Shown here: positions 1 through 10,240 of the stretch, piece by piece | How positions within the stretch are numbered: position 1 is the first letter of the stretch | How the letters are laid out: each line of letters opens with the position of its first letter | Virus record (IMG/VR): IMGVR_UViG_2529292726_000022 | Span: 1 to 10,240 of that record | Reading direction: 5' to 3' (one strand) | Length of the DNA stretch: 10,240 bases | Origin: a virus | Lineage: Duplodnaviria; Heunggongvirae; Uroviricota; Caudoviricetes | Position numbers and translations under genes: made by a program | The notes under the pieces: generated by a model | The model's database searches: none | Told to the model about the DNA's origin: nothing | The model's input: the letters and a program-made list of their open reading frames with translations, nothing else

Positions 1-1820
1 CCACCGAGATCCAGCGTCAGGCGCAGCAGTTTGTCAGAACCTTCGACAAACTCCGCGTTTTCAATCAGCGCCACACGCAGGTCAACTTTGGCGAAGTCGT
101 CAAAGGTGATGGTTTCCTGAATCGGGTCGTCAGCCAGTGGGCCAGTTACCGGTGCAGCTGTGGCTTTCACTTCTTCTTTGGATGCTTCCACCAGTGCTTC
201 CACCTGTTTCATATCGATACGGTTATACAGTGCCTTGAACGGATTCACTTTATGGCCCAGCAGCGGTTGCTGGATACCATCCCAGGTCAGTTCTGTATTC
301 AGGAATGCTTCTGCACGTTCAGTCAGTTTCGGCAGTACCGGTTTCAGGTACGTCATCAGCACGCGGAACAGGTTAATGCCCATAGAGCAAATCGCCTGCA
401 GATCGGCATCGCGTCCTTCCTGCTTCGCCACCACCCACGGAGCCTGTTCATCAACATAGCGGTTAGCCAGGTCAGCCAGTGCCATGATTTCACGGATAGC
501 TTTGCCAAATTCGCGGCTTTCCCATGCTTCGCCAATCACTTCAGCGGCATCAGTAAAGGTTTTGTACAGTTGCGGGTCAGCCAGTTCGCTTGCCAGCACG
601 CCGTCAAAACGCTTGTTGATAAAGCCTGCATTACGGGAGGCCAGGTTAACCACTTTGTTAACGATATCGGCATTCACACGCTGAACGAAATCTTCCAGAT
701 TGAGATCGATATCATCAATGCGCGAAGAGAGTTTCGCAGTGTAGTAGTAACGCAGGCTGTCGGCGTCAAAATGATTCAGCCAGGTGCTGGCTTTAATAAA
801 GGTGCCGCGAGACTTGGACATCTTCGCGCCGTTCACCGTCACATAGCCGTGAACAAACAGGTTGGTCGGCTTGCGGAAGTTGCTGCCTTCCAGCATGGCA
901 GGCCAGAACAGGCTGTGGAAGTAAACGATATCTTTGCCGATGAAGTGGTACAGCTCGGCGGTGGAGTCTTTCTTCCAGTAATCGTCGAAGCTGGTAGTGT
1001 CGCCGCGTTTGTCGCACAGATTCTTGAAAGAACCCATGTAGCCAATCGGCGCGTCCAGCCAGACGTAGAAGTATTTGCCCGGTGCGTTCGGAATTTCAAA
1101 ACCGAAGTAAGGTGCGTCACGGGAGATATCCCACTGTTGCAGGCCAGATTCAAACCACTCCTGCATTTTGTTTGCCACCTGCTCCTGCAACGCACCGCTG
1201 CGGGTCCATGCCTGCAACATTTCGCTGAAAGAAGGCAGATCAAAGAAGAAGTGTTCGGAATCACGCATTACCGGTGTAGCGCCAGAAACCACTGATTTCG
1301 GCTCGATCAGTTCCGTCGGGCTGTATGTCGCGCCGCAGACTTCACAGTTATCGCCGTATTGATCCGGCGCTTTACATTTCGGGCATGTGCCTTTTACAAA
1401 ACGGTCCGGCAGGAACATGCCTTTTTCCGGGTCGTACAGCTGAGAGATGGTGCGGTTTTTAATAAAACCGTTCTCTTTCAGGCGAGTATAGATAAGCTCG
1501 GACAACTGACGGTTCTCTTCGCTGTGCGTCGAGTGATAGTTGTCATAGCTGATGTTAAAGCCTGCGAAATCAGTCTGATGTTCCTGACTCATTTCGCCAA
1601 TCATCTGCTCCGGTGTGATACCAAGCTGCTGTGCTTTCAGCATGATCGGCGTACCGTGGGCATCGTCGGCACAGATGAAATTAACCTCGTGGCCGCGCAT
1701 TCGCTGGTAACGAACCCAGACATCAGCCTGGATGTGCTCCAGCATATGGCCGAGGTGGATTGAGCCGTTAGCGTACGGCAGCGCGCACGTCACCAGAATT
1801 TTCTTCGCGACTTGGGTCAT
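1..1820 (-). CDS. metG: Methionine--tRNA ligase (MetRS), partial: N-terminal ~606 codons in window, C-terminus beyond window start
   Basis: Minus-strand translation from ATG (complement of 1818-1820) reads [29 protein letters not shown]... with the class I aaRS HLGH motif (encoded ~1746-1757) and KMSKS (encoded 810-824). The frame stays open to position 1, so it is absent from the ORF track (no stop in window). Plus-strand ORFs 160-459, 252-1295, 484-684 are antisense shadows. Confidence 0.95.
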
Positions 1821-1977
1821 AGTAGGCATTACTTCTTTGTAGTGAAAAGGGGCTTGATAGTAACAAAATGGCCTTATGTCTGCCATGTGATAACAGCATT
1901 TCTCATAAATGATTAAATGTCGTAGCTGGAGTACACTACAAGGCGACAATTGCGCAAATTAAAATAAAGGAGACGGG
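1821..1977. promoter_or_regulatory. Divergent metG / mrp intergenic promoter region
   Basis: 157-bp AT-rich gap between divergently oriented starts; SD-like AAGGAG at 1967-1972, 5 nt before the mrp ATG (1978). Individual -10/-35 elements not resolved by eye. Confidence 0.5.
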
Positions 1978-3078
1978 ATGAGCGAGTCCAAATCGCCGGA
2001 TGCCCTGAGAGCAATGGTAGCCGGTACGCTGGCTAATTTTCAGCACCCAACCCTGAAACACAACCTGACTACGCTTAAAGCGTTACACCATGTTGCGTTG
2101 ATGGATGACACACTGCATGTCGAACTAATCATGCCTTTCGTGTGGAATAAGCCTTTTGAAGACCTGAAAGAGCAATGTAGTGGTGATCTGCTCCGTATCA
2201 CTGGCGCAAAGGCTATTGACTGGAAGCTGTCGTACAACATTGCCACGCTTAAGCGCGTCAAAAACCAACCAGGCATTAATGGCGTTAAGAACATTATCGC
2301 CGTCAGCTCAGGCAAGGGCGGCGTGGGTAAATCCTCCACGGCGGTAAACCTGGCACTGGCGTTGGCTGCTGAAGGTGCGAAAGTTGGTATTTTGGATGCC
2401 GATATCTATGGTCCATCAATTCCAACCATGCTGGGCGCGGAAAACCAACGTCCAACCTCACCTGACGGTACTCACATGGCACCTATCATGTCTCATGGCC
2501 TGGCAACCAACTCTATTGGTTATCTGGTCACCGACGACAATGCAATGGTGTGGCGTGGACCGATGGCCAGCAAGGCGCTGATGCAGATGTTGCAGGAAAC
2601 TCTATGGCCTGATCTGGACTATCTCGTTCTCGATATGCCGCCGGGCACTGGTGATATTCAGTTGACGCTGGCGCAGAACATTCCTGTAACTGGTGCGGTT
2701 GTGGTAACTACGCCGCAAGACATCGCGCTGATCGATGCGAAGAAAGGCATTGTGATGTTCGAAAAAGTCGAAGTGCCGGTACTGGGTATCGTCGAAAACA
2801 TGAGTGTGCATATTTGCAGTAACTGCGGTCATCACGAGCCAATTTTTGGCACCGGTGGCGCACAGAAACTGGCCGAGAAATACAACACGCAGTTGTTAGG
2901 CCAAATGCCACTTCATATCTCTCTTCGTGAAGATCTGGATAACGGAACACCAACCGTTATTAGTCGTCCAGATAGCGAATTTACAGCTATTTATCGTGAC
3001 CTCGCAGATCGCGTTGCTGCCCAAATGTATTGGCAAGGTGAAGTAATACCTGGCGAAATCGCATTCCGCGCAGTGTGA
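1978..3078 (+). CDS. apbC: Fe-S cluster carrier ATPase Mrp/ApbC (NBP35 family)
   Basis: 366-aa ORF with SD; deviant Walker A SSGKGGVGKSST, CxxC motif (CSNCGH), and the MSESKSPDALRAMVAGTLANFQHP... N-terminus typical of enterobacterial Mrp; conserved divergent arrangement with metG. Confidence 0.95.
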   Translation: MSESKSPDALRAMVAGTLANFQHPTLKHNLTTLKALHHVALMDDTLHVELIMPFVWNKPFEDLKEQCSGDLLRITGAKAIDWKLSYNIATLKRVKNQPGINGVKNIIAVSSGKGGVGKSSTAVNLALALAAEGAKVGILDADIYGPSIPTMLGAENQRPTSPDGTHMAPIMSHGLATNSIGYLVTDDNAMVWRGPMASKALMQMLQETLWPDLDYLVLDMPPGTGDIQLTLAQNIPVTGAVVVTTPQDIALIDAKKGIVMFEKVEVPVLGIVENMSVHICSNCGHHEPIFGTGGAQKLAEKYNTQLLGQMPLHISLREDLDNGTPTVISRPDSEFTAIYRDLADRVAAQMYWQGEVIPGEIAFRAV

Positions 3079-3083
3079 TAAAA

Positions 3084-3104
3084 AGGCGGTGCATTGCACC
3101 GCCT
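3084..3104. terminator. GC-rich hairpin (aggcggtgc-att-gcaccgcct) between convergent mrp and UmuD'-like gene
   Basis: 9-bp perfect stem, 3-nt loop. On the minus strand it is followed by TTTTTAT (complement of 3077-3083), a good intrinsic terminator for the minus-strand gene ending at 3116. On the plus strand it is preceded by AAAA but lacks a U-tract. Confidence 0.6.
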
Positions 3105-3115
3105 AATCAGTTCTC

Positions 3116-3505
3116 CTACATCACGGGACAATCATCAAACTCGCCACTTCTTGCGTCGTTGATAATGTGAGTGATCACACCAAACACGGCATTGCTGCCC
3201 GTGCATGCATCGTCATCCTTTGGCAATGCTTCCTTCTTACCGGTTCTTAAATCCTCCAGATGCTGACGTGGGTACTTCCGGTATCTTTTTACGCGATATT
3301 CCCCATCCAGAGCGCATACAAGCAGAGAACCATCAACCGGGGTAAGTGAGGAATCGACCACCAGCAATGCACCCTGTAATATTCCCTCACGATGATGACT
3401 ATCAGCTGCCCTCATGAAGTAGGTCGCTGAAGGATGTCTAATTATCTGCTGATCAAGAGAAATACGGCTCTCAGCATAATCCGCCGCAGGAGAAGGGAAG
3501 CCCAT
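3116..3505 (-). CDS. UmuD-family S24 peptidase, natively N-terminally truncated (UmuD'-like), 129 aa
   Basis: Starts MGFPSPAADYAESRISLDQQIIRHPSATYF..., co-linear with UmuD from the residue after its Cys24-Gly25 self-cleavage site. Ser of the Ser-Lys dyad retained (AADSH vs UmuD SGDSM), Lys retained (VKRYR vs VKKLQ). In-frame TAA 12 nt upstream of the ATG (complement of 3518-3520) rules out an N-terminal extension. SD AAGAGG precedes ATG. No umuC-like gene follows. Confidence 0.8.
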   Translation of the reverse strand: MGFPSPAADYAESRISLDQQIIRHPSATYFMRAADSHHREGILQGALLVVDSSLTPVDGSLLVCALDGEYRVKRYRKYPRQHLEDLRTGKKEALPKDDDACTGSNAVFGVITHIINDARSGEFDDCPVM

Positions 3506-3521
3506 AATACTCGCCTCTTAA

Positions 3522-3541
3522 CACTGTATATACATACAGTA
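3522..3541 (-). promoter_or_regulatory. LexA operator (SOS box)
   Basis: Minus-strand TACTGTATGTATATACAGTG: CTGT-N8-ACAG palindrome matching the consensus TACTGTATATATATACAGTA at 17/20, about 16 nt upstream of the UmuD'-like start codon, the same geometry as the E. coli umuDC operator. Confidence 0.8.
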
Positions 3542-3566
3542 TATGTTGAAGCTATATATTTTTGAA
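3538..3566 (-). promoter_or_regulatory. Putative sigma70 promoter of the UmuD'-like gene, overlapped by the LexA box
   Basis: Minus-strand -35 TTCAAA (complement of 3561-3566), 17-nt spacer, -10 TATACT (complement of 3538-3543); the -10 overlaps the upstream half of the LexA box. Confidence 0.5.
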
Positions 3567-3725
3567 CTCTATCTCTTAAAAAAGATGTTAATAAGATGCT
3601 AACTATTGAAAGGCATAAATATATACAATTCCAACAAACGTTATTTTTAACAAATTTTTTCTCTCCGTTGACTTTTGCGAAAGCCTTGTCTGGCCTAAAT
3701 TGCGCGGAAGCTACTTTTTCCTTAC

Positions 3726-3750
3726 AGAGTTATCCACAGAGTTATGCACT
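3726..3750 (+). repeat. Tandem 12-bp repeat containing DnaA-box-like 9-mers
   Basis: agagTTATCCAC / agagTTATGCAC in direct tandem (3726-3737, 3738-3749). TTATCCACA at 3730-3738 is a perfect DnaA box consensus; TTATGCACT at 3742-3750 matches TTATNCACA at 8/9. Confidence 0.3.
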
Positions 3751-3836
3751 TGCATGTATAACCTATACACACTATCTTAATTCGCAAGACACTGATGTTG
3801 CGGTATTGAAGGTTCATTGGGTTAAAAATAGACATT

Positions 3837-3867
3837 AAAAAGCCCAGTTGACTAGGCTGGGCTTTTT
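3837..3867. terminator. Bidirectional intrinsic terminator hairpin
   Basis: AAAAAGCCCAG-(9-nt loop)-CTGGGCTTTTT: 11-bp perfect inverted repeat with an A-tract 5' and T-tract 3', so it is U-tract-flanked on both strands. No confident CDS ends at it on either strand. Confidence 0.65.
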
Positions 3868-3900
3868 AAAAGGAAACAGAGTTTGCGGCTCTGTTCCTGA

Positions 3901-3920
3901 GCCATAAGTATCTGGCGACT
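3901..3920 (+). repeat. Direct repeat copy 1 (gccaTAAGTATCTGGCGACT)
   Basis: 20-bp sequence repeated at 4074-4093 with one mismatch (16-bp identical core TAAGTATCTGGCGACT at 3905-3920 and 4078-4093). Confidence 0.7.
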
Positions 3921-4073
3921 GAATTAAGATTAACCGAATGTACTGGATTCATCAAGAAACGTTGAGTGGTCATACCAGGTAATAATGACCATTTACTAAA
4001 CATCGTTGTTCTCAAAGAAGATTTAAGTCCAGGTTTTTGGTGACTCTAAAACCTTACCTTAACTCGAAATCGT

Positions 4074-4093
4074 GCCGTAAGTATCTGGCGACT
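4074..4093 (+). repeat. Direct repeat copy 2 (gccgTAAGTATCTGGCGACT)
   Basis: Second copy, 173 bp downstream of copy 1; preceded by AAATCGTGCCG (4066-4076), which recurs inside the small ORF at 4189-4199. Confidence 0.7.
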
Positions 4094-4167
4094 ACAGATA
4101 TTGCAACTGCAAAGGCAAGCCCAAAGGTATTTGCAGCTAGGCGCGATAAAACTAAGTGAGGCCTGTT

Positions 4168-4251
4168 ATGGTTAACTTACTGTTCAAAATCGTGCCGCCG
4201 ATGTTCGCGATTATCAAAGCGATCATTGAGTACGTAAACCAGCGTCCATAA
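4168..4251 (+). CDS. Candidate small hydrophobic protein, 27 aa (MVNLLFKIVPPMFAIIKAIIEYVNQRP)
   Basis: ATG at 4168 preceded by SD-like GTGAGG with 6-nt spacing; stop TAA 4249-4251; terminator hairpin 14 nt downstream. Peptide is mostly hydrophobic with a charged C-terminal tail. Too short for the ORF track. Confidence 0.3.
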   Translation: MVNLLFKIVPPMFAIIKAIIEYVNQRP

Positions 4252-4264
4252 CGCTAGTTGCTAC

Positions 4265-4297
4265 AGGCCCCATCAAGAGCATGGGGCCTCTTTATCG
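4265..4297 (+). terminator. Hairpin (aggcccca-N9-tggggcct) plus CTTTAT tract downstream of small ORF
   Basis: 8-bp GC-rich perfect stem followed by a short T-rich tract on the plus strand. On the minus strand it sits 18 nt past the stop of the operon's last gene (4307) but has no U-tract in that direction. Confidence 0.5.
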
Positions 4298-4306
4298 TAC
4301 TATTGC

Positions 4307-4933
4307 TTATTTTTTACGGACTGAGTTGTTCACTGCTCTGGCAATCTTCTCCCGCAATTGCTGCGTTCCGTGGTACTGAACCGCAATATCTCTCAACTCG
4401 TTCACCAGTTCTCGAATCTGGTGATCTTTAAGCTCATTATTTGGGTGATTGGTAACAACTCTGGTTAATTCACCCTTGTCTTTTGCTCTTACGTATGCAG
4501 CTCTTGTGCATTCGACCCATGTATTACCGCCTACATTAACTTCGTAGATTAGGCTGGACTTATCTGTCAATTCGGAACAAATACGGGCCGTGGTCTGGCA
4601 ACTAGAGCATTCGCAGTTATCGCGGAAACCGTGATCTACCGGTCGAGAAAGAGGTTTAACTTTTTCATCCAACTTCATCACAGCATCGTGATAAGCGTTC
4701 CAGCCGTCATCTTTACCAAGTTGATAAATCTCTGAAGGCTCCATGTAGTCTATATCGCAACCTTCTTCATCCGATCTATCTGGTCGCTTCCCTGGTAATC
4801 GCTCATAAAAACGATTTCTGTCTCGACGTTCGGCTCTCAGTGCTAACGCAAGAAGTTGCTCAAGCGAGGTATTTGCACCAGCAATAATTTCATTGAGAAT
4901 ATCTTCTGTGAGATCTTTCGCTACCGTGCTCAT
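4307..4933 (-). CDS. Hypothetical protein, 208 aa (last gene of operon)
   Basis: Long minus-strand ORF; ATG (complement 4931-4933) overlaps the stop of the upstream gene (ATGA); contains a Cys cluster (CECSSCQ). No recognisable family by eye. Confidence 0.7.
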   Translation of the reverse strand: MSTVAKDLTEDILNEIIAGANTSLEQLLALALRAERRDRNRFYERLPGKRPDRSDEEGCDIDYMEPSEIYQLGKDDGWNAYHDAVMKLDEKVKPLSRPVDHGFRDNCECSSCQTTARICSELTDKSSLIYEVNVGGNTWVECTRAAYVRAKDKGELTRVVTNHPNNELKDHQIRELVNELRDIAVQYHGTQQLREKIARAVNNSVRKK

Positions 4934-5313
4934 TTATCTCTCTCAGTATGTTGCGATGGCGTAAATTTGACGACATCAAATATTTTGGATGGCATCAACT
5001 TTATCCGCGAGCTTAGTTCGGCTCTTCTCTGTAATGCGGTTAATAATGTTTTCGTTCTGACGCCTTCGTGTATCCTCATCCCTGGCACAAGAACTACATC
5101 GCAGGGGAGATGCTCAGGTGACAAATCATTTTGGGCATCGCTAATCAGTCGTGTAATCTCTCTTTCAAGCCGACCGCCTAGCTCTGTTTTAGTGCAATGT
5201 TCTGACCAATCGCCAGCCTCAAGCAGCGCGAGAATGCTTAAAATATCGTCCAATAGATCAGTGGTATTATCGACTTCCTTCTGAAGCTCACCGGCTACTG
5301 ATTTATGCATCAT
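4930..5313 (-). CDS. Hypothetical protein, 127 aa
   Basis: Minus-strand ORF starting ATGATG (MMHKS...), start overlaps stop of upstream gene (ATGA at 5310-5313). Confidence 0.7.
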   Translation of the reverse strand: MMHKSVAGELQKEVDNTTDLLDDILSILALLEAGDWSEHCTKTELGGRLEREITRLISDAQNDLSPEHLPCDVVLVPGMRIHEGVRTKTLLTALQRRAELSSRIKLMPSKIFDVVKFTPSQHTERDK

Positions 5314-5963
5314 TCGTCATCCTCATCCGAGTCATCCTCATCACAGGATGAGAGTAGTGGGTTAGTCATTCGCCCTACTTGAGTGGCATAGCCACGCCGA
5401 CAGAGATTGCGCAGCACACTGTATATTTCGAACATCTCGGTTCGTTCATCGCCAACATCAAGCTCAGATGCTATAGCGTGGCATTCAGTCGCGAGAGCCG
5501 ATATTTTCTGAAATAACTCTGCATTATTCACTGTTCGACTCCTGCGGCGTTCTGGTAGTGGCATCCAGTGTGTGGCATTGCTAATCAGACCATATTCATT
5601 AGTTTGAGGATGGTTGCCGTTATCGTCTCCGTATTTAAGACTCTCCATAAAGCCATAATGCCTATCACCATTAACGCTCACAAAGCCGTAATAAGCAGGT
5701 ATAACGCCGATCTCACACATAACCAGTAACGGAAAACTAGTTCTCCAATTTAGCTCGCCAATTACAGGCATTCGCTCACTACAGCTTATCCAACCATCCT
5801 TAGATGCGGCTGTATTGGCATAGGCCTTACGGTGCTTCTGTAGCTCTGCTGCAATCGCTCTCACGACTTCAACTGGTGCCCTTGCAGCAAACTCAATGTT
5901 GGTGATCAGCTCATTAAGATATTTCTCGCTTGGGTAGCATTTCTTATTGTTAACGGTGGTCAT
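5310..5963 (-). CDS. Hypothetical phage-type protein, possible DUF551-like domain, acidic C-terminal tail, 217 aa
   Basis: Minus-strand ORF; motifs DGWISCSERMPV ... ATHWMPLPE resemble the W-I-S-x-x-x-R-(L/M)-P ... HWMPLP signature I associate with prophage DUF551 proteins (memory-based). Ends in DEDDSDEDDE. Start ATG overlaps upstream stop (TAATG). Confidence 0.7.
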   Translation of the reverse strand: MTTVNNKKCYPSEKYLNELITNIEFAARAPVEVVRAIAAELQKHRKAYANTAASKDGWISCSERMPVIGELNWRTSFPLLVMCEIGVIPAYYGFVSVNGDRHYGFMESLKYGDDNGNHPQTNEYGLISNATHWMPLPERRRSRTVNNAELFQKISALATECHAIASELDVGDERTEMFEIYSVLRNLCRRGYATQVGRMTNPLLSSCDEDDSDEDDE

Positions 5964-6148
5964 TAGGCAGCTCTCTCAACAACAAGCAATTCGTCGTAGT
6001 CATAATCAGTTTCGGAACCATCCGTACCGAACAGAGTCACTTTGTCATTTTCCATCCAAAAAGATTTAACCGCACATTGTTGACCTTTAGATGTTATGAG
6101 CACATCACCAGGGATTACGTCTTCAGCGCGAACCTCTAGTGTTCTCAT
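5963..6148 (-). CDS. Hypothetical small protein, 61 aa (MRTLEVRAEDVIPGDVL...)
   Basis: The ORF track starts at a TTG (6184) inside the upstream gene; the ATG at complement 6146-6148 has a strong SD (AAAGAGGG) about 7 nt upstream and lies 4 nt after the upstream TAG, so is preferred. Confidence 0.6.
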   Translation of the reverse strand: MRTLEVRAEDVIPGDVLITSKGQQCAVKSFWMENDKVTLFGTDGSETDYDYDELLVVERAA

Positions 6149-6152
6149 CGTG

Positions 6153-6566
6153 CTAACCCTCTTTGGTGAAAACGCCTGATGCAATACTGTTTATGATGCT
6201 GTCAGTACAGGGAGTAGAAAGCTGGGCATCTCCAGCTATTTTCATGACTTCGACATCCGCATATCGAATACCGAGGTGTATCAGACCTGCTATACCTGAC
6301 TTAAGTCGAACATTTTCCATAAACAGATCCTTTTCCCGCTGTTTAACGGTCTCCAGCTCAACACGCAACTTCTCAATTTCGGCAGCCATGTAGTAACCAA
6401 CCATAGCGAATACGGCAAAAGAGTTGTCTGCCTCATCAGGCGACACTGAGGCCATTAGCAGACCATCGTAATAATCGTGACTCCCATTGGTGATCGCCAC
6501 CGCATAGGAGTCGTGGTTCTCACGCTTGTGAATGAGAACTACGGGGTTTTCGATTTTGTTACTCAT
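6153..6566 (-). CDS. Hypothetical protein, 137 aa
   Basis: Minus-strand ORF with ATG at complement 6564-6566, preceded by AAGAGAAAAACAC; central charged segment (EIEKLRVELETVKQREKDLFMENVRLK) suggests a helical/coiled region. Confidence 0.7.
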   Translation of the reverse strand: MSNKIENPVVLIHKRENHDSYAVAITNGSHDYYDGLLMASVSPDEADNSFAVFAMVGYYMAAEIEKLRVELETVKQREKDLFMENVRLKSGIAGLIHLGIRYADVEVMKIAGDAQLSTPCTDSIINSIASGVFTKEG

Positions 6567-6704
6567 GTGTTTTTCTCTTCTTTGCTGTTACATAAGCACT
6601 ACCAAGTGCTGGTTTATTTTCACAAATAAGAAAAGGTAGAAAACAATTTATTTAAGGCCACAACTTATGGCCTTTATTTATTCATGCCGAAGGATTTGTA
6701 GCGT

Positions 6705-7085
6705 CTAATTGCCGGATAAAATGGGGTGAGGTGCTTGCCAGTAGGCTCCACCGGTCCATGTGAACCCCATGCGAATAAGAGGGTTTATTGCGGCTTTGGT
6801 AGACTCCGATTCGACACTGGCTTTTCGAAACTCTTGAACCTCTTTCGCCAACCTGTATGTAATTGTGCAGGGGACGATTGCAGCCCAGCCTTTCTCATGA
6901 CTGTTAATGACCATCTGGATGTGACCATCCAGAATAGGTTGATTAGGCATGTTATTGAAAACGTCTGCCTGTTTTTGAATGTGAATAAAAAGCCTTGCCA
7001 GCTCCATTTGCTCACTACGAGACAAGGGATTATCAAGAGGGCTTTTTGCAAAAGCGGCTATACGCTGTGCGTCAATGCCAAACAT
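6705..7085 (-). CDS. Hypothetical protein, 126 aa
   Basis: Minus-strand ORF; ATG overlaps the stop of the upstream gene by 1 nt (TGATG at 7083-7087). Confidence 0.7.
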   Translation of the reverse strand: MFGIDAQRIAAFAKSPLDNPLSRSEQMELARLFIHIQKQADVFNNMPNQPILDGHIQMVINSHEKGWAAIVPCTITYRLAKEVQEFRKASVESESTKAAINPLIRMGFTWTGGAYWQAPHPILSGN

Positions 7086-7789
7086 CAGCGCACCTCACCA
7101 TCTTTATGGCTGGAGTTAACTTCCGCCATTAAATGTCTGACGTAATCGACAAGAGAGCCACCTGGTGGAATCTGGCATTCCTCAACTAACTGGAAGTAGA
7201 TATCCGCTGCATTACGTGTATTGCTACCCGCACATATTCTTTCTTCCCGAAGTGCATGAAGCTCGTTGATCAAACGGTCACACTCTCCGTTACGCTGATC
7301 CACAACGGCCTCAAGCTCTGCGACGCGTTCACCTGGCGTCTTACCTTCTTTGCGTTGGATGGTAACGACGAAATCGCCAATTGCAGGGACGTTGTAATCC
7401 AGCTCAAGGTAGTTTTTGGCACCGCTGCGGACGAACTCACCCGCGAACATGGTGGCGAACATCGCAGAGGCCACTTCGCCGTTGAAAAGTGACTCAAGAT
7501 CTAACGGAGTCCCGGCAGCAAGAGCCTCTTTTGCTGTATCCATTGCATCCATGAACCGATCAAACTCACTAGCGCGCTTTTCCATGTCTTTCCATTGCTC
7601 GCTCCAACGTTTGGCAACGAAGTCTATGAATGTTTTCGCGGATTCATCAAAATTCCCCTCAAACTTAACGATGCCTTTATCAATAATAATCTGGCCTACC
7701 GCATCCTCTGCATAACCTTTCAATGTAAACTTGAAAGGAAAATCAGAATGGCCTGTGACGTTAAAATGCTCTAACTGGAGGTTGTTCAT
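7085..7789 (-). CDS. Hypothetical protein, 234 aa
   Basis: Minus-strand ORF with ATG at complement 7787-7789, preceded by the same AAGAGAAAAACAC initiation region as the 6153-6566 gene. Confidence 0.7.
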   Translation of the reverse strand: MNNLQLEHFNVTGHSDFPFKFTLKGYAEDAVGQIIIDKGIVKFEGNFDESAKTFIDFVAKRWSEQWKDMEKRASEFDRFMDAMDTAKEALAAGTPLDLESLFNGEVASAMFATMFAGEFVRSGAKNYLELDYNVPAIGDFVVTIQRKEGKTPGERVAELEAVVDQRNGECDRLINELHALREERICAGSNTRNAADIYFQLVEECQIPPGGSLVDYVRHLMAEVNSSHKDGEVR

Positions 7790-7850
7790 GTGTTTTTCTC
7801 TTATCGTTTAGTTACTACATTCTTACACAAATTAAGTAAGTATTTACCTA

Positions 7851-9536
7851 TCATTTAACGCGTTTGAAAACGTATACGCTGACTGTGATCCCGGTATCTT
7901 CAAACTCGTTGGTAAACGACTTCCCTCTGGCATAAACGTAATTATCCATCGTCATCCAGTCCAGTATTGGCGCAGTGCCCGGCAATACTGCTACAAGACG
8001 CCCGCCGACTTTCAGATGCCCCAGCGCAGCCAGCGTGTGCTCTCTATGACGACCAAGCGAGTACGGCGGGTTCATAACGATTTTGTCGAACTGATAACCT
8101 GCGTTGTCCTCAGACCACTTTATGAAGTCGCAGCAAATCGTGTTCGTATACCCTTTTCCACGCAGGATATCAGCGAAGAGAGGTGCGATTTCTATGCAGG
8201 TAACATCTTCCAGATCGGCGTTAATATAGGCCAGAAGATCCCCACGTCCGGCTTGAGGCTCCAGCAGCTTCTCACCAGGCTTCAATTCAGTGGCTCTGGC
8301 AACGTACTCAGCAATCAAGCGTGGGGTAGGGTAGAACTGGTGTGATTTTGTATCCGGTATTAAACCGGTAGCCACAATCGTATTTAGCGTATGGCCGATG
8401 TCATACGGGAACTGCCAGTGCTTTTTCTCCTGCACGCCGCCAATGAAGCTCAGTGTGCGCTCAAGCTCTTCCACCTGCGACTTCTGGAGAGCTGAATCAG
8501 AGAAGTACCATACGCCTTTGTCTTTGCTCAATCGCCCGTCACGAAGCGCAGTGCGAACCGGCACGGAGATCGTCTTCTGGATTAACCCGAACTGCTTTGG
8601 TGCCCGTGTTTTTGGCGCAGTTCGGCATGGCGCGGGAATTGCAGCAGGCATACTGTAAGCCAGCACCTCATTCAACTTCCAGGCCACGTCAGGATGTATT
8701 TCAAAGTGAACGTTGCCGTTCTTGAACATCTTCACGCGCATCAGATTTCCATCGACGTTCATCCAGTCACCGGTCTGGCAGTCGTTTGCCCGATACGCAG
8801 CTGATAGCACCTCAGCAGTGCGGTTGATGGTAATAAATTCTTTGTGCGCGAAGAAATGAAGCAAGACACGCAGATCGTCGATGTAGTCCTCTTTGCGATA
8901 GTTCACGCTAACGCTGTCCCGCCAGAAATCAGAAATGCAGTCAGCGATTATCAGACGCTCGCTGAAACCGTTTGTCTTATTTGTCTTGTGCGCAGGACTC
9001 AGCGCCTTAAACAAGCCATACACGCGCTCAGAGAGATATTTGTGCCTGTCATTCAGCAAATTAAGCATCGTGGGTATGACCGTTTCTGCTTTGAACTCCG
9101 GTACACCAACGAACTCTTTAACCTTCATCTGGTAGCCGGTTCTGTCAGTTTTGATGACTTCCTGTTTGCCCTCTATAAACTGCTCGCGCCACTCATCTCG
9201 ACGGGAAGCTGGCATGATCAGCAAAACGTTAGTCATGTCCGTGACCTTCCTCCAGTACTCGGCCCAAATATTCTGTTTCACCCATTCCAGATCGACTTTA
9301 TCCAACCAACCTCGATTTAAACGCGAGCGATCTTCATCTGGTCGATGGTTTAGTCTCAGCAGGCGATTAATCATGTTGTGGCGTTCGTCGCCATAAACGA
9401 AGTCGTGTACCTGATACATGAAGGCGATCTCTTTCTCGCACTCGGCCACGATTTCGTGGATGACATTCATTTCCTGACGATAGTCGATAGCCGTGTTTGA
9501 GCTGGCATCGTCGCTGATGGAAAGGGCTGTATTCAT
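7851..9536 (-). CDS. 561-aa protein: ~380-aa N-terminal region of unknown function plus C-terminal gamma-class N6-adenine (amino) methyltransferase domain
   Basis: Motif order FYPTP (motif X-like), LEPQAGRGD (motif I; EPQAGRGD encoded 8238-8261), ~55 aa, then MNPPY (motif IV, encoded 8061-8072), typical of gamma-class amino-MTases. Only ~70 aa follow NPPY, so no obvious C-terminal target-recognition domain. First gene of the operon. Confidence 0.8.
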   Translation of the reverse strand: MNTALSISDDASSNTAIDYRQEMNVIHEIVAECEKEIAFMYQVHDFVYGDERHNMINRLLRLNHRPDEDRSRLNRGWLDKVDLEWVKQNIWAEYWRKVTDMTNVLLIMPASRRDEWREQFIEGKQEVIKTDRTGYQMKVKEFVGVPEFKAETVIPTMLNLLNDRHKYLSERVYGLFKALSPAHKTNKTNGFSERLIIADCISDFWRDSVSVNYRKEDYIDDLRVLLHFFAHKEFITINRTAEVLSAAYRANDCQTGDWMNVDGNLMRVKMFKNGNVHFEIHPDVAWKLNEVLAYSMPAAIPAPCRTAPKTRAPKQFGLIQKTISVPVRTALRDGRLSKDKGVWYFSDSALQKSQVEELERTLSFIGGVQEKKHWQFPYDIGHTLNTIVATGLIPDTKSHQFYPTPRLIAEYVARATELKPGEKLLEPQAGRGDLLAYINADLEDVTCIEIAPLFADILRGKGYTNTICCDFIKWSEDNAGYQFDKIVMNPPYSLGRHREHTLAALGHLKVGGRLVAVLPGTAPILDWMTMDNYVYARGKSFTNEFEDTGITVSVYVFKRVK

Positions 9537-9577
9537 AATTACACCATTAAATAATTTGTTTTCTGATTGGTGTAATT
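9537..9577. promoter_or_regulatory. Perfect 9-bp inverted repeat abutting the methyltransferase start codon
   Basis: AATTACACC-N23-GGTGTAATT (9537-9545 / 9569-9577) directly adjacent to the ATG at 9536, so on the mRNA it covers the ribosome-binding region. Candidate operator or 5'-UTR stem-loop. Confidence 0.4.
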
Positions 9578-9633
9578 ATCGCAAACTTGAAAAGGCATAA
9601 AAGCTGCATTCATAGGCGTTACAGCAGATTTAA

Positions 9634-9660
9634 GGCGTAAAAATGGGGGCTGTCGCCCCC
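9634..9660 (-). terminator. Intrinsic terminator of the small gene 9678-9914
   Basis: Minus-strand GGGGGC-GACA-GCCCCC hairpin (9645-9660) followed by ATTTTTAC, 18 nt past the stop codon. Confidence 0.6.
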
Positions 9661-9677
9661 TGTCGACTGGTGCTGTA

Positions 9678-9914
9678 TTAGAGTGCGTATTGCGTTTTGT
9701 GCGGCTGCTTATTCAAGTCATGGCGATGCGTGAGCTCCCGCATCATGTCTTCAAGGCGACTCTTTGTGTCGTCGAGCTGGTCGGCCATTGCACCTAAAAG
9801 CTGGCGAACGGCCATCGGATCGTCGCTGTTTAGTGATGGCATTTTAGAACCTGCTTTAGAAGACATAAGGTTGATTGCAGACATCAACATCGTTAGAGAG
9901 GTATTAGACGTCAA
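9678..9914 (-). CDS. Hypothetical small protein (up to 78 aa; true start uncertain)
   Basis: Minus-strand ORF with its own terminator. The track start is a TTG; internal ATGs (MLMSAINL..., MPSLNSDD...) are alternative starts. The 5' end abuts the presumed IS21-family terminus, so it may be the 3' remnant of a disrupted gene. Confidence 0.45.
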   Translation of the reverse strand: MTSNTSLTMLMSAINLMSSKAGSKMPSLNSDDPMAVRQLLGAMADQLDDTKSRLEDMMRELTHRHDLNKQPHKTQYAL

Positions 9915-9918
9915 CTAG

Positions 9919-10240
9919 TTTTGCCGACTCGCGCCAACTATACTGGCCGCACCCTTCAGTGCGACATCAAGTCGCGCTTGTTACTGCCTTCGCTGTCTTT
10001 TTCCTGTAGCTTTCACCTTTCAGTTCGAACATATATCCGTGATGGATCAGCCGGTCTGCCGCCGCCACCGCCATAGTCTCATCCACGAAGATGCTGCCCC
10101 ACATGCTGAACGGATGGTTACTGGTTATCACCAGGCTCCCACGTTCATAGCGATGCGCTATTAACTCGAACAGTACTCCCGTTTCGGCGCTGTCGCGTTT
10201 GACATAGCCAAGATCATCCACCACTATCACCCGGTAGCGA
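9919..10240 (-). mobile_element. IS21-family insertion sequence, istB-proximal end (partial; exact terminus not determined)
   Basis: Inferred from the istB fragment; the terminal inverted repeat should lie in about 9919-9966, downstream of the istB stop, but I could not identify it by eye. Confidence 0.55.
9967..10240 (-). CDS. istB: IS21-family transposition helper ATPase IstB, C-terminal part (5' end beyond window)
   Basis: ...IVVDDLGYVKRD...LFELIAHRYERGSLVITSNHPFSMWGSIFVDETMAVAAADRLIHHGYMFELKGESYRKK... matches the IstB Walker B-to-C-terminus signature (D-D/E-L-G-Y, RYE, TSN, DRLxHH, ELKGESYR). The track's M at 10230 is internal. Confidence 0.9.
   Translation of the reverse strand, partial: RYRVIVVDDLGYVKRDSAETGVLFELIAHRYERGSLVITSNHPFSMWGSIFVDETMAVAAADRLIHHGYMFELKGESYRKKTAKAVTSAT

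Follow-up and report, generated by a model that had tools for sequence, protein, structure and literature searches.

A phage P1-type humD gene with a predicted LexA box on an SSU5-like phage-plasmid

Organization of the locus

The stretch of DNA analyzed here, called the window throughout, is 10,240 nt long and contains a UmuD′-like gene, humD, on its minus strand. The gene and the signals around it are as follows.

3116..3505, minus strand: humD coding sequence, 129 codons plus a TAG stop (ORF list, NCBIfam NF051876, identity to P1 HumD)
3514..3519, minus strand: Shine-Dalgarno motif AAGAGG, 8 nt before the ATG (read directly; aligns with the umuD leader)
3518..3520, minus strand: in-frame TAA, 12 nt 5′ of the humD ATG (direct sequence reading)
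3522..3541, no strand assigned: predicted LexA (SOS) box TACTGTATGTATATACAGTG (search for CTGT-N8-ACAG; aligned with the P1 LexA site and the umuDC box)
3538..3566, minus strand: predicted sigma-70 promoter, −35 TTCAAA (3561-3566), 17-nt spacer, −10 TATACT (3538-3543) (consensus scan, 9/12 matches)
3084..3104, minus strand: intrinsic terminator of humD, 9-bp GC-rich stem, 3-nt loop, then UUUUUAU (terminator scan and RNA fold)

The humD product has 129 amino acids, begins with an ATG codon and reads MGFPSPAADY...EFDDCPVM. The codons leading into the start are taa gag gcg agt att ATG, and none of those between the stop and the ATG is a start codon, so that a longer N-terminus of HumD is ruled out, as had been claimed in the original prediction. 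In the alignments, the UmuD′ crystal chain 1umu_A starts opposite Gly2 of HumD, and in full-length UmuD (8gmt_B) the partner of Gly2 is Gly25, which bears out the second claim made about the start, i.e. that the open reading frame begins at the equivalent of UmuD Gly25.

The protein matched the NCBIfam equivalog NF051876, “HumD family translesion DNA polymerase”, with 219.8 bits (cut-off 120; E = 8.1e-66), and the match ran end to end, from residues 1-129 of the protein to positions 1-129 of the 129-position profile. The scores for the NCBIfam models of UmuD (NF007621, 87.5 bits, cut-off 110) and LexA (27.3 bits, cut-off 110.95) were below the respective cut-offs, and the Pfam family PF00717 (S24) was matched partially, by residues 1-80 with 38 bits. 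Among solved structures, UmuD′ was on top (1umu, E = 4.7e-23; 1i4v), accompanied by UmuD in 8gmt, while the LexA chains had values of about 1e-3. The protein is thus far closer to UmuD′ than to repressors of the LexA type, an alternative that had been named for checking.

In a pairwise comparison with P1 HumD, 117 of the 129 residues were identical (91%), without gaps. Searches of phage genomes with tblastn gave identities of 99.2% for Cyrano, 91.5% for humD of P7, 90.7% for humD of P1, 89.9% for D6 and 71% for phiKO2. The PHROGs category is “UmuD-like protein”, and RefSeq lists the protein as WP_001404347.1, “HumD family translesion DNA polymerase”, with a 100%-identical gene on E. coli plasmids of ~112 kb. 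The UmuD′-like gene of the window is an ordinary copy of humD of the phage P1 type. Its family is known and already curated, and the window's humD holds no novelty; the novelty implied by the original prediction fails in view of the full-length match to a curated equivalog and the name already given in RefSeq. An AlphaFold2 model computed from the shallow family alignment (40 sequences, all at least 67% identical) had a mean pLDDT of 48.3 and a pTM of 0.39 and was unusable. An Rfam scan of the whole window gave no match.

Apart from the LexA box TACTGTATGTATATACAGTG, the window has no CTGT-N8-ACAG site; shuffled versions contained 0.14 such sites on average, and 22 of 200 shuffles carried at least one. 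The box differs at two positions from the textbook LexA consensus, TACTGTATATATATACAGTA. In alignments, the box falls on the umuDC box of E. coli and on the sequence marked as a LexA site in the P1 record. It overlaps the predicted −10 hexamer TATACT by 4 nt and spans the expected transcription start, and at the level of sequence a near-consensus LexA box over the promoter had been predicted correctly. The box had also been described as having the same geometry as in umuDC. This was compared relative to the start codon, and by that measure the spacing is similar without being the same, since 16 nt separate the end of the box from the ATG in the window, and 19 nt in umuD and in P1.

The scan for promoters in the region yielded three sites, and 2.5 are expected by chance. 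Because this yield is about the chance level, the humD promoter is a prediction only, and the hexamers alone do not prove it. In front of E. coli umuD and P1 humD, the same consensus scan detected no such pair of hexamers. The predicted operator suggests that humD in the window would be under LexA/SOS control. At the other end of the gene, the terminator hairpin has a folding energy of −18.6 kcal/mol (z = −4.49 against shuffles) and is placed between humD and the convergent gene apbC (1978-3078).

Genomic setting

Positions 1-9905 of the window match the plasmid pCUVET20-PYO4.2 (NZ_CP115378.1, 111,925 bp) with 99.2% identity. Beyond position 9905, the window contains a fragment of an IS21-family istB gene, which is absent from the records of pCUVET20-PYO4.2 and phage Cyrano. 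The window, Cyrano and pCUVET20-PYO4.2 have the gene order around humD in common, i.e. a DUF4942 methyltransferase gene, Ea22/Ead-like genes, humD, apbC and metG. The plasmid contains genes for replication and partition (RepB initiator, ParB proteins), for the virion (terminase, portal, capsid, tape measure, tail fibre) and for DNA metabolism (RecA, DnaE, primase, DnaB-like helicase, NrdAB, thymidylate synthase, DfrA51), as well as four tRNAs. It is an SSU5-type phage-plasmid; dfrA51 has been described in phage-plasmids of this type (PMC12217456).

The metG-apbC pair of the plasmid is 88.3% identical to the K-12 chromosome at the DNA level, and the proteins are 98.5% (MetG) and 94.8% (ApbC) identical. 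The original prediction had humD terminated and converging on “mrp”. The terminator and the convergent apbC are indeed present, but the supposed mrp belongs to this plasmid-borne metG-apbC pair and is not a chromosomal landmark. The chromosomal “island” in which the gene had been placed is refuted, because metG, apbC and humD all reside on an SSU5-like phage-plasmid.

A tblastn search of the window with E. coli UmuC gave no match at E ≤ 1e-5, the best chance match having E = 2.5, and the best value for the whole 111.9-kb reference plasmid was E = 1.6. No Y-family polymerase is listed in the annotation of that plasmid. The claim that no umuC follows humD is therefore correct for both the window and the plasmid; the terminator and the convergent apbC are found in its place. 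The umuDC genes are present on E. coli chromosomes.

Of 5,426 complete E. coli genomes, 765 contained related DNA, and in 672 of these at least 80% of the query was covered. The share of genomes with related DNA is ~13%, roughly one in eight. The related DNA occupied 691 plasmid and 113 chromosomal places, and the chromosomal places among the matches listed covered only about a fifth of the query. The humD-related DNA of E. coli genomes is mostly carried by P1-like and SSU5-like phage-plasmids.

Conservation of the active site and the C-terminus

According to the alignment, Ser36 and Lys73 of HumD are the equivalents of Ser60 and Lys97 of UmuD, and both are present in the window copy. Among 40 family sequences, the nucleophile position is occupied by serine in 26, threonine in 13 and alanine in one, and Lys73 is invariant (40/40). 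The GDSM motif is degenerate in the HumD family; it has become A-DSH with a deletion of one residue, and the preceding Asp position is freely variable. One member of the family, from Cedecea (locus L112), has Thr in place of the catalytic Ser and Arg in place of the Lys. The gene is nonetheless intact, it has a LexA box, and a full umuC starts 8 nt after it. The peptidase chemistry of HumD thus appears to be dispensable, which agrees with a protein that is made without any need for cleavage; the active site would have lost its use and is decaying across the family. The catalytic residues had been predicted to be retained, which is correct for this copy, but the weight given to the dyad is not justified in view of the variable serine and the degenerate motif.

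The C-terminal extension, ...INDARSGEFDDCPVM, is present and is nearly invariant across the family. The family pattern INDARxxEFDDCPV(M/I) occurs in the window copy and is absent from UmuD. The extension had been called unique; it exists, but it is a hallmark of the whole HumD family. We know of no role for this conserved tail. Since its acidic part, EFDDCPVM, has no counterpart in UmuD′, HumD may do something that UmuD′ does not.

For a survey of the family, 160 loci (80 viral, 80 genomic) were scored for start codon, upstream stop, LexA box and UmuC. The close homologs, with identities of at least 89%, are highly uniform: the position of the ATG is shared by all 45 loci, each has a CTGT-N8-ACAG box 18-21 nt upstream of it, and a UmuC match within 4 kb is missing in every case. 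An in-frame stop lies 2-4 codons upstream of the start in 44 of the 45. The exact tail EFDDCPV(M/I) is found in 41, and the other four are point variants or have a 3′ frameshift.

The loci of lower identity (41-49%; L127-L167) are mostly of the UmuD type. In 39 of these 41 loci, the cleavage position has a Cys codon and the frame upstream of it stays open for at least 23 codons, in 36 the LexA box is located 84-94 nt upstream of the Gly25 codon, and 37 have a downstream umuC, nearly always within a few bases of the stop.

A third group, with identities of ~70%, comprises viral contigs of lambdoid size and enterobacterial prophages. Start and tail are as in HumD, and a LexA box within 120 nt was present in only three of 36 viral loci. 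The box is thus missing in many of these lambdoid prophage members, showing that SOS control is not universal in the HumD family. The upstream frame is often open in this group, which accounts for database entries of 148-223 amino acids; their N-terminal extensions have no likeness to the UmuD arm in alignments. It had been suggested to search relatives for a frameshifted or longer N-terminus, and none resembling a lost UmuD arm was seen in the survey. The frame of 129 codons, the start and the tail are common to more than 100 loci from several groups of phages and phage-plasmids.

Origin and selection

For the window humD and P1 humD, we calculated a dN of 0.046, a dS of 0.80 and a dN/dS of 0.057. 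The value is based on the comparison with P1 only, as the Nei-Gojobori dS is saturated with the members of ~70% identity. It indicates strong purifying selection, so that humD is no relic.

In an alignment of the upstream DNA, the LexA box, leader and ATG of E. coli umuD match those of humD, and the ATG of humD then directly joins the Gly25 codon. The junction between promoter and codon 25, which had been proposed for inspection, indeed has the appearance of a clean deletion of codons 2-24 that spared the regulatory region. Because start, box and tail are common to several phage groups, the loss event would be old.

A tblastn search with full-length UmuD also gave a similarity upstream of the ATG that ran across the stop codon, KIYSFNIYCMYIQC* versus EIVTFPLFSDLVQC, which was considered as a possible remnant of the N-terminal arm. 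This candidate was rejected, as the similarity is the translated promoter and LexA box. Its “QC” needs a G as the last base of the box, and Cyrano, P1 and almost every homologous locus have an A there.

Comparison with known systems

HumD of P1 (and also of P7, D6 and SJ46) resembles the protein described here in many respects. P1 HumD has 129 residues, the start is at the equivalent of UmuD Gly25, and the tail is EFDDCPV(M/I). There is no umuC partner, the carrier phage lives as a plasmid, and the LexA box is found at a similar distance from the start. The differences concern the surroundings. The host element here is an SSU5-like, siphovirus-type phage-plasmid. In P1, humD is located between the divergent, LexA-regulated gene lxr and phd-doc, whereas here it converges on apbC-metG, and a homolog of P1 Lxr was found neither in the window nor on the plasmid (best matches E = 2.7 and 0.63). 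The letters of the LexA box also differ, i.e. TACTGTATGTATATACAGTG in the window and TACTGTATAAATGAACAGTA in P1. The P1 GenBank record places the LexA site 19 nt before the humD start, notes that it is shared with lxr, and states that humD “functionally complements E. coli UmuD'”.

In the work of McLenigan and colleagues of 1999, P1 HumD is said to be UmuD′-sized, to have no cognate umuC, to form dimers and to bind UmuC and RecA filaments. It is reportedly poorly expressed, with good complementation only from a high-copy plasmid. A stand-alone, shortened and LexA-regulated UmuD′ homolog without a cognate UmuC has been reported for P1 (PMC7092418, PMC9603915).

Even closer are phage Cyrano (CYRAN_98) and plasmids of ~110 kb such as pCUVET20-PYO4.2, in which the gene is 99-100% identical and has the same context. 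The last base of the LexA box is an A in Cyrano, in contrast to the G in the window.

E. coli UmuD and UmuD′ belong to the same fold family. Residues 2-118 can be aligned with ~39-43% identity, FPSPAADY follows right after the cleavage site, and the layout of LexA box and leader is alike. However, UmuD has an N-terminal arm of 24 residues, a Cys-Gly cleavage site and an operon with umuC, and HumD of the window has none of the three. Further differences on the side of HumD are the degenerate GDSM motif, the conserved acidic tail of 13 residues and a longer loop before the last strand.

MucA, ImpA, RumA and SamA are SOS-regulated proteins of the UmuD type encoded on plasmids or ICEs. SOS regulation of such genes of mobile elements has been described (PMC11541004). 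In contrast to humD of the window, which has neither feature, they are full-length proteins subject to RecA*-mediated cleavage and have their own UmuC homolog in the operon (PMC7092418). Repressors of the LexA and lambda CI type share a distant likeness in the S24 catalytic domain (PF00717; LexA chains E ~1e-3). They have an N-terminal DNA-binding domain, whereas the 129-residue HumD has none, and the match is ~20 orders of magnitude weaker than that to UmuD′.

Discussion

Taken together, we propose that humD is the phage or phage-plasmid version of umuD, which is carried by an SSU5-like element, encodes an already processed UmuD′ and makes use of the UmuC of the host. We estimate the probability of this reading at roughly 85%. 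In the undamaged cell, host LexA bound to the box over the −10 region and the transcription start would keep humD off, as suggested by the sequence and by the annotated P1 ortholog. DNA damage would inactivate LexA and lead to production of a 129-residue protein that, as judged from the aligned start position, begins at the equivalent of UmuD Gly25 and would not need RecA*-assisted self-cleavage. By analogy with the 91%-identical P1 protein, a HumD dimer could then join host UmuC and RecA in a hybrid DNA polymerase V. If HumD acts like its P1 ortholog, the outcome would be earlier or extra translesion synthesis on damaged DNA of the host or the element, with the slow RecA*-dependent cleavage being skipped.

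Less probable by far is that HumD serves as a modulator or decoy, which would bind host UmuD in heterodimers, the alpha or beta subunits of Pol III, DinB or RecA filaments. The effect would be equally improbable, i.e. that host replication is slowed or redirected during the SOS response, e.g. to free replication factors for the phage-plasmid. A passage of PMC4713147 cites Silva et al. 2012 for the binding of UmuD and UmuD′ to Pol III subunits, and the authors of that article argue that SOS polymerases make Pol III available for the replication of P1. Additional points are that hot, encoding a homolog of Pol III theta, is close to humD in P1, that the element described here has its own dnaE and recA, and that the C-terminal tail peculiar to the family could offer an additional surface for interactions. 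However, complementation of UmuD′ is the sole recorded function of the 91%-identical ortholog, and no result of this analysis points to a decoy role. At least one family member, that of the Cedecea operon with its full umuC, agrees with a role as a genuine polymerase subunit.

It is very improbable that HumD is an active S24 peptidase that cuts host UmuD, LexA or the element's repressor in trans. Intermolecular cleavage by UmuD-like proteins is on record, and the window copy has both Ser36 and the invariant Lys73. This is opposed by the variable nucleophile (Ser, Thr or Ala) and the degenerate GDSM motif with its one-residue deletion, by the Cedecea gene, which is intact and paired with umuC although both residues are replaced, and by the Pfam S24 match, which is limited to residues 1-80 with 38 bits.

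That humD is a decaying remnant of umuD, which lost its 5′ end and umuC by deletion, is effectively refuted: the box, Shine-Dalgarno motif and ATG of umuD do align with those of humD as though codons 2-24 had been removed, and umuC is missing downstream, but the dN/dS of 0.057 at a dS of 0.80, the conservation of frame, start and tail in more than 100 loci of several phage and phage-plasmid groups and the end-to-end match to a curated model show that the deletion, if real, was ancient and became fixed as a functional design.

An extension of the proposed role as a ready-made UmuD′ is that HumD is more than a pre-cut UmuD′, with the tail as a new motif for interaction or stability and a function in element-specific damage tolerance. 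We regard this as unlikely; three features prompt it, namely the near-invariant acidic tail, a peptidase site in decay, and a RecA and a DnaE that the element itself encodes. The RecA and DnaE leave room for HumD partners that are specific to the element. The tail might shield HumD from the turnover by ClpXP or Lon that limits UmuD′, or might tie HumD to replication or recombination proteins of the element. If this were true, the phage-plasmid would have a private pathway of damage tolerance and not a mere boost of the host's polymerase V.

The core of the original prediction was right as far as a sequence can tell: the gene stands alone, has a LexA box in its promoter and encodes a naturally shortened UmuD′ homolog that would use host UmuC. 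This agrees with the literature on P1 HumD. A reading confined to the letters thus rebuilt a known design; it could tell neither that the design was known nor that “mrp” was plasmid-borne. The value as a discovery is small, since the family is curated and its prototype, P1 HumD, was characterized in 1999. For the biology of E. coli, the finding means that widespread phage-plasmids, which often bear resistance genes, carry the gene for a ready-activated mutagenesis subunit, with a LexA box, into clinical strains. The humD genes of phage-plasmids could therefore be relevant to antibiotic-induced mutagenesis.

Genes surrounding humD

The genetic surroundings of humD were analyzed on both sides. 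The 3' flank is occupied by two divergently oriented genes:

1-3078 (within), minus strand: metG, partial, divergent from apbC
1978-3078, plus strand: apbC/mrp, divergent from metG

In a comparison with the E. coli K-12 chromosome, the DNA identity of the pair is 88.3%, and the protein identities are 98.5% for MetG and 94.8% for ApbC. Both genes are carried by the phage-plasmid, and the pair looks like a captured housekeeping cassette that is maintained by purifying selection.

Upstream of humD, about 740 nt (3566-4306) are devoid of a convincing ORF, and a scan with Rfam yielded no match for this stretch. It is conserved at 90-96% in the three related loci that share the region (L010, L011, and L088), and the following elements were identified:

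about 3730-3749, plus strand: DnaA-box pair TTATCCACAGAGTTATGCAC, with a sequence match to the P1 region upstream of hot
3841-3858, minus strand: terminator-like hairpin
4265-4289: terminator-like hairpin

The pair of DnaA boxes corresponds to an annotation of the P1 genome, i.e. "two predicted DnaA boxes". Further upstream, the genes are organized as follows:

4307-9536, minus strand: operon of small phage accessory genes
5310-5963, minus strand: DUF551 protein, within the operon
7851-9536, minus strand: DUF4942/DNA methyltransferase-like protein of 561 aa (PHROG 6263), within the operon

In the Escherichia phage Cyrano, the counterparts of the operon genes are annotated as Ea22-, Ead-, Eaa-, and Eae-like. 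The DUF551 gene is intact in the window, whereas it is a pseudogene in the reference phage-plasmid NZ_CP115378.1.

The similarity of the window to the reference phage-plasmids ends at 9905, and one further feature was found at the right end:

9967-10230, minus strand: ORF with the C-terminal portion of IstB, an ATPase of the IS21 family (Pfam PF01695)

The segment 9906-10240 suggests an IS21 element that was inserted in a hypothetical gene. The junction at 9905/9906 is absent from every complete E. coli genome of the collection searched.

Possible further SOS-related features of the reference phage-plasmid

Two additional features of NZ_CP115378.1 (L005) were noted, in its own coordinates:

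4413-12776: element-encoded RecA and DnaE genes
18468-18487: second near-consensus LexA box CACTGTATAAGTAAACAGTA, between a tyrosine integrase gene and grxA

The total number of CTGT-N8-ACAG sites on this element is four, compared with a shuffle mean of 1.7. The second LexA box may link another function of the element to the SOS response. Downstream of dnaE, a gene for an HNH endonuclease and a frameshifted helix-hairpin-helix fragment are located. The proteins encoded in this region are possible partners of HumD.

Variants of HumD and exchange of the humD module

A HumD-type gene for 125 aa is present in Cedecea sp. S5-13 (NZ_JBHIKW010000004.1; locus L112, whose part 4001-5654 holds this gene and umuC). 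Its product has the C-terminal tail EFDDNPCM, and Thr replaces Ser and Arg replaces Lys; a LexA box lies 17 nt upstream of the gene. The gene is followed, after 8 nt, by umuC in full length (756 bits), and therefore an operon pairing a pre-shortened UmuD' with UmuC also exists. The locus adjoins a large upstream ORF, which may be a phage tail gene.

Homologs with about 70% identity were found in lambdoid-sized phages and prophages (L051 and L053-L087), and mostly do not have a LexA box within 120 nt. Their upstream frame is often open, and therefore the databases contain HumD versions of 148-223 aa (P0019, P0025, P0043, P0059, and P0062). The extensions bear no likeness to the UmuD arm, i.e. 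the 24 N-terminal residues absent from HumD, and are probably over-called starts.

Some P1-like loci contain an additional, gene-less copy of the humD leader and promoter of the window (L040, 2307-2539; also L015, L018, L037, L042, and L044). This copy is 81-82% identical to 3506-3754, is situated 1.46 kb upstream of the respective humD gene, and half of its LexA box is deleted. It looks like a scar that was left by an exchange of the humD module among phage-plasmid families.

What the first reader, a model, noticed from the sequence alone, without database searches (positions are those of the whole stretch)
3540..3900. AT-rich non-coding stretch with a strong bidirectional terminator but no obvious gene: possible sRNA locus
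About 330 bp upstream of the UmuD'-like promoter is AT-rich with no convincing ORF. The only track ORF there (3596-3838) has no SD and encodes a low-complexity product, yet a near-ideal terminator (11-bp stem, A-tract and T-tract) sits at 3837-3867, with a second hairpin at 3875-3895 (aacagag-N7-ctctgtt). A terminator of this quality without an adjacent gene suggests a small RNA, or the 3' end of a transcript made from the 4160-to-3870 direction. AT-richness also suggests H-NS silencing of acquired DNA.
Basis: inference. Interest (0 to 1): 0.45.

Follow-up and report, generated by a model that had tools for sequence, protein, structure and literature searches.

The report
Hidden type I toxin-antitoxin locus
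The 'orphan' terminator most likely ends an ~85-base small RNA on the minus strand whose 5' end pairs with the messenger of an unannotated 27-residue membrane-peptide gene 250 bases away, making an undescribed toxin/antitoxin-RNA pair of the dinQ/agrB type carried by phage-plasmids and prophages of enterobacteria.

Summary
In detail: both hairpins, the AT-richness and the lack of a real ORF all hold. The locus is not an isolated sRNA. It is half of an unannotated type I toxin-antitoxin module.

On the minus strand, a weak but conserved promoter (3955-3927) should start an RNA at about A3920. That RNA has a 20-nt single-stranded 5' seed, the hairpin at 3898-3871 and the terminator at 3869-3835.

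The seed is fully complementary to 4074-4093, in the 5' leader of a 27-codon hydrophobic ORF (4168-4251, plus strand). That ORF has its own Shine-Dalgarno sequence and terminator.

In 13-19 diverged versions from SSU5-like phage-plasmids, Citrobacter/Enterobacter plasmids and prophages:
- both sRNA hairpins covary;
- seed and target covary (9 pairs changed on both sides, and 28 G-U cells that fit only this strand combination);
- the ORF evolves as coding sequence (pN/pS 0.26).

The best Rfam hit is AgrB, but below threshold. The peptide matches no known toxin family.

The AT-rich part (3540-3834) holds the humD LexA promoter, a conserved element with DnaA boxes, and a conserved plus-strand promoter aimed at the same hairpin. 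The product of that promoter is unresolved. No expression data exist.

The parts
3522..3541 (.). LexA box of the humD (UmuD'-like) promoter
   Evidence: One mismatch to TACTGTATATNNATACAGTA, none expected by chance. The homologous site is annotated as a LexA site in P7 and P1.
3538..3566 (-). Sigma-70-like humD promoter (TTCAAA-17-TATACT) overlapping the LexA box
   Evidence: Promoter scan, 9 of 12 matches.
3631..3727 (.). Conserved non-coding element shared with P1/P7-type phage-plasmids (T-rich, TTGACT, GGCCTAAATTGCGCGG...). A collinear, distantly similar element precedes the module in all other variants.
   Evidence: Homology to P7/P1-type loci covers 3631-3754 and stops at 3754. The collinear element in the Citrobacter, Enterobacter and prophage versions is shown. 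P1 annotates the region as upfO/LPhot.
3730..3771 (+). Three same-orientation DnaA boxes: TTATCCACA (3730-3738, perfect), TTATGCACT (3742-3750) and CTATACACA (3763-3771).
   Evidence: Pattern search. The first two boxes are invariant in 9 relatives. P1's annotation notes 'two predicted DnaA boxes' at the homologous place. By count alone, the window has no more boxes than chance.
3755..3783 (+). Conserved + strand promoter-like element P(+): TTGCAT-17-TATCTT, pointing at the hairpin 52 nt downstream.
   Evidence: A -35/-10 pair at the equivalent place in every variant. The other variants have TTGTAC-16-TAGAAT, TAAAAT or TACAAT; the P1/P7 type has TTGCAA-17-TATTGT. L006 has TTGCCA-17-TATGGT. It is below the scan's cut-off in the window itself.
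3835..3869 (.). Terminator hairpin with an A-tract and a T-tract. It is the 3' end of the - strand sRNA, and in this lineage could also stop + strand transcripts.
   Evidence: There are 4 pairs with compensatory changes. The helix pairs in 203 of 207 cells as - strand RNA against 187 of 207 as + strand RNA, and a U-tail is present on the - strand in all 19 variants. The + strand T-run decays outside the close relatives.
3834..3920 (-). Predicted ~85-nt antitoxin sRNA: a 5' single-stranded seed, an internal hairpin, and a terminator hairpin with a U-tail.
   Evidence: Covariance model R1 scores 99.6 bits at 3832-3921 (-). In the structure test 95% of cells are paired, with covariation 0.288 against 0.176 in shuffles (0 of 500). 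The best Rfam sub-threshold hit is AgrB at 3834-3915 (-).
3871..3898 (-).
   Evidence: The stem sequence differs between variants while pairing is kept.
3901..3920 (-). sRNA seed: the reverse complement of direct-repeat copy 1, GCCATAAGTATCTGGCGACT.
   Evidence: Repeat family D1. It is 100% conserved among 15 close relatives although its flanks diverge. It forms a continuous 20-25-bp duplex with the target in every locus, at -38 to -47 kcal/mol.
3927..3955 (-). Predicted sRNA promoter: -35 TTGATG (3955-3950), a 17-nt spacer, -10 TAATCT (3932-3927). The start would be at A3920.
   Evidence: Read. The -35 is TTGA(T/A)G and the -10 is TAA(T/G)(C/A)T in all variants, with the same 17-nt spacer and the same 6-nt gap to the seed. 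It matches only 7 of 12 consensus positions and is not listed by the scan.
3968..3990 (.). Small hairpin GGTCAT-N11-ATGACC of unknown role, between the two genes
   Evidence: Compensatory changes in L006 (GGTCGT/ACGACC) and L019 (AGTCAT/ATGACT).
4031..4054 (+). 5' hairpin of the toxin leader
   Evidence: RNAalifold. Pair 6/29 is AU in 8, GC in 7 and GU in 3 sequences; pair 11/24 is UA in 16 and CG in 2.
4074..4093 (+). sRNA target: direct-repeat copy 2, GCCGTAAGTATCTGGCGACT. It ends 75 nt upstream of the start codon, and part of it is presented in a hairpin (4080-4087 with 4095-4102).
   Evidence: In the seed:target helix, pairs 1-20 are paired in all 13 variants and 9 pairs changed on both sides (0 of 500 shuffles).
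4070..4146 (+). Long-range leader stem (4070-4076 with 4140-4146). It encloses the target hairpin and the invariant hairpin 4107-4136.
   Evidence: RNAalifold on 18 variants. The stem varies only on one side (G-U), so the support for it is weak.
4156..4161 (+). Shine-Dalgarno sequence GTGAGG, 6 nt before the ATG
   Evidence: Sequence. AAGTGAGG or AAGGA is conserved at this place.
4168..4251 (+). Predicted toxin ORF of 27 aa, MVNLLFKIVPPMFAIIKAIIEYVNQRP
   Evidence: Translation. Across 11 ORF variants pN/pS is 0.26, and variable sites by codon position are 15/6/23. GRAVY is 0.86. The ORF is unannotated in 86 plasmids and 2 phages.
4265..4289 (+). Terminator of the toxin mRNA
   Evidence: Terminator scan. 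The hairpin plus T-run is kept with different stem sequences in the variants.

Best explanation
**Proposed module.** The hairpin at 3835-3869 is the intrinsic terminator of a small RNA of about 85 nt, transcribed on the minus strand from about A3920. This RNA is the antitoxin of an unannotated type I toxin-antitoxin module.

**Proposed mechanism.** The first 20 nt of the sRNA are predicted to be unstructured, apart from a possible 4-bp stem. They pair with 4074-4093 in the 5' leader of a plus-strand mRNA encoding a 27-residue hydrophobic peptide (4168-4251). The target lies 75 nt upstream of the start codon, the same geometry as in dinQ/agrB and dqlB/agrB. It sits in a three-way-junction leader, and the first seven sRNA bases match a hairpin loop. 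Pairing would stop translation indirectly, by refolding the leader or blocking a ribosome standby site, and/or would expose the duplex to RNase III. That is how AgrB, IstR-1 and OrzO work (established knowledge; PMC5066626 for dinQ). If the phage-plasmid is lost, or sRNA synthesis stops, the peptide would be made and would damage the inner membrane.

**Shown by sequence comparison:**
- the structure and strand of the sRNA;
- seed/target complementarity and its co-evolution;
- the coding nature of the ORF.

**Inferred:**
- the transcription start sites;
- toxicity of the peptide;
- the mode of repression;
- the biological role (plasmid addiction versus phage-related).

**The AT-rich stretch 3540-3834** is regulatory DNA: the humD LexA promoter, a conserved element with DnaA boxes, and a conserved plus-strand promoter aimed at the hairpin.
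For: **1. Anatomy.** A direct repeat lies at 3901-3920 and 4074-4093. Read on the minus strand, copy 1 is followed by two hairpins and a U-tail.

**2. sRNA structure.** There are 19 distinct variants from 36+ loci. 95.2% of cells are paired and 7 pairs changed on both sides. The covariation score is 0.288 against 0.176 in shuffles (0 of 500). Slid controls give 29-68% paired.

**3. Strand.** The terminator helix pairs in 203 of 207 cells as minus-strand RNA and in 187 of 207 as plus-strand RNA. A U-tail is present on the minus strand in all 19 variants. The plus-strand T-run is lost in the distant variants.

**4. Seed and target.**
- Every locus has a continuous 20-25-bp duplex, at -38 to -47 kcal/mol.
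- Helix positions 1-20 are paired in all 13 variants.
- 9 pairs changed on both sides (0 of 500 shuffles).
- 28 G-U cells would be C-A mismatches for the opposite strand combination.
- L021 changed five positions in both copies, and also in the target's own stem partner.

**5. ORF.** pN/pS is 0.26 and variable sites by codon position are 15/6/23. A Shine-Dalgarno sequence and a terminator are conserved. A second, related peptide type lies in tandem in some variants.

**6. Reciprocal weak similarity to AgrB.**
- In the Rfam scan of 3500-4320, the best hit is AgrB. It is full length, on the minus strand at 3834-3915, with 27.6 bits and E 0.023.
- My model's two best hits in the K-12 dinQ locus are agrB and agrA with matching ends, at 24.1 and 23.5 bits; the next hit scores 10.2.

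**7. Same layout.** The order and the spacing from target to start codon match dinQ/agrB and dqlB/agrB.

**8. Promoter.** The sRNA -35, -10 and spacing are conserved in all variants.
Against: - No transcript data of any kind are available. Every start and end is predicted.
- The sRNA promoter is weak by consensus (7 of 12) and was not listed by the promoter scan.
- No conserved sigma-70-type promoter for the toxin was found between the sRNA promoter and the leader hairpin in any of 18 variants. The toxin's transcription start is therefore unknown.
- Short direct repeats can be kept alike by gene conversion. That would mimic seed/target covariation, although it would not explain why all differences between the two copies are G-U compatible on one strand combination only.
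- The AgrB match is below Rfam's gathering score (27.6 against 40). The peptide matches no known toxin family.
- Within the closest relatives the toxin half is almost invariant, so the coding test rests on the distant variants.
Confidence: 0.8

Rival explanations
1. A plus-strand small RNA is made from the AT-rich stretch: promoter P(+) at 3755-3783, start near 3790, end at the T-tract 3863-3867, giving about 78 nt. It acts as an sRNA in its own right. This could be true in addition to the minus-strand sRNA, with the two RNAs converging on one bidirectional terminator and overlapping by about 35 nt.
For: - A -35/-10 pair at the equivalent position is present in every variant, including the P1/P7 type. 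Outside this lineage it is a good promoter, TTGTAC-16-TAGAAT.
- In the window the plus-strand hairpin is the more stable one (-20.6 kcal/mol) and is followed by five T.
- DnaA boxes flank or follow this promoter in many variants.
Against: - The sequence it would transcribe (3790-3834) is the least conserved part of the locus. Its identity is 0.87 against 1.00 for the seed, about half the bases differ in L006, and its length varies from about 45 to 110 nt between variants.
- It contains no conserved seed, structure or ORF.
- The plus-strand T-run is degenerate in most distant variants.
- The terminator pairs less well as plus-strand RNA.
- In the window the promoter matches only 7 of 12 positions, and the scan does not list it.
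Confidence: 0.3
2. P(+) is the real toxin promoter. The primary toxin mRNA would start near 3790, read through the hairpin, which then acts as an attenuator, and carry the full complement of the sRNA in a ~380-nt leader. The sRNA would be a cis-encoded antisense RNA with a second, repeat-derived target site at 4074-4093.
For: - No other conserved promoter lies upstream of the toxin leader.
- P(+) is conserved everywhere.
- In the P1/P7-type module, P(+) is the only evident promoter for the 45-codon ORF, and the opposing promoter (TTGACG-17-TATAGT) gives a cis-antisense RNA.
- A hairpin at 3968-3990 covaries, which suggests that RNA covers the spacer.
Against: - In this window the hairpin with five U should stop most plus-strand transcripts.
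- dinQ and dqlB, which have the same layout, carry their own promoters between the sRNA gene and the toxin (PMC3567139).
- The spacer 3958-4019 is poorly conserved between distant variants, with many insertions and deletions.
Confidence: 0.35
3. The hairpin is only a terminator or insulator. It would stop read-through from the minus-strand operon that ends at 4307, protecting the LexA-controlled humD promoter. There would be no sRNA, and the repeat and small ORF would be incidental.
For: - The upstream minus-strand genes (4307-4933 and beyond) have no obvious minus-strand terminator of their own. The hairpin at 4289-4265 has no T-run on that strand.
- The terminator may well do this job as well.
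Against: - It does not explain the conserved promoter 30-60 nt upstream of the hairpins.
- It does not explain the invariant 20-nt seed between diverged flanks, the covariation of seed and target, or the purifying selection on the ORF.
- The same module occurs in plasmids and prophages where the neighbouring genes are different.
Confidence: 0.05
4. The sRNA and peptide pair is real but is not a toxin-antitoxin system. The peptide would be a harmless small membrane protein, for example a phage-encoded modulator, whose synthesis the sRNA merely tunes.
For: - The peptide is less hydrophobic than DinQ or DqlB (GRAVY 0.86 against 1.8).
- It has two prolines in mid-helix.
- It matches no toxin family.
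Against: - The architecture (divergent sRNA, long structured leader, target far upstream of the RBS, own terminators) is that of the dinQ, tisB, zorO and shoB class of toxins.
- It lies on low-copy phage-plasmids that collect addiction modules (PMC9928086).
- A proline in the transmembrane helix is also a feature of Fst/Ldr toxins (from memory, not tested).
Confidence: 0.12

Closest known systems
dinQ/agrA-agrB of E. coli K-12 (Weel-Sneve 2013, PMC3567139; Kristiansen 2016, PMC5066626)
   Same: - The gene order and orientation match. An ~85-nt sRNA (seed, hairpin, terminator) is transcribed divergently upstream of the toxin.
- The complementarity comes from a direct repeat of part of the toxin leader.
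- The target ends about 73-76 nt before the start codon in both systems.
- The toxin is a 27-aa single-helix peptide with its own terminator.
- The leader is structured, with a candidate long-range stem.
- There is a weak reciprocal covariance-model similarity of the sRNAs, including the hairpin apex AGAGCCNCNAACUC.
   Different: - The sRNA scores below Rfam's AgrB threshold (27.6 against 40 bits).
- The peptide is unrelated by sequence: hhalign probability is 0.16% and it does not hit NCBIfam DinQ.
- The leader sequence between target and start codon is unrelated.
- No LexA box lies near the toxin.
- There is one sRNA copy, not two.
- The complementarity is 20-25 nt, against about 31 nt.
- The locus is on phage-plasmids and prophages, not at the arsR-gor chromosomal site.
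dqlB/agrB of conjugative plasmids (pOXA-48 and IncX, IncI, IncL/M; PMC12365149, PMC5066626)
   Same: - It is plasmid-borne and commonly unannotated.
- The layout and the target-to-ATG distance are identical.
- It has been shown experimentally to act as an addiction module. That is the most likely role here, by analogy.
   Different: - The peptide does not reach NCBIfam DqlB, and hhalign probability is 6.7%.
- My sRNA model finds the IncX4 agrB at only 12.5 bits.
- The hosts here are non-conjugative phage-plasmids and prophages.
zorO/orzO, tisB/istR-1 and shoB/ohsC (chromosomal type I systems with divergently encoded, trans-acting sRNAs; from established knowledge, PMC5397157, PMC11264685)
   Same: - A short (18-25 nt) complementarity lies far upstream of the RBS, in a long structured 5' UTR.
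- Repression is indirect (standby site or refolding) and involves RNase III.
   Different: - No sequence similarity was detected: none of these families appeared in the Rfam E<=10 scan.
- There is no SOS control.
par (Fst/RNA II) of pAD1 (from memory, not tested)
   Same: - Convergent transcripts share one bidirectional terminator.
- The complementarity is provided by direct repeats.
- The toxin helix contains proline.
   Different: - There, the convergent partner of the antitoxin is the toxin mRNA itself.
- Here, the RNA converging on the sRNA, if made, carries no ORF, and the toxin lies on the other side of the sRNA gene.

Membership tests
Type I toxin-antitoxin systems (general) | Small (<60 aa) hydrophobic peptide ORF that is really coding | tested here: met
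   The ORF is 27 aa with GRAVY 0.86. Across 11 variants pN/pS is 0.26 and variable sites by codon position are 15/6/23. The Shine-Dalgarno sequence and terminator are conserved.
Type I toxin-antitoxin systems (general) | Adjacent non-coding RNA gene with its own promoter and terminator | tested here: met
   This was tested by comparison only. The -35/-10/spacing are conserved. The two hairpins covary (95% of cells paired, 7 double changes, 0 of 500 shuffles). A U-tail is present in 19 of 19 variants. There is no transcript evidence.
Type I toxin-antitoxin systems (general) | Base-pairing between the RNA and the toxin mRNA | tested here: met
   A continuous 20-25-bp duplex is present in all loci. 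Nine pairs changed on both sides, and G-U cells occur on one strand combination only.
Type I toxin-antitoxin systems (general) | Peptide toxic when over-produced, and toxicity neutralised by the RNA | not testable with these tools
   This needs expression and rescue assays.
Rfam AgrB (RF02891) | Covariance-model score at or above the gathering score (40 bits) | tested here: not met
   The score is 27.6 bits with E 0.023, as a full-length match at 3834-3915 (-). There is no hit at gathering thresholds.
dinQ/dql family (Kristiansen 2016) | Peptide with DinQ or Dql signature residues (NCBIfam NF041472, NF041473) | tested here: not met
   The peptides give no hit at E<=10, while K-12 DinQ scores 54 bits as a control. 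hhalign probabilities are 0.16% and 6.7%.
dinQ/dql family (Kristiansen 2016) | 5' UTR sequence similarity to dinQ (conserved elements 1-4) | tested here: not met
   A BLASTN search with the whole dinQ-agrAB region found 3398 plasmids carrying dql or dinQ. None of the listed records was of this module's type. By eye, the leaders differ between the target and the ATG.
dinQ/dql family (Kristiansen 2016) | Divergent sRNA derived from a direct repeat of the leader, with the target about 75 nt upstream of the start codon | tested here: met
   The distance is 75 nt in the window, about 73 nt in dinQ and about 76 nt in dqlB.
dinQ (SOS regulon member) | LexA box in the toxin promoter | tested here: not met
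   The only LexA-like site in the window is at 3522-3541 and belongs to humD.
Known toxin or phage protein families (Pfam, incl. Hok, Ldr; PHROGs) | Profile match of the peptide | tested here: not met
   None of the 14 family members matches any Pfam family at E<=10. There is no PHROG match better than E 0.16.

The most novel reading that the evidence does not exclude
The conserved upstream element (3631-3790) may be a shared, DnaA-responsive driver cassette. It consists of a T-rich tract, TTGAC, the GGCC..GCGC motif, DnaA boxes and the plus-strand promoter P(+).

This element sits in front of at least two unrelated small-toxin/antisense-RNA modules: this one, and the P1/P7 'upfM-O' one. P(+) fires against the antitoxin gene.

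If so, the balance of toxin and antitoxin would be coupled to DnaA availability, that is, to the replication state of the cell or of the phage-plasmid. Different toxin cassettes would have been swapped in behind one sensor.
Probability: 0.12. Interest if true: 0.7.

Novelty: new member of a known kind. Interest (0 to 1): 0.5.

Why it matters
- **It resolves an unannotated region.** An ~800-bp stretch in a common group of E. coli phage-plasmids becomes a defined gene pair. At least 80% of 3400-4320 is present in 113 of 5426 complete E. coli genomes. At least 80% of 3835-4300 is present in 84 PLSDB plasmids. The module also occurs in 33 IMG/VR viral contigs.
- **It adds new families.** The peptide is a new type I toxin family and the sRNA a candidate new RNA family. 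Neither Rfam, NCBIfam, Pfam nor PHROGs captures them.
- **It bears on evolution.** It gives a possible evolutionary bridge to AgrB.
- **It has practical use.** If the module works as an addiction system, like DqlB/agrB on pOXA-48, it affects the stability and curing of phage-plasmids. Some of these carry resistance genes.
- **It raises follow-up questions.** P1's upfM/N/O 'genes' are probably mis-calls over a second such module. It also flags an unexplained association of DnaA boxes with these loci.

Tried and rejected
- **ORF 3596-3838 as a gene.** Rejected, because the ORF is broken in close relatives.
- **tRNA, tmRNA or a known RNA family.** None was found.
- **Membership in AgrB, DinQ or DqlB.** All thresholds were missed.
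- **The window as a P1 derivative.** My first assumption was wrong. The window is 99.3% identical to phage-plasmid Cyrano/pLF82, which is SSU5-like (PMC9928086). Only humD and the element 3506-3754 are shared with P1/P7.
- **Homology of the P1/P7-type downstream module to this sRNA.** It is not detectable: 13.4 bits, no better than a background hit.
- **A sigma-70 promoter for the toxin between 3957 and 4031.** No conserved candidate appeared in 18 variants.
- **A protein database search with the peptide.** The exact look-up shows only 'hypothetical protein'.
- **Literature.** No paper describes this locus. One search was rejected for a too-short term.
- It was run with a typing error in one sequence and is superseded.
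- **An SD-sequestering stem between 4140-4147 and codons 7-9 (4187-4194).** The single-sequence fold shows it, but by eye the pairing is not kept in L020. I do not rely on it.
Full report
**1. Where the window comes from**

The stretch 3400-4320 is 100% identical to E. coli plasmids of about 110 kb, such as pCUVET20-PYO4.2. It is 99.3% identical to phage-plasmid Cyrano (pLF82). The literature describes Cyrano as SSU5-like (PMC9928086).

The local gene order is:
- metG (minus strand, running off the left end of the window);
- apbC, 1978-3078 (+);
- humD (UmuD'-like), 3116-3505 (-);
- an unannotated gap, 3506-4306;
- a run of minus-strand hypothetical genes from 4307 onward.

No record annotates anything in the gap.

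**2. The observation**

- The terminator has perfect 13-nt arms at 3835-3847 and 3857-3869, with a five-A and a five-T tract. It folds at -20.6 kcal/mol on the plus strand and -17.1 kcal/mol on the minus strand, with z about -5.
- The second hairpin, aacagag-N7-ctctgtt, lies at 3875-3895, with z about -3.3.
- GC falls to 0.36-0.38.
- ORF 3596-3838 carries a stop codon or frameshifts in relatives that are 88-92% identical, and is absent at 72% identity. It is not a gene.

**3. What lies around it**

A 20-nt direct repeat lies at 3901-3920 and 4074-4093.

Downstream of the second copy is a 27-codon ORF (4168-4251), MVNLLFKIVPPMFAIIKAIIEYVNQRP. It has the Shine-Dalgarno sequence GTGAGG six bases upstream and a terminator at 4265-4289.

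Read on the minus strand, repeat copy 1 is the 5' end of a unit made of 20 nt, a hairpin, and a terminator hairpin with UUUUU. A promoter-like TTGATG-17-TAATCT precedes it and puts the start at A3920. The 20 nt are the exact complement of 4074-4093, with one G-U pair. This is the layout of type I toxin-antitoxin systems whose antitoxin RNA is encoded divergently next to the toxin.

An Rfam scan of 3500-4320 at relaxed thresholds supports this independently. Its best hit is AgrB, the antitoxin of dinQ. The hit is full length, on the minus strand at 3834-3915, with 27.6 bits and E 0.023, which is below the gathering score of 40.

**4. Relatives**

BLAST and one pattern scan of the leader hairpin produced the module from several sources:
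- many SSU5-like plasmids;
- an E. marmotae plasmid, 82% identical;
- Citrobacter freundii and Enterobacter hormaechei plasmids;
- contigs of Kluyvera and Citrobacter;
- 33 IMG/VR viral contigs.

These give 35 distinct versions of the module and 19 distinct versions of the sRNA.

**5. Tests of the sRNA**

A covariance model built from the 19 versions re-aligns them by structure.
- 95.2% of cells are paired.
- Seven pairs changed on both sides.
- The covariation score is 0.288, against 0.176 in shuffles (0 of 500).
- Sliding the partners drops pairing to 29-68%.

The strand is decided by three observations:
- The terminator helix pairs in 203 of 207 cells as minus-strand RNA and in 187 of 207 as plus-strand RNA, because 19 cells are G-U on the minus strand.
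- A run of four to six U follows it on the minus strand in all 19 versions.
- The plus-strand T-run is degenerate outside the close relatives, for example GGGCCTTTCAG.

The -35 (TTGATG or TTGAAG), the -10 (TAATCT, TAAGCT or TAAGAT), the 17-nt spacer and the 6-nt gap to the seed are the same in all versions. By consensus the promoter is weak, and the scan does not list it.

**6. Tests of the pairing**

Every locus has a continuous 20-25-bp duplex between the sRNA 5' end and its own leader, at -38 to -47 kcal/mol.

I joined seed and target of 13 distinct versions into one helix for a formal count:
- positions 1-20 are paired in all versions;
- nine pairs changed on both sides (0 of 500 shuffles);
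- the slid controls give 29-41% pairing.

The clearest cases are these:
- L021 has AAAACACTGG instead of AATGTATCTGG in both copies. It also has a matching change in the target's own stem partner.
- L018 and L027 have GGCAGC instead of GGCGAC in both copies.
- L015 has ATCCGG in both copies.

Where the two copies differ, the difference is always a G-U pair for minus-strand sRNA against plus-strand mRNA. There are 28 such cells, and each would be a C-A mismatch for the opposite strand combination. Gene conversion between the repeats could keep them alike, but it would not produce this asymmetry.

**7. Tests of the ORF**

Eleven 27-codon versions give pS 0.43 and pN 0.11, so pN/pS is 0.26. Variable sites number 15, 6 and 23 at codon positions 1, 2 and 3.

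A second, related peptide type (MQMLLLFLKLAHPVAVIIMTLLGYWKDR) replaces it or precedes it in tandem in the Citrobacter and Enterobacter versions.

The peptides match nothing in NCBIfam, Pfam or PHROGs. The NCBIfam control DinQ scores 54 bits. Profile comparison with DinQ and DqlB gives probabilities of 0.16% and 6.7%. Public collections hold the peptide only as 'hypothetical protein'. It is unannotated in 86 plasmids and 2 phage records.

**8. The leader**

RNAalifold on 18 versions gives four elements:
- a covarying 5' hairpin (4031-4054);
- a long-range stem (4070-4076 with 4140-4146), which has one-sided changes only;
- the target folded as a hairpin (4080-4087 with 4095-4102) that presents GGCGACU, the complement of the sRNA's first seven bases, in its loop;
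- an invariant hairpin (4107-4136).

The mRNA must therefore start upstream of 4031. No conserved sigma-70 promoter was found between the sRNA promoter and that point.

**9. The AT-rich stretch itself (3540-3834)**

It contains four recognisable parts.

(a) The humD promoter TTCAAA-17-TATACT overlaps the LexA box at 3522-3541.

(b) A conserved element spans 3631-3754. It is shared at 74-84% identity with P1/P7-type phage-plasmids, where homology stops sharply at 3754. P1's own annotation places 'two predicted DnaA boxes' and the late promoter LPhot there.

(c) DnaA boxes lie at 3730-3738 (perfect), 3742-3750 and 3763-3771.

(d) A plus-strand promoter-like element, TTGCAT-17-TATCTT, lies at 3755-3783. 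It has a counterpart in every version of the module and in the P1/P7 type, and outside this lineage it is a good promoter, TTGTAC-16-TAGAAT.

This promoter, P(+), points at the hairpin 52 nt away. The sequence between them is the least conserved part of the locus and varies in length.

What P(+) makes is unresolved. It may make a short plus-strand RNA ended by the same hairpin. Alternatively it may make the primary toxin transcript by read-through. The two possibilities are listed as rivals.

**10. Relation to known systems**

The K-12 dinQ/agrA/agrB locus and an IncX4 dqlB/agrB locus have the same order, the same orientations and nearly the same distance from target to start codon (73-76 nt).

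With filters off, my sRNA model's two best hits in the 3.2-kb dinQ locus are agrB (2289-2380; annotated 2295-2376) at 24.1 bits and agrA at 23.5 bits. The next hit scores 10.2 bits. On the IncX4 locus it finds agrB at only 12.5 bits.

The module therefore works like dinQ/agrB, and its sRNA may be a distant relative of AgrB. It fails every membership threshold: Rfam AgrB, NCBIfam DinQ and DqlB, leader similarity, and the LexA box.

DqlB/agrB was recently shown to be an addiction module of pOXA-48 and to be widely unannotated (PMC12365149). dinQ and its dql relatives were defined in PMC3567139 and PMC5066626. No paper found describes the present locus.

**11. Verdict**

- The terminator is the 3' end of a minus-strand antitoxin-type sRNA (confidence about 0.8).
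- The finding is real and is explained by a known kind of system. The toxin and the sRNA families themselves appear to be undescribed.
- The remaining unknowns are all transcript ends, the toxicity of the peptide, the toxin promoter, and the role of P(+) and the DnaA boxes.

Noticed in passing
L008 1620-2045 (P1-like plasmid); P1 NC_005856 about 85,990-86,460 (L010 2490-2960); also L007, L009 and P7 (L002): In P1/P7-type phage-plasmids the same conserved element and P(+) are followed by a different module. It has a 45-codon hydrophobic ORF (MTAFFQFLSAFLDAPVISQILAIILIIVLILLLRSVKNGIMHWLT; kept as a 45-codon ORF in L009 despite DNA divergence). The ORF lies on the strand opposite to P1's annotated upfM/upfN/upfO. 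A strong opposing promoter, TTGACG-17-TATAGT (P1's 'PupfN'), would give a cis-antisense RNA with two hairpins. This is probably a second, unrelated type I toxin-antitoxin candidate, and upfM-O are probably mis-calls.
   Followed up: partly
window 3730-3771; L020, L035, L036 and L045 between P(+) and the sRNA terminator: Perfect DnaA boxes (TTATCCACA, sometimes as an inverted pair) accompany the module in several otherwise diverged versions. They lie either just upstream of P(+) or in the stretch P(+) would transcribe. I know of no such association for type I systems.
   Followed up: partly
window 1-3078: The phage-plasmid carries host-like metG (methionyl-tRNA synthetase) and apbC/mrp next to humD. 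The E. marmotae relative has der (the EngA GTPase) at the corresponding place.
   Followed up: no
L013 1642-1831, L014 1653-1846, L018, L034: Some versions carry two related small hydrophobic ORFs in tandem behind one leader (type B, then type A), each with its own Shine-Dalgarno sequence. The window has only type A.
   Followed up: partly
window 4064-4077 and 4184-4197: A 14-nt direct repeat, TC(G/A)AAATCGTGCCG, occurs once just before the sRNA target and once inside the ORF (codons 6-10). GGCGCGAT at 4140-4147 can pair with either copy. This suggests mutually exclusive leader structures, as described for dinQ, but by eye the ORF copy is not kept in L020.
   Followed up: partly
window 3968-3990: A hairpin, GGTCAT-N11-ATGACC, lies between the sRNA promoter and the toxin leader. 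It shows compensatory changes in two relatives. Its strand and role are unknown.
   Followed up: no
L007 1478-1510; P7 (L002) about 3455-3490: P7-type plasmids keep a relic of the window's arrangement. A truncated copy of the humD 5' end and half a LexA box lie directly next to the conserved element, about 1.3-2.5 kb from the real humD. In P7 an IS903 lies beside it.
   Followed up: no
L019 (JAEWTL010000044.1, 'MAG: Bacillota bacterium'): This contig's copy of the module is identical to that of E. coli plasmid pTB212 (L016). The contig is probably mis-binned or a contaminant in the MAG.
   Followed up: no
window 7851-9536: A large DUF4942 gene and a run of Ead/Ea22-like small genes lie on the minus strand upstream of the locus. 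They are annotated as such in Cyrano.
   Followed up: no

What the first reader, a model, noticed from the sequence alone, without database searches (positions are those of the whole stretch)
3726..3750. Tandem DnaA-box-like repeats in the island's regulatory region
AGAGTTATCCAC / AGAGTTATGCAC are directly tandem and contain a perfect TTATCCACA DnaA box plus an 8/9 match 3 bp downstream, in the same orientation. A perfect 9-mer is expected by chance only about once per 130 kb of double-stranded sequence, and here it is part of a tandem repeat. It could be a DnaA-dependent regulatory site or the relic of a phage/plasmid-like origin region.
Basis: seen in the sequence. Interest (0 to 1): 0.4.

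Follow-up and report, generated by a model that had tools for sequence, protein, structure and literature searches.

The report
Captured nrdA promoter with DnaA boxes
The two DnaA boxes are real and belong to a conserved copy of the E. coli ribonucleotide-reductase (nrdA) promoter carried by a phage-plasmid, where it drives no reductase gene but points at the antitoxin RNA gene of an unannotated small-toxin module.

Summary
TTATCCACA lies at 3730-3738 and TTATGCACT at 3742-3750, inside two tandem 12-mers. The second box is 7/9 to the strict consensus and 8/9 only to TTWTNCACA.

The window comes from a ~110-kb pECOH89/SSU5-like E. coli phage-plasmid. Window 3636-3780 is a homologue of the Escherichia nrdAB promoter, with identical geometry: two boxes abutting the -35, a 17-bp spacer, and -10 TATCTT. 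GenBank records of phage P1 already annotate the same element as an "nrdA-like promoter" with a "dnaA box".

It is not an origin. There are no iterons, and the plasmid's RepB initiator gene lies about 25.6 kb away.

Among diverged family members, 28% of the surrounding block varies, but none of the 17 box positions and only 1 of the 29 box, -35 and -10 positions do.

The promoter points rightward. About 50 nt downstream sits a bidirectional terminator, shared with a convergent 86-nt AgrB-like antitoxin sRNA. That sRNA belongs to an unannotated type I toxin-antitoxin module encoding a 27-aa toxin. Relatives of this module in other enterobacterial plasmids carry a paired NrdR operator at the same position instead of the DnaA boxes.

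The boxes themselves are a known kind of element. The new lead is that a toxin-antitoxin module appears wired to nrd-type regulators; that wiring is inferred, not shown.

The parts
3636..3729 (+). Upstream part of the nrdA-promoter homologue (an AT-rich stretch and TTGACT block collinear with E. coli K-12 nrdA upstream)
   Evidence: Alignments with K-12 NC_000913 2344100-2345100. Local alignment z=52. P7-type phage-plasmids share window 3506-3754 at 81%.
3730..3738 (+). DnaA box 1, TTATCCACA (perfect), at about -55 to -47 of the predicted start
   Evidence: Identical to box 1 of the K-12 nrdA promoter. Invariant in all complete family loci found through the terminator. One metagenome variant reads TTATCCACT (L129).
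3742..3750 (+). DnaA box 2, TTATGCACT (7/9 strict, 8/9 relaxed), at about -43 to -35; its last base is the first base of the -35 hexamer
   Evidence: Identical to box 2 of K-12. One family locus reads TTATGTACT (L096).
3750..3755 (+). -35 hexamer TTGCAT (K-12: TTGCAA)
   Evidence: Same register as in K-12. Only its last base varies within the family.
3773..3778 (+). -10 hexamer TATCTT, 17 bp after the -35 (identical to K-12)
   Evidence: The hexamer and the 17-bp spacer length are invariant while the spacer sequence differs among haplotypes.
3785..3869 (+). Predicted short rightward transcript (~85 nt) from the nrdA-like promoter to the terminator. The start is inferred from the -10, not mapped.
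   Evidence: Fold: -26.1 kcal/mol, z=-3.7, dominated by the terminator hairpin. No coding potential. No significant complementarity to the toxin leader.
3835..3869 (.). Bidirectional intrinsic terminator: a 13-bp perfect inverted repeat with an A-run on one side and a T-run on the other
   Evidence: Inverted repeat I4. Terminator scan hit on the minus strand. Compensatory changes in relatives.
3835..3920 (-). 86-nt AgrB-like antitoxin sRNA gene, convergent with the nrdA-like promoter
   Evidence: Rfam AgrB full-length match, 27.6 bits, below the gathering score of 40, E=0.01-0.025. In 9 sequences, 13 of 27 predicted pairs show compensatory changes.
3927..3955 (-). Promoter of the sRNA: -35 TTGATG (3955-3950), 17 bp, -10 TAATCT (3932-3927), start at about 3920
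   Evidence: Read from the sequence. The same arrangement (TTGAAG, 17 bp, TAAGCT or TAAGAT) is seen in relatives (sequences). By inspection only.
4074..4093 (+). Target site in the toxin 5' leader: a second copy of the first 20 nt of the sRNA gene (19/20)
   Evidence: Direct repeat D1. The two copies change together in every relative. Duplex of the sRNA 5' end with the leader has z=-6 to -8.5 in 8 loci.
4168..4251 (+). Small hydrophobic ORF (27 aa, MVNLLFKIVPPMFAIIKAIIEYVNQRP), the presumed type I toxin, with a GTGAGG Shine-Dalgarno sequence
   Evidence: Against variants: 6 synonymous changes, 2 non-synonymous changes and an ATG-to-GTG start change (by inspection). Unannotated in nearly all of 93 PLSDB plasmids.
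4265..4289 (+). Terminator-like hairpin after the toxin ORF
3524..3539 (.). LexA box (CTG-N10-CAG) in front of humD (3116-3505, minus strand). Context only, about 190 bp left of the DnaA boxes.
   Evidence: Sequence. The homologous site in P1 is annotated as a LexA binding site for lxr and humD.

Best explanation
The tandem 9-mers are the two DnaA boxes of a captured Escherichia-type nrdAB promoter, the element P1 records call an 'nrdA-like promoter'. It sits in the humD-proximal intergenic region of a pECOH89/SSU5-like phage-plasmid.

Shown: the ~145-bp block is homologous to the chromosomal nrdA upstream region and has identical geometry. Box 1 lies at -55/-47. Box 2 lies at -43/-35 and abuts the -35 TTGCAT. 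The spacer is 17 bp and the -10 is TATCTT. Within a locally hypervariable block, the boxes, both hexamers and the spacer length are kept in diverged plasmid lineages.

Inferred from the E. coli nrdAB promoter: DnaA bound at these sites tunes RNA polymerase recruitment at this weak promoter. It would stimulate at low occupancy or as DnaA-ADP and repress at high DnaA-ATP. Rightward transcription would then track the host's replication-initiation status.

Shown: the promoter drives no RNR gene. After about 50 nt it meets a bidirectional terminator shared with a convergent antitoxin sRNA gene of a type I toxin-antitoxin module.

Inferred, weakest step: its job is to modulate that module. Possible routes are transcriptional interference, 3'-end overlap or antisense pairing with the antitoxin RNA, or read-through into the toxin leader.
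For: Homology:
- Window against K-12 nrdA upstream gives z=52; P1 against K-12 gives z=41.
- H53 matches at 81.4% over 139 nt, E=5e-28.

Prior annotation:
- M95666 annotates an 'nrdA-like promoter' and a 'dnaA box'.
- NC_005856 notes a stretch '94 pct identical to Escherichia coli DNA region containing two predicted DnaA boxes'.

Source:
- The exact 25-mer (boxes plus TTGCA) occurs, among one genome per species, only upstream of nrdA in Escherichia and Shigella. An Enterobacteriaceae bacterium G50 contig also carries the nrdA-type context, and three further hits are phage-plasmid sequence.

Spread:
- 74 IMG/VR contigs carry it: 28 P7-type, 17 P1-type, 18 window-type, 6 of a further type, 3 chromosomal, 1 other context and 1 truncated.
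- Each type has a TAnnnT -10 exactly 17 bp after TTGCA (by inspection).

Constraint:
- In block 3655-3784, 37 of 130 positions vary among 5 family members.
- None of the 17 box positions varies (P=0.002). Only 1 of the 29 box, -35 and -10 positions varies (P=2e-4).
- Loci found through the terminator alone all keep box 1, and all but one keep box 2.
- The overlapping 80-aa ORF has a stop codon in one haplotype, so the constraint is not from coding.

Known function of the E. coli sites: PMC8203912.

Link to the toxin-antitoxin module:
- In 7 of 7 plasmid relatives and 13 of 14 metagenome relatives that lack the DnaA boxes, the same position and orientation hold a consensus-like sigma-70 promoter.
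- That promoter carries a canonical paired NrdR operator, and NrdR is the other nrd-specific regulator.
Against: - No experiment shows DnaA binding or promoter activity at this copy.
- The promoter is weak by consensus (7 of 12) and the simple scan did not list it. The authentic K-12 nrdAB promoter scores only 8 of 12 by the same count.
- The NrdR operator of the chromosomal promoter is missing here; the best box is 4/6 with no partner. Regulation therefore cannot be identical to nrdAB.
- The plus-strand terminator is strong in this family (five T), so most transcripts may simply end after about 85 nt with no obvious product. That RNA shows no complementarity to the toxin leader beyond chance.
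- The invariance of the boxes could be partly inherited. Recombination with chromosomal or P1/P7 copies, which all carry identical boxes, would also keep them. The block is a local hotspot of variation, consistent with mosaicism.
- In P1 and P7 the same promoter occurs without the toxin-antitoxin module, so the association is not universal.
Confidence: 0.6

Rival explanations
1. Non-functional hitchhiker. A piece of chromosomal nrdA upstream DNA was picked up by an ancestral P1-like plasmid and spread by recombination. The boxes are intact only because every donor copy has them, and the promoter does nothing useful here.
For: It drives no RNR gene, and the downstream ~85-nt RNA has no recognisable function. 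The block is mosaic and hypervariable, as expected for a recombination hotspot. The chromosomal NrdR operator has decayed.
Against: - The flanks have diverged 15-28% from Escherichia chromosomes and 14-21% between haplotypes, without matching any one species. Yet the 25-nt core, the -10 and the 17-bp spacing are kept in at least 4 haplotypes plus the P1, P7 and 'type 5' lineages. Neutral decay at the flank rate would rarely leave 17 of 17 box positions intact.
- In relatives, a different nrd-type regulated promoter occupies the same position next to the toxin-antitoxin module.
Confidence: 0.15
2. The nrdA-like promoter is the real promoter of the toxin mRNA. Transcripts read through the hairpin at 3835-3869, carry the antisense of the sRNA gene in their leader, and continue to the 27-aa ORF.
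For: No convincing sigma-70 promoter was found between the sRNA gene and the toxin leader (and inspection). In relatives the hairpin has a poor T-run on the plus strand (CTTTCAA) but a good one on the minus strand, which would allow rightward read-through.
Against: - In this family the plus-strand T-run is good (GGGCTTTTT).
- The separate 20-nt target copy at 4074-4093 co-evolves with the sRNA 5' end. It would be redundant if the mRNA already held a perfect 86-nt complement.
- In the architecturally similar dinQ/agrAB and dqlB/agrB loci, the toxin has its own promoter between the sRNA gene and the target site (PMC12365149).
Confidence: 0.15
3. The boxes are a DnaA sink, or a DnaA-dependent regulator of the divergent LexA-controlled humD promoter, rather than part of a rightward promoter.
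For: They are high-affinity-type boxes on a plasmid. humD and its LexA box lie about 190 bp to the left, and the humD-to-boxes segment travels together in P7-type plasmids.
Against: - Two boxes are a negligible sink.
- In P1 the boxes lie about 1 kb from humD, with lxr and hot in between.
- The conservation of the -35, the -10 and their spacing is explained by a rightward promoter, not by a sink.
Confidence: 0.07
4. Relic or part of a replication origin (plasmid oriV or the phage lytic origin).
For: The region is AT-rich (GC 0.36-0.41) and holds a perfect DnaA box. Plasmid origins of the RepB/P1 type do carry tandem DnaA boxes, for example the Citrobacter plasmid origin at L011 2200-2460.
Against: - No iterons or other repeat families lie nearby.
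- The RepB initiator gene is about 25.6 kb away.
- The block is collinear with a chromosomal promoter, not with any origin.
- A true RepB-type origin in a related plasmid looks very different: five iterons, a GATC cluster and flanking DnaA boxes.
Confidence: 0.03

Closest known systems
E. coli nrdAB promoter (PnrdAB) with its two upstream DnaA boxes
   Same: Homologous sequence over about 145 bp. Identical boxes, the same 3-bp gap, box 2 abutting the -35, a 17-bp spacer and an identical -10 TATCTT.
   Different: - No RNR gene lies downstream. The phage-plasmid's own nrdA/nrdB genes are about 19 kb away.
- The functional NrdR operator (boxes 1 and 2 of PMC12176259) is absent.
- The transcript meets a terminator after about 50 nt.
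- The flanks are 15-28% diverged from the chromosome.
'nrdA-like promoter' / 'dnaA box' of phage P1 (GenBank M95666; misc_feature in NC_005856) and its P7 counterpart
   Same: The same captured element. The 25-nt core is identical, and the segment from humD to the boxes is homologous with P7 at 81%.
   Different: - P1 and P7 diverge from the window immediately after the -35, use another -10 (TATTGT), and carry a single 6/6 NrdR box over that -10.
- Their promoter faces the small upfN/upfM ORFs in antisense and not a toxin-antitoxin module.
- The window's copy keeps more of the chromosomal promoter, through the -10.
dinQ-agrAB (E. coli chromosome) and dqlB-agrB (pOXA-48) type I toxin-antitoxin systems, compared with the neighbouring module and not with the boxes
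   Same: - Divergent arrangement of a ~85-nt sRNA and a small hydrophobic toxin.
- The sRNA 5' end is repeated in the toxin 5' leader 75-95 nt before the start codon.
- There is a sub-threshold, full-length Rfam AgrB match (PMC12365149).
   Different: - The toxin matches neither the DinQ nor the DqlB NCBIfam model, although both positive controls scored.
- There is no nucleotide homology to the pOXA-48 or K-12 loci (z about 0), whereas those two match each other at z=14.7.
- No LexA box lies at the toxin.
- An extra nrd-type regulated promoter converges on the sRNA gene.
Tandem DnaA boxes of plasmid origins (P1 oriR / RepB-type oriV)
   Same: Tandem, same-orientation consensus DnaA boxes on a phage-plasmid.
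   Different: There are no iterons, no adjacent initiator gene and no GATC cluster. Compare L011 2200-2460 with the window.

Membership tests
Escherichia-type nrdAB promoter | Sequence homology to the nrdA upstream region | tested here: met
   Local alignment z=52, 0 of 300 shuffles reaching it. H53 matches at 81.4% over 139 nt, E=5e-28. Alignments.
Escherichia-type nrdAB promoter | Two same-orientation DnaA 9-mers 3 bp apart, with the second abutting the -35 | tested here: met
   Boxes at 3730-3738 and 3742-3750, -35 at 3750-3755. The offset to K-12 is the same (3126) for the boxes and the -10.
Escherichia-type nrdAB promoter | -35 TTGCAA-like hexamer, 17-bp spacer, -10 TATCTT | tested here: met
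   TTGCAT, 17 bp, TATCTT. The spacer length is fixed while its sequence varies among haplotypes.
Escherichia-type nrdAB promoter | NrdR operator: two 16-bp boxes (C4, A6, A8, T9, T11, G13) with a 15-16 bp linker downstream of the start (PMC12176259, PMC13584703) | tested here: not met
   The best box is 4/6 (3788-3803) with no partner. The K-12 control recovers boxes 0, 1 and 2.
Escherichia-type nrdAB promoter | Drives ribonucleotide reductase genes | tested here: not met
   No ORF lies downstream and a terminator follows at 3835-3869. The phage nrdA/nrdB genes are about 19 kb away.
Escherichia-type nrdAB promoter | DnaA binds the boxes and changes transcription | not testable with these tools
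   Known for the chromosomal promoter (PMC8203912). It needs EMSA or footprinting and reporter fusions for this copy.
Replication origin (oriV or oriC type) | Iterons or repeated initiator sites next to the DnaA boxes | tested here: not met
   The repeat finder on 3400-4400 gives only the 12-mer pair and scattered two-copy matches.
Replication origin (oriV or oriC type) | Adjacent replication initiator gene | tested here: not met
   The RepB-family initiator lies at record 111806..1095 and the boxes at about record 86,212, roughly 25.6 kb apart.
Replication origin (oriV or oriC type) | Supports initiation (unwinding element, autonomous replication) | not testable with these tools
   The region is AT-rich, but that does not discriminate.
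DinQ/Dql-AgrB type I toxin-antitoxin (neighbouring module) | sRNA reaches the Rfam AgrB gathering score | tested here: not met
   27.6 bits against a gathering score of 40. The match is full-length, E=0.01-0.025. A relative scores better against RNAI.
DinQ/Dql-AgrB type I toxin-antitoxin (neighbouring module) | Toxin matches NCBIfam DinQ (NF041472) or DqlB (NF041473) | tested here: not met
   No hit at E<=10. The controls scored: pOXA-48 DqlB 73.5 bits and DinQ 54 bits.
DinQ/Dql-AgrB type I toxin-antitoxin (neighbouring module) | Structured, divergently transcribed sRNA whose 5' end pairs with the toxin 5' leader | tested here: met
   13 of 27 pairs show compensatory changes. The seed and target co-vary. 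Duplex z=-6 to -8.5.
DinQ/Dql-AgrB type I toxin-antitoxin (neighbouring module) | The peptide is toxic and the sRNA neutralises it | not testable with these tools
   Needs expression and rescue assays as in PMC12365149.

The most novel reading that the evidence does not exclude
The DnaA-box promoter is the sensory input of a three-part type I toxin-antitoxin module: toxin mRNA, AgrB-like antitoxin sRNA, and a convergent promoter wired to a regulator of the host nrd genes.

In E. coli SSU5-like phage-plasmids that input is an nrdA-type promoter with DnaA boxes. In every relative examined it is a strong promoter carrying a canonical paired NrdR operator. Either way, transcription into the 3' end of the antitoxin gene, and possibly on into the toxin leader, would rise when replication initiation or dNTP status is disturbed. 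That would tip the balance towards the toxin.

This would be a toxin-antitoxin or addiction module that senses replication and nucleotide-pool state. It would also be an NrdR operator outside RNR genes, on plasmids.
Probability: 0.3. Interest if true: 0.7.

Novelty: new variant of a known kind. Interest (0 to 1): 0.45.

Why it matters
On their own the boxes are ordinary. They are a captured, DnaA-responsive host promoter that P1 annotators noticed decades ago and nobody has explained.

The context adds interest. The element is kept under constraint in several phage-plasmid lineages that spread ESBL genes; the identical plasmid pCUVET20-PYO4.2 carries a frameshifted blaCTX-M. It drives no reductase gene. 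In this family it converges on the antitoxin RNA of an unannotated small-toxin module.

Relatives of that module carry the other nrd-specific control element, a paired NrdR operator, at the same spot.

If the link is functional, it would be a plasmid or phage stability or defence module that reads the host's replication-initiation and dNTP state. It would also extend the NrdR regulon beyond RNR genes. The idea is directly testable with reporter fusions and Northern blots.

Tried and rejected
1. Replication-origin reading: rejected. There are no iterons, the initiator gene is about 25.6 kb away, and the block is collinear with a promoter.

2. The 80-aa ORF 3596-3838 over the boxes is coding: rejected. 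One haplotype has a stop codon and most changes are non-synonymous.

3. The upstream promoter region of the module's relatives (Kosakonia, Citrobacter, Enterobacter, Klebsiella plasmids) is homologous as a whole to the nrdA promoter, with decayed DnaA boxes. By eye and in MAFFT it looked so. Local alignments against dinucleotide shuffles do not support it (z from -0.8 to 3.7). Only the 17-22-nt NrdR-box segment stands out. I therefore claim shared regulator motifs, not homology of the whole promoter.

4. The neighbouring module is a DinQ/DqlB family member: rejected on sequence. It works like one.

5. The short plus-strand RNA is a trans-acting regulator of the toxin leader: no complementarity beyond shuffles. 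I found no convincing conserved structure in its body by inspection.

6. Rfam at gathering thresholds and tRNA search: nothing in the window.

7. P1 downstream region scanned for a comparable sRNA or toxin-antitoxin module: nothing found.

8. Pfam and NCBIfam for the small peptides: no family.

10. The P1 genome paper (PMC523184) and pOXA-48 accession JN626286 are not held. A literature search for the P1 'nrdA-like promoter' found nothing beyond the GenBank annotations.

11. I could not locate the toxin's own promoter with confidence.
Full report
**What the window is.** The 1-kb stretch around the finding is 100% identical to ~112-kb E. coli plasmids such as pCUVET20-PYO4.2. It is 99.3% identical to Escherichia phage Cyrano. 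The pECOH89 plasmid (NC_023916) belongs to the same family.

- These elements carry tail-fibre genes, tRNAs, dnaE, a primase, a helicase, thyX, a dihydrofolate reductase gene, and their own nrdA and nrdB. I read this gene content as that of an SSU5/pHCM2-like phage-plasmid; that classification rests on my own knowledge.
- In window coordinates the genes are: metG (minus strand, 1 to about 1820), apbC (1978-3078, plus strand), humD (3116-3505, minus strand), an 800-bp intergenic region (3506-4306), and then a minus-strand operon of hypothetical genes.

**Observation.** The sequence is as described. AGAGTTATCCAC (3726-3737) and AGAGTTATGCAC (3738-3749) are tandem. TTATCCACA (3730-3738) is the only perfect DnaA box in the window.

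- The second site, TTATGCACT (3742-3750), is 7/9 to the strict consensus and 8/9 only to TTWTNCACA.
- One perfect box per 10 kb is not rare enough by itself: 0.07 are expected, and 13 of 200 shuffles had one.
- Relaxed boxes are not enriched in the window.
- Chance is excluded by homology, not by counting.

**What it is.** A distant search of phage records matched window 3506-3754 to P7 (81%) and 3631-3754 to P1.

- In GenBank M95666 the P1 counterpart is annotated 'nrdA-like promoter' with a 'dnaA box'.
- In the P1 genome it is annotated as '94 pct identical to Escherichia coli DNA region containing two predicted DnaA boxes'.
- I fetched the K-12 nrdA upstream region. Window 3636-3780 aligns to it collinearly. 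The boxes are identical, the 3-bp gap is the same, box 2 runs into the -35 (TTGCAT here, TTGCAA in K-12), the spacer is 17 bp, and the -10 TATCTT is identical.
- The coordinate offset between window and K-12 is the same (3126) for the boxes and the -10.
- The local alignment score is 52 SD above dinucleotide shuffles, and 41 SD for P1.
- An E. coli chromosome in PLSDB matches window 3640-3778 at 81.4%, E=5e-28.
- Among one genome per species, the exact 25-mer (both boxes plus TTGCA) occurs upstream of nrdA in Escherichia and Shigella. It also occurs in an Enterobacteriaceae bacterium G50 contig with the nrdA-type context. Three more contigs carry phage-plasmid sequence, two of which look like contamination or misbinning. 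The source is therefore an Escherichia-type nrdA promoter.
- In E. coli these boxes bind DnaA and set nrdAB expression in a manner that depends on the bound nucleotide (PMC8203912).

**Not an origin.** No iterons or repeat families lie near the boxes. The plasmid's RepB-family initiator lies at record 111806..1095, about 25.6 kb from the boxes at about record 86,212. A real RepB-type origin, seen in a Citrobacter plasmid fetched for another reason, has five iterons, a GATC cluster and flanking DnaA boxes. Nothing of that kind is present here.

**Is it maintained?** An exact-pattern scan of IMG/VR found the 25-mer in 74 contigs: 28 P7-type, 17 P1-type, 18 of the window's type, 6 of a further type, 3 chromosomal, 1 in another context and 1 truncated.

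- By inspection, every phage-plasmid type has a TAnnnT hexamer exactly 17 bp after TTGCA, although the sequence after the -35 differs (TATCTT, TATTGT, TACTGT).
- That scan is biased towards intact boxes, so I also collected family members through the downstream terminator. All complete loci keep box 1, and one has a single change in box 2.
- Loci collected through the toxin leader in metagenomes gave the same picture, plus one haplotype with TTATCCACT in box 1.
- Within five aligned family members, the nrdA-like block is the most variable part of the intergenic region: 37 of 130 positions vary. None of the 17 box positions varies (hypergeometric P=0.002). Only 1 of the 29 box, -35 and -10 positions varies (P=2e-4).
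- The spacer sequence differs between haplotypes while its length stays at 17.
- The 80-aa ORF over the block is broken in one haplotype, so coding does not explain the pattern.
- The flanks are 15-28% diverged from all Escherichia chromosomes and 14-21% between haplotypes. The copies are therefore old paralogues, not recent imports.
- Caveat: if the block is mosaic through recombination with other copies, which all carry the same boxes, part of this footprint is inherited.

**What the promoter points at.** Taking the start about 7 nt after the -10 (about 3785, inferred), the transcript meets a perfect 13-bp hairpin after about 50 nt. The hairpin has an A-run before it and a T-run after it (3835-3869). 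There is no ORF. The phage-plasmid's nrdA and nrdB genes are about 19 kb away.

On the minus strand the same hairpin terminates an 86-nt RNA (3920 to 3835).
- Rfam's AgrB model matches it end to end at 27.6 bits, below the gathering score of 40, E=0.01-0.025.
- In nine sequences from five genera, 13 of 27 predicted pairs show compensatory changes. One U-G pair works only on the minus strand (by inspection).
- Its first 20 nt recur at 4074-4093. The two copies change together in every relative, including complete seed replacements.
- The predicted duplex of the sRNA 5' end with the leader is 6-8.5 SD better than shuffles in eight loci.

A 27-aa hydrophobic ORF (4168-4251) starts 75 nt after the target site. 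It has a Shine-Dalgarno sequence and a terminator.
- Family variants show 6 synonymous changes, 2 non-synonymous changes and an ATG-to-GTG switch (by inspection).
- Relatives have one or two paralogous ORFs of this kind.

This is the architecture of dinQ/agrAB and dqlB/agrB (PMC12365149), but it is not that family.
- The peptides miss the DinQ and DqlB NCBIfam models, which score their own controls.
- There is no nucleotide homology to either locus, although those two loci match each other at z=14.7.
- The ORF is unannotated in almost all of 93 PLSDB plasmids.

**The lead that links the boxes to the module.** I defined an NrdR box from the literature: C4, A6, A8, T9, T11 and G13, in two 16-mers with a 15-16 bp linker (PMC13584703, PMC12176259). 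I scanned upstream of the sRNA terminator.

- The K-12 control recovers nrdA boxes 0, 1 and 2.
- All 7 plasmid relatives that lack the DnaA boxes have a 6/6 box 39-48 bp before the hairpin, with a 5/6 or 6/6 partner at 15-16 bp.
- The 14 metagenome relatives have a 6/6 box in a similar place, 40-54 bp before the hairpin in those measured. Thirteen of them have the partner at 15-16 bp, and the exception has a 7-nt duplication in the linker.
- At least eight different box sequences are involved.
- The operator sits just downstream of a consensus-like promoter (TTGTAC, 16 bp, TAGAAT). The background rate is 0.21 such boxes per kb.
- The window-type loci have no box of 5/6 or better at the corresponding position. 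The best is a 4/6 remnant at 3788-3803 that shares GATGTTGCG with one relative's box. They carry the DnaA-box promoter instead.
- So the same slot, convergent on the antitoxin gene, is always filled by a promoter carrying a control element typical of nrdAB: NrdR in the relatives, DnaA here.
- I first thought the relatives' whole promoter was a decayed nrdA promoter. Shuffle tests do not support that, and I withdraw it.

**Mechanism, with steps marked.**
- Shown: homology, geometry, conservation, position and orientation relative to the sRNA gene.
- Inferred from PnrdAB: DnaA at -55/-35 modulates RNA polymerase at a weak promoter.
- Inferred and weakest: the output acts on the toxin-antitoxin module. 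Possible routes are collision with sRNA transcription, the 35-nt 3' overlap of the two RNAs, antisense read-through across the sRNA gene, or read-through into the toxin leader.
- The plus-strand RNA body shows no pairing with the toxin leader.
- The plus-strand T-run is good here but poor in relatives, so read-through may matter more in the relatives.
- In P1 and P7 the promoter exists without the module, so it must also be able to serve another purpose, or none.

**Verdict.** The element is a known kind, the nrdA-like promoter of P1, in a new host element and a new context. Its association with an unannotated type I toxin-antitoxin family that elsewhere carries NrdR operators is the part worth an experiment.

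Noticed in passing
window 3835-4289: An unannotated type I toxin-antitoxin-like module. It comprises an 86-nt AgrB-like sRNA (minus strand, 3920 to 3835), a co-evolving 20-nt target in the toxin leader (4074-4093), a 27-aa hydrophobic ORF (4168-4251) and a terminator (4265-4289). The architecture matches dinQ/agrB and dqlB/agrB, but there is no match to the DinQ or DqlB models and no nucleotide homology to those loci.
   Followed up: yes
L010 2924-2972; L011 2772-2819; L089 1423-1469; L090/L091 1431-1477; L092 1429-1476; L093 1148-1194; metagenome loci L110-L130: In relatives of the module (Kosakonia, Citrobacter, Enterobacter and Klebsiella plasmids, and gut and soil metagenomes), a canonical paired NrdR operator (two 16-bp boxes, 15-16 bp linker) follows a strong sigma-70-like promoter that converges on the sRNA gene. 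This would be an NrdR site outside RNR genes.
   Followed up: partly
window 1-3078: The phage-plasmid carries full-length metG (methionyl-tRNA synthetase) and apbC/mrp genes, arranged divergently. From memory, they are also divergent neighbours on the E. coli chromosome, which would suggest a captured chromosomal segment next to humD.
   Followed up: no
window 3518-3547 and 3524-3539: The LexA box in front of humD also overlaps a rightward promoter-like site (TTAACA, 18 bp, TATGTT). In P1 the homologous LexA site serves both humD and the divergent lxr gene. Here lxr is absent, so an SOS-controlled rightward transcript could run into the nrdA-like region.
   Followed up: no
window 3656-3830: This block is a local hotspot of variation within the family, at about 28% variable sites. 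The flanks are far more conserved, with about 1 variable site in 3556-3655 and few across 3856-4155. This suggests mosaicism or recombination between diverged copies of the nrdA-like element.
   Followed up: partly
L002 (P1) about 2636-2651; L005 (P7) equivalent: The P1 and P7 nrdA-like promoters carry a single 6/6 NrdR box over their -10 (TTTCTAAATATTGTGA and TTTCTACATATTGTGG), with no partner box at 15-16 bp.
   Followed up: partly
L102 (Acinetobacter idrijaensis, 221-bp contig); L106 ('MAG: Bacillota bacterium'): These two genome-collection contigs carry P7-type and window-type phage-plasmid sequence respectively. They are most likely contamination or misbinning in those assemblies.
   Followed up: no
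L011 2200-2460 (Citrobacter freundii pCF5125-2): A textbook RepB-type origin: a TTATCCACA box, five ~19-bp iterons (TTATGAAAGTGACCGTA-like), a GATC cluster and an inverted DnaA-box pair. It lies a few hundred bp from that plasmid's copy of the toxin-antitoxin module and served as a contrast for what an origin looks like.
   Followed up: partly
L087 36868-39870 (phage Cyrano); L088 24093-26485 (pCUVET20-PYO4.2): The phage-plasmid encodes its own nrdA and nrdB, about 19 kb from the nrdA-like promoter. The identical plasmid carries ISEcp1 with a frameshifted blaCTX-M. Whether the phage nrdAB genes have their own nrd-type promoter was not checked.
   Followed up: no
L004 495-638 (K-12 ypaB); L002 upfO/upfN: Small ORFs are annotated on the opposite strand across the nrdA promoter in K-12 (ypaB) and across its P1 copy (upfO, upfN). 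The window has no equivalent intact minus-strand ORF over the boxes, which casts doubt on those annotations.
   Followed up: no

Follow-up and report, generated by a model that had tools for sequence, protein, structure and literature searches.

A short direct repeat on an Escherichia coli phage-plasmid as the probable base-pairing interface of a type I toxin–antitoxin-like module

Among the described systems that are closest to the present locus, dinQ/agrB of E. coli K-12 was reportedly characterized in 2013 by Weel-Sneve as a type I toxin–antitoxin. In tisB/IstR-1 and zorO/OrzO, the divergent sRNA acts in trans, its 5′ end forming a duplex of about 18-21 nt at a site far upstream of the ribosome binding site (RBS). 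The toxin mRNAs of these two systems have a long structured 5′ UTR in which the Shine-Dalgarno (SD) sequence is sequestered, and repression has been proposed to proceed via a standby site and RNase III. The hok/sok system consists of cis-encoded overlapping genes with the mok leader ORF and a toxin of about 50 amino acid residues. On plasmids, DqlB/agrB has been experimentally validated as an addiction module of pOXA-48, and the authors point out that it often escapes notice on account of its size (PMC12365149). Membership of the Dql family was based on likeness to the dinQ 5′ UTR together with the DinQ signature residues (Kristiansen 2016, PMC5066626).

The locus presented here is located in a window of 10,240 nucleotides, which is the whole stretch of DNA that was analysed. 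This region is 99.5% identical to Escherichia phage Cyrano (OV696614.1), a pLF82 phage-plasmid, and 100% identical to many non-mobilizable E. coli plasmids of about 110 kb of the SSU5/pHCM2/pLF82 type; judged by its sequence, the window belongs to an E. coli phage-plasmid of the SSU5/pLF82 type. The module, spanning positions 3830-4300, is present in 115 of 5,426 complete E. coli genomes (about 2%), with 106 placements on plasmids and 10 on chromosomes. No feature is annotated at the module in any record listed by the nucleotide searches, and a literature search on the peptide strings and on type I systems of SSU5, pLF82 and Cyrano elements found nothing describing it. The genomic context of the module is that of plasmid maintenance, with a ParA/MinD-like ATPase gene in the window (Table 1) and RepB, PHD and VapC as neighbours at other loci.

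The repeat pair is real and looks functional. Copy 1 (GCCATAAGTATCTGGCGACT) and copy 2 (GCCGTAAGTATCTGGCGACT) are identical in 19 of 20 positions and are separated by an interval of 153 nt, with a start-to-start distance of 173, which bears out the earlier note, where 20-bp direct repeats at this distance with one difference had been described. The exact 16-nt core of the repeat, TAAGTATCTGGCGACT, has just two matches in the window at a tolerance of up to 3 mismatches, while 0.04 matches are expected and two matches were found in 0 of 200 dinucleotide shuffles. In the whole Cyrano genome (108,379 bp) the core also has only 2 occurrences. The repeat sequence has no dyad symmetry. Another short sequence, AAATCGTGCCG, is found at positions 4067-4077 and again at 4187-4197 within the small ORF. 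The earlier note was right that this sequence adjoins copy 2 and recurs in the ORF, but it does not strictly precede copy 2, overlapping its first 4 nt instead, and its second occurrence is displaced by 2 nt from the 4189-4199 that had been given.

DnaA boxes as well as replication and partition genes are found near the module.

Homologous loci were gathered in two ways, both of which are independent of the repeats. The first was a search of plasmid, viral and genome collections with a leader motif located outside the repeats, AACTGCAAAGG-N14-TTTGCAGC. It gave 45 real loci, of which 25 are unique, in E. coli, Citrobacter, Kluyvera and Enterobacter; the pattern matches in genome contigs were mostly due to chance, and only those of Citrobacter, Kluyvera and one mis-binned MAG were real. 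The second was a tblastn search with the peptide, which gave 7 loci on conjugative IncF plasmids from Kosakonia, Atlantibacter, Cronobacter, Enterobacter and Klebsiella.

We propose, with good confidence, that a divergent antisense sRNA acting in trans base-pairs with the leader of a candidate toxin mRNA through the two repeat copies, as part of a type I toxin–antitoxin-like module. The two copies would appear as a direct repeat on one DNA strand because an RNA read from the minus strand across copy 1 carries its reverse complement, and pairs with the RNA of copy 2. The features of the module and its neighbours are collected in Table 1.

Table 1. Positions of the observed and predicted features of the module and of the neighbouring genes in the window
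Feature	Position	Strand	Remarks
ParA/MinD-like ATPase gene	1978-3078		neighbour of the module
S24 LexA/UmuD-like peptidase gene	3116-3505	-	neighbour of the module
80-aa ORF	3596-3838	+	phrog_28987; neighbour of the module
Operon of Ea/DUF551-type phage genes		-	neighbour of the module
Terminator hairpin	3835-3869	both	AAAAAGCCCAG...CUGGGCUUUUU; bidirectional
sRNA internal hairpin	3872-3897	-	GGAACAGAG[CCGCAAA]CUCUGUUUCC
Repeat copy 1	3901-3920	-	first 20 nt of the sRNA (AGUCGCCAGAUACUUAUGGC); proposed pairing region
Candidate antitoxin sRNA	3920->~3834	-	about 85 nt, predicted ends; single-stranded 5′ tail, one hairpin, Rho-independent terminator
Putative sRNA promoter	-35 3955-3950; -10 3932-3927; +1 3920	-	TTGATG, 17-nt spacer, TAATCT, 6 nt to +1
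Palindrome	3967-3991		TGGTCAT-N11-ATGACCA; lineage-specific; in the spacer of the divergent promoters; read from the sequence
First conserved leader hairpin	4031-4054	+	AGGUUUU...AAAACCU; two pairs (7/30, 12/25) with compensatory changes
Repeat copy 2	4074-4093	+	proposed sRNA target in the 5′ UTR, 74 nt upstream of ATG
Target stem-loop	4081-4101	+	GUAUCUG[GCGACUA]CAGAUAU; part of copy 2 in the loop; in MFE and centroid structures
Conserved UTR hairpin	4107-4136	+	CUGCAAA...UUUGCAG; served as the repeat-independent search motif
UTR element GGCGCGAU	4140-4147	+	alternative partners: AUCGUGCC at 4069-4076 or at 4189-4196 (ORF)
Shine-Dalgarno GAGG	4158-4161	+	6 nt before ATG; predicted local hairpin with codons 4-6
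Small ORF, candidate toxin	4168-4251	+	MVNLLFKIVPPMFAIIKAIIEYVNQRP, 27 aa; ATG to end of stop codon
Toxin mRNA Rho-independent terminator	4265-4289	+	9 pairs (6 G-C), T-rich tail; terminator scan

The 87-nt RNA read from the minus strand between 3920 and 3834 folds with -34 kcal/mol (z = -5.6), and 0 of 200 shuffles were as good. The consensus fold of 18 distinct homologues contains 22 pairs, five of which have compensatory double changes. In the internal hairpin the outer stem co-varies across the loci, with conservation of the loop and of the inner GAG/CUC stem. The terminator hairpin is strong and consists of a 13-nt perfect inverted repeat with a U-run, at 3867-3837 on the minus strand; it was matched on the minus strand by the terminator scan, its stem has compensatory changes, and it is predicted to stop the sRNA on the minus strand as well as the 80-aa ORF on the plus strand. 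A weaker extension of the sRNA-target pairing is possible to about position 3897 on the side of copy 1 and to 4070 on the side of copy 2.

The geometry of the putative sRNA promoter is kept in 20 of 20 loci, and the sequence of the spacer is variable. The -10 hexamer is TAA(G/T)(C/A)T in all 20 loci and the -35 hexamer is TTGA(A/T)G in 16 of them, with a distance of 17-18 nt between the -10 and the -35-like hexamers across the loci. A strict consensus promoter scan detected neither of the two module promoters, that of the sRNA being missed because its -10 scores only 3/6. The palindrome in the spacer of the divergent promoters is possibly an operator or a leader hairpin, and in locus L004 its arms co-vary (AGTCAT/ATGACT).

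On the plus strand, the 5′ end of the toxin mRNA is probably located just upstream of the first conserved leader hairpin. Candidates for the toxin promoter, with a TT(G/T)AC-like -35 and a T-rich -10, are found about 10-40 nt upstream of 4031, and their alignment is poor in the window's own lineage. A CA-rich single-stranded tract is present in the leader between this hairpin and copy 2. The consensus fold of the leader has 28 pairs, nine of them compensated, and includes the target stem-loop. Three leader helices show compensatory changes, and the long-range helix formed by TCGTGCC (4070-4076) and GGCGCGA (4140-4146) is among the compensated pairs. The target stem-loop is kept by compensation as CACUG...CAGUG in L032, GUUAAC...GUUAAC in L087 and GUGUC...GACAC in L084. 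RNA folding across the repeats, as proposed in the earlier note, thus gives a structured sRNA at copy 1 and a stem-loop holding part of copy 2 in the leader.

The small ORF has a length of 27 codons in all 19 type-A loci. Its variable columns are distributed as 13/3/20 over the three codon positions, the third having the most, and the replacements are conservative and hydrophobic; judging by this pattern, the ORF is under coding constraint. The terminator of the toxin mRNA is found in the same place in the homologues. A second, paralogous peptide of type B also exists, for example MQMLLLFLKLAHPVAVIIMTLLGYWKDR, and many loci have type B and then a type-A-like peptide on one predicted transcript, while the window contains type A alone. 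Searches of Pfam, NCBIfam and PHROGs with the module peptides gave no match. Two generic features of type I systems are found at the locus: a small (<60 aa) hydrophobic peptide under coding selection, and an adjacent predicted antisense sRNA with 20-24 nt of complementarity to the toxin mRNA. We infer that both RNAs are made with the predicted ends and that the peptide is toxic.

The toxicity of the peptide is the part of this reading that meets the most serious alternative. The same antisense pairing could control a peptide that is not toxic, namely a small membrane protein with a physiological role, for example in modulating a transporter, in a phage function or in superinfection. The window peptide has a GRAVY value of 0.86 and a net charge of +1.5, and the module peptides in general are less hydrophobic (GRAVY 0.4-1.1) than classic pore-forming type I toxins, the values for DinQ, TisB and ZorO being 1.4-1.8, although LdrD is similar (0.69). 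Two tandem paralogous peptides, as found at many loci, would be unusual for type I toxins, and the paper on Cyrano names type II toxin–antitoxins as the only ones among its morons. However, the architecture is identical to that of the validated toxin systems dinQ/agrB and dqlB/agrB (PMC12365149), the module adjoins maintenance genes on both plasmids and phage-plasmids, and such tight lineage-specific matching of the sRNA is typical where leaky expression is harmful. A non-toxic peptide is therefore unlikely in our opinion, but it deserves some weight.

The repeat pair is present in 52 of 52 homologous loci, in the same place and with the copies 152-179 nt apart. It is conserved far better than the DNA between the copies, and the copies co-vary across genera. 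The versions of the repeat differ by lineage and are always changed in both copies: TAAGTATCTGGCGAC, AATGTATCTGGCGAC, TAAAACACTGGCGAC (22/22 in L032), GTATGTGTCTGCCAGC, GTTGTTAACCGGCGAC and ...CTGGCAGC. By locus, TAAGTATCTGGCGACT is found in the window, AATGTATCTGGCGACT in most loci, CGTGCCGTAAAACACTGGCGAC in L032 (22/22), ...CTGGCAGC... in L007, L022, L082, L083 and L086, CGCCGTATGTGTCTGCCAGC in L084 and L085, and CGTGC(C/T)GTTGTTAACCGGCGAC in L087. At least five independent sequence replacements are visible in the repeat pair. The pair was also analysed as an intermolecular helix, in which copy 2 was joined by a linker to copy 1 in reverse complement. In 17 distinct loci, 98.5% of 340 cells are paired (27-36% in the slid controls) and 12 of the 20 helix pairs are changed on both sides, which was reached by 0 of 500 shuffles; the loci are related by descent, and therefore these figures are not probabilities and the shuffle statistics overstate independence.

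The remaining differences between the copies have an orientation. Within a locus they are of the type A in copy 1 and G in copy 2, or C in copy 1 and T in copy 2. When a minus-strand sRNA is paired with a plus-strand mRNA, 96.9% of the cells are paired and the residual differences become G·U wobbles, while the reverse orientation turns them into A·C and leaves 88.5% paired. Six columns favour the forward orientation and one the reverse. In addition, the similarity of copy 1 to copy 2 stops exactly at 3920, the predicted +1 of the sRNA, and in 20 of 20 loci this end sits 6 nt downstream of the TAA(G/T)(C/A)T hexamer.

These two properties bear on the possibility, raised in the earlier note, that the repeats are operators. 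They would then be two protein-binding DNA sites, operator or iteron-like, for the divergent promoters, replication or partition. Two like sites do flank the divergent promoter region, the DnaA boxes and replication or partition genes are nearby, and a co-evolving DNA-binding protein could produce the co-variation of the copies. However, a DNA-operator model predicts neither the G·U asymmetry, with copy mismatches transition-biased in the one direction giving G·U, nor a boundary of similarity exactly at the predicted transcription start. Only two copies exist in the 108-kb genome, with no array, and the repeat lacks dyad symmetry. The homologous modules carry at least six sequence versions with no conserved candidate protein alongside, and copy 2 lies within an RNA stem-loop that co-varies. 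Operator repeats are thus disfavoured, and we consider them very improbable.

The proposal that the repeats are recombination or duplication relics (att-like sites or a target-site duplication) around a small insertion, with no present function, would fit short direct repeats about 170 bp apart, but it is refuted for practical purposes because a single-copy locus or a missing interval was found in none of the 52 loci or 115 E. coli genomes, and the repeats are the better conserved, co-varying part around DNA that carries a conserved predicted sRNA promoter. The segment between the repeats, which the earlier note had thought might be absent in some strains, is thus lacking in 0 of 52 homologous loci. 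The closest of its three options was a duplicated sRNA/leader module, since the repeats do belong to a predicted sRNA and a leader, but they would not be a duplication in the sense meant there, the copies being the complementary partners of an antisense pair.

The antisense pairing of an sRNA with the leader suggests the following mechanism. A sigma-70-type promoter on the minus strand would start the sRNA of about 85 nt at 3920, and its first 20-24 nt would be the reverse complement of copy 1. The plus-strand mRNA would contain a structured leader of about 140 nt or longer, the 27-codon hydrophobic ORF and the terminator. The 5′ tail of the sRNA may first pair at the loop of the target stem-loop and then form a duplex of 20-24 bp with copy 2. 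This duplex could keep the peptide from being translated by covering a ribosome-loading (standby) region further upstream, beside the CA-rich single-stranded tract; alternatively or additionally, the sRNA-mRNA duplex could be a substrate of RNase III. Once the element is lost, the short-lived sRNA would decay first and the membrane peptide would be made, so that retention of the phage-plasmid would be favoured (addiction). The mode of repression is suggested by likeness to tisB/IstR-1, zorO/OrzO and dinQ/agrB, and it is based on this analogy because blocking the sRNA site leaves the accessibility of SD/AUG unchanged in equilibrium folding of 20 loci (0.415 against 0.411).

In the folding models, the recurrence of AAATCGTGCCG plausibly corresponds to two alternative partners of the leader element GGCGCGAU. 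The upstream AUCGUGCC overlaps the 5′ end of the sRNA site, having GCC in common with copy 2, and it is with this upstream partner that GGCGCGAU pairs in the folded nascent RNA. The two pairing states of GGCGCGAU differ by about 2-2.6 kcal/mol, and the SD is in its own local hairpin in both. The strength of the UTR-ORF pairing differs among the loci, some having a strong helix and others none. A dinQ-like switch, in which the sRNA would free GGCGCGAU to pair with AUCGUGCC in the ORF and close the RBS, was considered and rejected, the accessibility of SD/AUG being unchanged; a regulatory switch is not supported by these models.

Phage-plasmids of the SSU5/pLF82 type are common in clinical and animal E. 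coli, carriers of CTX-M-15 included. If the locus is an addiction module, it would contribute to the stable carriage of these elements and, as with DqlB/agrB on pOXA-48, plasmid curing could fail if the antitoxin RNA is not provided. It is tempting to go further, although the following reading is speculative and in our view has less than an even chance of being correct as a whole. The module may represent a new type I addiction family of enterobacterial phage-plasmids and IncF plasmids, derived from an ancestral two-peptide operon (B then A) with one sRNA, in which at least six non-cognate specificity classes act as addiction-immunity groups. If this were true, co-resident or competing plasmids and phage-plasmids of different groups would be unable to neutralise each other's toxin. 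The loci could also be used to study the specificity of antisense pairing, as they provide a clean natural series of sRNA/target pairs that co-vary, and a short direct repeat upstream of a tiny ORF could be a practical genomic signature for divergent type I systems.

It is important to compare this locus with the functionally characterized systems. The same analysis of K-12 dinQ/agrB gives a direct repeat of 35 nt, with one copy at the 5′ end of the divergent agrB and the other in the 5′ UTR of dinQ; the repeat ends 73 nt before the start codon, as compared with 74 nt for the repeat of 20-24 nt described here. The plasmid dqlB/agrB loci have a 23-nt direct repeat, again shared by the divergent sRNA gene and the toxin 5′ UTR, with a spacing of 229-245 and a mismatch of the A/G wobble type. 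The identical signature is therefore observed in the validated systems. The module shares with dinQ/agrB a divergent sRNA of about 85 nt with 5′-end complementarity to the toxin 5′ UTR, a hydrophobic peptide of 27 aa, Rho-independent terminators on both genes and alternative pairings in the leader. As in AgrB, the sRNA hairpin has an inner stem of GAG/CUC and a loop of 7 nt, CCRCMAA. However, a single sRNA copy is present here instead of the agrA/agrB pair, and the module is found on phage-plasmids and plasmids, while dinQ/agrB is chromosomal. In the region 3870-4170 there is no LexA box CTGT-N8-ACAG (at most 1 mismatch), unlike dinQ and tisB; a perfect box occurs just once, at 3524-3539, where it goes with the S24 peptidase gene next to the module or with the 80-aa ORF. 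The dqlB/agrB system is likewise plasmid-borne and usually left unannotated owing to its size, and has the divergent architecture and the direct-repeat signature. The peptides begin, like DqlB, with M-x-N-L-L, but they have P-P or H-P as a motif in the centre and (E/D)(Y/F)xNxR as a conserved tail, neither of which is present in DqlB.

These likenesses do not extend to the family models. The NCBIfam models of DinQ and DqlB (NF041472, NF041473) gave 0 matches at E <= 10 with 7 module peptides, while the controls scored 71.7 and 42 bits for DqlB (NF041473) and 54 bits for DinQ, and hhalign of the module peptides with DqlB gave a probability of 1.9%. The Rfam model of AgrB (RF02891, gathering threshold 40 bits) matched the window sRNA with 27.6 bits (E = 0.28) and did not match the homologues, whereas agrA/agrB reached 106-108 bits and the sRNAs linked to dql reached 48-56 bits; the AgrB model nevertheless aligns full-length at exactly the position of the independently predicted sRNA. 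For OrzO-P (RF02083, gathering threshold 60 bits) the homologues scored 24-34 bits, driven by the terminator and in a different structural register. Membership in AgrB, OrzO-P or RNAI was thus rejected, all scores being below the gathering thresholds, and since the family that is matched below threshold varies between the homologues, these matches reflect a generic sRNA shape. At the nucleotide level, distant-mode blastn with the module found no similarity to the dinQ/dql loci, and blastn-short against the dinQ and dqlB loci found only chance 9-11-mers. Membership in the DinQ/DqlB family was likewise rejected, as the controls pass and the module peptides, sRNA and UTR fail. The M-x-N-L-L start, the GAG/CUC stem, the CCRCMAA loop and the full-length AgrB alignment could result from very distant ancestry or from convergence.

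The observations are best explained by a module that works like dinQ/agrB and dqlB/agrB and constitutes a separate, undescribed family on phage-plasmids and IncF plasmids; it is regarded as separate because the thresholds of the DinQ/DqlB NCBIfam and AgrB/OrzO Rfam models are failed although the positive controls pass. The design with a divergent sRNA and pairing far upstream is shared with tisB/IstR-1 and zorO/OrzO, with no sequence relationship. The module differs from hok/sok in that its predicted sRNA is trans-encoded, its genes do not overlap and its peptide has 27 aa. In its probable role it would resemble hok/sok, namely in the use of a small membrane peptide and an unstable antisense RNA for the post-segregational retention of a low-copy plasmid.

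Many of the homologous modules (L006, L007, L022, L052, L081, L084, L085, L087) are bicistronic. They encode a type-B peptide (MQMLLLFLKLAHPV...) and, after a gap of about 25 nt, a second peptide that is type-A-like (MVNLLMKLLPPLV...). These peptides are paralogues and have a common pattern, K-x(2,3)-(P/H/Q)-P ... (E/D)(Y/F)xxxR. The window module has the type A peptide only. The features discussed here are presented in the table.

Features of the window and of one homologous module (window positions unless a locus is named)
Feature	Position	Strand	Remarks
347-aa ORF	252-1295		left part of window; no Pfam match
S24 (HumD/UmuD-like) peptidase gene	3116-3505	minus	
LexA-box-like palindrome CTGTATATACATACAG, perfect	3524-3539		between divergent S24 peptidase gene and 80-aa ORF
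80-aa ORF	3596-3838	plus	full-length match to phrog_28987, E = 1.5e-58
DnaA-box-like pair in tandem (3724-3750)	TTATCCACA 3730-3738; TTATGCAC 3742-3749		
Palindrome TGGTCAT-N11-ATGACCA	3967-3991		in spacer separating two divergent predicted promoters
Operon running towards candidate toxin gene	4307-4933	minus	ends at 4307
Two peptide ORFs of bicistronic module L087	701-787 and 811-891 of L087		

The arms of the palindrome between the predicted promoters co-vary in the homologous locus L004, where they become AGTCAT/ATGACT, and other lineages have GGAACC-N8-GGTTCC in its place. This palindrome may act as an operator; alternatively, it may form a hairpin within a longer leader of the candidate toxin gene. 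Since the hairpin at 4265-4289 lacks a U-tail when read in the direction of the minus-strand operon, read-through from this operon could produce a long cis-antisense RNA across the candidate toxin ORF, beside the predicted trans-acting sRNA.

In the related phage-plasmid Cyrano (OV696614.1), the sequence TACGTATATGGCGACT at 45788-45803 (L090) matches the sRNA target core at 14 of 16 positions and lies within CYRAN_48 (cobalamin synthetase), on the sense strand of that gene. Since about 0.06 sites with 14/16 matches would be expected by chance, this site may be a secondary target of the sRNA, but the match is probably a coincidence.

Judged from the ORF and the record annotation, the left part of the window seems to differ from Cyrano (compared at L001 188-2221), whose record places a gene for methionyl-tRNA synthetase, on the opposite strand, at approximately the position of the 347-aa ORF. 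At most, this suggests a variable accessory segment adjoining the ParA/MinD-like gene.

The 80-aa ORF, for which the Cyrano record has no annotation, ends at a bidirectional terminator common to it and the sRNA. DnaA-box-like sequences of the TTATCCACA type are also found directly past the sRNA terminator in four homologous loci (L026, L056, L070, L081). Window positions 3600-3755 are about 86% identical to the upf91 region of P7 and about 74% identical to the upfN/upfO region of P1. In that P1 region, the P1 record annotates two DnaA boxes and the late promoter LPhot. The LexA-box-like palindrome suggests that the S24 peptidase gene and/or the 80-aa ORF is under SOS control, like humD/lxr of phage P1.

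Follow-up and report, generated by a model that had tools for sequence, protein, structure and literature searches.

A short open reading frame (ORF) of 27 codons at positions 4168–4251 on the plus strand, encoding MVNLLFKIVPPMFAIIKAIIEYVNQRP (start ATG at 4168, stop TAA at 4249–4251), raises the question whether it is a gene and, if so, what its product might be and how it might be controlled. The window, by which we mean the whole analyzed stretch of 10,240 nucleotides, contains it within a locus whose host is an SSU5-like phage-plasmid. An initial annotation had read it as the gene of a small membrane protein or of a type I toxin-like product, with a Shine-Dalgarno (SD) sequence GTGAGG and a terminator, and ORF, SD and terminator were all located where it had placed them. 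In our reading the ORF probably forms, together with a divergently encoded small RNA (sRNA) of ~85 nt, a self-contained type I toxin-antitoxin-like cassette of ~470 bp (3835–4297), for which a mechanism can be proposed from the sequence.

The conservation of the reading frame, which the initial annotation had named as a check, was found in 16 distinct DNA variants of the ORF (13 of 27 codons and three of 25–26 codons) drawn from Escherichia, Citrobacter, Enterobacter, and Kluyvera elements. Neither a frame-breaking indel nor an internal stop occurred among these variants or among five further variants encoding a paralogous peptide type. Variable columns numbered 14, 6, and 23 at codon positions 1, 2, and 3; dN/dS against the window sequence was about 0.04–0.46 with a mean pN/pS of 0.27, and the frame was still intact at a synonymous divergence of up to pS = 0.74. 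The SD and the start codon were kept across the variants (in the pECOH89 clade GTG replaces the ATG at an unchanged position), and the two other frames were full of stops. Purifying selection acts on the ORF, which is conserved as a coding sequence; with its frame unbroken throughout the 16 variants and dN/dS far below 1, it is not just a product of chance. Short ORFs do occur often, with 11 that reach 20 aa or more overlapping positions 4000–4450, and at the RNA level the 5′ UTR is strongly conserved too, as would suit a frame left open by chance within conserved non-coding RNA; against the codon-position periodicity, the intact frame at high synonymous divergence, the conserved start signals and the stop-ridden alternative frames, we give this explanation practically no weight.

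The encoded peptide has the hydrophobic body that had been described for it: the best 19-residue Kyte-Doolittle window scored 1.85, above the usual transmembrane threshold of 1.6, with 1.85–2.3 across the family and a GRAVY of 0.86. Its C-terminus, EYVNQRP, had been called charged; it is polar. Size and hydropathy lie within the range of known type I toxins. A Pro is invariant in the family, with no Gly at +4 (PPMFA or HPVAV). The paralogous peptide type ends in ...LLEYWKDR and contains a Trp, at whose position the window-type peptides have a Val, and some modules encode two paralogous peptides in tandem.

No known family was matched, in agreement with the earlier statement that this is not a recognized E. 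coli small protein. Six peptide family members gave no Pfam or NCBIfam family at E ≤ 10; PHROGs and PADLOC gave no significant peptide match, the only PHROGs match listed being that of one homologue at E = 0.16. A search of 1.84 billion protein representatives with the 31-aa GTG-start form returned itself and one 56-aa fusion call, nothing else, and entries found by exact peptide look-up were all unnamed or "hypothetical." At the DNA level, blastn found no similarity to chromosomal or other E. coli loci at E ≤ 0.01. Because both the peptide and the sRNA fall below the threshold of every known type I family, homology lends no functional support.

The SD (GUGAGG, 4156–4161, plus strand; GAGG ends 6 nt 5′ of the ATG) is predicted to pair with CUUACU (4176–4181) within the ORF and to be sequestered, with an unpaired probability of 0.03. 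Opening the ribosome binding site (RBS; here the SD through codon 2) would cost 10.1 kcal/mol, the second highest value of 10 window genes (range 0.6–13.5), so that its sequestration is only moderately unusual for the window. A consensus promoter scan found none for the peptide mRNA. The weak candidate promoter at 3992–4022 on the plus strand (TTTACT, 3992–3997; GAAGAT, 4017–4022) is proposed from weak hexamers that are positionally conserved across clades (PWM scan), and if it is used, the mRNA would start near 4029. Downstream, a program-called intrinsic terminator of hairpin plus T-run spans 4265–4297 on the plus strand. Its hairpin (4265–4289, 9 pairs, 6 of them G-C) begins 13 nt past the ORF stop and is followed by CTTTATCG; read on the minus strand it is followed by GTAGCAACTAG, without a U-tract, as had been noted before. 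Every homologue has a G+C-rich hairpin with a T-run at the same place, with differing sequences.

From this arrangement the initial annotation had suggested antisense control by read-through from a convergent eight-gene operon. The idea of antisense control gained a dedicated antisense sRNA partner, while the operon proved not to be a conserved regulator: homologous modules are followed by different genes, some of them oriented the same way as the ORF, and read-through therefore cannot be general. The conserved candidate regulator is a divergent sRNA about 250 bp upstream, outside the region first considered, which is predicted to pair with the 5′ UTR and not with the ORF.

This candidate antitoxin sRNA lies on the minus strand at 3835–3920, with a predicted 5′ end at A3920 and its 3′ end in the T-run of a terminator. 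A putative minus-strand promoter (3927–3955) consists of a −35 TTGATG (3955→3950), a 17-nt spacer and a −10 TAATCT (3932→3927), which places the predicted start 7 nt downstream of the −10. Across 18 aligned modules the −35 kept its TTGA and the −10 its T1, A2, and T6 without variation, and the spacing was conserved; a simple scan missed this promoter because its −10 matches the consensus at 3/6 positions. An internal stem-loop (GGAACAGAG...CUCUGUUUCC, 3872–3897, minus strand) appeared in the RNAalifold consensus with compensatory changes, column pair 25/49 occurring as UA (11), GU (3), and AU (3) and column pair 30/44 as AU, UA, GC, and GU. A perfect 13-nt inverted repeat follows (TTAAAAAGCCCAG...CTGGGCTTTTTAA, 3835–3869), called as a bidirectional intrinsic terminator, whose stem covaries from GC to AU at two positions; it is predicted to end the minus-strand sRNA and would also halt plus-strand transcripts from upstream. 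A covariance model built from 17 homologues detected exactly one sRNA copy per module-bearing locus at 79–107 bits and had no match in 10 chance-match control loci. Rfam gave only sub-threshold matches to the window sRNA, namely AgrB (RF02891; 27.6 bits where the gathering score is 40, E = 0.055) and RNAI (23 against 47).

The link between the two RNAs is a 20-nt direct repeat. Copy 1 (3901–3920), read from the minus strand, forms the 5′ seed of the sRNA (AGUCGCCAGAUACUUAUGGC), which is complementary to copy 2, the mRNA target at 4074–4093 on the plus strand, 75–94 nt upstream of the AUG. The copies are identical at 19/20 positions, and the single difference leaves a G·U pair; the repeat occurs twice in the window against 0.00 matches expected from 200 shuffles. 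Gene conversion, too, can keep two direct repeats identical. Among 13 distinct combinations of sRNA and target, 96.5% of cells were paired, compared with 27–34% in slid controls. Double-sided changes were found at 10 of the 24 sRNA-target pairs, and 0/500 shuffles attained the observed values, a statistic that relatedness by descent can inflate. All 12 unequal cells left in positions 2–20 were G·U and none was an A·C mismatch, taking the sRNA from the minus strand of copy 1 and the mRNA from the plus strand of copy 2; the independent wobble events behind them are few, about 4–5. Sequences fell into six seed types (TAAGTATCTGGCGACT, AATGTATCTGGCGACT, ..GGCAGC, ..TATCCGG(C/T)GACT, TAAAACACTGGCGAC, and ..GGCTAC), and for every type the change was found in both repeat copies. 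The sRNA seed and the mRNA target co-vary. RNAduplex with full-length sRNA and mRNA against shuffles did not discriminate (z = −1.2), since duplex folding without constraints produces spurious long interactions, and exact-repeat statistics and covariation were therefore relied on instead.

The natural variants include AAUGUAUC, CACUG, and GGCAGC. On a further reading, which we hold to be less likely than not, seed and target would have diverged into at least six mutually mismatched specificities, and co-resident or competing phage-plasmids would carry them as orthogonal addiction or exclusion modules, amounting to an RNA-encoded incompatibility code.

The 5′ UTR in which the target lies is itself structured. 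In the consensus fold of 13 homologues, 11 pairs of the mRNA showed double-sided changes, three of them (AU/GC, UA/CG) in a 5′-terminal hairpin (CCAGGUUUU...AAAACCUU, 4029–4055, plus strand). The C/A-rich linker that follows (4055–4069, plus strand) is predicted to be single-stranded, its mean unpaired probability being 0.71 for the window sequence and close to 0.9 for other clades, and by analogy with tisB (PMC7708055) it may serve as a ribosome standby region. The sRNA target makes up the 5′ arm and loop of a hairpin at 4080–4102, which exposes the loop GCGACUA (4088–4094; unpaired probability about 1), and the 3′ arm of this hairpin covaries with the target, GUAUC/GAUAC being replaced by CACUG/CAGUG in L007. 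A further conserved hairpin (CUGCAAA...UUUGCAG, 4107–4136, plus strand) was used as the search handle for homologues.

A structural switch was considered in which sRNA binding frees GGCGCGAU (4140–4147) to clamp the AAAUCGUGCC repeat of the ORF and close the RBS. It was rejected as a general mechanism: in 13 homologues, the RBS cost shifted by no more than −0.4 to +1.4 kcal/mol when the target was held unpaired, and the copy in the ORF reads AUCGUACC in most clades.

A consensus DnaA box often lies near or upstream of the module, and a palindrome at 3967–3991, specific to the window, lies between the two repeat copies. Both would suit a reading of the 20–24-bp repeats as protein-binding sites (operators or iteron-like) that co-evolve with a protein, the "sRNA" then being no functional antisense regulator, and so would the fact that both copies change together. 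Such co-evolution does not predict that the residual differences between copies are without exception A→G or C→T, always in the direction that leaves G·U pairing intact. Moreover, the first nucleotide of copy 1 coincides with the +1 predicted for a conserved promoter, covarying RNA stems and a terminator come after this copy, and copy 2 lies within an RNA hairpin whose other arm covaries. We therefore regard protein-binding sites as highly improbable and retain the antisense sRNA.

In some clades a leader ORF (MYLATTD...) begins within the sRNA target. It is absent in the window clade and in L007 and truncated in L005, and since it is not conserved across clades it was left out of the mechanism for the window. 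A leader ORF of this kind, the DnaA boxes upstream and sub-threshold Rfam RNAI matches (23–32 bits, against the same gathering score of 47) would be in line with antisense-RNA copy-number control of the RNAI/CopA or Inc-RNA kind, in which translation of the 27-codon ORF, as a leader peptide, would be coupled to a replication gene. The patchy distribution of the upstream leader ORF speaks against this, as does purifying selection on the peptide sequence, unlike what is typical of leader peptides. Furthermore, a terminator lies 13 nt past the ORF and unrelated, often convergent genes follow, so that no replication gene stands downstream in any context. Copy-number control is accordingly a very improbable account of the module.

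Returning to the toxin-antitoxin reading, we propose the following mechanism. The weak promoter would yield an mRNA of ~270 nt that carries, before the ORF, the 5′ hairpin, the single-stranded C/A-rich stretch, the target hairpin, the second hairpin and the sequestered SD. The sRNA would be made from a strong, probably constitutive promoter, and its unstructured 5′ end (AGUCGCC...) would nucleate on the exposed target loop GGCGACU, the pairing then zipping to a 20–24-bp duplex 75–94 nt upstream of the AUG. This duplex would block translation, most likely because it occludes the standby site, forms a substrate for RNase III, or both, as has been shown for tisB/istR-1 and zorO/orzO. The product would be a single-pass membrane peptide, presumably harmful once made, with addiction (post-segregational killing) or defence as its most likely role on a phage-plasmid. 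Transcription of both RNAs, repression of the mRNA by the sRNA together with its route, and the toxicity and biological role of the peptide are all read here from sequence features. The analysis strongly supports the core of the earlier reading, in which a small, hydrophobic membrane peptide resembling type I toxins is under antisense control and is distinct from the known E. coli small proteins.

The module was found in 115 of 5,426 complete E. coli genomes and was unannotated in all 115. Its carriers are SSU5-like and other phage-plasmids as well as prophages, in Escherichia, Shigella, Citrobacter, Enterobacter, Klebsiella, Kluyvera, and Kosakonia. Both flanks of the cassette are unrelated between clades and the annotated neighbors differ too; on plasmids and prophages it moves from one unrelated setting to another. 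Among 54 matches from a pattern scan of genome contigs, three had the module, one in Citrobacter sp. NCU1, one in Kluyvera georgiana and one in L083, a contig that is binned to a Bacillota metagenome-assembled genome and is probably mis-binned; the others were chance matches. No tRNA or tmRNA was found in the 800-bp gap. A literature search for a prior description of the locus found nothing, and the toxins listed in the Cyrano/pLF82 paper are KacT, RelE, and HicAB only.

This mobility bears on whether the peptide is a toxin at all. Non-toxic small membrane proteins regulated by sRNAs exist, and a genuine protein of that type, for example a transporter, sensor or phage-function modulator, would turn the cassette from a toxin-antitoxin pair into an accessory gene under regulation. 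The conservation of the ORF and the support for sRNA pairing fit this without any toxicity, and few known type I toxins would be less hydrophobic than the peptide, whose hydropathy (best window and GRAVY alike) falls at the lower limit of their range. An autonomous cassette that is mobile between unrelated plasmid and prophage contexts argues against it, and so do the tandem paralogous peptides of some modules, as in duplicated toxin loci. We consider a non-toxic peptide unlikely, though less so than the other alternatives, and favor a type I toxin.

Type I systems with a divergent short-seed antitoxin are difficult to predict. To our knowledge, the class of short-seed divergent-sRNA systems has so far been thought limited to enterobacterial chromosomes, and we know of no earlier such family on mobile elements, of which the candidate would be the first. 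If true, it would add another family to a small class in which the antitoxin is divergently encoded and acts by short-seed pairing only. An addiction function would affect plasmid persistence because the carrier plasmids are known vehicles of resistance genes, and the natural seed variants offer a ready experimental series for sRNA-target specificity and standby-site control. The host range, wider than that of the known families, bears on the apparent poor mobility of type I systems (PMC5367252).

Among known systems, hok/sok resembles the cassette in plasmid and phage carriage, in an antisense-RNA-controlled membrane peptide and in a structured mRNA with a sequestered SD; in some clades the leader ORF overlaps the sRNA target, like mok. 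Hok, however, has about 50 aa compared with 27 aa here, and no HOK_GEF match (Pfam) was found. Sok is cis-encoded and overlaps mok, whereas the sRNA here is trans-encoded, with a 20–24-nt match and no overlap with the mRNA. With the Fst/Ldr peptides it shares an N-terminal transmembrane helix that contains an invariant Pro and leads, through an aromatic residue, into a short charged tail. A Trp between helix and charged tail, the superfamily signature (PMC7472228), stands in the paralogous peptide type, whereas the window-type peptides have a Val there, as does Fst of pAD1. PXXXG is absent here, the Pfam Fst and Ldr models were unmatched, and hhalign against LdrD gave 9% probability over 20 columns. 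The regulation differs as well, Rdl being cis-antisense and par RNA II convergent.

The dinQ-agrB system likewise has a 27-aa peptide and a divergent sRNA that pairs with the 5′ UTR, and AgrB gave the best, sub-threshold Rfam score of the window sRNA, but the aligned part was mostly stem-loop and terminator, the peptides are dissimilar and there is no LexA box here. tisB-istR-1 shows the same divergent layout, its RBS being sequestered and the sRNA 5′ end pairing about 100 nt upstream of it, and the standby model for tisB combines 5′ structure with a single-stranded stretch upstream, like the cassette described here (PMC7708055). It differs in being LexA-controlled: a CTG-N10-CAG box was absent from the mRNA promoter region in the window and nine homologues, the sole such box in 3400–4320 (3524–3539) lying beyond the bidirectional terminator. 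There was also no TisB or IstR family match, and a tisA-like leader is not conserved here.

zorO-orzO resembles the cassette in its small hydrophobic peptide (29 aa in ZorO, 27 aa here), its long structured 5′ UTR and its upstream, divergent sRNA, whose 5′ end pairs with about 18–20 nt of the 5′ UTR; the zorO target lies 72–92 nt before the start codon (PMC2887945), compared with 75–94 nt here. The sequences are unrelated, the module peptide having neither an NCBIfam or Pfam match nor blastn similarity; the best OrzO-P (RF02083) score, 34.2 bits in L004, fell short of the model's gathering score of 60, and the window sRNA was unmatched. zorO is also chromosomal and confined to E. coli and Shigella, whereas the module occurs on phage-plasmids and prophages of several genera. 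As in type I systems generally, the 27-aa ORF product is a conserved, small (<60 aa), hydrophobic, membrane-directed peptide, and the candidate RNA antitoxin has extended complementarity to the mRNA in silico, in a predicted duplex of 20–24 nt. With its divergent, non-overlapping sRNA and a short pairing in the 5′ UTR upstream of the RBS, the cassette shares the architecture of zorO-orzO, tisB-istR-1, shoB-ohsC, and dinQ-agrB.

As the initial annotation described it, the small plus-strand ORF runs from an ATG at 4168 to a TAA at 4251 and encodes MVNLLFKIVPPMFAIIKAIIEYVNQRP. The SD sequence GTGAGG (4156-4161) is separated from the ATG by 6 nt, and a 9-bp G+C-rich hairpin (4265-4289) followed by CTTTATCG forms a terminator without a U-tract in the opposite direction; these observations are confirmed. 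The ORF lies inside an 800-bp annotation-free stretch, flanked by humD (3116-3505, minus) and by the last gene (4307-4933, minus) of a minus-strand gene string. Using blastn, close copies of the ORF region were found among plasmids, and diverged copies with 68-84% identity were present in Citrobacter and Enterobacter plasmids, where the neighboring genes differ and small ORFs of the same family are encoded. With the conserved 5' UTR hairpin CTGCAAAGG-N11-GTNTTTGCAG as search pattern, additional modules were collected from IMG/VR contigs and from genomes of Citrobacter and Kluyvera; most of the pattern's matches in genome contigs were due to chance, and these were reused as negative controls.

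The collected ORFs comprised 16 distinct DNA versions of the window type and five of a paralogous type (MFLLLLKLAHPVAVIIMTLLEYWKDR), all of them free of internal stops and of indels that break the frame. The initial annotation had asked whether the frame is lost in homologous elements; it is clearly kept, because besides the lack of indels and stops in these versions, dN/dS of the 27-codon variants relative to the window copy was 0.04-0.46. Among the 13 full-length 27-codon variants, variable columns were distributed 14/6/23 over codon positions 1, 2 and 3, and mean pN/pS was 0.27. Synonymous divergence among 27-codon variants reached 0.74. The peptide has a polar tail, and its hydropathy profile fits a single membrane helix. 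Searches of Pfam, NCBIfam and PADLOC with the peptide returned nothing at E ≤ 10, the only PHROGs match of the family was one homologue with a non-significant E = 0.16, and in large protein collections the peptide exists solely as an unnamed or "hypothetical" entry. In some modules (L004 1641-1831, L005 1652-1846, L013, L023; homologous loci from other elements) paralogous ORFs of the MQMLLLFLKLAHPVAVIIMTLLGYWKDR and MVSLLLKILPPLVAIITTIIDYINKR types stand in tandem, sharing a single 5' UTR and sRNA target, while other modules retain one type or the other.

The window region is 100% identical to pCUVET20-PYO4.2, an E. coli plasmid of 112 kb, and matches the SSU5-like phage-plasmid Cyrano/pLF82 at 99% identity. 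According to the annotation of the related locus L001 (window 1-3078), the phage-plasmid also carries metG, a full methionyl-tRNA synthetase gene that continues beyond the first base of the window; it further carries an apbC/Mrp-like gene (1978-3078), located immediately upstream of humD. By blastn, the module was present in 115 of 5,426 complete E. coli genomes, at 116 places, 106 of them on plasmids of typically ~110 kb; no annotated feature lay under the match at any of the 116 places, and no related DNA was detected in the remaining ~5,300 genomes. In PLSDB the module occurs in Escherichia, Shigella, Citrobacter, Klebsiella, Enterobacter and Kosakonia, and outside that set in Kluyvera. One locus from a MAG binned as "Bacillota bacterium" (L083, JAEWTL010000044.1) has a window-clade module and enterobacterial flanks at ~89% identity and probably represents an Enterobacteriaceae plasmid contig placed in the wrong bin.

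A repeat search revealed a 20-nt direct repeat at 3901-3920 (copy 1) and 4074-4093 (copy 2), identical at 19 of 20 bases and present exactly twice in the window, compared with 0.00 copies expected from shuffles. On the minus strand, a promoter-like site (TTGATG-17 nt-TAATCT) lies directly upstream of copy 1; downstream of copy 1 come a stem-loop at 3872-3897 and, at 3835-3869, a perfect bidirectional terminator. Together these elements define a predicted transcript of ~85 nt. Its first 20 nt are complementary to plus-strand RNA 4074-4093, 75-94 nt upstream of the ORF's AUG. This arrangement is kept across 18 aligned modules, in which TTGA of the -35 and T, A, T of the -10 are invariant. The sRNA consensus fold (RNAalifold, 17 sequences) consists of a 5' tail, the stem-loop and the terminator, and five of its pairs show compensatory changes. 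The covariance model derived from this alignment hit one copy, at 79-107 bits, in each locus that bears the module, and had no hit in the ten unrelated loci used as controls. The initial annotation had sought the antisense partner in read-through from the minus-strand operon; that proposal is not upheld, and the predicted partner is instead this divergently encoded sRNA, which had been missed.

The strongest result of our analysis, at the level of sequence comparison, is the covariation of seed (copy 1) and target (copy 2). We observed 13 distinct seed/target combinations, and in each of them the two copies had changed together. The seed types were ...TAAGTATCTGGCGACT in the window clade, ...AATGTATCTGGCGACT in most other elements, ...GGCAGC in two Citrobacter elements, and ...TATCCGG(C/T)GACT, ...TAAAACACTGGCGAC and ...GGCTAC in one element each. 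Over the 13 combinations 96.5% of the cells in the intermolecular helix were paired, with double-sided changes at 10 of 24 pairs; none of 500 column shuffles matched these values, and pairing fell to ~30% in a slid register. Related sequences inflate the shuffle statistics, and independent events are limited in number (~4-5 wobble events and ~5 seed switches). The two copies might alternatively be protein-binding sites, but the direction of their differences argues against this. All 12 unequal cells in positions 2-20 were A to G or C to T from copy 1 to copy 2, which gives G·U wobbles only for an sRNA transcribed as the minus strand of copy 1 and a target transcribed as the plus strand of copy 2; differences of the opposite type, which would give A·C, were absent from these positions in all 13 combinations. 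The RNA-level covariation flanking both copies likewise argues against protein-binding sites.

The mRNA promoter is weak and conserved in position only; a 5' end near 4029 is predicted. In the consensus fold of the mRNA, which contains double-sided changes at 11 pairs in 13 homologues, a 5'-terminal hairpin (4029-4055) is followed by a single-stranded C/A-rich linker (4055-4069) and by a two-hairpin domain closed by a helix of 4070-4076 with 4140-4146. The target hairpin (4080-4102) fully exposes the loop GCGACUA, complementary to the extreme 5' end of the sRNA, and its 3' arm covaries with the target (GUAUC/GAUAC to CACUG/CAGUG in the homologous locus L007); the second hairpin, CUGCAAA/UUUGCAG, spans 4107-4136. 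A further predicted hairpin joins the SD to CUUACU in codons 3-5, and the SD has an unpaired probability of 0.03. Opening the RBS is predicted to cost 10.1 kcal/mol, the second highest value among ten window genes (range 0.6-13.5), and sequestration in the model is therefore real but not extreme.

A second direct repeat, TC(G/A)AAATCGTGCCG, occurs at 4064-4077 and 4184-4197. In the consensus fold, GGCGCGA (4140-4146) is the pairing partner of its 5' copy, into which the sRNA duplex reaches in most clades; the copy in the ORF encodes K-I-V-P. Possibly the repeat is left over from the duplication that gave rise to the sRNA/target pair. In most non-window clades the target also holds an AUG (AAUGUAUCUGG) opening a leader ORF, MYLATTD..., which ends at the toxin SD in L004 (1551-1631), stops early in L005 and is fused in frame with the toxin ORF in a 56-aa gene call (L011 / P0005). 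As the window clade has AAG in place of this AUG (window 4079-4159), the leader is not conserved as coding, although it could provide mok-like coupling in some lineages.

No LexA box was found in the mRNA promoter region of the window or of nine homologous modules. The only SOS box, a perfect CTGTATATACATACAG at 3524-3539, is that of humD and is located on the far side of the bidirectional terminator, between humD (minus) and a promoter-like site of divergent orientation on the plus strand (3518-3547); judged by sequence, it would bring humD, and possibly a plus-strand transcript that terminates at 3835-3869, under SOS control. Between this box and the terminator we noted an unannotated candidate ORF of 80 aa on the plus strand (3596-3838); part of the stretch (3596-3838 / 3568-3754) is 86% identical to a P1/P7 region, upf91.4-91.7 in the P7 annotation. 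A consensus DnaA box, TTATCCACA (3730-3738), is located within a 12-nt tandem repeat (3724-3747). The same box occurs 30-130 nt past the sRNA terminator in 8 of 18 modules, the window and seven of 17 homologues (L026, L027, L028, L037, L014, L034, L083), with otherwise unrelated flanks. The palindrome TGGTCAT-N11-ATGACCA (3967-3991), between the two divergent promoters, is restricted to the window clade and might serve as an operator or form a hairpin.

In the model to which we commit, by analogy with tisB and zorO/orzO, constitutive sRNA in excess would bind the exposed loop of the target hairpin and then zip into a 20-24-bp duplex adjoining the single-stranded linker. The duplex would block a ribosome standby site and/or set off RNase III cleavage, so that the structured RBS would never be loaded. 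Standby translation of tisB needs a single-stranded region ~100 nt upstream and 5' structure (PMC7708055), and in zorO/orzO a divergent sRNA is complementary to a region 72-92 nt upstream within a ~180-nt 5' UTR (PMC2887945). Refolding of the mRNA by the sRNA to tighten the RBS was unsupported, the change being only -0.4 to +1.4 kcal/mol. The layout, the location on mobile elements and the transfer of the cassette as a unit between unrelated flanks lead us to infer that the peptide is toxic and that the module serves phage-plasmid addiction or defence.

The interpretation of the ORF as type I toxin-like and antisense-controlled is partly supported: the toxin-like reading holds, with an antisense partner other than the one proposed. 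Literature searches found no publication describing the module, which is not proof of absence; the toxins named in the Cyrano/pLF82 study are protein toxins only. The module peptides matched no toxin family model. They show a faint likeness to Ldr/Fst in that the helix contains an invariant Pro and a Trp or Val precedes the charged tail (signature: PMC7472228), but they lack the PXXXG motif, do not match the Pfam models and reach an hhalign probability of only 9%. Rfam matches of the module RNAs were sub-threshold (AgrB 27.6 vs. 40, OrzO-P 34 vs. 60, RNAI ≤32 vs. 47) and were driven by the stem-loop and terminator. The module is predicted to work like tisB/istR-1, zorO/orzO, shoB/ohsC and dinQ/agrB but is a member of none of them, and is best described as a new mobile, type I toxin-antitoxin-like family of the divergent trans-sRNA class.

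Follow-up and report, generated by a model that had tools for sequence, protein, structure and literature searches.

A likely patchwork accessory stretch of an SSU5-like phage-plasmid, joining a core orphan methyltransferase to swappable small genes

The DNA analyzed here (the window) is a 10,240-nucleotide stretch of a Caudoviricetes virus record. Its genes of interest are numbered g1 to g8 from the upstream end, preceded by the remnant of a further gene, g0:

9678 to 9914, minus strand: g0 remnant, the C-terminal 74 aa of an upstream core gene (phrog_5508, 188 aa when intact) that an IS21-family insertion has cut short
7851 to 9536, minus strand: g1, 561 aa, predicted orphan methyltransferase and core gene of SSU5-like phage-plasmids, from Pfam, PHROG, PADLOC and structural matches
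7085 to 7789, minus strand: g2, 234 aa, conserved as the next gene after g1 in SSU5-like phage-plasmids of Enterobacteriaceae (63-98% identity)
6705 to 7085, minus strand: g3, 126 aa, a small phage protein of the 'Eaa-like' kind (63% identity with the 'putative Eaa protein' SSU5_097); its start overlaps the g2 stop
6153 to 6566, minus strand: g4, 137 aa, a chimera of an 'Eae-like' N-terminus and an 'Ea22-like' C-terminus by comparison with relatives
5963 to 6148, minus strand: g5, 61 aa, a small phage protein of phrog_15283 that lambdoid prophages also carry in their early-left region
5310 to 5963, minus strand: g6, 217 aa, a mosaic of a phrog_6847 N-terminus (1-49), DUF551 (57-138) and a phrog_4220 C-terminus (145-217)
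4930 to 5313, minus strand: g7, 127 aa, first 61 aa equal to the N-terminus of the single gene CYRAN_97 of phage Cyrano
4307 to 4933, minus strand: g8, 208 aa, residues 83-208 equal to the C-terminal part of CYRAN_97

An open reading frame (ORF) check of the window bears out the eight co-directional minus-strand genes that an earlier reading of the letters alone (the sequence-only reading) had listed, and both the RefSeq annotation of a 99.5%-identical plasmid and PHROG agree with them. All eight products have full-length matches to PHROG phage families, and g1-g8 are therefore taken to be real phage genes. Inspection of the junctions reveals that five of the seven span 4 nt or less, exactly as had been described (g2/g3, TGATG; g4/g5, a 4-nt gap; g5/g6, TAATG; g6/g7 and g7/g8, ATGA), while g1/g2 and g3/g4 are separated by 61 nt and 138 nt, respectively. 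A purine-rich, Shine-Dalgarno-like stretch is present at every start. As also anticipated, Pfam recognizes only g1, through DUF4942 and a weak methyltransferase (MTase) signal, and g6, through DUF551 (E 2.4e-9), with no match for the other six products. Searches of g2-g8 with Pfam and NCBIfam found no nuclease, helicase, ATPase or kinase domains, PADLOC models gave no match to these seven proteins, and Pfam, NCBIfam and PADLOC revealed no nuclease, helicase or ATPase family in g0.

The spaces around these genes hold a second set of features:

9645 to 9660, minus strand: terminator-like hairpin GGGGGCGACAGCCCCC followed by ATTTTT, which ends g0 ahead of g1 and is kept in SSU5 and Klebsiella pJN2-26
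9575 to 9595, minus strand: promoter-like motif CCTTTTCAAGTTTGCGATAAT with an extended -10 element, TGcGATAAT, and with 38 nt between its 3' end and the g1 ATG
9549 to 9561, no strand: palindromic operator-like box of the AAACAA-N-TTGTTT type with one mismatch, lying past the -10 element and ahead of the g1 start codon
6654 to 6674, no strand: intergenic hairpin in the g3/g4 gap, conserved, with compensatory base changes across relatives
6641 to 6653, no strand: the palindromic box again, here occupying the -35 position relative to the promoter-like motif of g4
6616 to 6636, minus strand: the promoter-like motif again, as CCTTTTCTTATTTGTGAAAAT, with 49 nt between its 3' end and the g4 ATG
4265 to 4289, no strand: strong hairpin downstream of g8, within an 81-nt stretch (4230-4310) that scores z = -4.5

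The promoter-like motif matches the window twice against 0.01 matches expected and occurs at the same positions in all SSU5-like loci; a generic sigma-70 scan did not flag either copy. In 30.8 kb, 0.24 copies of the palindromic box would be expected and 13 are present, 12 of which lie just upstream of minus-strand gene starts; SSU5-like loci have 195 copies in 669 kb, versus none in 484 kb of unrelated phage loci. On these sequence counts, the box is specific to the lineage. Conservation and position suggest promoter, terminator and operator roles for the motif, hairpins and box, respectively, and the g3/g4 hairpin is likely a terminator or RNA-stability element at the end of a g1-g3 unit. Because motif and box stand both ahead of g1 and ahead of g4, and the g3/g4 hairpin covaries, the cluster seems to comprise two or more transcription units, each with its own promoter, such that the single compact operon of the sequence-only reading was not confirmed. 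Read-through from g1 into g4-g8 is possible, since the g3/g4 hairpin has no canonical T-tract on the minus strand. The hairpin after g8 carries its T-tract on the plus strand only; it therefore closes a convergent small plus-strand ORF and probably the g4-g8 unit as well.

The element that carries the cluster is of a well-known type. A sequence search matched the window to ~110-kb E. coli plasmids at 99.5% nucleotide identity over 6.8 kb, with further matches to phages Cyrano, CMS-2020a and SSU5. The gene order thyA-dfrA-...-rnhA-tciAB-g0-MTase is common to SSU5, Cyrano and Klebsiella pJN2-26, and the window shows the high nucleotide identity and kept gene order that characterize the SSU5-like backbone (elements of ~100-118 kb). 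The SSU5 counterparts of g1 and g2 are 92% and 76% identical, respectively, with neighbours alike. By these comparisons, the source of the window is an extrachromosomal SSU5/pHCM2-like phage-plasmid of E. coli, and the plasmid identity and SSU5-like synteny lead us to reject a chromosomal or integrated lambdoid prophage. The earlier suggestion of a prophage early/accessory, moron-like region thus holds as far as a phage accessory region is concerned, but not as to integration.

Within this element, the eight genes occupy a variable accessory arm, with the conserved tciA/tciB-g0 on one side and humD-apbC-metG on the other. Named relatives of the same kind are SSU5 (SSU5_095-098), phage Cyrano (CYRAN_90-97) and E. 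coli pCUVET20-PYO4.2. The window shares flanking synteny, the promoter-like motif and the palindromic box with the SSU5/pHCM2-like arm, whereas its cassette arrangement with the g4 chimera, the split g7/g8 and the IS21-family insertion are its own; SSU5 and Klebsiella relatives carry HD-domain and other genes in place of g4-g8. We judge the cluster ordinary and already present in databases, with modest residual interest in the MTase family of g1 and in the operator-like box.

The g1 product comprises a helical N-terminus (residues 1 to ~130), DUF4942 (140-295), a linker and a minimal class I amino-methyltransferase (396-561) with the catalytic motifs FYPTP, LEPQAGRGD and MNPPYS. DUF4942 (PF13708) scores 74 bits against a cut-off of 25 (E 1.7e-20), and the Pfam N6_Mtase signal is weak. 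The order of its motifs, with FxTP first, motif I (ExxxGxG) second and motif IV NPPY third, together with a class I Rossmann fold, places g1 with N6-adenine-type (gamma-like) enzymes. PADLOC recognizes the catalytic domain only, through mad2 (E 1.1e-15, residues 394-523) and generic type II MTase models. Structure and sequence comparison returned no analogue of the first 395 residues, and no target-recognition domain is recognizable in the protein. Structural neighbours include the rRNA/tRNA m6A enzymes METTL5, KsgA, Erm and TrmN, with TaqI and CamA showing the highest identities among the structural matches. Because such RNA methyltransferases are among the closest matches, we infer DNA methylation by g1 from its context and family annotation. 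The 'methyltransferase fusion' seen in the sequence is not special: the architecture is standard for a large family with members on 2,136 PLSDB plasmids (at least 80% coverage). This family extends to prophages. Homologues lie on ~100-118-kb contigs of Escherichia, Salmonella, Klebsiella, Citrobacter, Cronobacter, Enterobacter, Xenorhabdus, Providencia and Morganella, and full-length relatives are carried by pHCM1 (IncHI1) and by a prophage of Variovorax, there within an early operon. Elsewhere, the g1-type MTase has unrelated neighbours.

No cognate restriction endonuclease was found beside g1 when g2-g8 and g0 were searched with Pfam, NCBIfam and PADLOC, so that g1 is classed as an orphan methyltransferase rather than part of a restriction-modification (R-M) system. 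Phages and plasmid leading regions carry orphan MTases whose role against restriction is established (PMC11541004, PMC7736820). Like these, g1 stands alone on a mobile element, unaccompanied by a cognate nuclease, and it may share their proposed role in protection from host restriction. Its catalytic domain shares 31% identity (E 2e-14) with YdcA, a neighbour of ssb/psiA/antirestriction genes in the IncF leading region; YdcA is only 187 aa long, whereas g1 carries a 395-aa, DUF4942-containing N-terminal extension. Since the host element is non-conjugative, g1 lacks a leading-strand entry context. M.EcoGIX is a beta-class enzyme with a DPPY motif IV (PMC7736820), and assignment of g1 to the single-strand-specific M.EcoGIX/M.BceJIII type was rejected on its NPPY with motif I upstream and on the typing of the host element as non-mobilizable. 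By its synteny, g1 is a core gene of the SSU5-like lineage, although plasmids with a type I R-M system in its place can do without it. Its absence there fits an accessory role and does not prove an anti-restriction one.

The sole fellow traveller of g1 is g2, and this only within Enterobacteriaceae, as g2 is absent from Providencia and remoter relatives. The pair occurs in 242 complete E. coli genomes with no chromosomal copy. The AlphaFold model of g2 (pLDDT 50.8) is unusable, and a Pfam match to the DISARM domain DrmE_N (E 0.022, 14.6 bits against a cut-off of 27) was dismissed as noise.

In contrast to g1, g3-g8 are mosaic, swappable small phage genes as judged from their sequence relationships, and the eight genes are not conserved as a unit. 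The g4 chimera has its recombination breakpoint at about 6364-6372, and its slot holds one to six different genes in sister plasmids. The C-terminal 78 aa of g4, but not the rest, equal the C-terminus of proteins annotated 'ead/Ea22-like'. The structure of lambda Ea22 has been published (PMC10834534), yet g4 matched no PDB sequence (phmmer, E up to 1) and no NCBIfam family; membership of g4 in the lambda Ea22 family was therefore rejected, and its label rests on the annotation of relatives sharing its C-terminus. The mosaic g6 is called a pseudogene plus a small ORF by PGAP and is interrupted by ISEcp1-blaCTX-M-15 in a sister plasmid. In phage Cyrano, g7 and g8 form one gene, and the last ~45 aa of g8 are a module common to several PHROG families.

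The stretch from the g4 C-terminus through g5 to the g6 N-terminus (window 5834-6376) is 95% identical in nucleotides to an O157:H7 prophage early-left segment, located between anti-RecBCD/kil/cIII and xis/int. Together with the DUF551 of g6, this is the part of the cluster with lambdoid early-left homology, so that the match to such a region which the sequence-only reading named as refuting its proposal exists for some of the genes but not for all. E. coli chromosomes hold fragments of the cluster at 1,125 places, while g2, g7 and g8 are found almost exclusively on phage-plasmids, with no chromosomal early-left matches. Resemblance to the lambdoid/P22-like early-left 'ea'/exo-xis region extends to the small, co-directional, overlapping, non-essential early genes and to DUF551; those genes adjoin int/xis or recombination genes, whereas the present cluster does not and sits on a plasmid-prophage.

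To describe how often the genes travel together, E. coli genomes and IMG/VR were surveyed. The full eight-gene set is present in about 70 of ~230 E. coli phage-plasmids; g3-g8 were counted in 73 genomes (at least 80% coverage) and g4 in 68, versus ~228-242 phage-plasmids. All seven downstream genes accompany the MTase at 2 of 54 IMG/VR loci, most relatives keep the MTase without them, and none of them is found in that survey where the MTase is less than 80% identical. In pYLPD4a and pKPT877, the whole block is replaced by hot and hsdMSR (type I R-M). Conservation of the eight genes as a neighbourhood was accordingly not seen in either survey.

We consider it likely that the locus is a patchwork accessory stretch of an SSU5-like phage-plasmid, in which a core orphan MTase is combined with swappable small genes in at least two co-regulated units. 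The first unit, g1-g2-g3, would start at the conserved extended -10 promoter-like motif and encode the lineage's core orphan amino-methyltransferase with its conserved partner g2. The most likely job of g1 would be methylation of the element's own DNA, which could allow survival of host restriction upon entry into a new cell as phage or plasmid. The second unit, g4-g8, would start past the conserved hairpin at the second motif copy and consist of shuffled small lambdoid 'ea/exo-xis-type' cassettes (the Eae/Ea22-like chimera, the DUF551 mosaic and others), presumably put together through recombination at short sequences that they share, and freely exchanged for others in sister plasmids.

A possible, though unlikely, alternative is that g3-g8 act like exo-xis genes, modulating host physiology and the lysogeny-versus-lytic decision, with g1 having a regulatory function (epigenetic or RNA methylation) rather than an anti-restriction one. 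Exo-xis genes, including ea22, influence lysogenization and induction (PMC7093339, PMC3824215), and the near-identical prophage segment, the 'Ea22-like/Eae-like/Eaa-like' annotation of relatives and the RNA m6A MTases among the closest structural matches of g1 all point in this direction. Against it stand the missing match of g4 to any solved structure, that of lambda Ea22 being published (PMC10834534), and the usual nature of phage and plasmid NPPY MTases of the g1 type as DNA enzymes, with TaqI and CamA highest in identity.

Less probable still is an anti-defence island, in which g1 methylation protects the element while some of g2-g8 serve as independent defence inhibitors or exclude superinfection, with the box co-regulating them and expression coming early upon entry. 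Such cargo would suit a variable hotspot in which type I R-M and resistance genes are also found, and small, fast-shuffling early-phage-type genes may by analogy resemble known anti-defence cargo. Both units share the promoter-like motif and box, and the g1 catalytic domain is related to an MTase of the IncF leading region, which is enriched in anti-defence genes (PMC11541004). However, g2-g8 match no known defence or anti-defence family in Pfam, NCBIfam, PADLOC or PDB sequences, and their lambdoid relatives are tied to the lysis-lysogeny decision rather than to anti-defence (PMC7093339, PMC3824215).

A single methylation-associated anti-phage system akin to MADS, BREX or DISARM, with g1 marking self DNA and g2-g8 as effectors, is very improbable and already largely refuted by non-co-occurrence, and the eight-gene methylation-associated anti-phage or anti-restriction module raised in the sequence-only reading is likewise unsupported. 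An amino-MTase does head a co-directional cluster, mad2 does match it and the locus can hold type I R-M in sister plasmids, but that match covers 130 residues of generic MTase fold, PADLOC finds neither the remaining mad genes nor PglX/PglZ/BrxC of BREX or DrmA/B/C/E and DrmMI/II of DISARM in the cluster, and no ATPase, nuclease, helicase or kinase domain was found. The downstream genes g2-g8 encode small mosaic proteins (61-234 aa) that can be replaced one by one, most relatives' MTase lacks them, and the conserved hairpin and second promoter-like motif divide the cluster.

In the favoured patchwork reading, the two units are probably co-regulated members of a scattered regulon rather than one operon or multi-protein system, because both carry a box that precedes many other gene blocks. 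Phage P1 has C1-repressor operators scattered over its genome, each an asymmetric 17-bp sequence. The putative operator of the window would likewise be a short conserved sequence repeated before many separate transcription units of a plasmid-prophage, but differs from that of P1 in its palindromic AAACAA-N-TTGTTT form.

In a known phage-plasmid family, the region spanned by the eight minus-strand genes g1-g8 serves as a hotspot for accessory cargo, and it is near-identical in many database records. It is made up of a core orphan methyltransferase (MTase) and a lineage-restricted partner, followed by small early-phage genes that recombination has shuffled. The sequence-only reading had taken the eight genes for a single coupled operon; its open reading frames (ORFs) and junctions are accurate, and "one operon, one system" is not supported. 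All eight ORFs were found at exactly the coordinates it had proposed, and its five tight junctions (g2/g3, g4/g5, g5/g6, g6/g7 and g7/g8) were borne out on the reverse-complement sequence, with a purine-rich, Shine-Dalgarno-like stretch ahead of every start.

Genes of the region, with the junction to the next gene
7851-9536, minus: g1, 561-aa DUF4942 protein with a C-terminal amino-MTase domain (NPPY motif); 61-nt gap to g2
7085-7789, minus: g2; TGATG junction with g3
6705-7085, minus: g3; 138-nt gap to g4
6153-6566, minus: g4; 4-nt gap to g5
5963-6148, minus: g5; TAATG junction with g6
5310-5963, minus: g6; ATGA junction with g7
4930-5313, minus: g7; ATGA junction with g8
4307-4933, minus: g8

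Inspection of the products with Pfam recognized only DUF4942 (E 1.7e-20) and a sub-threshold N6_Mtase in g1 and DUF551 in g6, in agreement with the MTase and DUF551-like signatures noticed earlier. NCBIfam gave zero matches for g2-g8. All eight products have full-length matches to PHROG phage protein families (E 1e-26 to 1e-299) and are therefore genuine phage genes. PDB sequence searches returned nothing significant for g2 (profile), g4, g6 or g8, the g4 result coming although a structure of lambda Ea22 is published (PMC10834534), and AlphaFold modeling of g2 on 18 aligned sequences gave no usable structure (pLDDT 50.8).

Judged from its sequence, the source of the window is an SSU5/pHCM2-like phage-plasmid rather than a prophage in the chromosome. 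Circular E. coli plasmids of ~110 kb, pCUVET20-PYO4.2 among them, share 99.5% identity with window 3100-9905. Of the earlier "prophage early/accessory" reading, the early/accessory character stands and a chromosomal prophage does not. Phages Cyrano and CMS-2020a also match the window, and Salmonella phage SSU5 does so more distantly. The annotated neighborhood (thymidylate synthase, dfrA51, nrdAB, RNase H, a Dam-like MTase, tciA/tciB, humD, metG and apbC) indicates an SSU5/pHCM2-like phage-plasmid backbone.

If the eight genes formed one unit, as had been proposed, they would be expected to occur together. Among E. coli complete genomes, g3-g8 reach at least 80% coverage in 73, versus 177 for g1+g2.

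Matches in E. coli complete genomes
Flanking core genes g0-tciB-tciA: 228 genomes with a match; 205 at 80% coverage or more
g1+g2: 242 genomes with a match, at 0 chromosomal places; 177 at 80% coverage or more
g3-g8: 1,258 genomes with a match, with fragments at 1,125 chromosomal places; 73 at 80% coverage or more
g4 alone: 492 genomes with a match; 68 at 80% coverage or more

A survey of IMG/VR yielded 80 loci encoding a g1 relative. In 54 of them, 5.6 kb or more of sequence follows the MTase, and there a gene was scored present at 70% coverage or more. All seven of g2-g8 occur together at two of these 54 loci.

Presence of g2-g8 downstream of the MTase at IMG/VR loci, by MTase identity to g1
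95% or more, 12 loci: g2 11, g3 11, g4 10, g5 7, g6 8, g7 2, g8 2
80-95%, 15 loci: g2 8, g3 3, others 0
45-80%, 9 loci: none of g2-g8
Below 45%, 18 loci: none of g2-g8

The sole gene behaving as a partner of g1 is g2, and it does so within Enterobacteriaceae only. Its identity is 63-98% in SSU5, Cyrano and the Klebsiella plasmid pJN2-26, every one of its 196 homologues lies on a phage-plasmid-sized contig, and a Providencia relative carries ParDE in its place.

The downstream genes are mosaic. The g4 product is a chimera, with residues 1-97 matching a Cyrano "Eae-like" protein and residues 60-137 the C-terminus of a Cyrano "Ea22-like" protein, and its DNA breakpoint recurs at window 6364-6372. 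Cyrano also has one gene whose two ends correspond to g7 (residues 1-61) and g8 (residues 83-208), while g6 consists of three PHROG modules and is annotated by PGAP as a pseudogene plus a small ORF. Between g3 and g5, one sister plasmid carries an HD-domain gene and two others, another a ClpX-type zinc-finger gene and several more, and a third an Ea22-like array together with an ISEcp1-blaCTX-M-15 insertion in g6. Window 5834-6376 (g4 C-terminus, g5 and g6 N-terminus) is 95% identical to an O157:H7 prophage segment that is flanked, within the early-left operon, by anti-RecBCD/kil/cIII on one side and xis/int on the other; for this segment, then, the lambdoid early-left match beside int/xis, which the sequence-only reading had itself regarded as telling against a dedicated system, was found. 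In E. coli pYLPD4a and Klebsiella pKPT877 (pKPT877-IncFIB), the entire block from mid-g1 to g8 is swapped for hot (Pol III theta) and a complete type I hsdM-hsdS-hsdR set, leaving only the first 62-157 codons of g1. The locus behaves as a hotspot for defense and counter-defense cargo, headed by a dispensable orphan MTase whose place a type I restriction-modification system can take.

Two further observations concern individual genes. An identical 16-nt translation-initiation region, AAGAGAAAAACACATG, lies at the g2 and g4 starts (7787-7802 and 6564-6579, minus strand; 0.01 expected) and is seen again at cassette starts of sister plasmids; it may be a short homology serving cassette exchange. 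In E. coli pR9-658-1, ISEcp1-blaCTX-M-15 sits inside the g6 homologue at the equivalent of window ~5424-5429, the flanking blastn alignments sharing these 6 nt. Clinical E. coli, Salmonella and Klebsiella commonly harbor SSU5-like phage-plasmids, which carry resistance genes, and knowing this arm as a cargo hotspot helps to interpret such plasmids.

The conserved features upstream of g1 and g4 would fit two transcription units better than a single operon. The motif CCTTTTC-N3-T-N-TG-N2-A-N-AAT, resembling an extended -10-type promoter, has exactly two copies in the window (0.01 expected). Both are on the minus strand, and their 3' ends stand 38 nt before the g1 ATG and 49 nt before the g4 ATG. 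The motif was found from alignments alone, and all SSU5-like loci examined, SSU5 and Klebsiella among them, carry it at these two positions. A generic sigma-70 scan gave fewer promoter-like sites than shuffles, with none in the two intergenic gaps. Each motif is accompanied by a palindromic box, AAACAA-N-TTGTTT; one copy separates the -10 element from the g1 start (9549-9561), and the other occupies the -35 position relative to the g4 motif (6641-6653). Between g3 and the second motif, a hairpin (6654-6674) shows compensatory stem changes among the window, a sister plasmid and Klebsiella. Ahead of the putative g1 promoter region there is a terminator-like hairpin (9645-9660), and beyond g8 a strong hairpin. 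On the strength of conservation, the simplest account would make g1-g3 and g4-g8 two separately promoted units, both belonging to a scattered regulon under one DNA-binding protein.

The distribution of the box is consistent with such a regulon. In 30.8 kb of pCUVET20-PYO4.2 there are 13 copies versus 0.24 expected, 12 of them just upstream of a minus-strand gene start. Among the IMG/VR loci, 669 kb of SSU5-like DNA yielded 195 exact copies; 484 kb from unrelated phage loci, which likewise encode distant DUF4942 MTases, yielded none. The box has the look of an operator serving a scattered regulon, and we found no description of it, or of an SSU5 operator, in the searchable literature. As a lineage-specific element, it offers a concrete handle on regulation of non-structural genes in these elements. 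An inverted repeat, ATTACACCA-N21-TGGTGTAAT (9537-9579, minus strand), flanks the 5' region of g1, its far end reaching the start codon. The window has a perfect copy, as does Cyrano with one compensatory change, while the SSU5 and Klebsiella copies are degenerate. An RNA switch was set aside because the 5' arm is probably upstream of the transcription start.

Comparison with known systems gave little to the proposed methylation-associated module. PADLOC matched the g1 catalytic domain alone (mad2 at 1.1e-15, plus generic type II MTase models) and had zero matches in g2-g8, and a Pfam DrmE_N trace in g2 is below threshold, so membership in MADS, BREX or DISARM was rejected. Genes g3-g8 resemble the non-essential lambdoid "ea"/exo-xis genes, some of which tilt the choice between lysis and lysogeny (PMC7093339, PMC3824215). 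Since the eight-gene reading fails, the region carries little weight as an "eight-gene system"; specialist interest lies in the DUF4942 MTase family and the operator-like box.

Gene g1 is a syntenic core gene of the SSU5-like lineage. Contigs of ~100-118 kb carry near-full-length homologues in Escherichia, Salmonella (including pHCM2 "YdiA"), Klebsiella, Citrobacter, Cronobacter, Enterobacter, Xenorhabdus, Providencia, Moellerella and Morganella. The "methyltransferase fusion" is not special to this locus, as tblastn against PLSDB found the same architecture, at 80% coverage or more, in 2,136 plasmids, among them pHCM1 (IncHI1; 31% identity). A relative with 35% identity adjoins a second MTase in the early-right operon of a Variovorax lambdoid prophage. 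The catalytic domain also matches YdcA (31% identity, E 2e-14), a 187-aa MTase of the IncF leading region adjoining ssb, psiA and an antirestriction gene. Of the YdbA/YdcA pair, YdcA alone matches; a fusion of the two was rejected, YdbA having no similarity to the g1 N-terminus. M.EcoGIX, a characterized leading-region enzyme, was rejected as a relative, being of the beta class with DPPY and hence a different family (PMC7736820).

Pfam, NCBIfam and PADLOC revealed no nuclease or other defense component accompanying g1, which makes it an orphan MTase. In function it is best compared with the orphan MTases that phages and plasmid leading regions carry, which shield incoming DNA from restriction (PMC11541004, PMC7736820). 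This DUF4942 MTase family has full-length relatives on more than 2,000 PLSDB plasmids, and no functional study of DUF4942 or of the SSU5/pHCM2 methylase was found in the searchable literature. A joint reading, which we regard as improbable, is that g1-g2 form an establishment module and g4-g8 swappable cargo, all switched by a putative box-binding repressor. The DUF4942 N-terminal region could then let the MTase choose its targets in an unusual way, such as the broad, replication-coupled or single-strand methylation shown for unrelated leading-region enzymes, and g2 could be its cofactor. The separately promoted g4-g8 could be exchangeable anti-defense or exclusion cargo, and a repressor binding the scattered boxes could switch everything together.

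The flanks of the hotspot hold several features of their own.

Flanking features
1-3078 (left end): metG (methionyl-tRNA synthetase) and apbC, the phage-plasmid's own copies
3116-3505, minus: humD, UmuD'-like (NCBIfam HumD, 8e-66)
3524-3539: perfect SOS box CTGTATATACATACAG, 19 nt upstream of the humD start
3506-4306: ~800-bp AT-rich spacer without annotation, conserved in sister plasmids
3835-3869: bidirectional terminator, within the spacer
3901 and 4074: direct repeat GCCrTAAGTATCTGGCGACT, within the spacer
4064 and 4184: direct repeat TCrAAATCGTGCCG, within the spacer
4168-4251, plus: 27-codon hydrophobic ORF MVNLLFKIVPPMFAIIKAIIEYVNQRP with a GAGG ribosome-binding site
9906-10240 (right end): IS21-family element; IstB C-terminus at 9967-10230, minus

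The plasmid metG-apbC shares ~90% identity with its chromosomal counterpart in E. coli, and complete genomes of that species have it at 222 plasmid places; both genes are absent from the SSU5 region covered. The IS21-family insertion lies inside g0, the core gene upstream of g1, leaving a 78-codon remnant with the last 74 codons of g0, and is missing from the closest plasmids. An Rfam scan of the whole window (E up to 0.1) gave zero matches, and neither the spacer nor its ORF had a Pfam or Rfam match. This ORF is convergent with g8, ends at a hairpin (4265-4289) and may encode a small membrane peptide or toxin.

Follow-up and report, generated by a model that had tools for sequence, protein, structure and literature searches.

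A gene of an SSU5/pHCM2-like phage-plasmid of E. coli encodes what is probably a stand-alone (orphan) DNA adenine-N6 methylase protecting the phage-plasmid from host restriction, as judged from its sequence. The gene lies in a window of 10,240 nucleotides (the whole stretch of DNA that was analysed, positions 1 to 10,240 of IMG/VR record IMGVR_UViG_2529292726_000022), and the ORF list and translation show a single intact open reading frame (ORF) from ATG to stop encoding 561 amino acids:

7851..9536, minus strand, complete coding sequence of the DUF4942-methyltransferase, orthologue of SSU5 gp095 (translation, RefSeq, SSU5_095, PHROG 6263)

The gene is of the expected type in the expected place, of an ordinary kind but not characterised in its details. 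The literature searched contained only passing mentions, in four papers, with no experimental study or methylation data on the protein or on other members of its family.

Gene identity and conservation

The 561-aa product is 99 to 100% identical to RefSeq entries named "DUF4942 domain-containing protein" and shares 92% amino acid identity with gp095 of phage SSU5 (SSU5_095, YP_006906727.1), annotated as "DNA methyltransferase". It matches PHROG 6263 ("DNA methyltransferase") over its full length (E 2.4e-299, residues 1 to 561 against profile positions 1 to 548 of 548), and residues 140 to 295 (window positions 8652 to 9119) match Pfam PF13708 (DUF4942) with 74 bits against a curated gathering cutoff of 25 (E 1.7e-20). 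DUF4942 is the sole Pfam match in the protein. The SSU5 and RefSeq pHCM2/SSU5-like orthologues, with 92 to 100% identity, are also 561 aa long, occupy the same syntenic place after a phrog_5508 gene and a terminator, and show no substantive difference; their annotation is homology based. A preliminary description, made from the letters of the window alone, had proposed such a homology comparison. Because the gene is already recorded in Pfam, PHROG, RefSeq, and the SSU5 annotation, it is far less novel than that description suggested, and its phage-plasmid origin had been missed. The dN/dS ratio against the SSU5 orthologue is 0.086 for the whole gene (N-terminal part, 0.077; methyltransferase part, 0.105), and the gene is under purifying selection.

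A minimal catalytic domain

The catalytic domain occupies the C-terminal end of the protein, and its features are as follows:

7854..8348, minus strand, minimal class I (Rossmann) amino-methyltransferase domain, residues 397 to 561 (165 aa), without target-recognition domain (Foldseek, profiles)
8322..8339, minus strand, motif X QFYPTP, residues 400 to 405, "TP" cap before the helix preceding the core (HsdM/M.TaqI alignment)
8238..8264, minus strand, motif I LEPQAGRGD, residues 425 to 433, SAM-binding loop (family conservation, M.TaqI alignment)
8061..8087, minus strand, motif IV DKIVMNPPY, residues 484 to 492, catalytic loop (conservation, M.TaqI/HsdM alignment)

The gamma-class order X, I, and IV read in the preliminary description holds, and its three motifs lie exactly where it had placed them (FYPTP, residues 401 to 405, window positions 8322 to 8336; EPQAGRGD, residues 426 to 433, 8238 to 8261; NPPY, residues 489 to 492, 8061 to 8072). 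The count of residues after NPPY is 69, against the estimate of about 70. Because these residues complete the Rossmann fold with its final helix and strands, there is no space for a C-terminal target-recognition domain, the absence of which had been correctly noted. In an AlphaFold2 model (pLDDT of 81), residues 397 to 561 adopt the class I Rossmann methyltransferase fold, with a helix (residues 406 to 416) directly after QFYPTP. A Foldseek search of the PDB with this model returned TrmN as the top match (4.5e-8), M.TaqI (1.5e-7), and a type I M subunit (1.6e-7), with matches spanning 170 to 220 columns, and a search of PDB sequences with the family profile gave M.TaqI as the best match (E 6e-4).

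QFYPTP aligns with "GQY-FTP" of EcoKI HsdM and "ETPP" of M.TaqI, motif I aligns with LEPACAHG of M.TaqI, and motif IV aligns with NPPY of M.TaqI and NPPF of EcoKI HsdM. A TP cap combined with NPP(Y/F) has been named as the hallmark by which EcoKI/TaqI-like DNA adenine methyltransferases are recognised in polyvalent proteins (PMC5512222). In homologues down to about 30% identity, Q400, E426, G430, D470, N489, and P491 are invariant, and Y402, P403, T404, P405, P427, A429, G432, E449, F471, and P490 are at least 90% conserved. The pattern E-P-x-A-G-x-G of motif I is kept family-wide, and motif IV reads NPP[FY] in 140 of the 144 representatives at 50% identity. The motif matches are not due to chance, since their residues are invariant or at least 90% conserved. 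Conservation extends to all of motifs X, I, II, III, and IV, and dN/dS is low, which predicts a catalytically competent enzyme.

The N-terminal region

The preliminary description had assigned about 380 residues to a large N-terminal domain; the conserved region comprises about 395 residues, with DUF4942 located by domain search. It can be divided as follows:

9297..9536, minus strand, disordered tip and long helices, residues 1 to 80, the least conserved part (AlphaFold2 model, conservation)
8577..9296, minus strand, conserved DUF4942 core, residues 81 to 320, basic, mixed alpha/beta
8979..9002, minus strand, LSPAHKTN loop, residues 179 to 186, signature L-S-x-x-H-x-T-N (conservation, AlphaFold2 model)
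8349..8576, minus strand, small alpha/beta connector subdomain, residues 321 to 396 (AlphaFold2 secondary structure, conservation)

In residues 1 to 80, the mean frequency of the top residue per column is 0.20 to 0.34; residues 1 to 17 have pLDDT values below 50, and helices span residues 15 to 62 in the models. The DUF4942 core contains the invariant or near-invariant residues W95, R164, S180, H183, T185, N186, D221, R223, D262, H277, and N289. Within its LSPAHKTN loop, L179, S180, H183, T185, and N186 are invariant across 67 diverse sequences, and the loop is modelled as flexible with low confidence (pLDDT below 50 at residues 184 to 186). Conserved residues of the connector are G366, F376, Y378, and P394. 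The median pI is 9.2 for the DUF4942 core, i.e., basic, versus 5.95 for the catalytic domain. No structural relative and no DNA-binding fold were detected for the N-terminal region. A role of this region as the source of specificity is plausible because it is basic and conserved. As judged from alignments, in which it is conserved as strongly as the catalytic domain, it is too conserved for a classic variable recognition domain.

Distribution and genomic context

The two-part architecture of a DUF4942 N-terminal region joined to a methyltransferase is fixed over at least 612 clusters at 50% identity, and PF13708 is matched by all 67 diverse homologues. The family is restricted to mobile elements, with hosts including phages, phage-plasmids of about 110 kb, IncHI2 plasmids, prophages, and integrative elements. 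In PLSDB, 2136 of 72,556 plasmid records (~3%) carry a full-length homologue, among them IncHI2 resistance plasmids and SSU5-like phage-plasmids. The gene often lies beside other orphan DNA methylases, namely, a Dam methylase on IncHI2 plasmids and directly adjoining N6_N4 and C5 DNA methylases in early operons of lambdoid prophages. Further family members are found on elements that carry integrase or SLT transglycosylase genes.

Other SSU5-like plasmids keep only the first 62 to 157 codons of the gene, and a complete type I restriction-modification (R-M) operon lies right past the remnant on the opposite strand. The gene is dispensable, since these sister phage-plasmids keep only the remnant, and restriction-modification genes are exchanged at this locus. 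The same remnants account for what might appear to be a shared N-terminal module, e.g., a capsid-targeting tag like that of DarB: the short families PHROG 16000 and PHROG 25525, which match the N-terminus only, and the plasmid matches to residues 1 to 62 and 1 to 157 are remnants of the same gene in the same syntenic spot.

Neither the protein nor the nine neighbouring ORFs contain nuclease or helicase families by Pfam, NCBIfam, and PADLOC, and with the same resources, none of the nine ORFs matched nuclease, ATPase, or defence models and no hsdS-like gene was found nearby. The cognate endonuclease gene or domain that restriction-modification (type II/IIG) requires was not found. Over 66 diverse loci, the commonest neighbours are SLT transglycosylase, a CI-like repressor, and integrase, and the most widespread neighbour family is present in at most 9 loci, so that a partner nuclease is absent. 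The orphan status proposed in the preliminary description stands, with no nuclease in the protein itself or among the nine neighbours and no neighbour conserved across the 66 loci.

Comparison with known methyltransferases

The gamma-class enzymes EcoKI HsdM and M.TaqI share with the DUF4942 protein the Rossmann fold, the motif order X-I-IV, the TP cap and helix before the core, and the NPP(Y/F) loop. However, M.TaqI carries a C-terminal recognition domain and EcoKI uses a separate specificity subunit, whereas the DUF4942 protein has neither and adds the N-terminal region of about 395 aa; sequence similarity to both is marginal (E 2.4e-5 for EcoKI HsdM and 6e-4 for M.TaqI).

The minimal methyltransferase module of the protein, which lacks a recognition domain, appears to be the one also present in DarB of phage P1 and in polyvalent proteins, as judged from PHROG and tblastn matches and from the TP cap with NPP(Y/F) rather than from P1 DarB itself. 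PHROG methyltransferase domains of large phage protein families (772 to 3925 positions) match residues 396 to 526 with E values of 1e-19 to 1e-5, and tblastn found a phage protein annotated as "DarB-like antirestriction protein". DarB-type modules are borne by mobile elements and linked to anti-restriction (Iyer et al. 2017, PMC5512222). The DarB dyad, in contrast, is a giant multidomain protein with an N-terminal LPD36 domain and a C-terminal SNF2 helicase, both absent here, where the module is instead fused to DUF4942, and there is no indication that the DUF4942 protein is packaged in the virion.

A 187-aa "class I SAM-dependent methyltransferase" encoded in the leading region of IncF plasmids (WP_001298559.1) shows 31% identity over 121 residues (pairwise E 2e-14) and shares the Q-F/L-x-x-P, EPSAG, and NPPF motifs, which makes the catalytic domains homologous. 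In the one record examined, its gene lies among antirestriction and psiB genes. This protein consists of the catalytic domain alone. The IncF pair of a DUF3560 protein and the 187-aa enzyme was considered as a split form of the fusion and rejected, since the upstream DUF3560 neighbour has no similarity to the N-terminal region.

M.EcoGIX and M.BceJIII are single-strand-specific orphan plasmid methylases of very low specificity (SAY) that shield incoming DNA from restriction (PMC7736820). They are likewise orphan methylases of mobile elements and may be functional analogues. Membership in the M.EcoGIX family was rejected, as M.EcoGIX is of the beta class with DPPY (PMC7736820) versus the gamma order and NPPY here.

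The methylation-associated defence system (MADS) supplies the best single profile for the catalytic domain, mad2 (PADLOC PDLC04134, E 1.1e-15), followed by MTase_II (2.1e-10). Both cover only residues 394 to 523, i.e., the core, and PADLOC detected no other MADS components among the nine neighbouring ORFs.

Function and alternative explanations

Protection of the phage-plasmid from restriction by its own DNA methylase would proceed as follows. The C-terminal 165 residues would serve as a minimal EcoKI/TaqI-type catalytic module, in which TP cap, SAM loop, and NPPY follow in this order. The conserved, basic DUF4942 region would substitute for the missing recognition domain by holding or selecting DNA. 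The enzyme would methylate the DNA of the phage-plasmid itself, in the plasmid state or in lytic replication before packaging, and the methylated DNA would then resist the restriction systems of the next host. Both the DNA-binding part played by the N-terminal region and anti-restriction as the benefit are inferred here from the comparisons above. The preliminary description had offered three readings, of which phage self-protection fits best and a role as the modification arm of some uncharacterised defence module is unsupported, because the contexts vary and no partner is kept.

By profile comparison, the catalytic core alone does not discriminate between substrates, since in hhalign the family profile scores at least as well with the RNA amino-methyltransferases RsmC (16S m2G, 3.5e-9) and TrmN6/YfiC (tRNA m6A, 7.8e-9) as with EcoKI HsdM (2.4e-5); PrmC gave 1.2e-6. 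The protein could accordingly be read as an rRNA, tRNA, or protein amino-methyltransferase that alters host translation or another host target, its N-terminal region binding that macromolecule. Pfam MTS is the commonest methyltransferase match among members (52 of 67), TrmN leads the Foldseek matches, NCBIfam gives weak matches to Erm and KsgA, and a conserved rather than variable N-terminal domain would suit such an enzyme. We nevertheless regard this as quite improbable. The similarity to RNA methyltransferases is confined to the generic core from motif I to motif VI, and the NCBIfam models of RNA amino-methyltransferases were matched with 16 to 19 bits versus cutoffs of 171 to 350 (e.g., 18.8 versus 243 bits). 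HsdM and M.TaqI, both DNA enzymes, are the only ones to which motif X aligns, and much better matches (1e-15 to 1e-19) are obtained with methyltransferases of mobile elements and defence systems, the closest sequence relatives, which are taken to act on DNA. In addition, the gene adjoins bona fide DNA methylase genes and is found on mobile elements only. DNA as the substrate and m6A as the product are likewise inferred. A DNA methyltransferase could also serve mainly in epigenetic regulation of the element (replication, partition, lysis-lysogeny switch, or packaging), comparable to Dam and CcrM. The strong conservation of the whole protein, including the putative recognition part, fits a single fixed target as in those enzymes; some members lie within replication modules, next to UvrD helicase, DnaG primase, or lambda-P-like genes; and the same element encodes a second, Dam-like "phage N-6-adenine-methyltransferase". 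However, the gene is dispensable, as sister phage-plasmids have just its remnant next to the type I R-M operon, and it clusters with other orphan methylases, as in anti-restriction sets. It is also present in many unrelated element types with differing replication systems, which makes a role tied to the circuitry of one element less likely, and we give regulation as the main function only a small probability.

It is highly improbable that the protein is the modification subunit of an R-M or other defence system (type II, IIG, or MADS/BREX-like) with an overlooked partner. The mad2 and MTase_II matches, the exchange of the locus with a type I R-M operon, and the small immediate neighbours without assigned function would agree with such a subunit, but the PADLOC matches do not extend beyond the catalytic core, the nine neighbouring ORFs and the 66 loci yielded no candidate partner, and the N-terminal region has no nuclease fold. 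A narrower form of the orphan DNA methylase reading, rather unlikely as it stands but worth naming, is that DUF4942 is a previously unrecognised substrate-handling module that makes the enzyme a DNA adenine methylase of low specificity or one coupled to replication or single strands. The protein would then counter restriction over a broad spectrum, in the manner of M.EcoGIX or M.EcoGII though of other ancestry, and a promiscuous enzyme could become a laboratory tool.

Orphan methylases of phages and plasmids help determine which hosts these elements can enter, and SSU5-like phage-plasmids and IncHI2 plasmids are of clinical relevance as carriers of resistance genes. The family is abundant, and knowledge of the target of the DUF4942-methyltransferase would shed light on the ways in which these elements overcome restriction barriers. 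No published methylomes of strains with SSU5/pHCM2-like plasmids were found in the literature searched; a preprint on the methylome of E. coli ST101 was set aside as a data source, as it covers IncF and IncI plasmids and not the SSU5-like element.

Flanking sequences

The following features flank the gene:

7085..7789, downstream neighbour, 234-aa protein
9535..9579, minus strand, 12-nt perfect inverted repeat ATAATTACACCA ... TGGTGTAATTAT, 3' arm overlapping the ATG (repeat search)
9645..9660, minus strand, hairpin resembling an intrinsic terminator, GGGGGC-GACA-GCCCCC with a T run after it, separating the upstream gene from the DUF4942-methyltransferase gene (terminator scan)

A convincing sigma-70 promoter could not be identified immediately upstream of the gene, and an Rfam scan of the whole window gave no match. 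The inverted repeat is possibly an operator or a translation-masking hairpin, with uncertain relevance. It is weakly conserved, since 4 of its 12 pairs are broken in SSU5, and as it is not intact there, it was rejected as a conserved regulator over the start codon. The terminator-like hairpin is kept in SSU5. The upstream gene is interrupted in the window by an IS21-family element.

The DUF4942-methylase gene and its motifs

Positions 3000 to 9905 of the 10,240-bp window match ~110-kb E. coli plasmids at 98 to 99.5% identity. The best plasmid match is annotated with metG, apbC, a HumD translesion protein, a series of small hypothetical genes, and a "DUF4942 domain-containing protein," followed further along by RNase HI, a phage Dam-like methylase, a 3'-5' exonuclease, DHFR, and thymidylate synthase, a gene content of the SSU5/pHCM2-like phage-plasmid type. 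The gene studied here is a single ORF of 561 codons that spans positions 7851 to 9536 on the minus strand. Its product is encoded at 100% identity by a 112-kb E. coli plasmid and is the orthologue of Salmonella phage SSU5 gp095, a phage gene already annotated as "DNA methyltransferase" (92% identity by tblastn). Compared with the SSU5 orthologue, dN/dS is 0.086 overall, 0.077 in the N-terminal part, and 0.105 in the C-terminal part.

The motifs FYPTP (residues 401 to 405), EPQAGRGD (426 to 433), and NPPY (489 to 492, with 69 residues after it), noted in the preliminary description, are real. QFYPTP, E-P-x-A-G-x-G, E449, D470-F471, and N-P-P are invariant or at least 90% conserved in a set of 28 homologues with identities down to 33% and in a set of 67 with identities down to ~27%, and 140 of 144 representatives with mutual identities of ≤50% have NPPF or NPPY as motif IV.

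Protein architecture

In the AlphaFold2 model based on the family alignment (pLDDT 81, pTM 0.68), residues 397 to 561 form a Rossmann methyltransferase domain. The residues after NPPY make up the last helix and strands of this fold, and therefore a C-terminal recognition domain is absent, as had been proposed. Foldseek matches of the model in the PDB, which include TrmN (4.5e-8), M.TaqI (1.5e-7), a type I M subunit (1.6e-7), and many other methyltransferases, are confined to this domain, with none elsewhere in the protein. The N-terminal DUF4942 core is conserved like the catalytic domain, with mean top-residue frequencies per column of 0.46 to 0.70 (residues 141 to 200 and 261 to 300) versus 0.33 to 0.67 in the methyltransferase, and is basic family-wide (median pI of 9.2 versus 5.95 in the catalytic domain). 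The invariant signature of the N-terminal region, L-S-x-x-H-x-T-N, lies in a low-confidence loop of the model.

Predicted substrate and role

Sequence comparisons point to DNA adenine-N6 as the likely substrate. Among PDB sequences, the family profile matches M.TaqI best (E = 6e-4) and another DNA adenine methylase next, and QFYPTP aligns to GQY-FTP of EcoKI HsdM in a 158-column alignment that takes in NPPF. A TP cap combined with NPP(Y/F) marks the EcoKI/TaqI-like adenine methylases in DarB-type polyvalent proteins (Iyer et al., PMC5512222). The catalytic domain also matches large phage protein profiles of the DarB-type size class (E = 1e-19 to 1e-5), PADLOC mad2 (1e-15), and the 187-aa IncF leading-region methylase (2e-14). 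An RNA or protein methyltransferase is an unlikely alternative, although RsmC (3.5e-9), TrmN6 (7.8e-9), and PrmC (1.2e-6) all outscore HsdM (2.4e-5) against the generic core, and MTS is the commonest Pfam label for the methyltransferase part of the 67 members scanned (MTS in 52, N6_Mtase in 12, and Eco57I in 2). The alignments with these three enzymes leave out motif X, the motif aligned to EcoKI HsdM, and their scores are far below the curated family cutoffs.

The suggestion that the gene has no partner nuclease held in the window and beyond it. The nine neighboring ORFs of the window, which belong to PHROG families of unknown function, one with DUF551, had no nuclease, helicase, or defense-system matches in Pfam, NCBIfam, or PADLOC. 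Among 80 loci fetched from diverse Proteobacteria, ORFs were clustered in the 66 that were 9 kb or longer; the only widely shared family was the DUF4942-methylase itself (62 of 66 loci), and the next reached 9 of 66, which indicates that the gene is an orphan carried by mobile elements and makes a hidden restriction-modification or defense partner very improbable. The commonest neighbors were SLT transglycosylase, a CI-like repressor, and lambda-type integrase. The gene adjoins a Dam methylase in IncHI2 plasmids, directly adjoins N6_N4 and C5 DNA methylase genes in the early operons of lambdoid prophages, and sits between UvrD-helicase and DnaG-primase genes in a metagenomic element; Pseudomonas and Aeromonas phages also carry it.

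Taken jointly, a DNA methylase with an anti-restriction role is the reading that we moderately favor, and an epigenetic regulator of the element is improbable. In the anti-restriction reading, a minimal catalytic module without a recognition domain is joined to the conserved basic N-terminal module, which would supply nucleic-acid binding, and methylation of the element's DNA may let it survive restriction in the next host. Conservation of the N-terminal module, in place of variability, makes either a single common target or relaxed specificity probable for the family.

Exchange with a type I restriction-modification operon

In the sister phage-plasmids K. pneumoniae pU-KP1685-2 and E. coli p.CT29-P1, the syntenic DUF4942-methylase gene is reduced to its first 62 to 157 codons. 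The two loci with the truncated gene, corresponding to window positions 7851 to 9536, are as follows:

L017, 5001-10180
L018, 5001-10471

In both, the opposite strand carries a complete hsdR-hsdS-hsdM operon directly past the remnant. The gene is therefore dispensable, and the locus is a hotspot at which restriction-modification cargo is exchanged. The existence of such remnants explains why PHROG families 16000 and 25525 match the N terminus only.

Family spread and comparison with known systems

A full HMMER search of 1.84 billion representatives, with only residues 1 to 394 as the query, matched 612 proteins at E ≤1e-3. Nearly all of the 150 matches listed are 500 to 590 aa long and match at the N terminus, sizes that leave room for the same C-terminal methyltransferase. 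DUF4942 was present in all 67 members scanned. In total, 2,136 PLSDB plasmids, among them 180- to 380-kb IncHI2 plasmids at ~31% identity, have a match spanning 80% or more of the protein.

The protein belongs to the catalogued families PF13708 and PHROG 6263, and a literature search on DUF4942 turned up four mentions, all in passing. Orphan methylases on mobile elements are a well-known kind, of which this member is uncharacterized. It is not a restriction-modification system, falls outside the M.EcoGIX family (beta class with DPPY), differs from the DarB dyad in having neither an LPD36 domain nor a helicase, and lacks the C-terminal recognition domain of classical gamma-class enzymes. A further methyltransferase was seen on an IncFIA plasmid:

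L003, 4506-6477: 187-aa methyltransferase without a recognition domain, directly after a DUF3560 protein

It is homologous to the target catalytic domain, lies among antirestriction and psiB genes, and appears to be uncharacterized.

Other features of the window

1-3078: metG (methionyl-tRNA synthetase) and apbC pair; metG on the minus strand, running off the window start
3116-3505: HumD-family (phage P1-type UmuD') translesion subunit gene (NCBIfam, E = 8.1e-66)
3506-4306: AT-rich stretch (GC of 0.36 in 3501-4000 versus ~0.5 nearby)
4307-7789: seven same-strand ORFs of 73 to 234 aa downstream of the methylase gene, one with DUF551 and the others in PHROG families of unknown function
9535-9579: 12-nt perfect inverted repeat, ATAATTACACCA / TGGTGTAATTAT, arms 21 nt apart, 3' arm over the methylase start codon
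9678-9914: phrog_5508 protein remnant upstream of the methylase gene (last 78 codons of ~188 aa)
9967-10239, minus strand: C-terminal part of IstB, IS21-family element (Pfam, E = 3.7e-28); reference-plasmid similarity ends at 9905

Possible roles of the inverted repeat are as an operator or as a hairpin that masks translation; with 4 of its 12 pairs disrupted in SSU5, it is not clearly conserved. Within positions 9678 to 10240, the IS21-family element interrupts the phrog_5508 gene. No umuC-like partner for the HumD gene lies within the window, and for the AT-rich stretch there is neither a gene annotation in the reference plasmid nor an Rfam match. The metG-apbC pair, present on 222 plasmid records, is arranged as on the chromosome with only ~90% nucleotide identity to the E. 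coli chromosomal copy, and seems to be a diverged block of housekeeping genes that the element has acquired. Positions 4307 to 7789 are a plastic accessory segment, the equivalent interval in related plasmids holding ISEcp1-blaCTX-M-15, IS66, HD-domain, or Ea22-like genes.

Follow-up and report, generated by a model that had tools for sequence, protein, structure and literature searches.

An inverted repeat framing a predicted promoter and an operator-like motif ahead of an orphan methyltransferase operon in an SSU5-like phage-plasmid

How is a phage DNA methyltransferase gene controlled when the only sequence resembling a Shine-Dalgarno (SD) site ahead of its start codon lies within an inverted repeat? 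The gene is located on the minus strand of the window, by which we mean the whole 10,240-nucleotide stretch of DNA analysed here, and a sequence-only reading of this DNA had described a perfect 9-bp inverted repeat directly against its ATG. The two 9-mers, AATTACACC (9537-9545) and GGTGTAATT (9569-9577), are present as described: each is the exact reverse complement of the other, and 23 nt separate them. The true repeat is longer than claimed, with perfect arms of 12 nt at 9535-9546 and 9568-9579 and a spacer of 21 nt. Read along the minus strand, the 5' arm (ATAATTACACCA, 9568-9579) comprises the last five bases of a -10-like hexamer and the discriminator (TACACCA), and the 3' arm (TGGTGTAATTAT, 9535-9546) contains GGTG (9545-9542) and is closed by the A and T (9536-9535) that the ATG (9536-9534) of the ORF at 7851-9536 supplies. 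The repeat does cover the ribosome-binding region of the operon's first gene, as had been proposed, and an RNA form of it would sequester GGUG together with the AU of AUG. The statement that this gene has no free SD is also essentially right, because the GGTG within the 3' arm is the sole SD-like sequence ahead of the ATG. Copies of the arm 9-mer elsewhere in the window were not beyond chance.

The DNA was assigned to an SSU5-like phage-plasmid of E. coli on the basis of its identities to known replicons. Region 9300-9960 has 100% identity with E. coli plasmid CP025888.1 and 83.6% with Salmonella phage SSU5; as far as about 9901-9905 it also shares 99.8% identity with many E. coli plasmids of ~110 kb each. 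SSU5-like phage-plasmids are widespread (pHCM2, pLF82/Cyrano and many Klebsiella, E. coli and Enterobacter plasmids of ~110 kb) and bear resistance and virulence cargo. No description of gene regulation in SSU5 or SSU5-like phage-plasmids was found in the literature searched. The comparison drew on IMG/VR and GTDB for 71 related loci, to which were added 9 loci from metagenomes, 3 phage records and 12 plasmids spread over the identity range; genome-wide scans used the annotated 112.6-kb plasmid CP056250.1 as the sister plasmid. Plasmid orthologues number at least 800. The metagenome pattern scan was loose; the 9 loci were those recognised as genuine, and they contributed no new arm variants. 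A scan of genome contigs gave 3 loci, and the 12 sampled plasmids returned the known groups again and nothing else.

The gene at 7851-9536 encodes a phage DNA methyltransferase of 561 aa and heads an operon that extends to a terminator near 6655-6675, with no terminator, promoter or motif module (described below) between it and the next gene. Its translation matches phrog_6263 ('DNA methyltransferase') over the full length (2e-299) and Pfam DUF4942 at residues 140-295 (1.7e-20), and contains LEPQAGRG (SAM-binding motif I) and NPPY/NPPYS (catalytic). N6_Mtase and Eco57I gave sub-threshold matches only, M.TaqI matched weakly, and PADLOC matches to MTase_II/mad2 cover residues 394-523. As judged from its sequence, the C-terminal domain is a SAM-dependent N6-adenine methyltransferase. 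In the N-terminal 390 residues Pfam finds DUF4942 alone and no helix-turn-helix (HTH). We call the enzyme an orphan because its neighbours have no restriction or defence family matches, the PADLOC matches in this neighbourhood being to the methylase itself only; the genes that follow fall into phage families of no assigned function (phrog_8364, phrog_10451, DUF551).

Symmetric DNA ahead of a methyltransferase-containing operon is shared with the restriction-modification (R-M) operons controlled by C proteins, and control of this kind had been suggested, with the small ORF just upstream (9678-9914) as the candidate regulator. The locus differs from such operons in that no C gene, C-box or restriction enzyme was found, and on these grounds the C-protein reading of the repeat was rejected as unsupported. 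The C-box-like pattern GACTnnnAGTC has no match in 9537-9660, and its three one-mismatch matches in the window lie elsewhere, at chance level. The proposed regulator likewise failed. The listed ORF begins in an insertion sequence, with five non-native first codons, and comparison of translations identified the remainder (9678-9899, minus strand) as the 3' remnant, 73 codons and a stop, of a 188-aa hypothetical gene (phrog_5508); the stump has no HTH match in any library. In uninterrupted relatives the intact gene encodes 188-190 aa (4379-4945 in L001, a related locus; SSU5_094 in SSU5). The intact 188-aa protein is acidic and coiled-coil-like, has no HTH match, and matches no Pfam, NCBIfam or PADLOC family over threshold. 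The interrupting element is the terminal part of ISEc10, of the IS21 family (9902-10240, minus strand), with the C-terminus of IstB at 9967-10230 and terminal 18-mer repeats at 9909-9949; IstB has a Pfam match to IstB_IS21, and 100%-identical E. coli copies are annotated 'IS21-like element ISEc10 family helper ATPase IstB'. Homology to the uninterrupted plasmids breaks off at 9901-9905, and the end of the window falls within ISEc10. Because it is truncated in this way, the upstream ORF cannot be a functional regulator in the present plasmid, and in plasmids with the intact upstream gene the repeat is identical. The terminator that had been attributed to this upstream gene proved real: a predicted intrinsic terminator, GGGGGCGACAGCCCCC followed by ATTTTT, is located at 9645-9660 on the minus strand and is kept in SSU5.

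The spacer of the repeat contains an operator-like motif that is found phage-wide and is new relative to the earlier reading. It occupies 9549-9564 on the minus strand (AGAAAACAAATTATTT), and its 16-nt family consensus, AGAAAACAAnTTGTTT, consists of a palindromic core of 13 bp (AAACAAnTTGTTT) with an oriented 5' extension. There are 8 exact copies in CP056250.1 and 15 with at most one mismatch, and 6 and 18, respectively, in SSU5, compared with 0 to 0.07 copies (at most one mismatch) in Markov shuffles. The copies are intergenic, mostly in the sense of the gene, and lie 11-35 nt ahead of an ATG with a normal SD; where these other modules have AAGGA-type SDs, the methyltransferase gene has the 3' arm of the repeat. 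The motif heads about 15 phage operons, among them those for recombination/SSB, DnaB helicase, ParA, the small terminase (two tandem copies) and NrdB, as well as a CobT-like gene, the 188-aa gene, the methylase and several small genes. We found no paper describing this motif in the literature searched. When 33 motif sites were aligned, the sole strongly conserved upstream block was tAAT at 10-11 nt before the motif, often in the form TGnGATAAT, followed by aACACCAA. Since the distance to this -10-like box is fixed and the distance to the ATG varies between 11 and 35 nt, the motif belongs to the promoter and not to the ribosome-binding site (RBS).

Ahead of the methyltransferase gene this block can be read as a predicted extended -10, TGcGATAAT, at 9575-9583 on the minus strand (TG at 9583-9582, hexamer at 9580-9575). 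We assigned it as a promoter because 33 modules keep the tAAT box at one spacing from the motif; a strict sigma-70 -35/-10 scan found no promoter. The position of the extended -10 is conserved in paralogous modules, and orthologues have TGnGATAAT, TGaAATAAT or TGgGAAAAT. Transcription is predicted to start at A9568/A9567 (9568-9566), 2-4 nt ahead of the motif, which would then cover about +3 to +19 of sigma-70 promoters. Downstream operators of the lac O1 type are likewise palindromic, and relative to a sigma-70 promoter their centres lie near +11 to +13; the present motif differs in having many copies, with extra ones over -35 regions. One of these is the second copy in the window (6638-6653, plus strand), which is inverted with respect to the genes, lies 3' of the operon's terminator hairpin, and is placed about 16 nt upstream of the extended -10 (TGTGAAAAT) of the gene at 6153-6566, over its -35. 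Other promoters likewise have inverted copies over their -35, and one promoter lies between two copies 48 bp apart, an arrangement that fits a DNA operator. All the features of the motif would fit a DNA operator for a dimeric regulator. We consider it very likely that the loop motif is a functional cis-element, and probable that it is the operator of a repressor; regulation of the methyltransferase operon most probably acts here.

Which protein would bind the motif can be narrowed to a few candidates. The cI-like XRE repressor was rejected, as its divergent control region is without the motif and has a different palindrome (GGTAAGnnCTTACC). A small HTH protein (SSU5_116-like, with a weak HTH_60 match) is encoded divergently from a motif-bearing promoter in SSU5, and an FljA-like protein (PF03614, 3e-80) and ParB-like proteins are further candidates. 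FljA of Salmonella binds the fliC mRNA leader beside its SD, and the core of the motif may resemble that leader. A precedent for regulation through dispersed sites is the phage-plasmid P1, in which the C1 repressor has more than 14 scattered operators. P1 and the present replicon are alike in being phage-plasmids with one short motif at many scattered promoters; the operator of P1 is an asymmetric 17-mer, as against the 13-bp palindromic core found here, with its oriented 5' extension and a strict spacing of about 10 nt downstream of the -10. The 16-nt motif marks where the putative regulator should bind, and provides a testable handle on co-regulated operons for replication, recombination, nucleotide metabolism, the small terminase and the methylase.

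The predicted start also bears on the arms, since an mRNA beginning at A9568/A9567 would lack the 5' arm. A 76-nt RNA that includes the 5' arm folded at -14.6 kcal/mol (z = -3.2) with the 12-bp hairpin dominant, GGUG and the AU of AUG being paired in both the MFE and the centroid fold, and a 140-nt read-through RNA folded into the same 12-bp hairpin. RNAs starting from 9571 or 9567 had no hairpin (-5.3 kcal/mol, z ~+0.6). The earlier suggestion that the 5' UTR folds into a stem-loop that gates translation, for which RNA folding had been named as a check, therefore stands for RNA with both arms, in which the RBS is masked, and fails for the predicted native mRNA, in which the 5' arm and the hairpin are absent. 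The prediction also comes close to the case that had been held to refute that suggestion, a repeat outside the transcript, in that the 5' arm would be outside the native mRNA. For every methylase mRNA to be gated by the hairpin, until opened by a helicase, temperature or the ribosome, transcription would have to start upstream of the 5' arm. A stable hairpin burying GGUG and the AU of AUG, the failure of the scan to give a canonical -35/-10 pair and the DEAD-box helicase encoded by the phage would agree with such a start; the tAAT box of the 33 modules points instead to the 3' end of the 5' arm as the likely start, and nothing promoter-like is conserved across lineages in the stretch from the terminator to the arm, the upstream sequence of the Cyrano type (described below) being unrelated. 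We regard gating of this general kind as very unlikely. A search of 9300-10000 against Rfam returned a chance-level match to snoR9 only (E = 0.65; 14.9 bits against a gathering score of 90) and no family.

Read from its sequence, the locus is best explained as a cassette of promoter, operator and RBS that serves the orphan methyltransferase operon and has the repeat as its outer frame; both operator and promoter are predicted. We tentatively place transcriptional control at the loop operator and propose that the arms pair in read-through RNA alone, where they would block translation. In this scheme transcription of the methylase operon would be governed mainly by a putative phage regulator acting on the loop operator. 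The mRNA from the operon's own promoter would be without the 5' arm, which would serve as -10 and discriminator, leaving the weak SD GGUG and the AUG free. Transcription from upstream would read in past a leaky terminator, and here also out of ISEc10, giving an RNA that holds both arms. Because the 12-bp hairpin of such an RNA would bury GGUG and the AU of AUG, no methylase would be made from foreign transcripts. This fold-back role is the mechanism that we prefer for the arms, while holding it as possible rather than probable.

A similar arrangement is known from insertion sequences: fold-back inhibition of transposase translation was reportedly described for IS10 and IS50 in the work of Davis, Simons and Kleckner in 1985 and of Krebs and Reznikoff in 1986. 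As at the present locus, the 3' arm of the inverted repeat in IS10/IS50 lies over the SD and AUG. There the gene's own promoter is inside the repeat, native mRNA is without the 5' arm and read-through RNA alone folds, all of which is predicted here. The IS10/IS50 gene is a transposase, whereas here it is a phage methyltransferase and the loop holds a putative genome-wide operator; the IS10-like design is strong in E. coli lineages only, and both the start and the translational effect are predicted. If the proposal is true, it would be a second example, outside insertion sequences, of fold-back pairing that shields a gene from outside transcription, and would account for the silence of a potentially harmful orphan methylase in the plasmid state. 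The mechanisms proposed are of known kinds and leave general principles unchanged; this would be fairly ordinary phage gene control, neatly arranged. A more far-reaching version, in which AGAAAACAAnTTGTTT at about +3 to +19 of 15-20 promoters would define an undescribed genome-wide regulon of SSU5-like replicons, its factor perhaps FljA-like, with an RNA-level fold-back lock in addition that would limit the methyltransferase to firing of its own promoter in lytic growth, appears doubtful to us as a whole.

Fold-back pairing should leave a trace in how the arms vary among relatives. The window type has 12/12 arm pairs. In the Cyrano type (pLF82 of E. coli LF82, and Shigella) the arms are ATAATTGCACCA/TGGTGCAATTAT, with a compensated change from A-T to G-C; its perfect arms reach 16 bp around a loop of 12 nt (-19 kcal/mol), and the loop motif is without its right half. 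Locus L070 and plasmid pYPE3 have an additional compensated change from T-A to A-T. The more distant locus L042 (80% protein identity) has AAACCA/TGGTTT, in which C-G to A-U is compensated, and one U.G pair besides. TGGTG is invariant in 28 of the 29 distinct homologous upstream regions, and the sole exception is L042, where the change is compensated on the opposite arm. One-sided transitions in near-perfect lineages (L018, L055/L065, L046 and L042) give G.U in the sense RNA in 4/4 cases (p ~0.06). The numerically dominant groups (SSU5, Salmonella, Enterobacter, Citrobacter and Klebsiella) pair at 8-9/12 positions; two or three mismatches lie centrally, and the predicted hairpins are weak, at -5 to -7 kcal/mol. 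Throughout the family CACCA and UGGUG, on the inner side, continue to pair, with P(SD paired) at ~0.7 even where the hairpin is weak. Overall the covariation is modest: 83% of cells are paired and 3 pairs have double changes, and the covariation score was equalled in 2/500 shuffles, with pair-type measures not over shuffles. Selection for arm pairing is therefore plausible in the E. coli lineages, and is not established family-wide.

Transcript levels were available for the Cyrano type from E. coli LF82 in culture. The methylase CYRAN_90 was near the detection floor (log2(fpkm+5) of 2.8-3.4), and the upstream gene CYRAN_89 was at 5.2-6.5, roughly 10-fold over the methylase in some conditions (PMC9928086 S1 Table). 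The putative repressor CYRAN_45 was ~10-fold over background in the same data (PMC9928086 S1 Table). These values, which are low counts from another lineage, agree with silence of the methylase in the plasmid state and with loss of read-through RNA across the hairpin, for example by polarity. No intrinsic terminator was predicted between CYRAN_89 and CYRAN_90. The fold-back proposal thus has in its favour the 16-bp arms of the Cyrano type with no predicted terminator upstream, methylase RNA that is low relative to that of the upstream gene, three independent compensatory double changes, and a hairpin confined to RNAs with the 5' arm. Against it stand the good terminator already present upstream in the window lineage, the 8-9/12 pairs and weak hairpins of most relatives, and the negative strict sigma-70 scan.

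The same variation can be read as the arms having no function as a pair. What is kept in the 5' arm would then be the promoter, and in the 3' arm an AT-rich RBS containing GGUG, and perfect arms would have arisen from template switching and drift; compensatory changes in a quasi-palindrome can come from replication template switching without selection. Consistent with this, the sequence of the 5' arm (GATAATnACACCAA) recurs at paralogous promoters without a partner arm, the majority of lineages have imperfect arms, and pair-type counts do not exceed those of shuffles. Against this reading, only 1.7% of shuffled windows (300 first-order Markov shuffles) gave a perfect inverted repeat 12 bp or longer with a loop of 3-40 nt. 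The whole 112.6-kb sister plasmid has just 26 perfect repeats of at least 10 bp, mostly terminator-like. Drift would also have to account for three separate compensatory events, for a lineage that reaches 16 bp despite divergence of its loop, and for the lone change in TGGTG, in L042, being compensated on the other arm. Furthermore, in 3/33 modules the motif is flanked by a repeat of 10 bp or longer whose 5' arm lies on the -10, an enrichment over the 0.2% seen in cross-paired controls. On balance we consider arms without a joint function rather unlikely.

One of the two other repeat-flanked modules, at 56845 in SSU5, has its 3' arm off any RBS, a placement that hints at a role at the level of DNA. 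It would suit a reading in which the arms are half-sites for a dimeric or tetrameric regulator that occludes the -10 and the start region; such a factor could be C-protein-like, another phage regulator or the methyltransferase itself. The last has precedents in M.SsoII, M.EcoRII and M.MspI, C5 methyltransferases from R-M systems that have an HTH at the N-terminus and autoregulate at a compact 15-bp promoter repeat. In those systems, as here, an inverted repeat lies over the promoter and start of the methyltransferase gene; here the enzyme is an orphan N6A methyltransferase, the 12-bp arms are 33 bp apart and Pfam detects no HTH. The symmetry of the arms is perfect and their centres, at 33 bp, are about three helical turns apart, co-evolving half-sites would likewise show symmetric changes, ~390 N-terminal residues of the methylase are without assigned function, and methylase RNA is low in the Cyrano type even though its loop motif is degenerate. 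Binding at the arms is harder to reconcile with half-sites that are asymmetric in most lineages, although the methylases there are 86-93% identical, and with one-sided changes that favour G.U in the sense RNA. The arm 9-mer and 12-mer were also rejected as a recurrent protein site, there being no paired copies elsewhere in the 112-kb sister genome, and a C protein, C-box and restriction partner are lacking, as is an HTH in the methylase. We judge a protein site at the arms to be unlikely.

The symmetry of the repeat raises one further alternative, of two promoters face to face across a shared operator. On the plus strand the 3' arm reads CATAAT followed by TACACCA, mirroring the sense -10 and discriminator, and could direct a short antisense RNA against about the first 25 nt of the methylase mRNA, by analogy with pIN/pOUT of IS10. 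The core of the loop motif is palindromic, and CATAAT is present on the plus strand (9534-9539) in the window, Cyrano and Klebsiella types and in L042. In the SSU5, Enterobacter and Salmonella types this hexamer is CATGAT, which makes a poorer -10; the spacing to the motif is 7 nt, as against the 10 nt of the module rule; and the predicted antisense RNA would miss GGUG and AUG. We therefore rate this arrangement as highly improbable, and retain fold-back of read-through RNA as the preferred role of the arms. The sister plasmid scan also found a similar repeat at 74928-74962, which an ORF does not follow.

The 16-nt motif, the operator-like sequence within the loop of the inverted repeat at the start of the orphan phage methylase gene, has a second copy in the window at 6638-6653 on the plus strand, inverted relative to the genes. 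This copy adjoins the terminator hairpin of the methylase operon (~6655-6675), directly after the hairpin, and lies ~16 nt upstream of the extended -10 box TGTGAAAAT (~6613-6621, minus strand) of the gene at 6153-6566. This spacing would place an operator over a -35 element. The 'aaaaggtAGAAAAC' layout of the second copy also recurs in the sister plasmid CP056250.1 and in Salmonella phage SSU5.

Repeats that flank the motif or consist of it were found at other sites in these relatives. Two further SSU5 modules, each comprising the motif and its upstream -10-like box, are located at 56845 and 94522 (L080, a piece of SSU5, ~6845 and ~44522), and in both the motif sits between 10-bp inverted repeats whose 5' arm falls on the -10 box. 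The arms at 56845 are TTCCGTATTA and TAATACGGAA, and ~70 nt separate the 3' arm from the start of the following gene; those at 94522 are GTAGCGATAA and TTATCGCTAC, and here the 3' arm falls in codons 3-6. At CP056250.1 81104-81167 (piece L077, ~31104-31167), two motif copies 48 bp apart themselves form a perfect 16-bp inverted repeat and flank the TGAGATAAT promoter on both sides, a divergent or double-operator arrangement. An arm of another inverted repeat, CATAATCACA-N15-TGTGATTATG (CP056250.1 74928-74962; L077 ~24928-24962), is the methylase 3' arm with one base different. This repeat is within a 600-bp stretch that has no annotated genes, and the ATG at the repeat is immediately followed by a stop codon.

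The motif does not occur in the region that controls the divergent cI-like XRE repressor and integrase genes of CP056250.1 (piece L076, 17150-17430); GGTAAGnnCTTACC-type palindromes take its place there. This suggests two separate regulatory layers. The leader of Salmonella fliC carries CAAGTTGT beside the Shine-Dalgarno sequence, similar to the core of the 16-nt motif. Among the proteins of SSU5-like phage-plasmids is a full-length FljA-like "repressor of phase-1 flagellin" (PF03614, 3e-80), encoded at L077 22624-23148 (plus strand) and as SSU5_121 at L080 46897-47343 (minus strand). FljA blocks translation of fliC mRNA (PMC2652032). The candidate target of the phage-encoded protein might be either host flagellin or the phage motif.

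Upstream of the methylase, the stretch from the terminator to the -10 box contains three A(C/T)GCCT(T/A) words spaced ~20 nt apart (9597-9640, minus strand), and a similar GCCTT precedes several other modules. These words may be a promoter-upstream element, or merely the tails of terminators. Further upstream, the phrog_5508 gene is interrupted by one end of the IS21-family element ISEc10 (9902-10240, minus strand). This end contains direct 18-mers at 9909-9926 and 9932-9949, the kind of multiple terminal repeats that characterises the ends of IS21-family elements. Since istAB of ISEc10 is oriented towards the methylase, read-through into the methylase region here would come from the insertion sequence.

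At the other end of the window (1-3078), the phage-plasmid carries chromosome-type housekeeping genes as cargo, namely a metG-like gene on the minus strand that runs off the window start and apbC/mrp (1978-3078, plus strand). In the sister plasmid, metG and apbC adjoin the FdeC adhesin gene. The phage gene set between apbC and the methylase differs between the window and the sister plasmid. For a 129-aa Peptidase_S24 (UmuD/LexA-type) ORF at 3116-3505 (minus strand), the match to the family is confined to its C-terminal protease portion (profile positions 8-86). Intergenic sequence at 3835-3869 contains a perfect 13-bp inverted repeat whose loop is 9 nt long.
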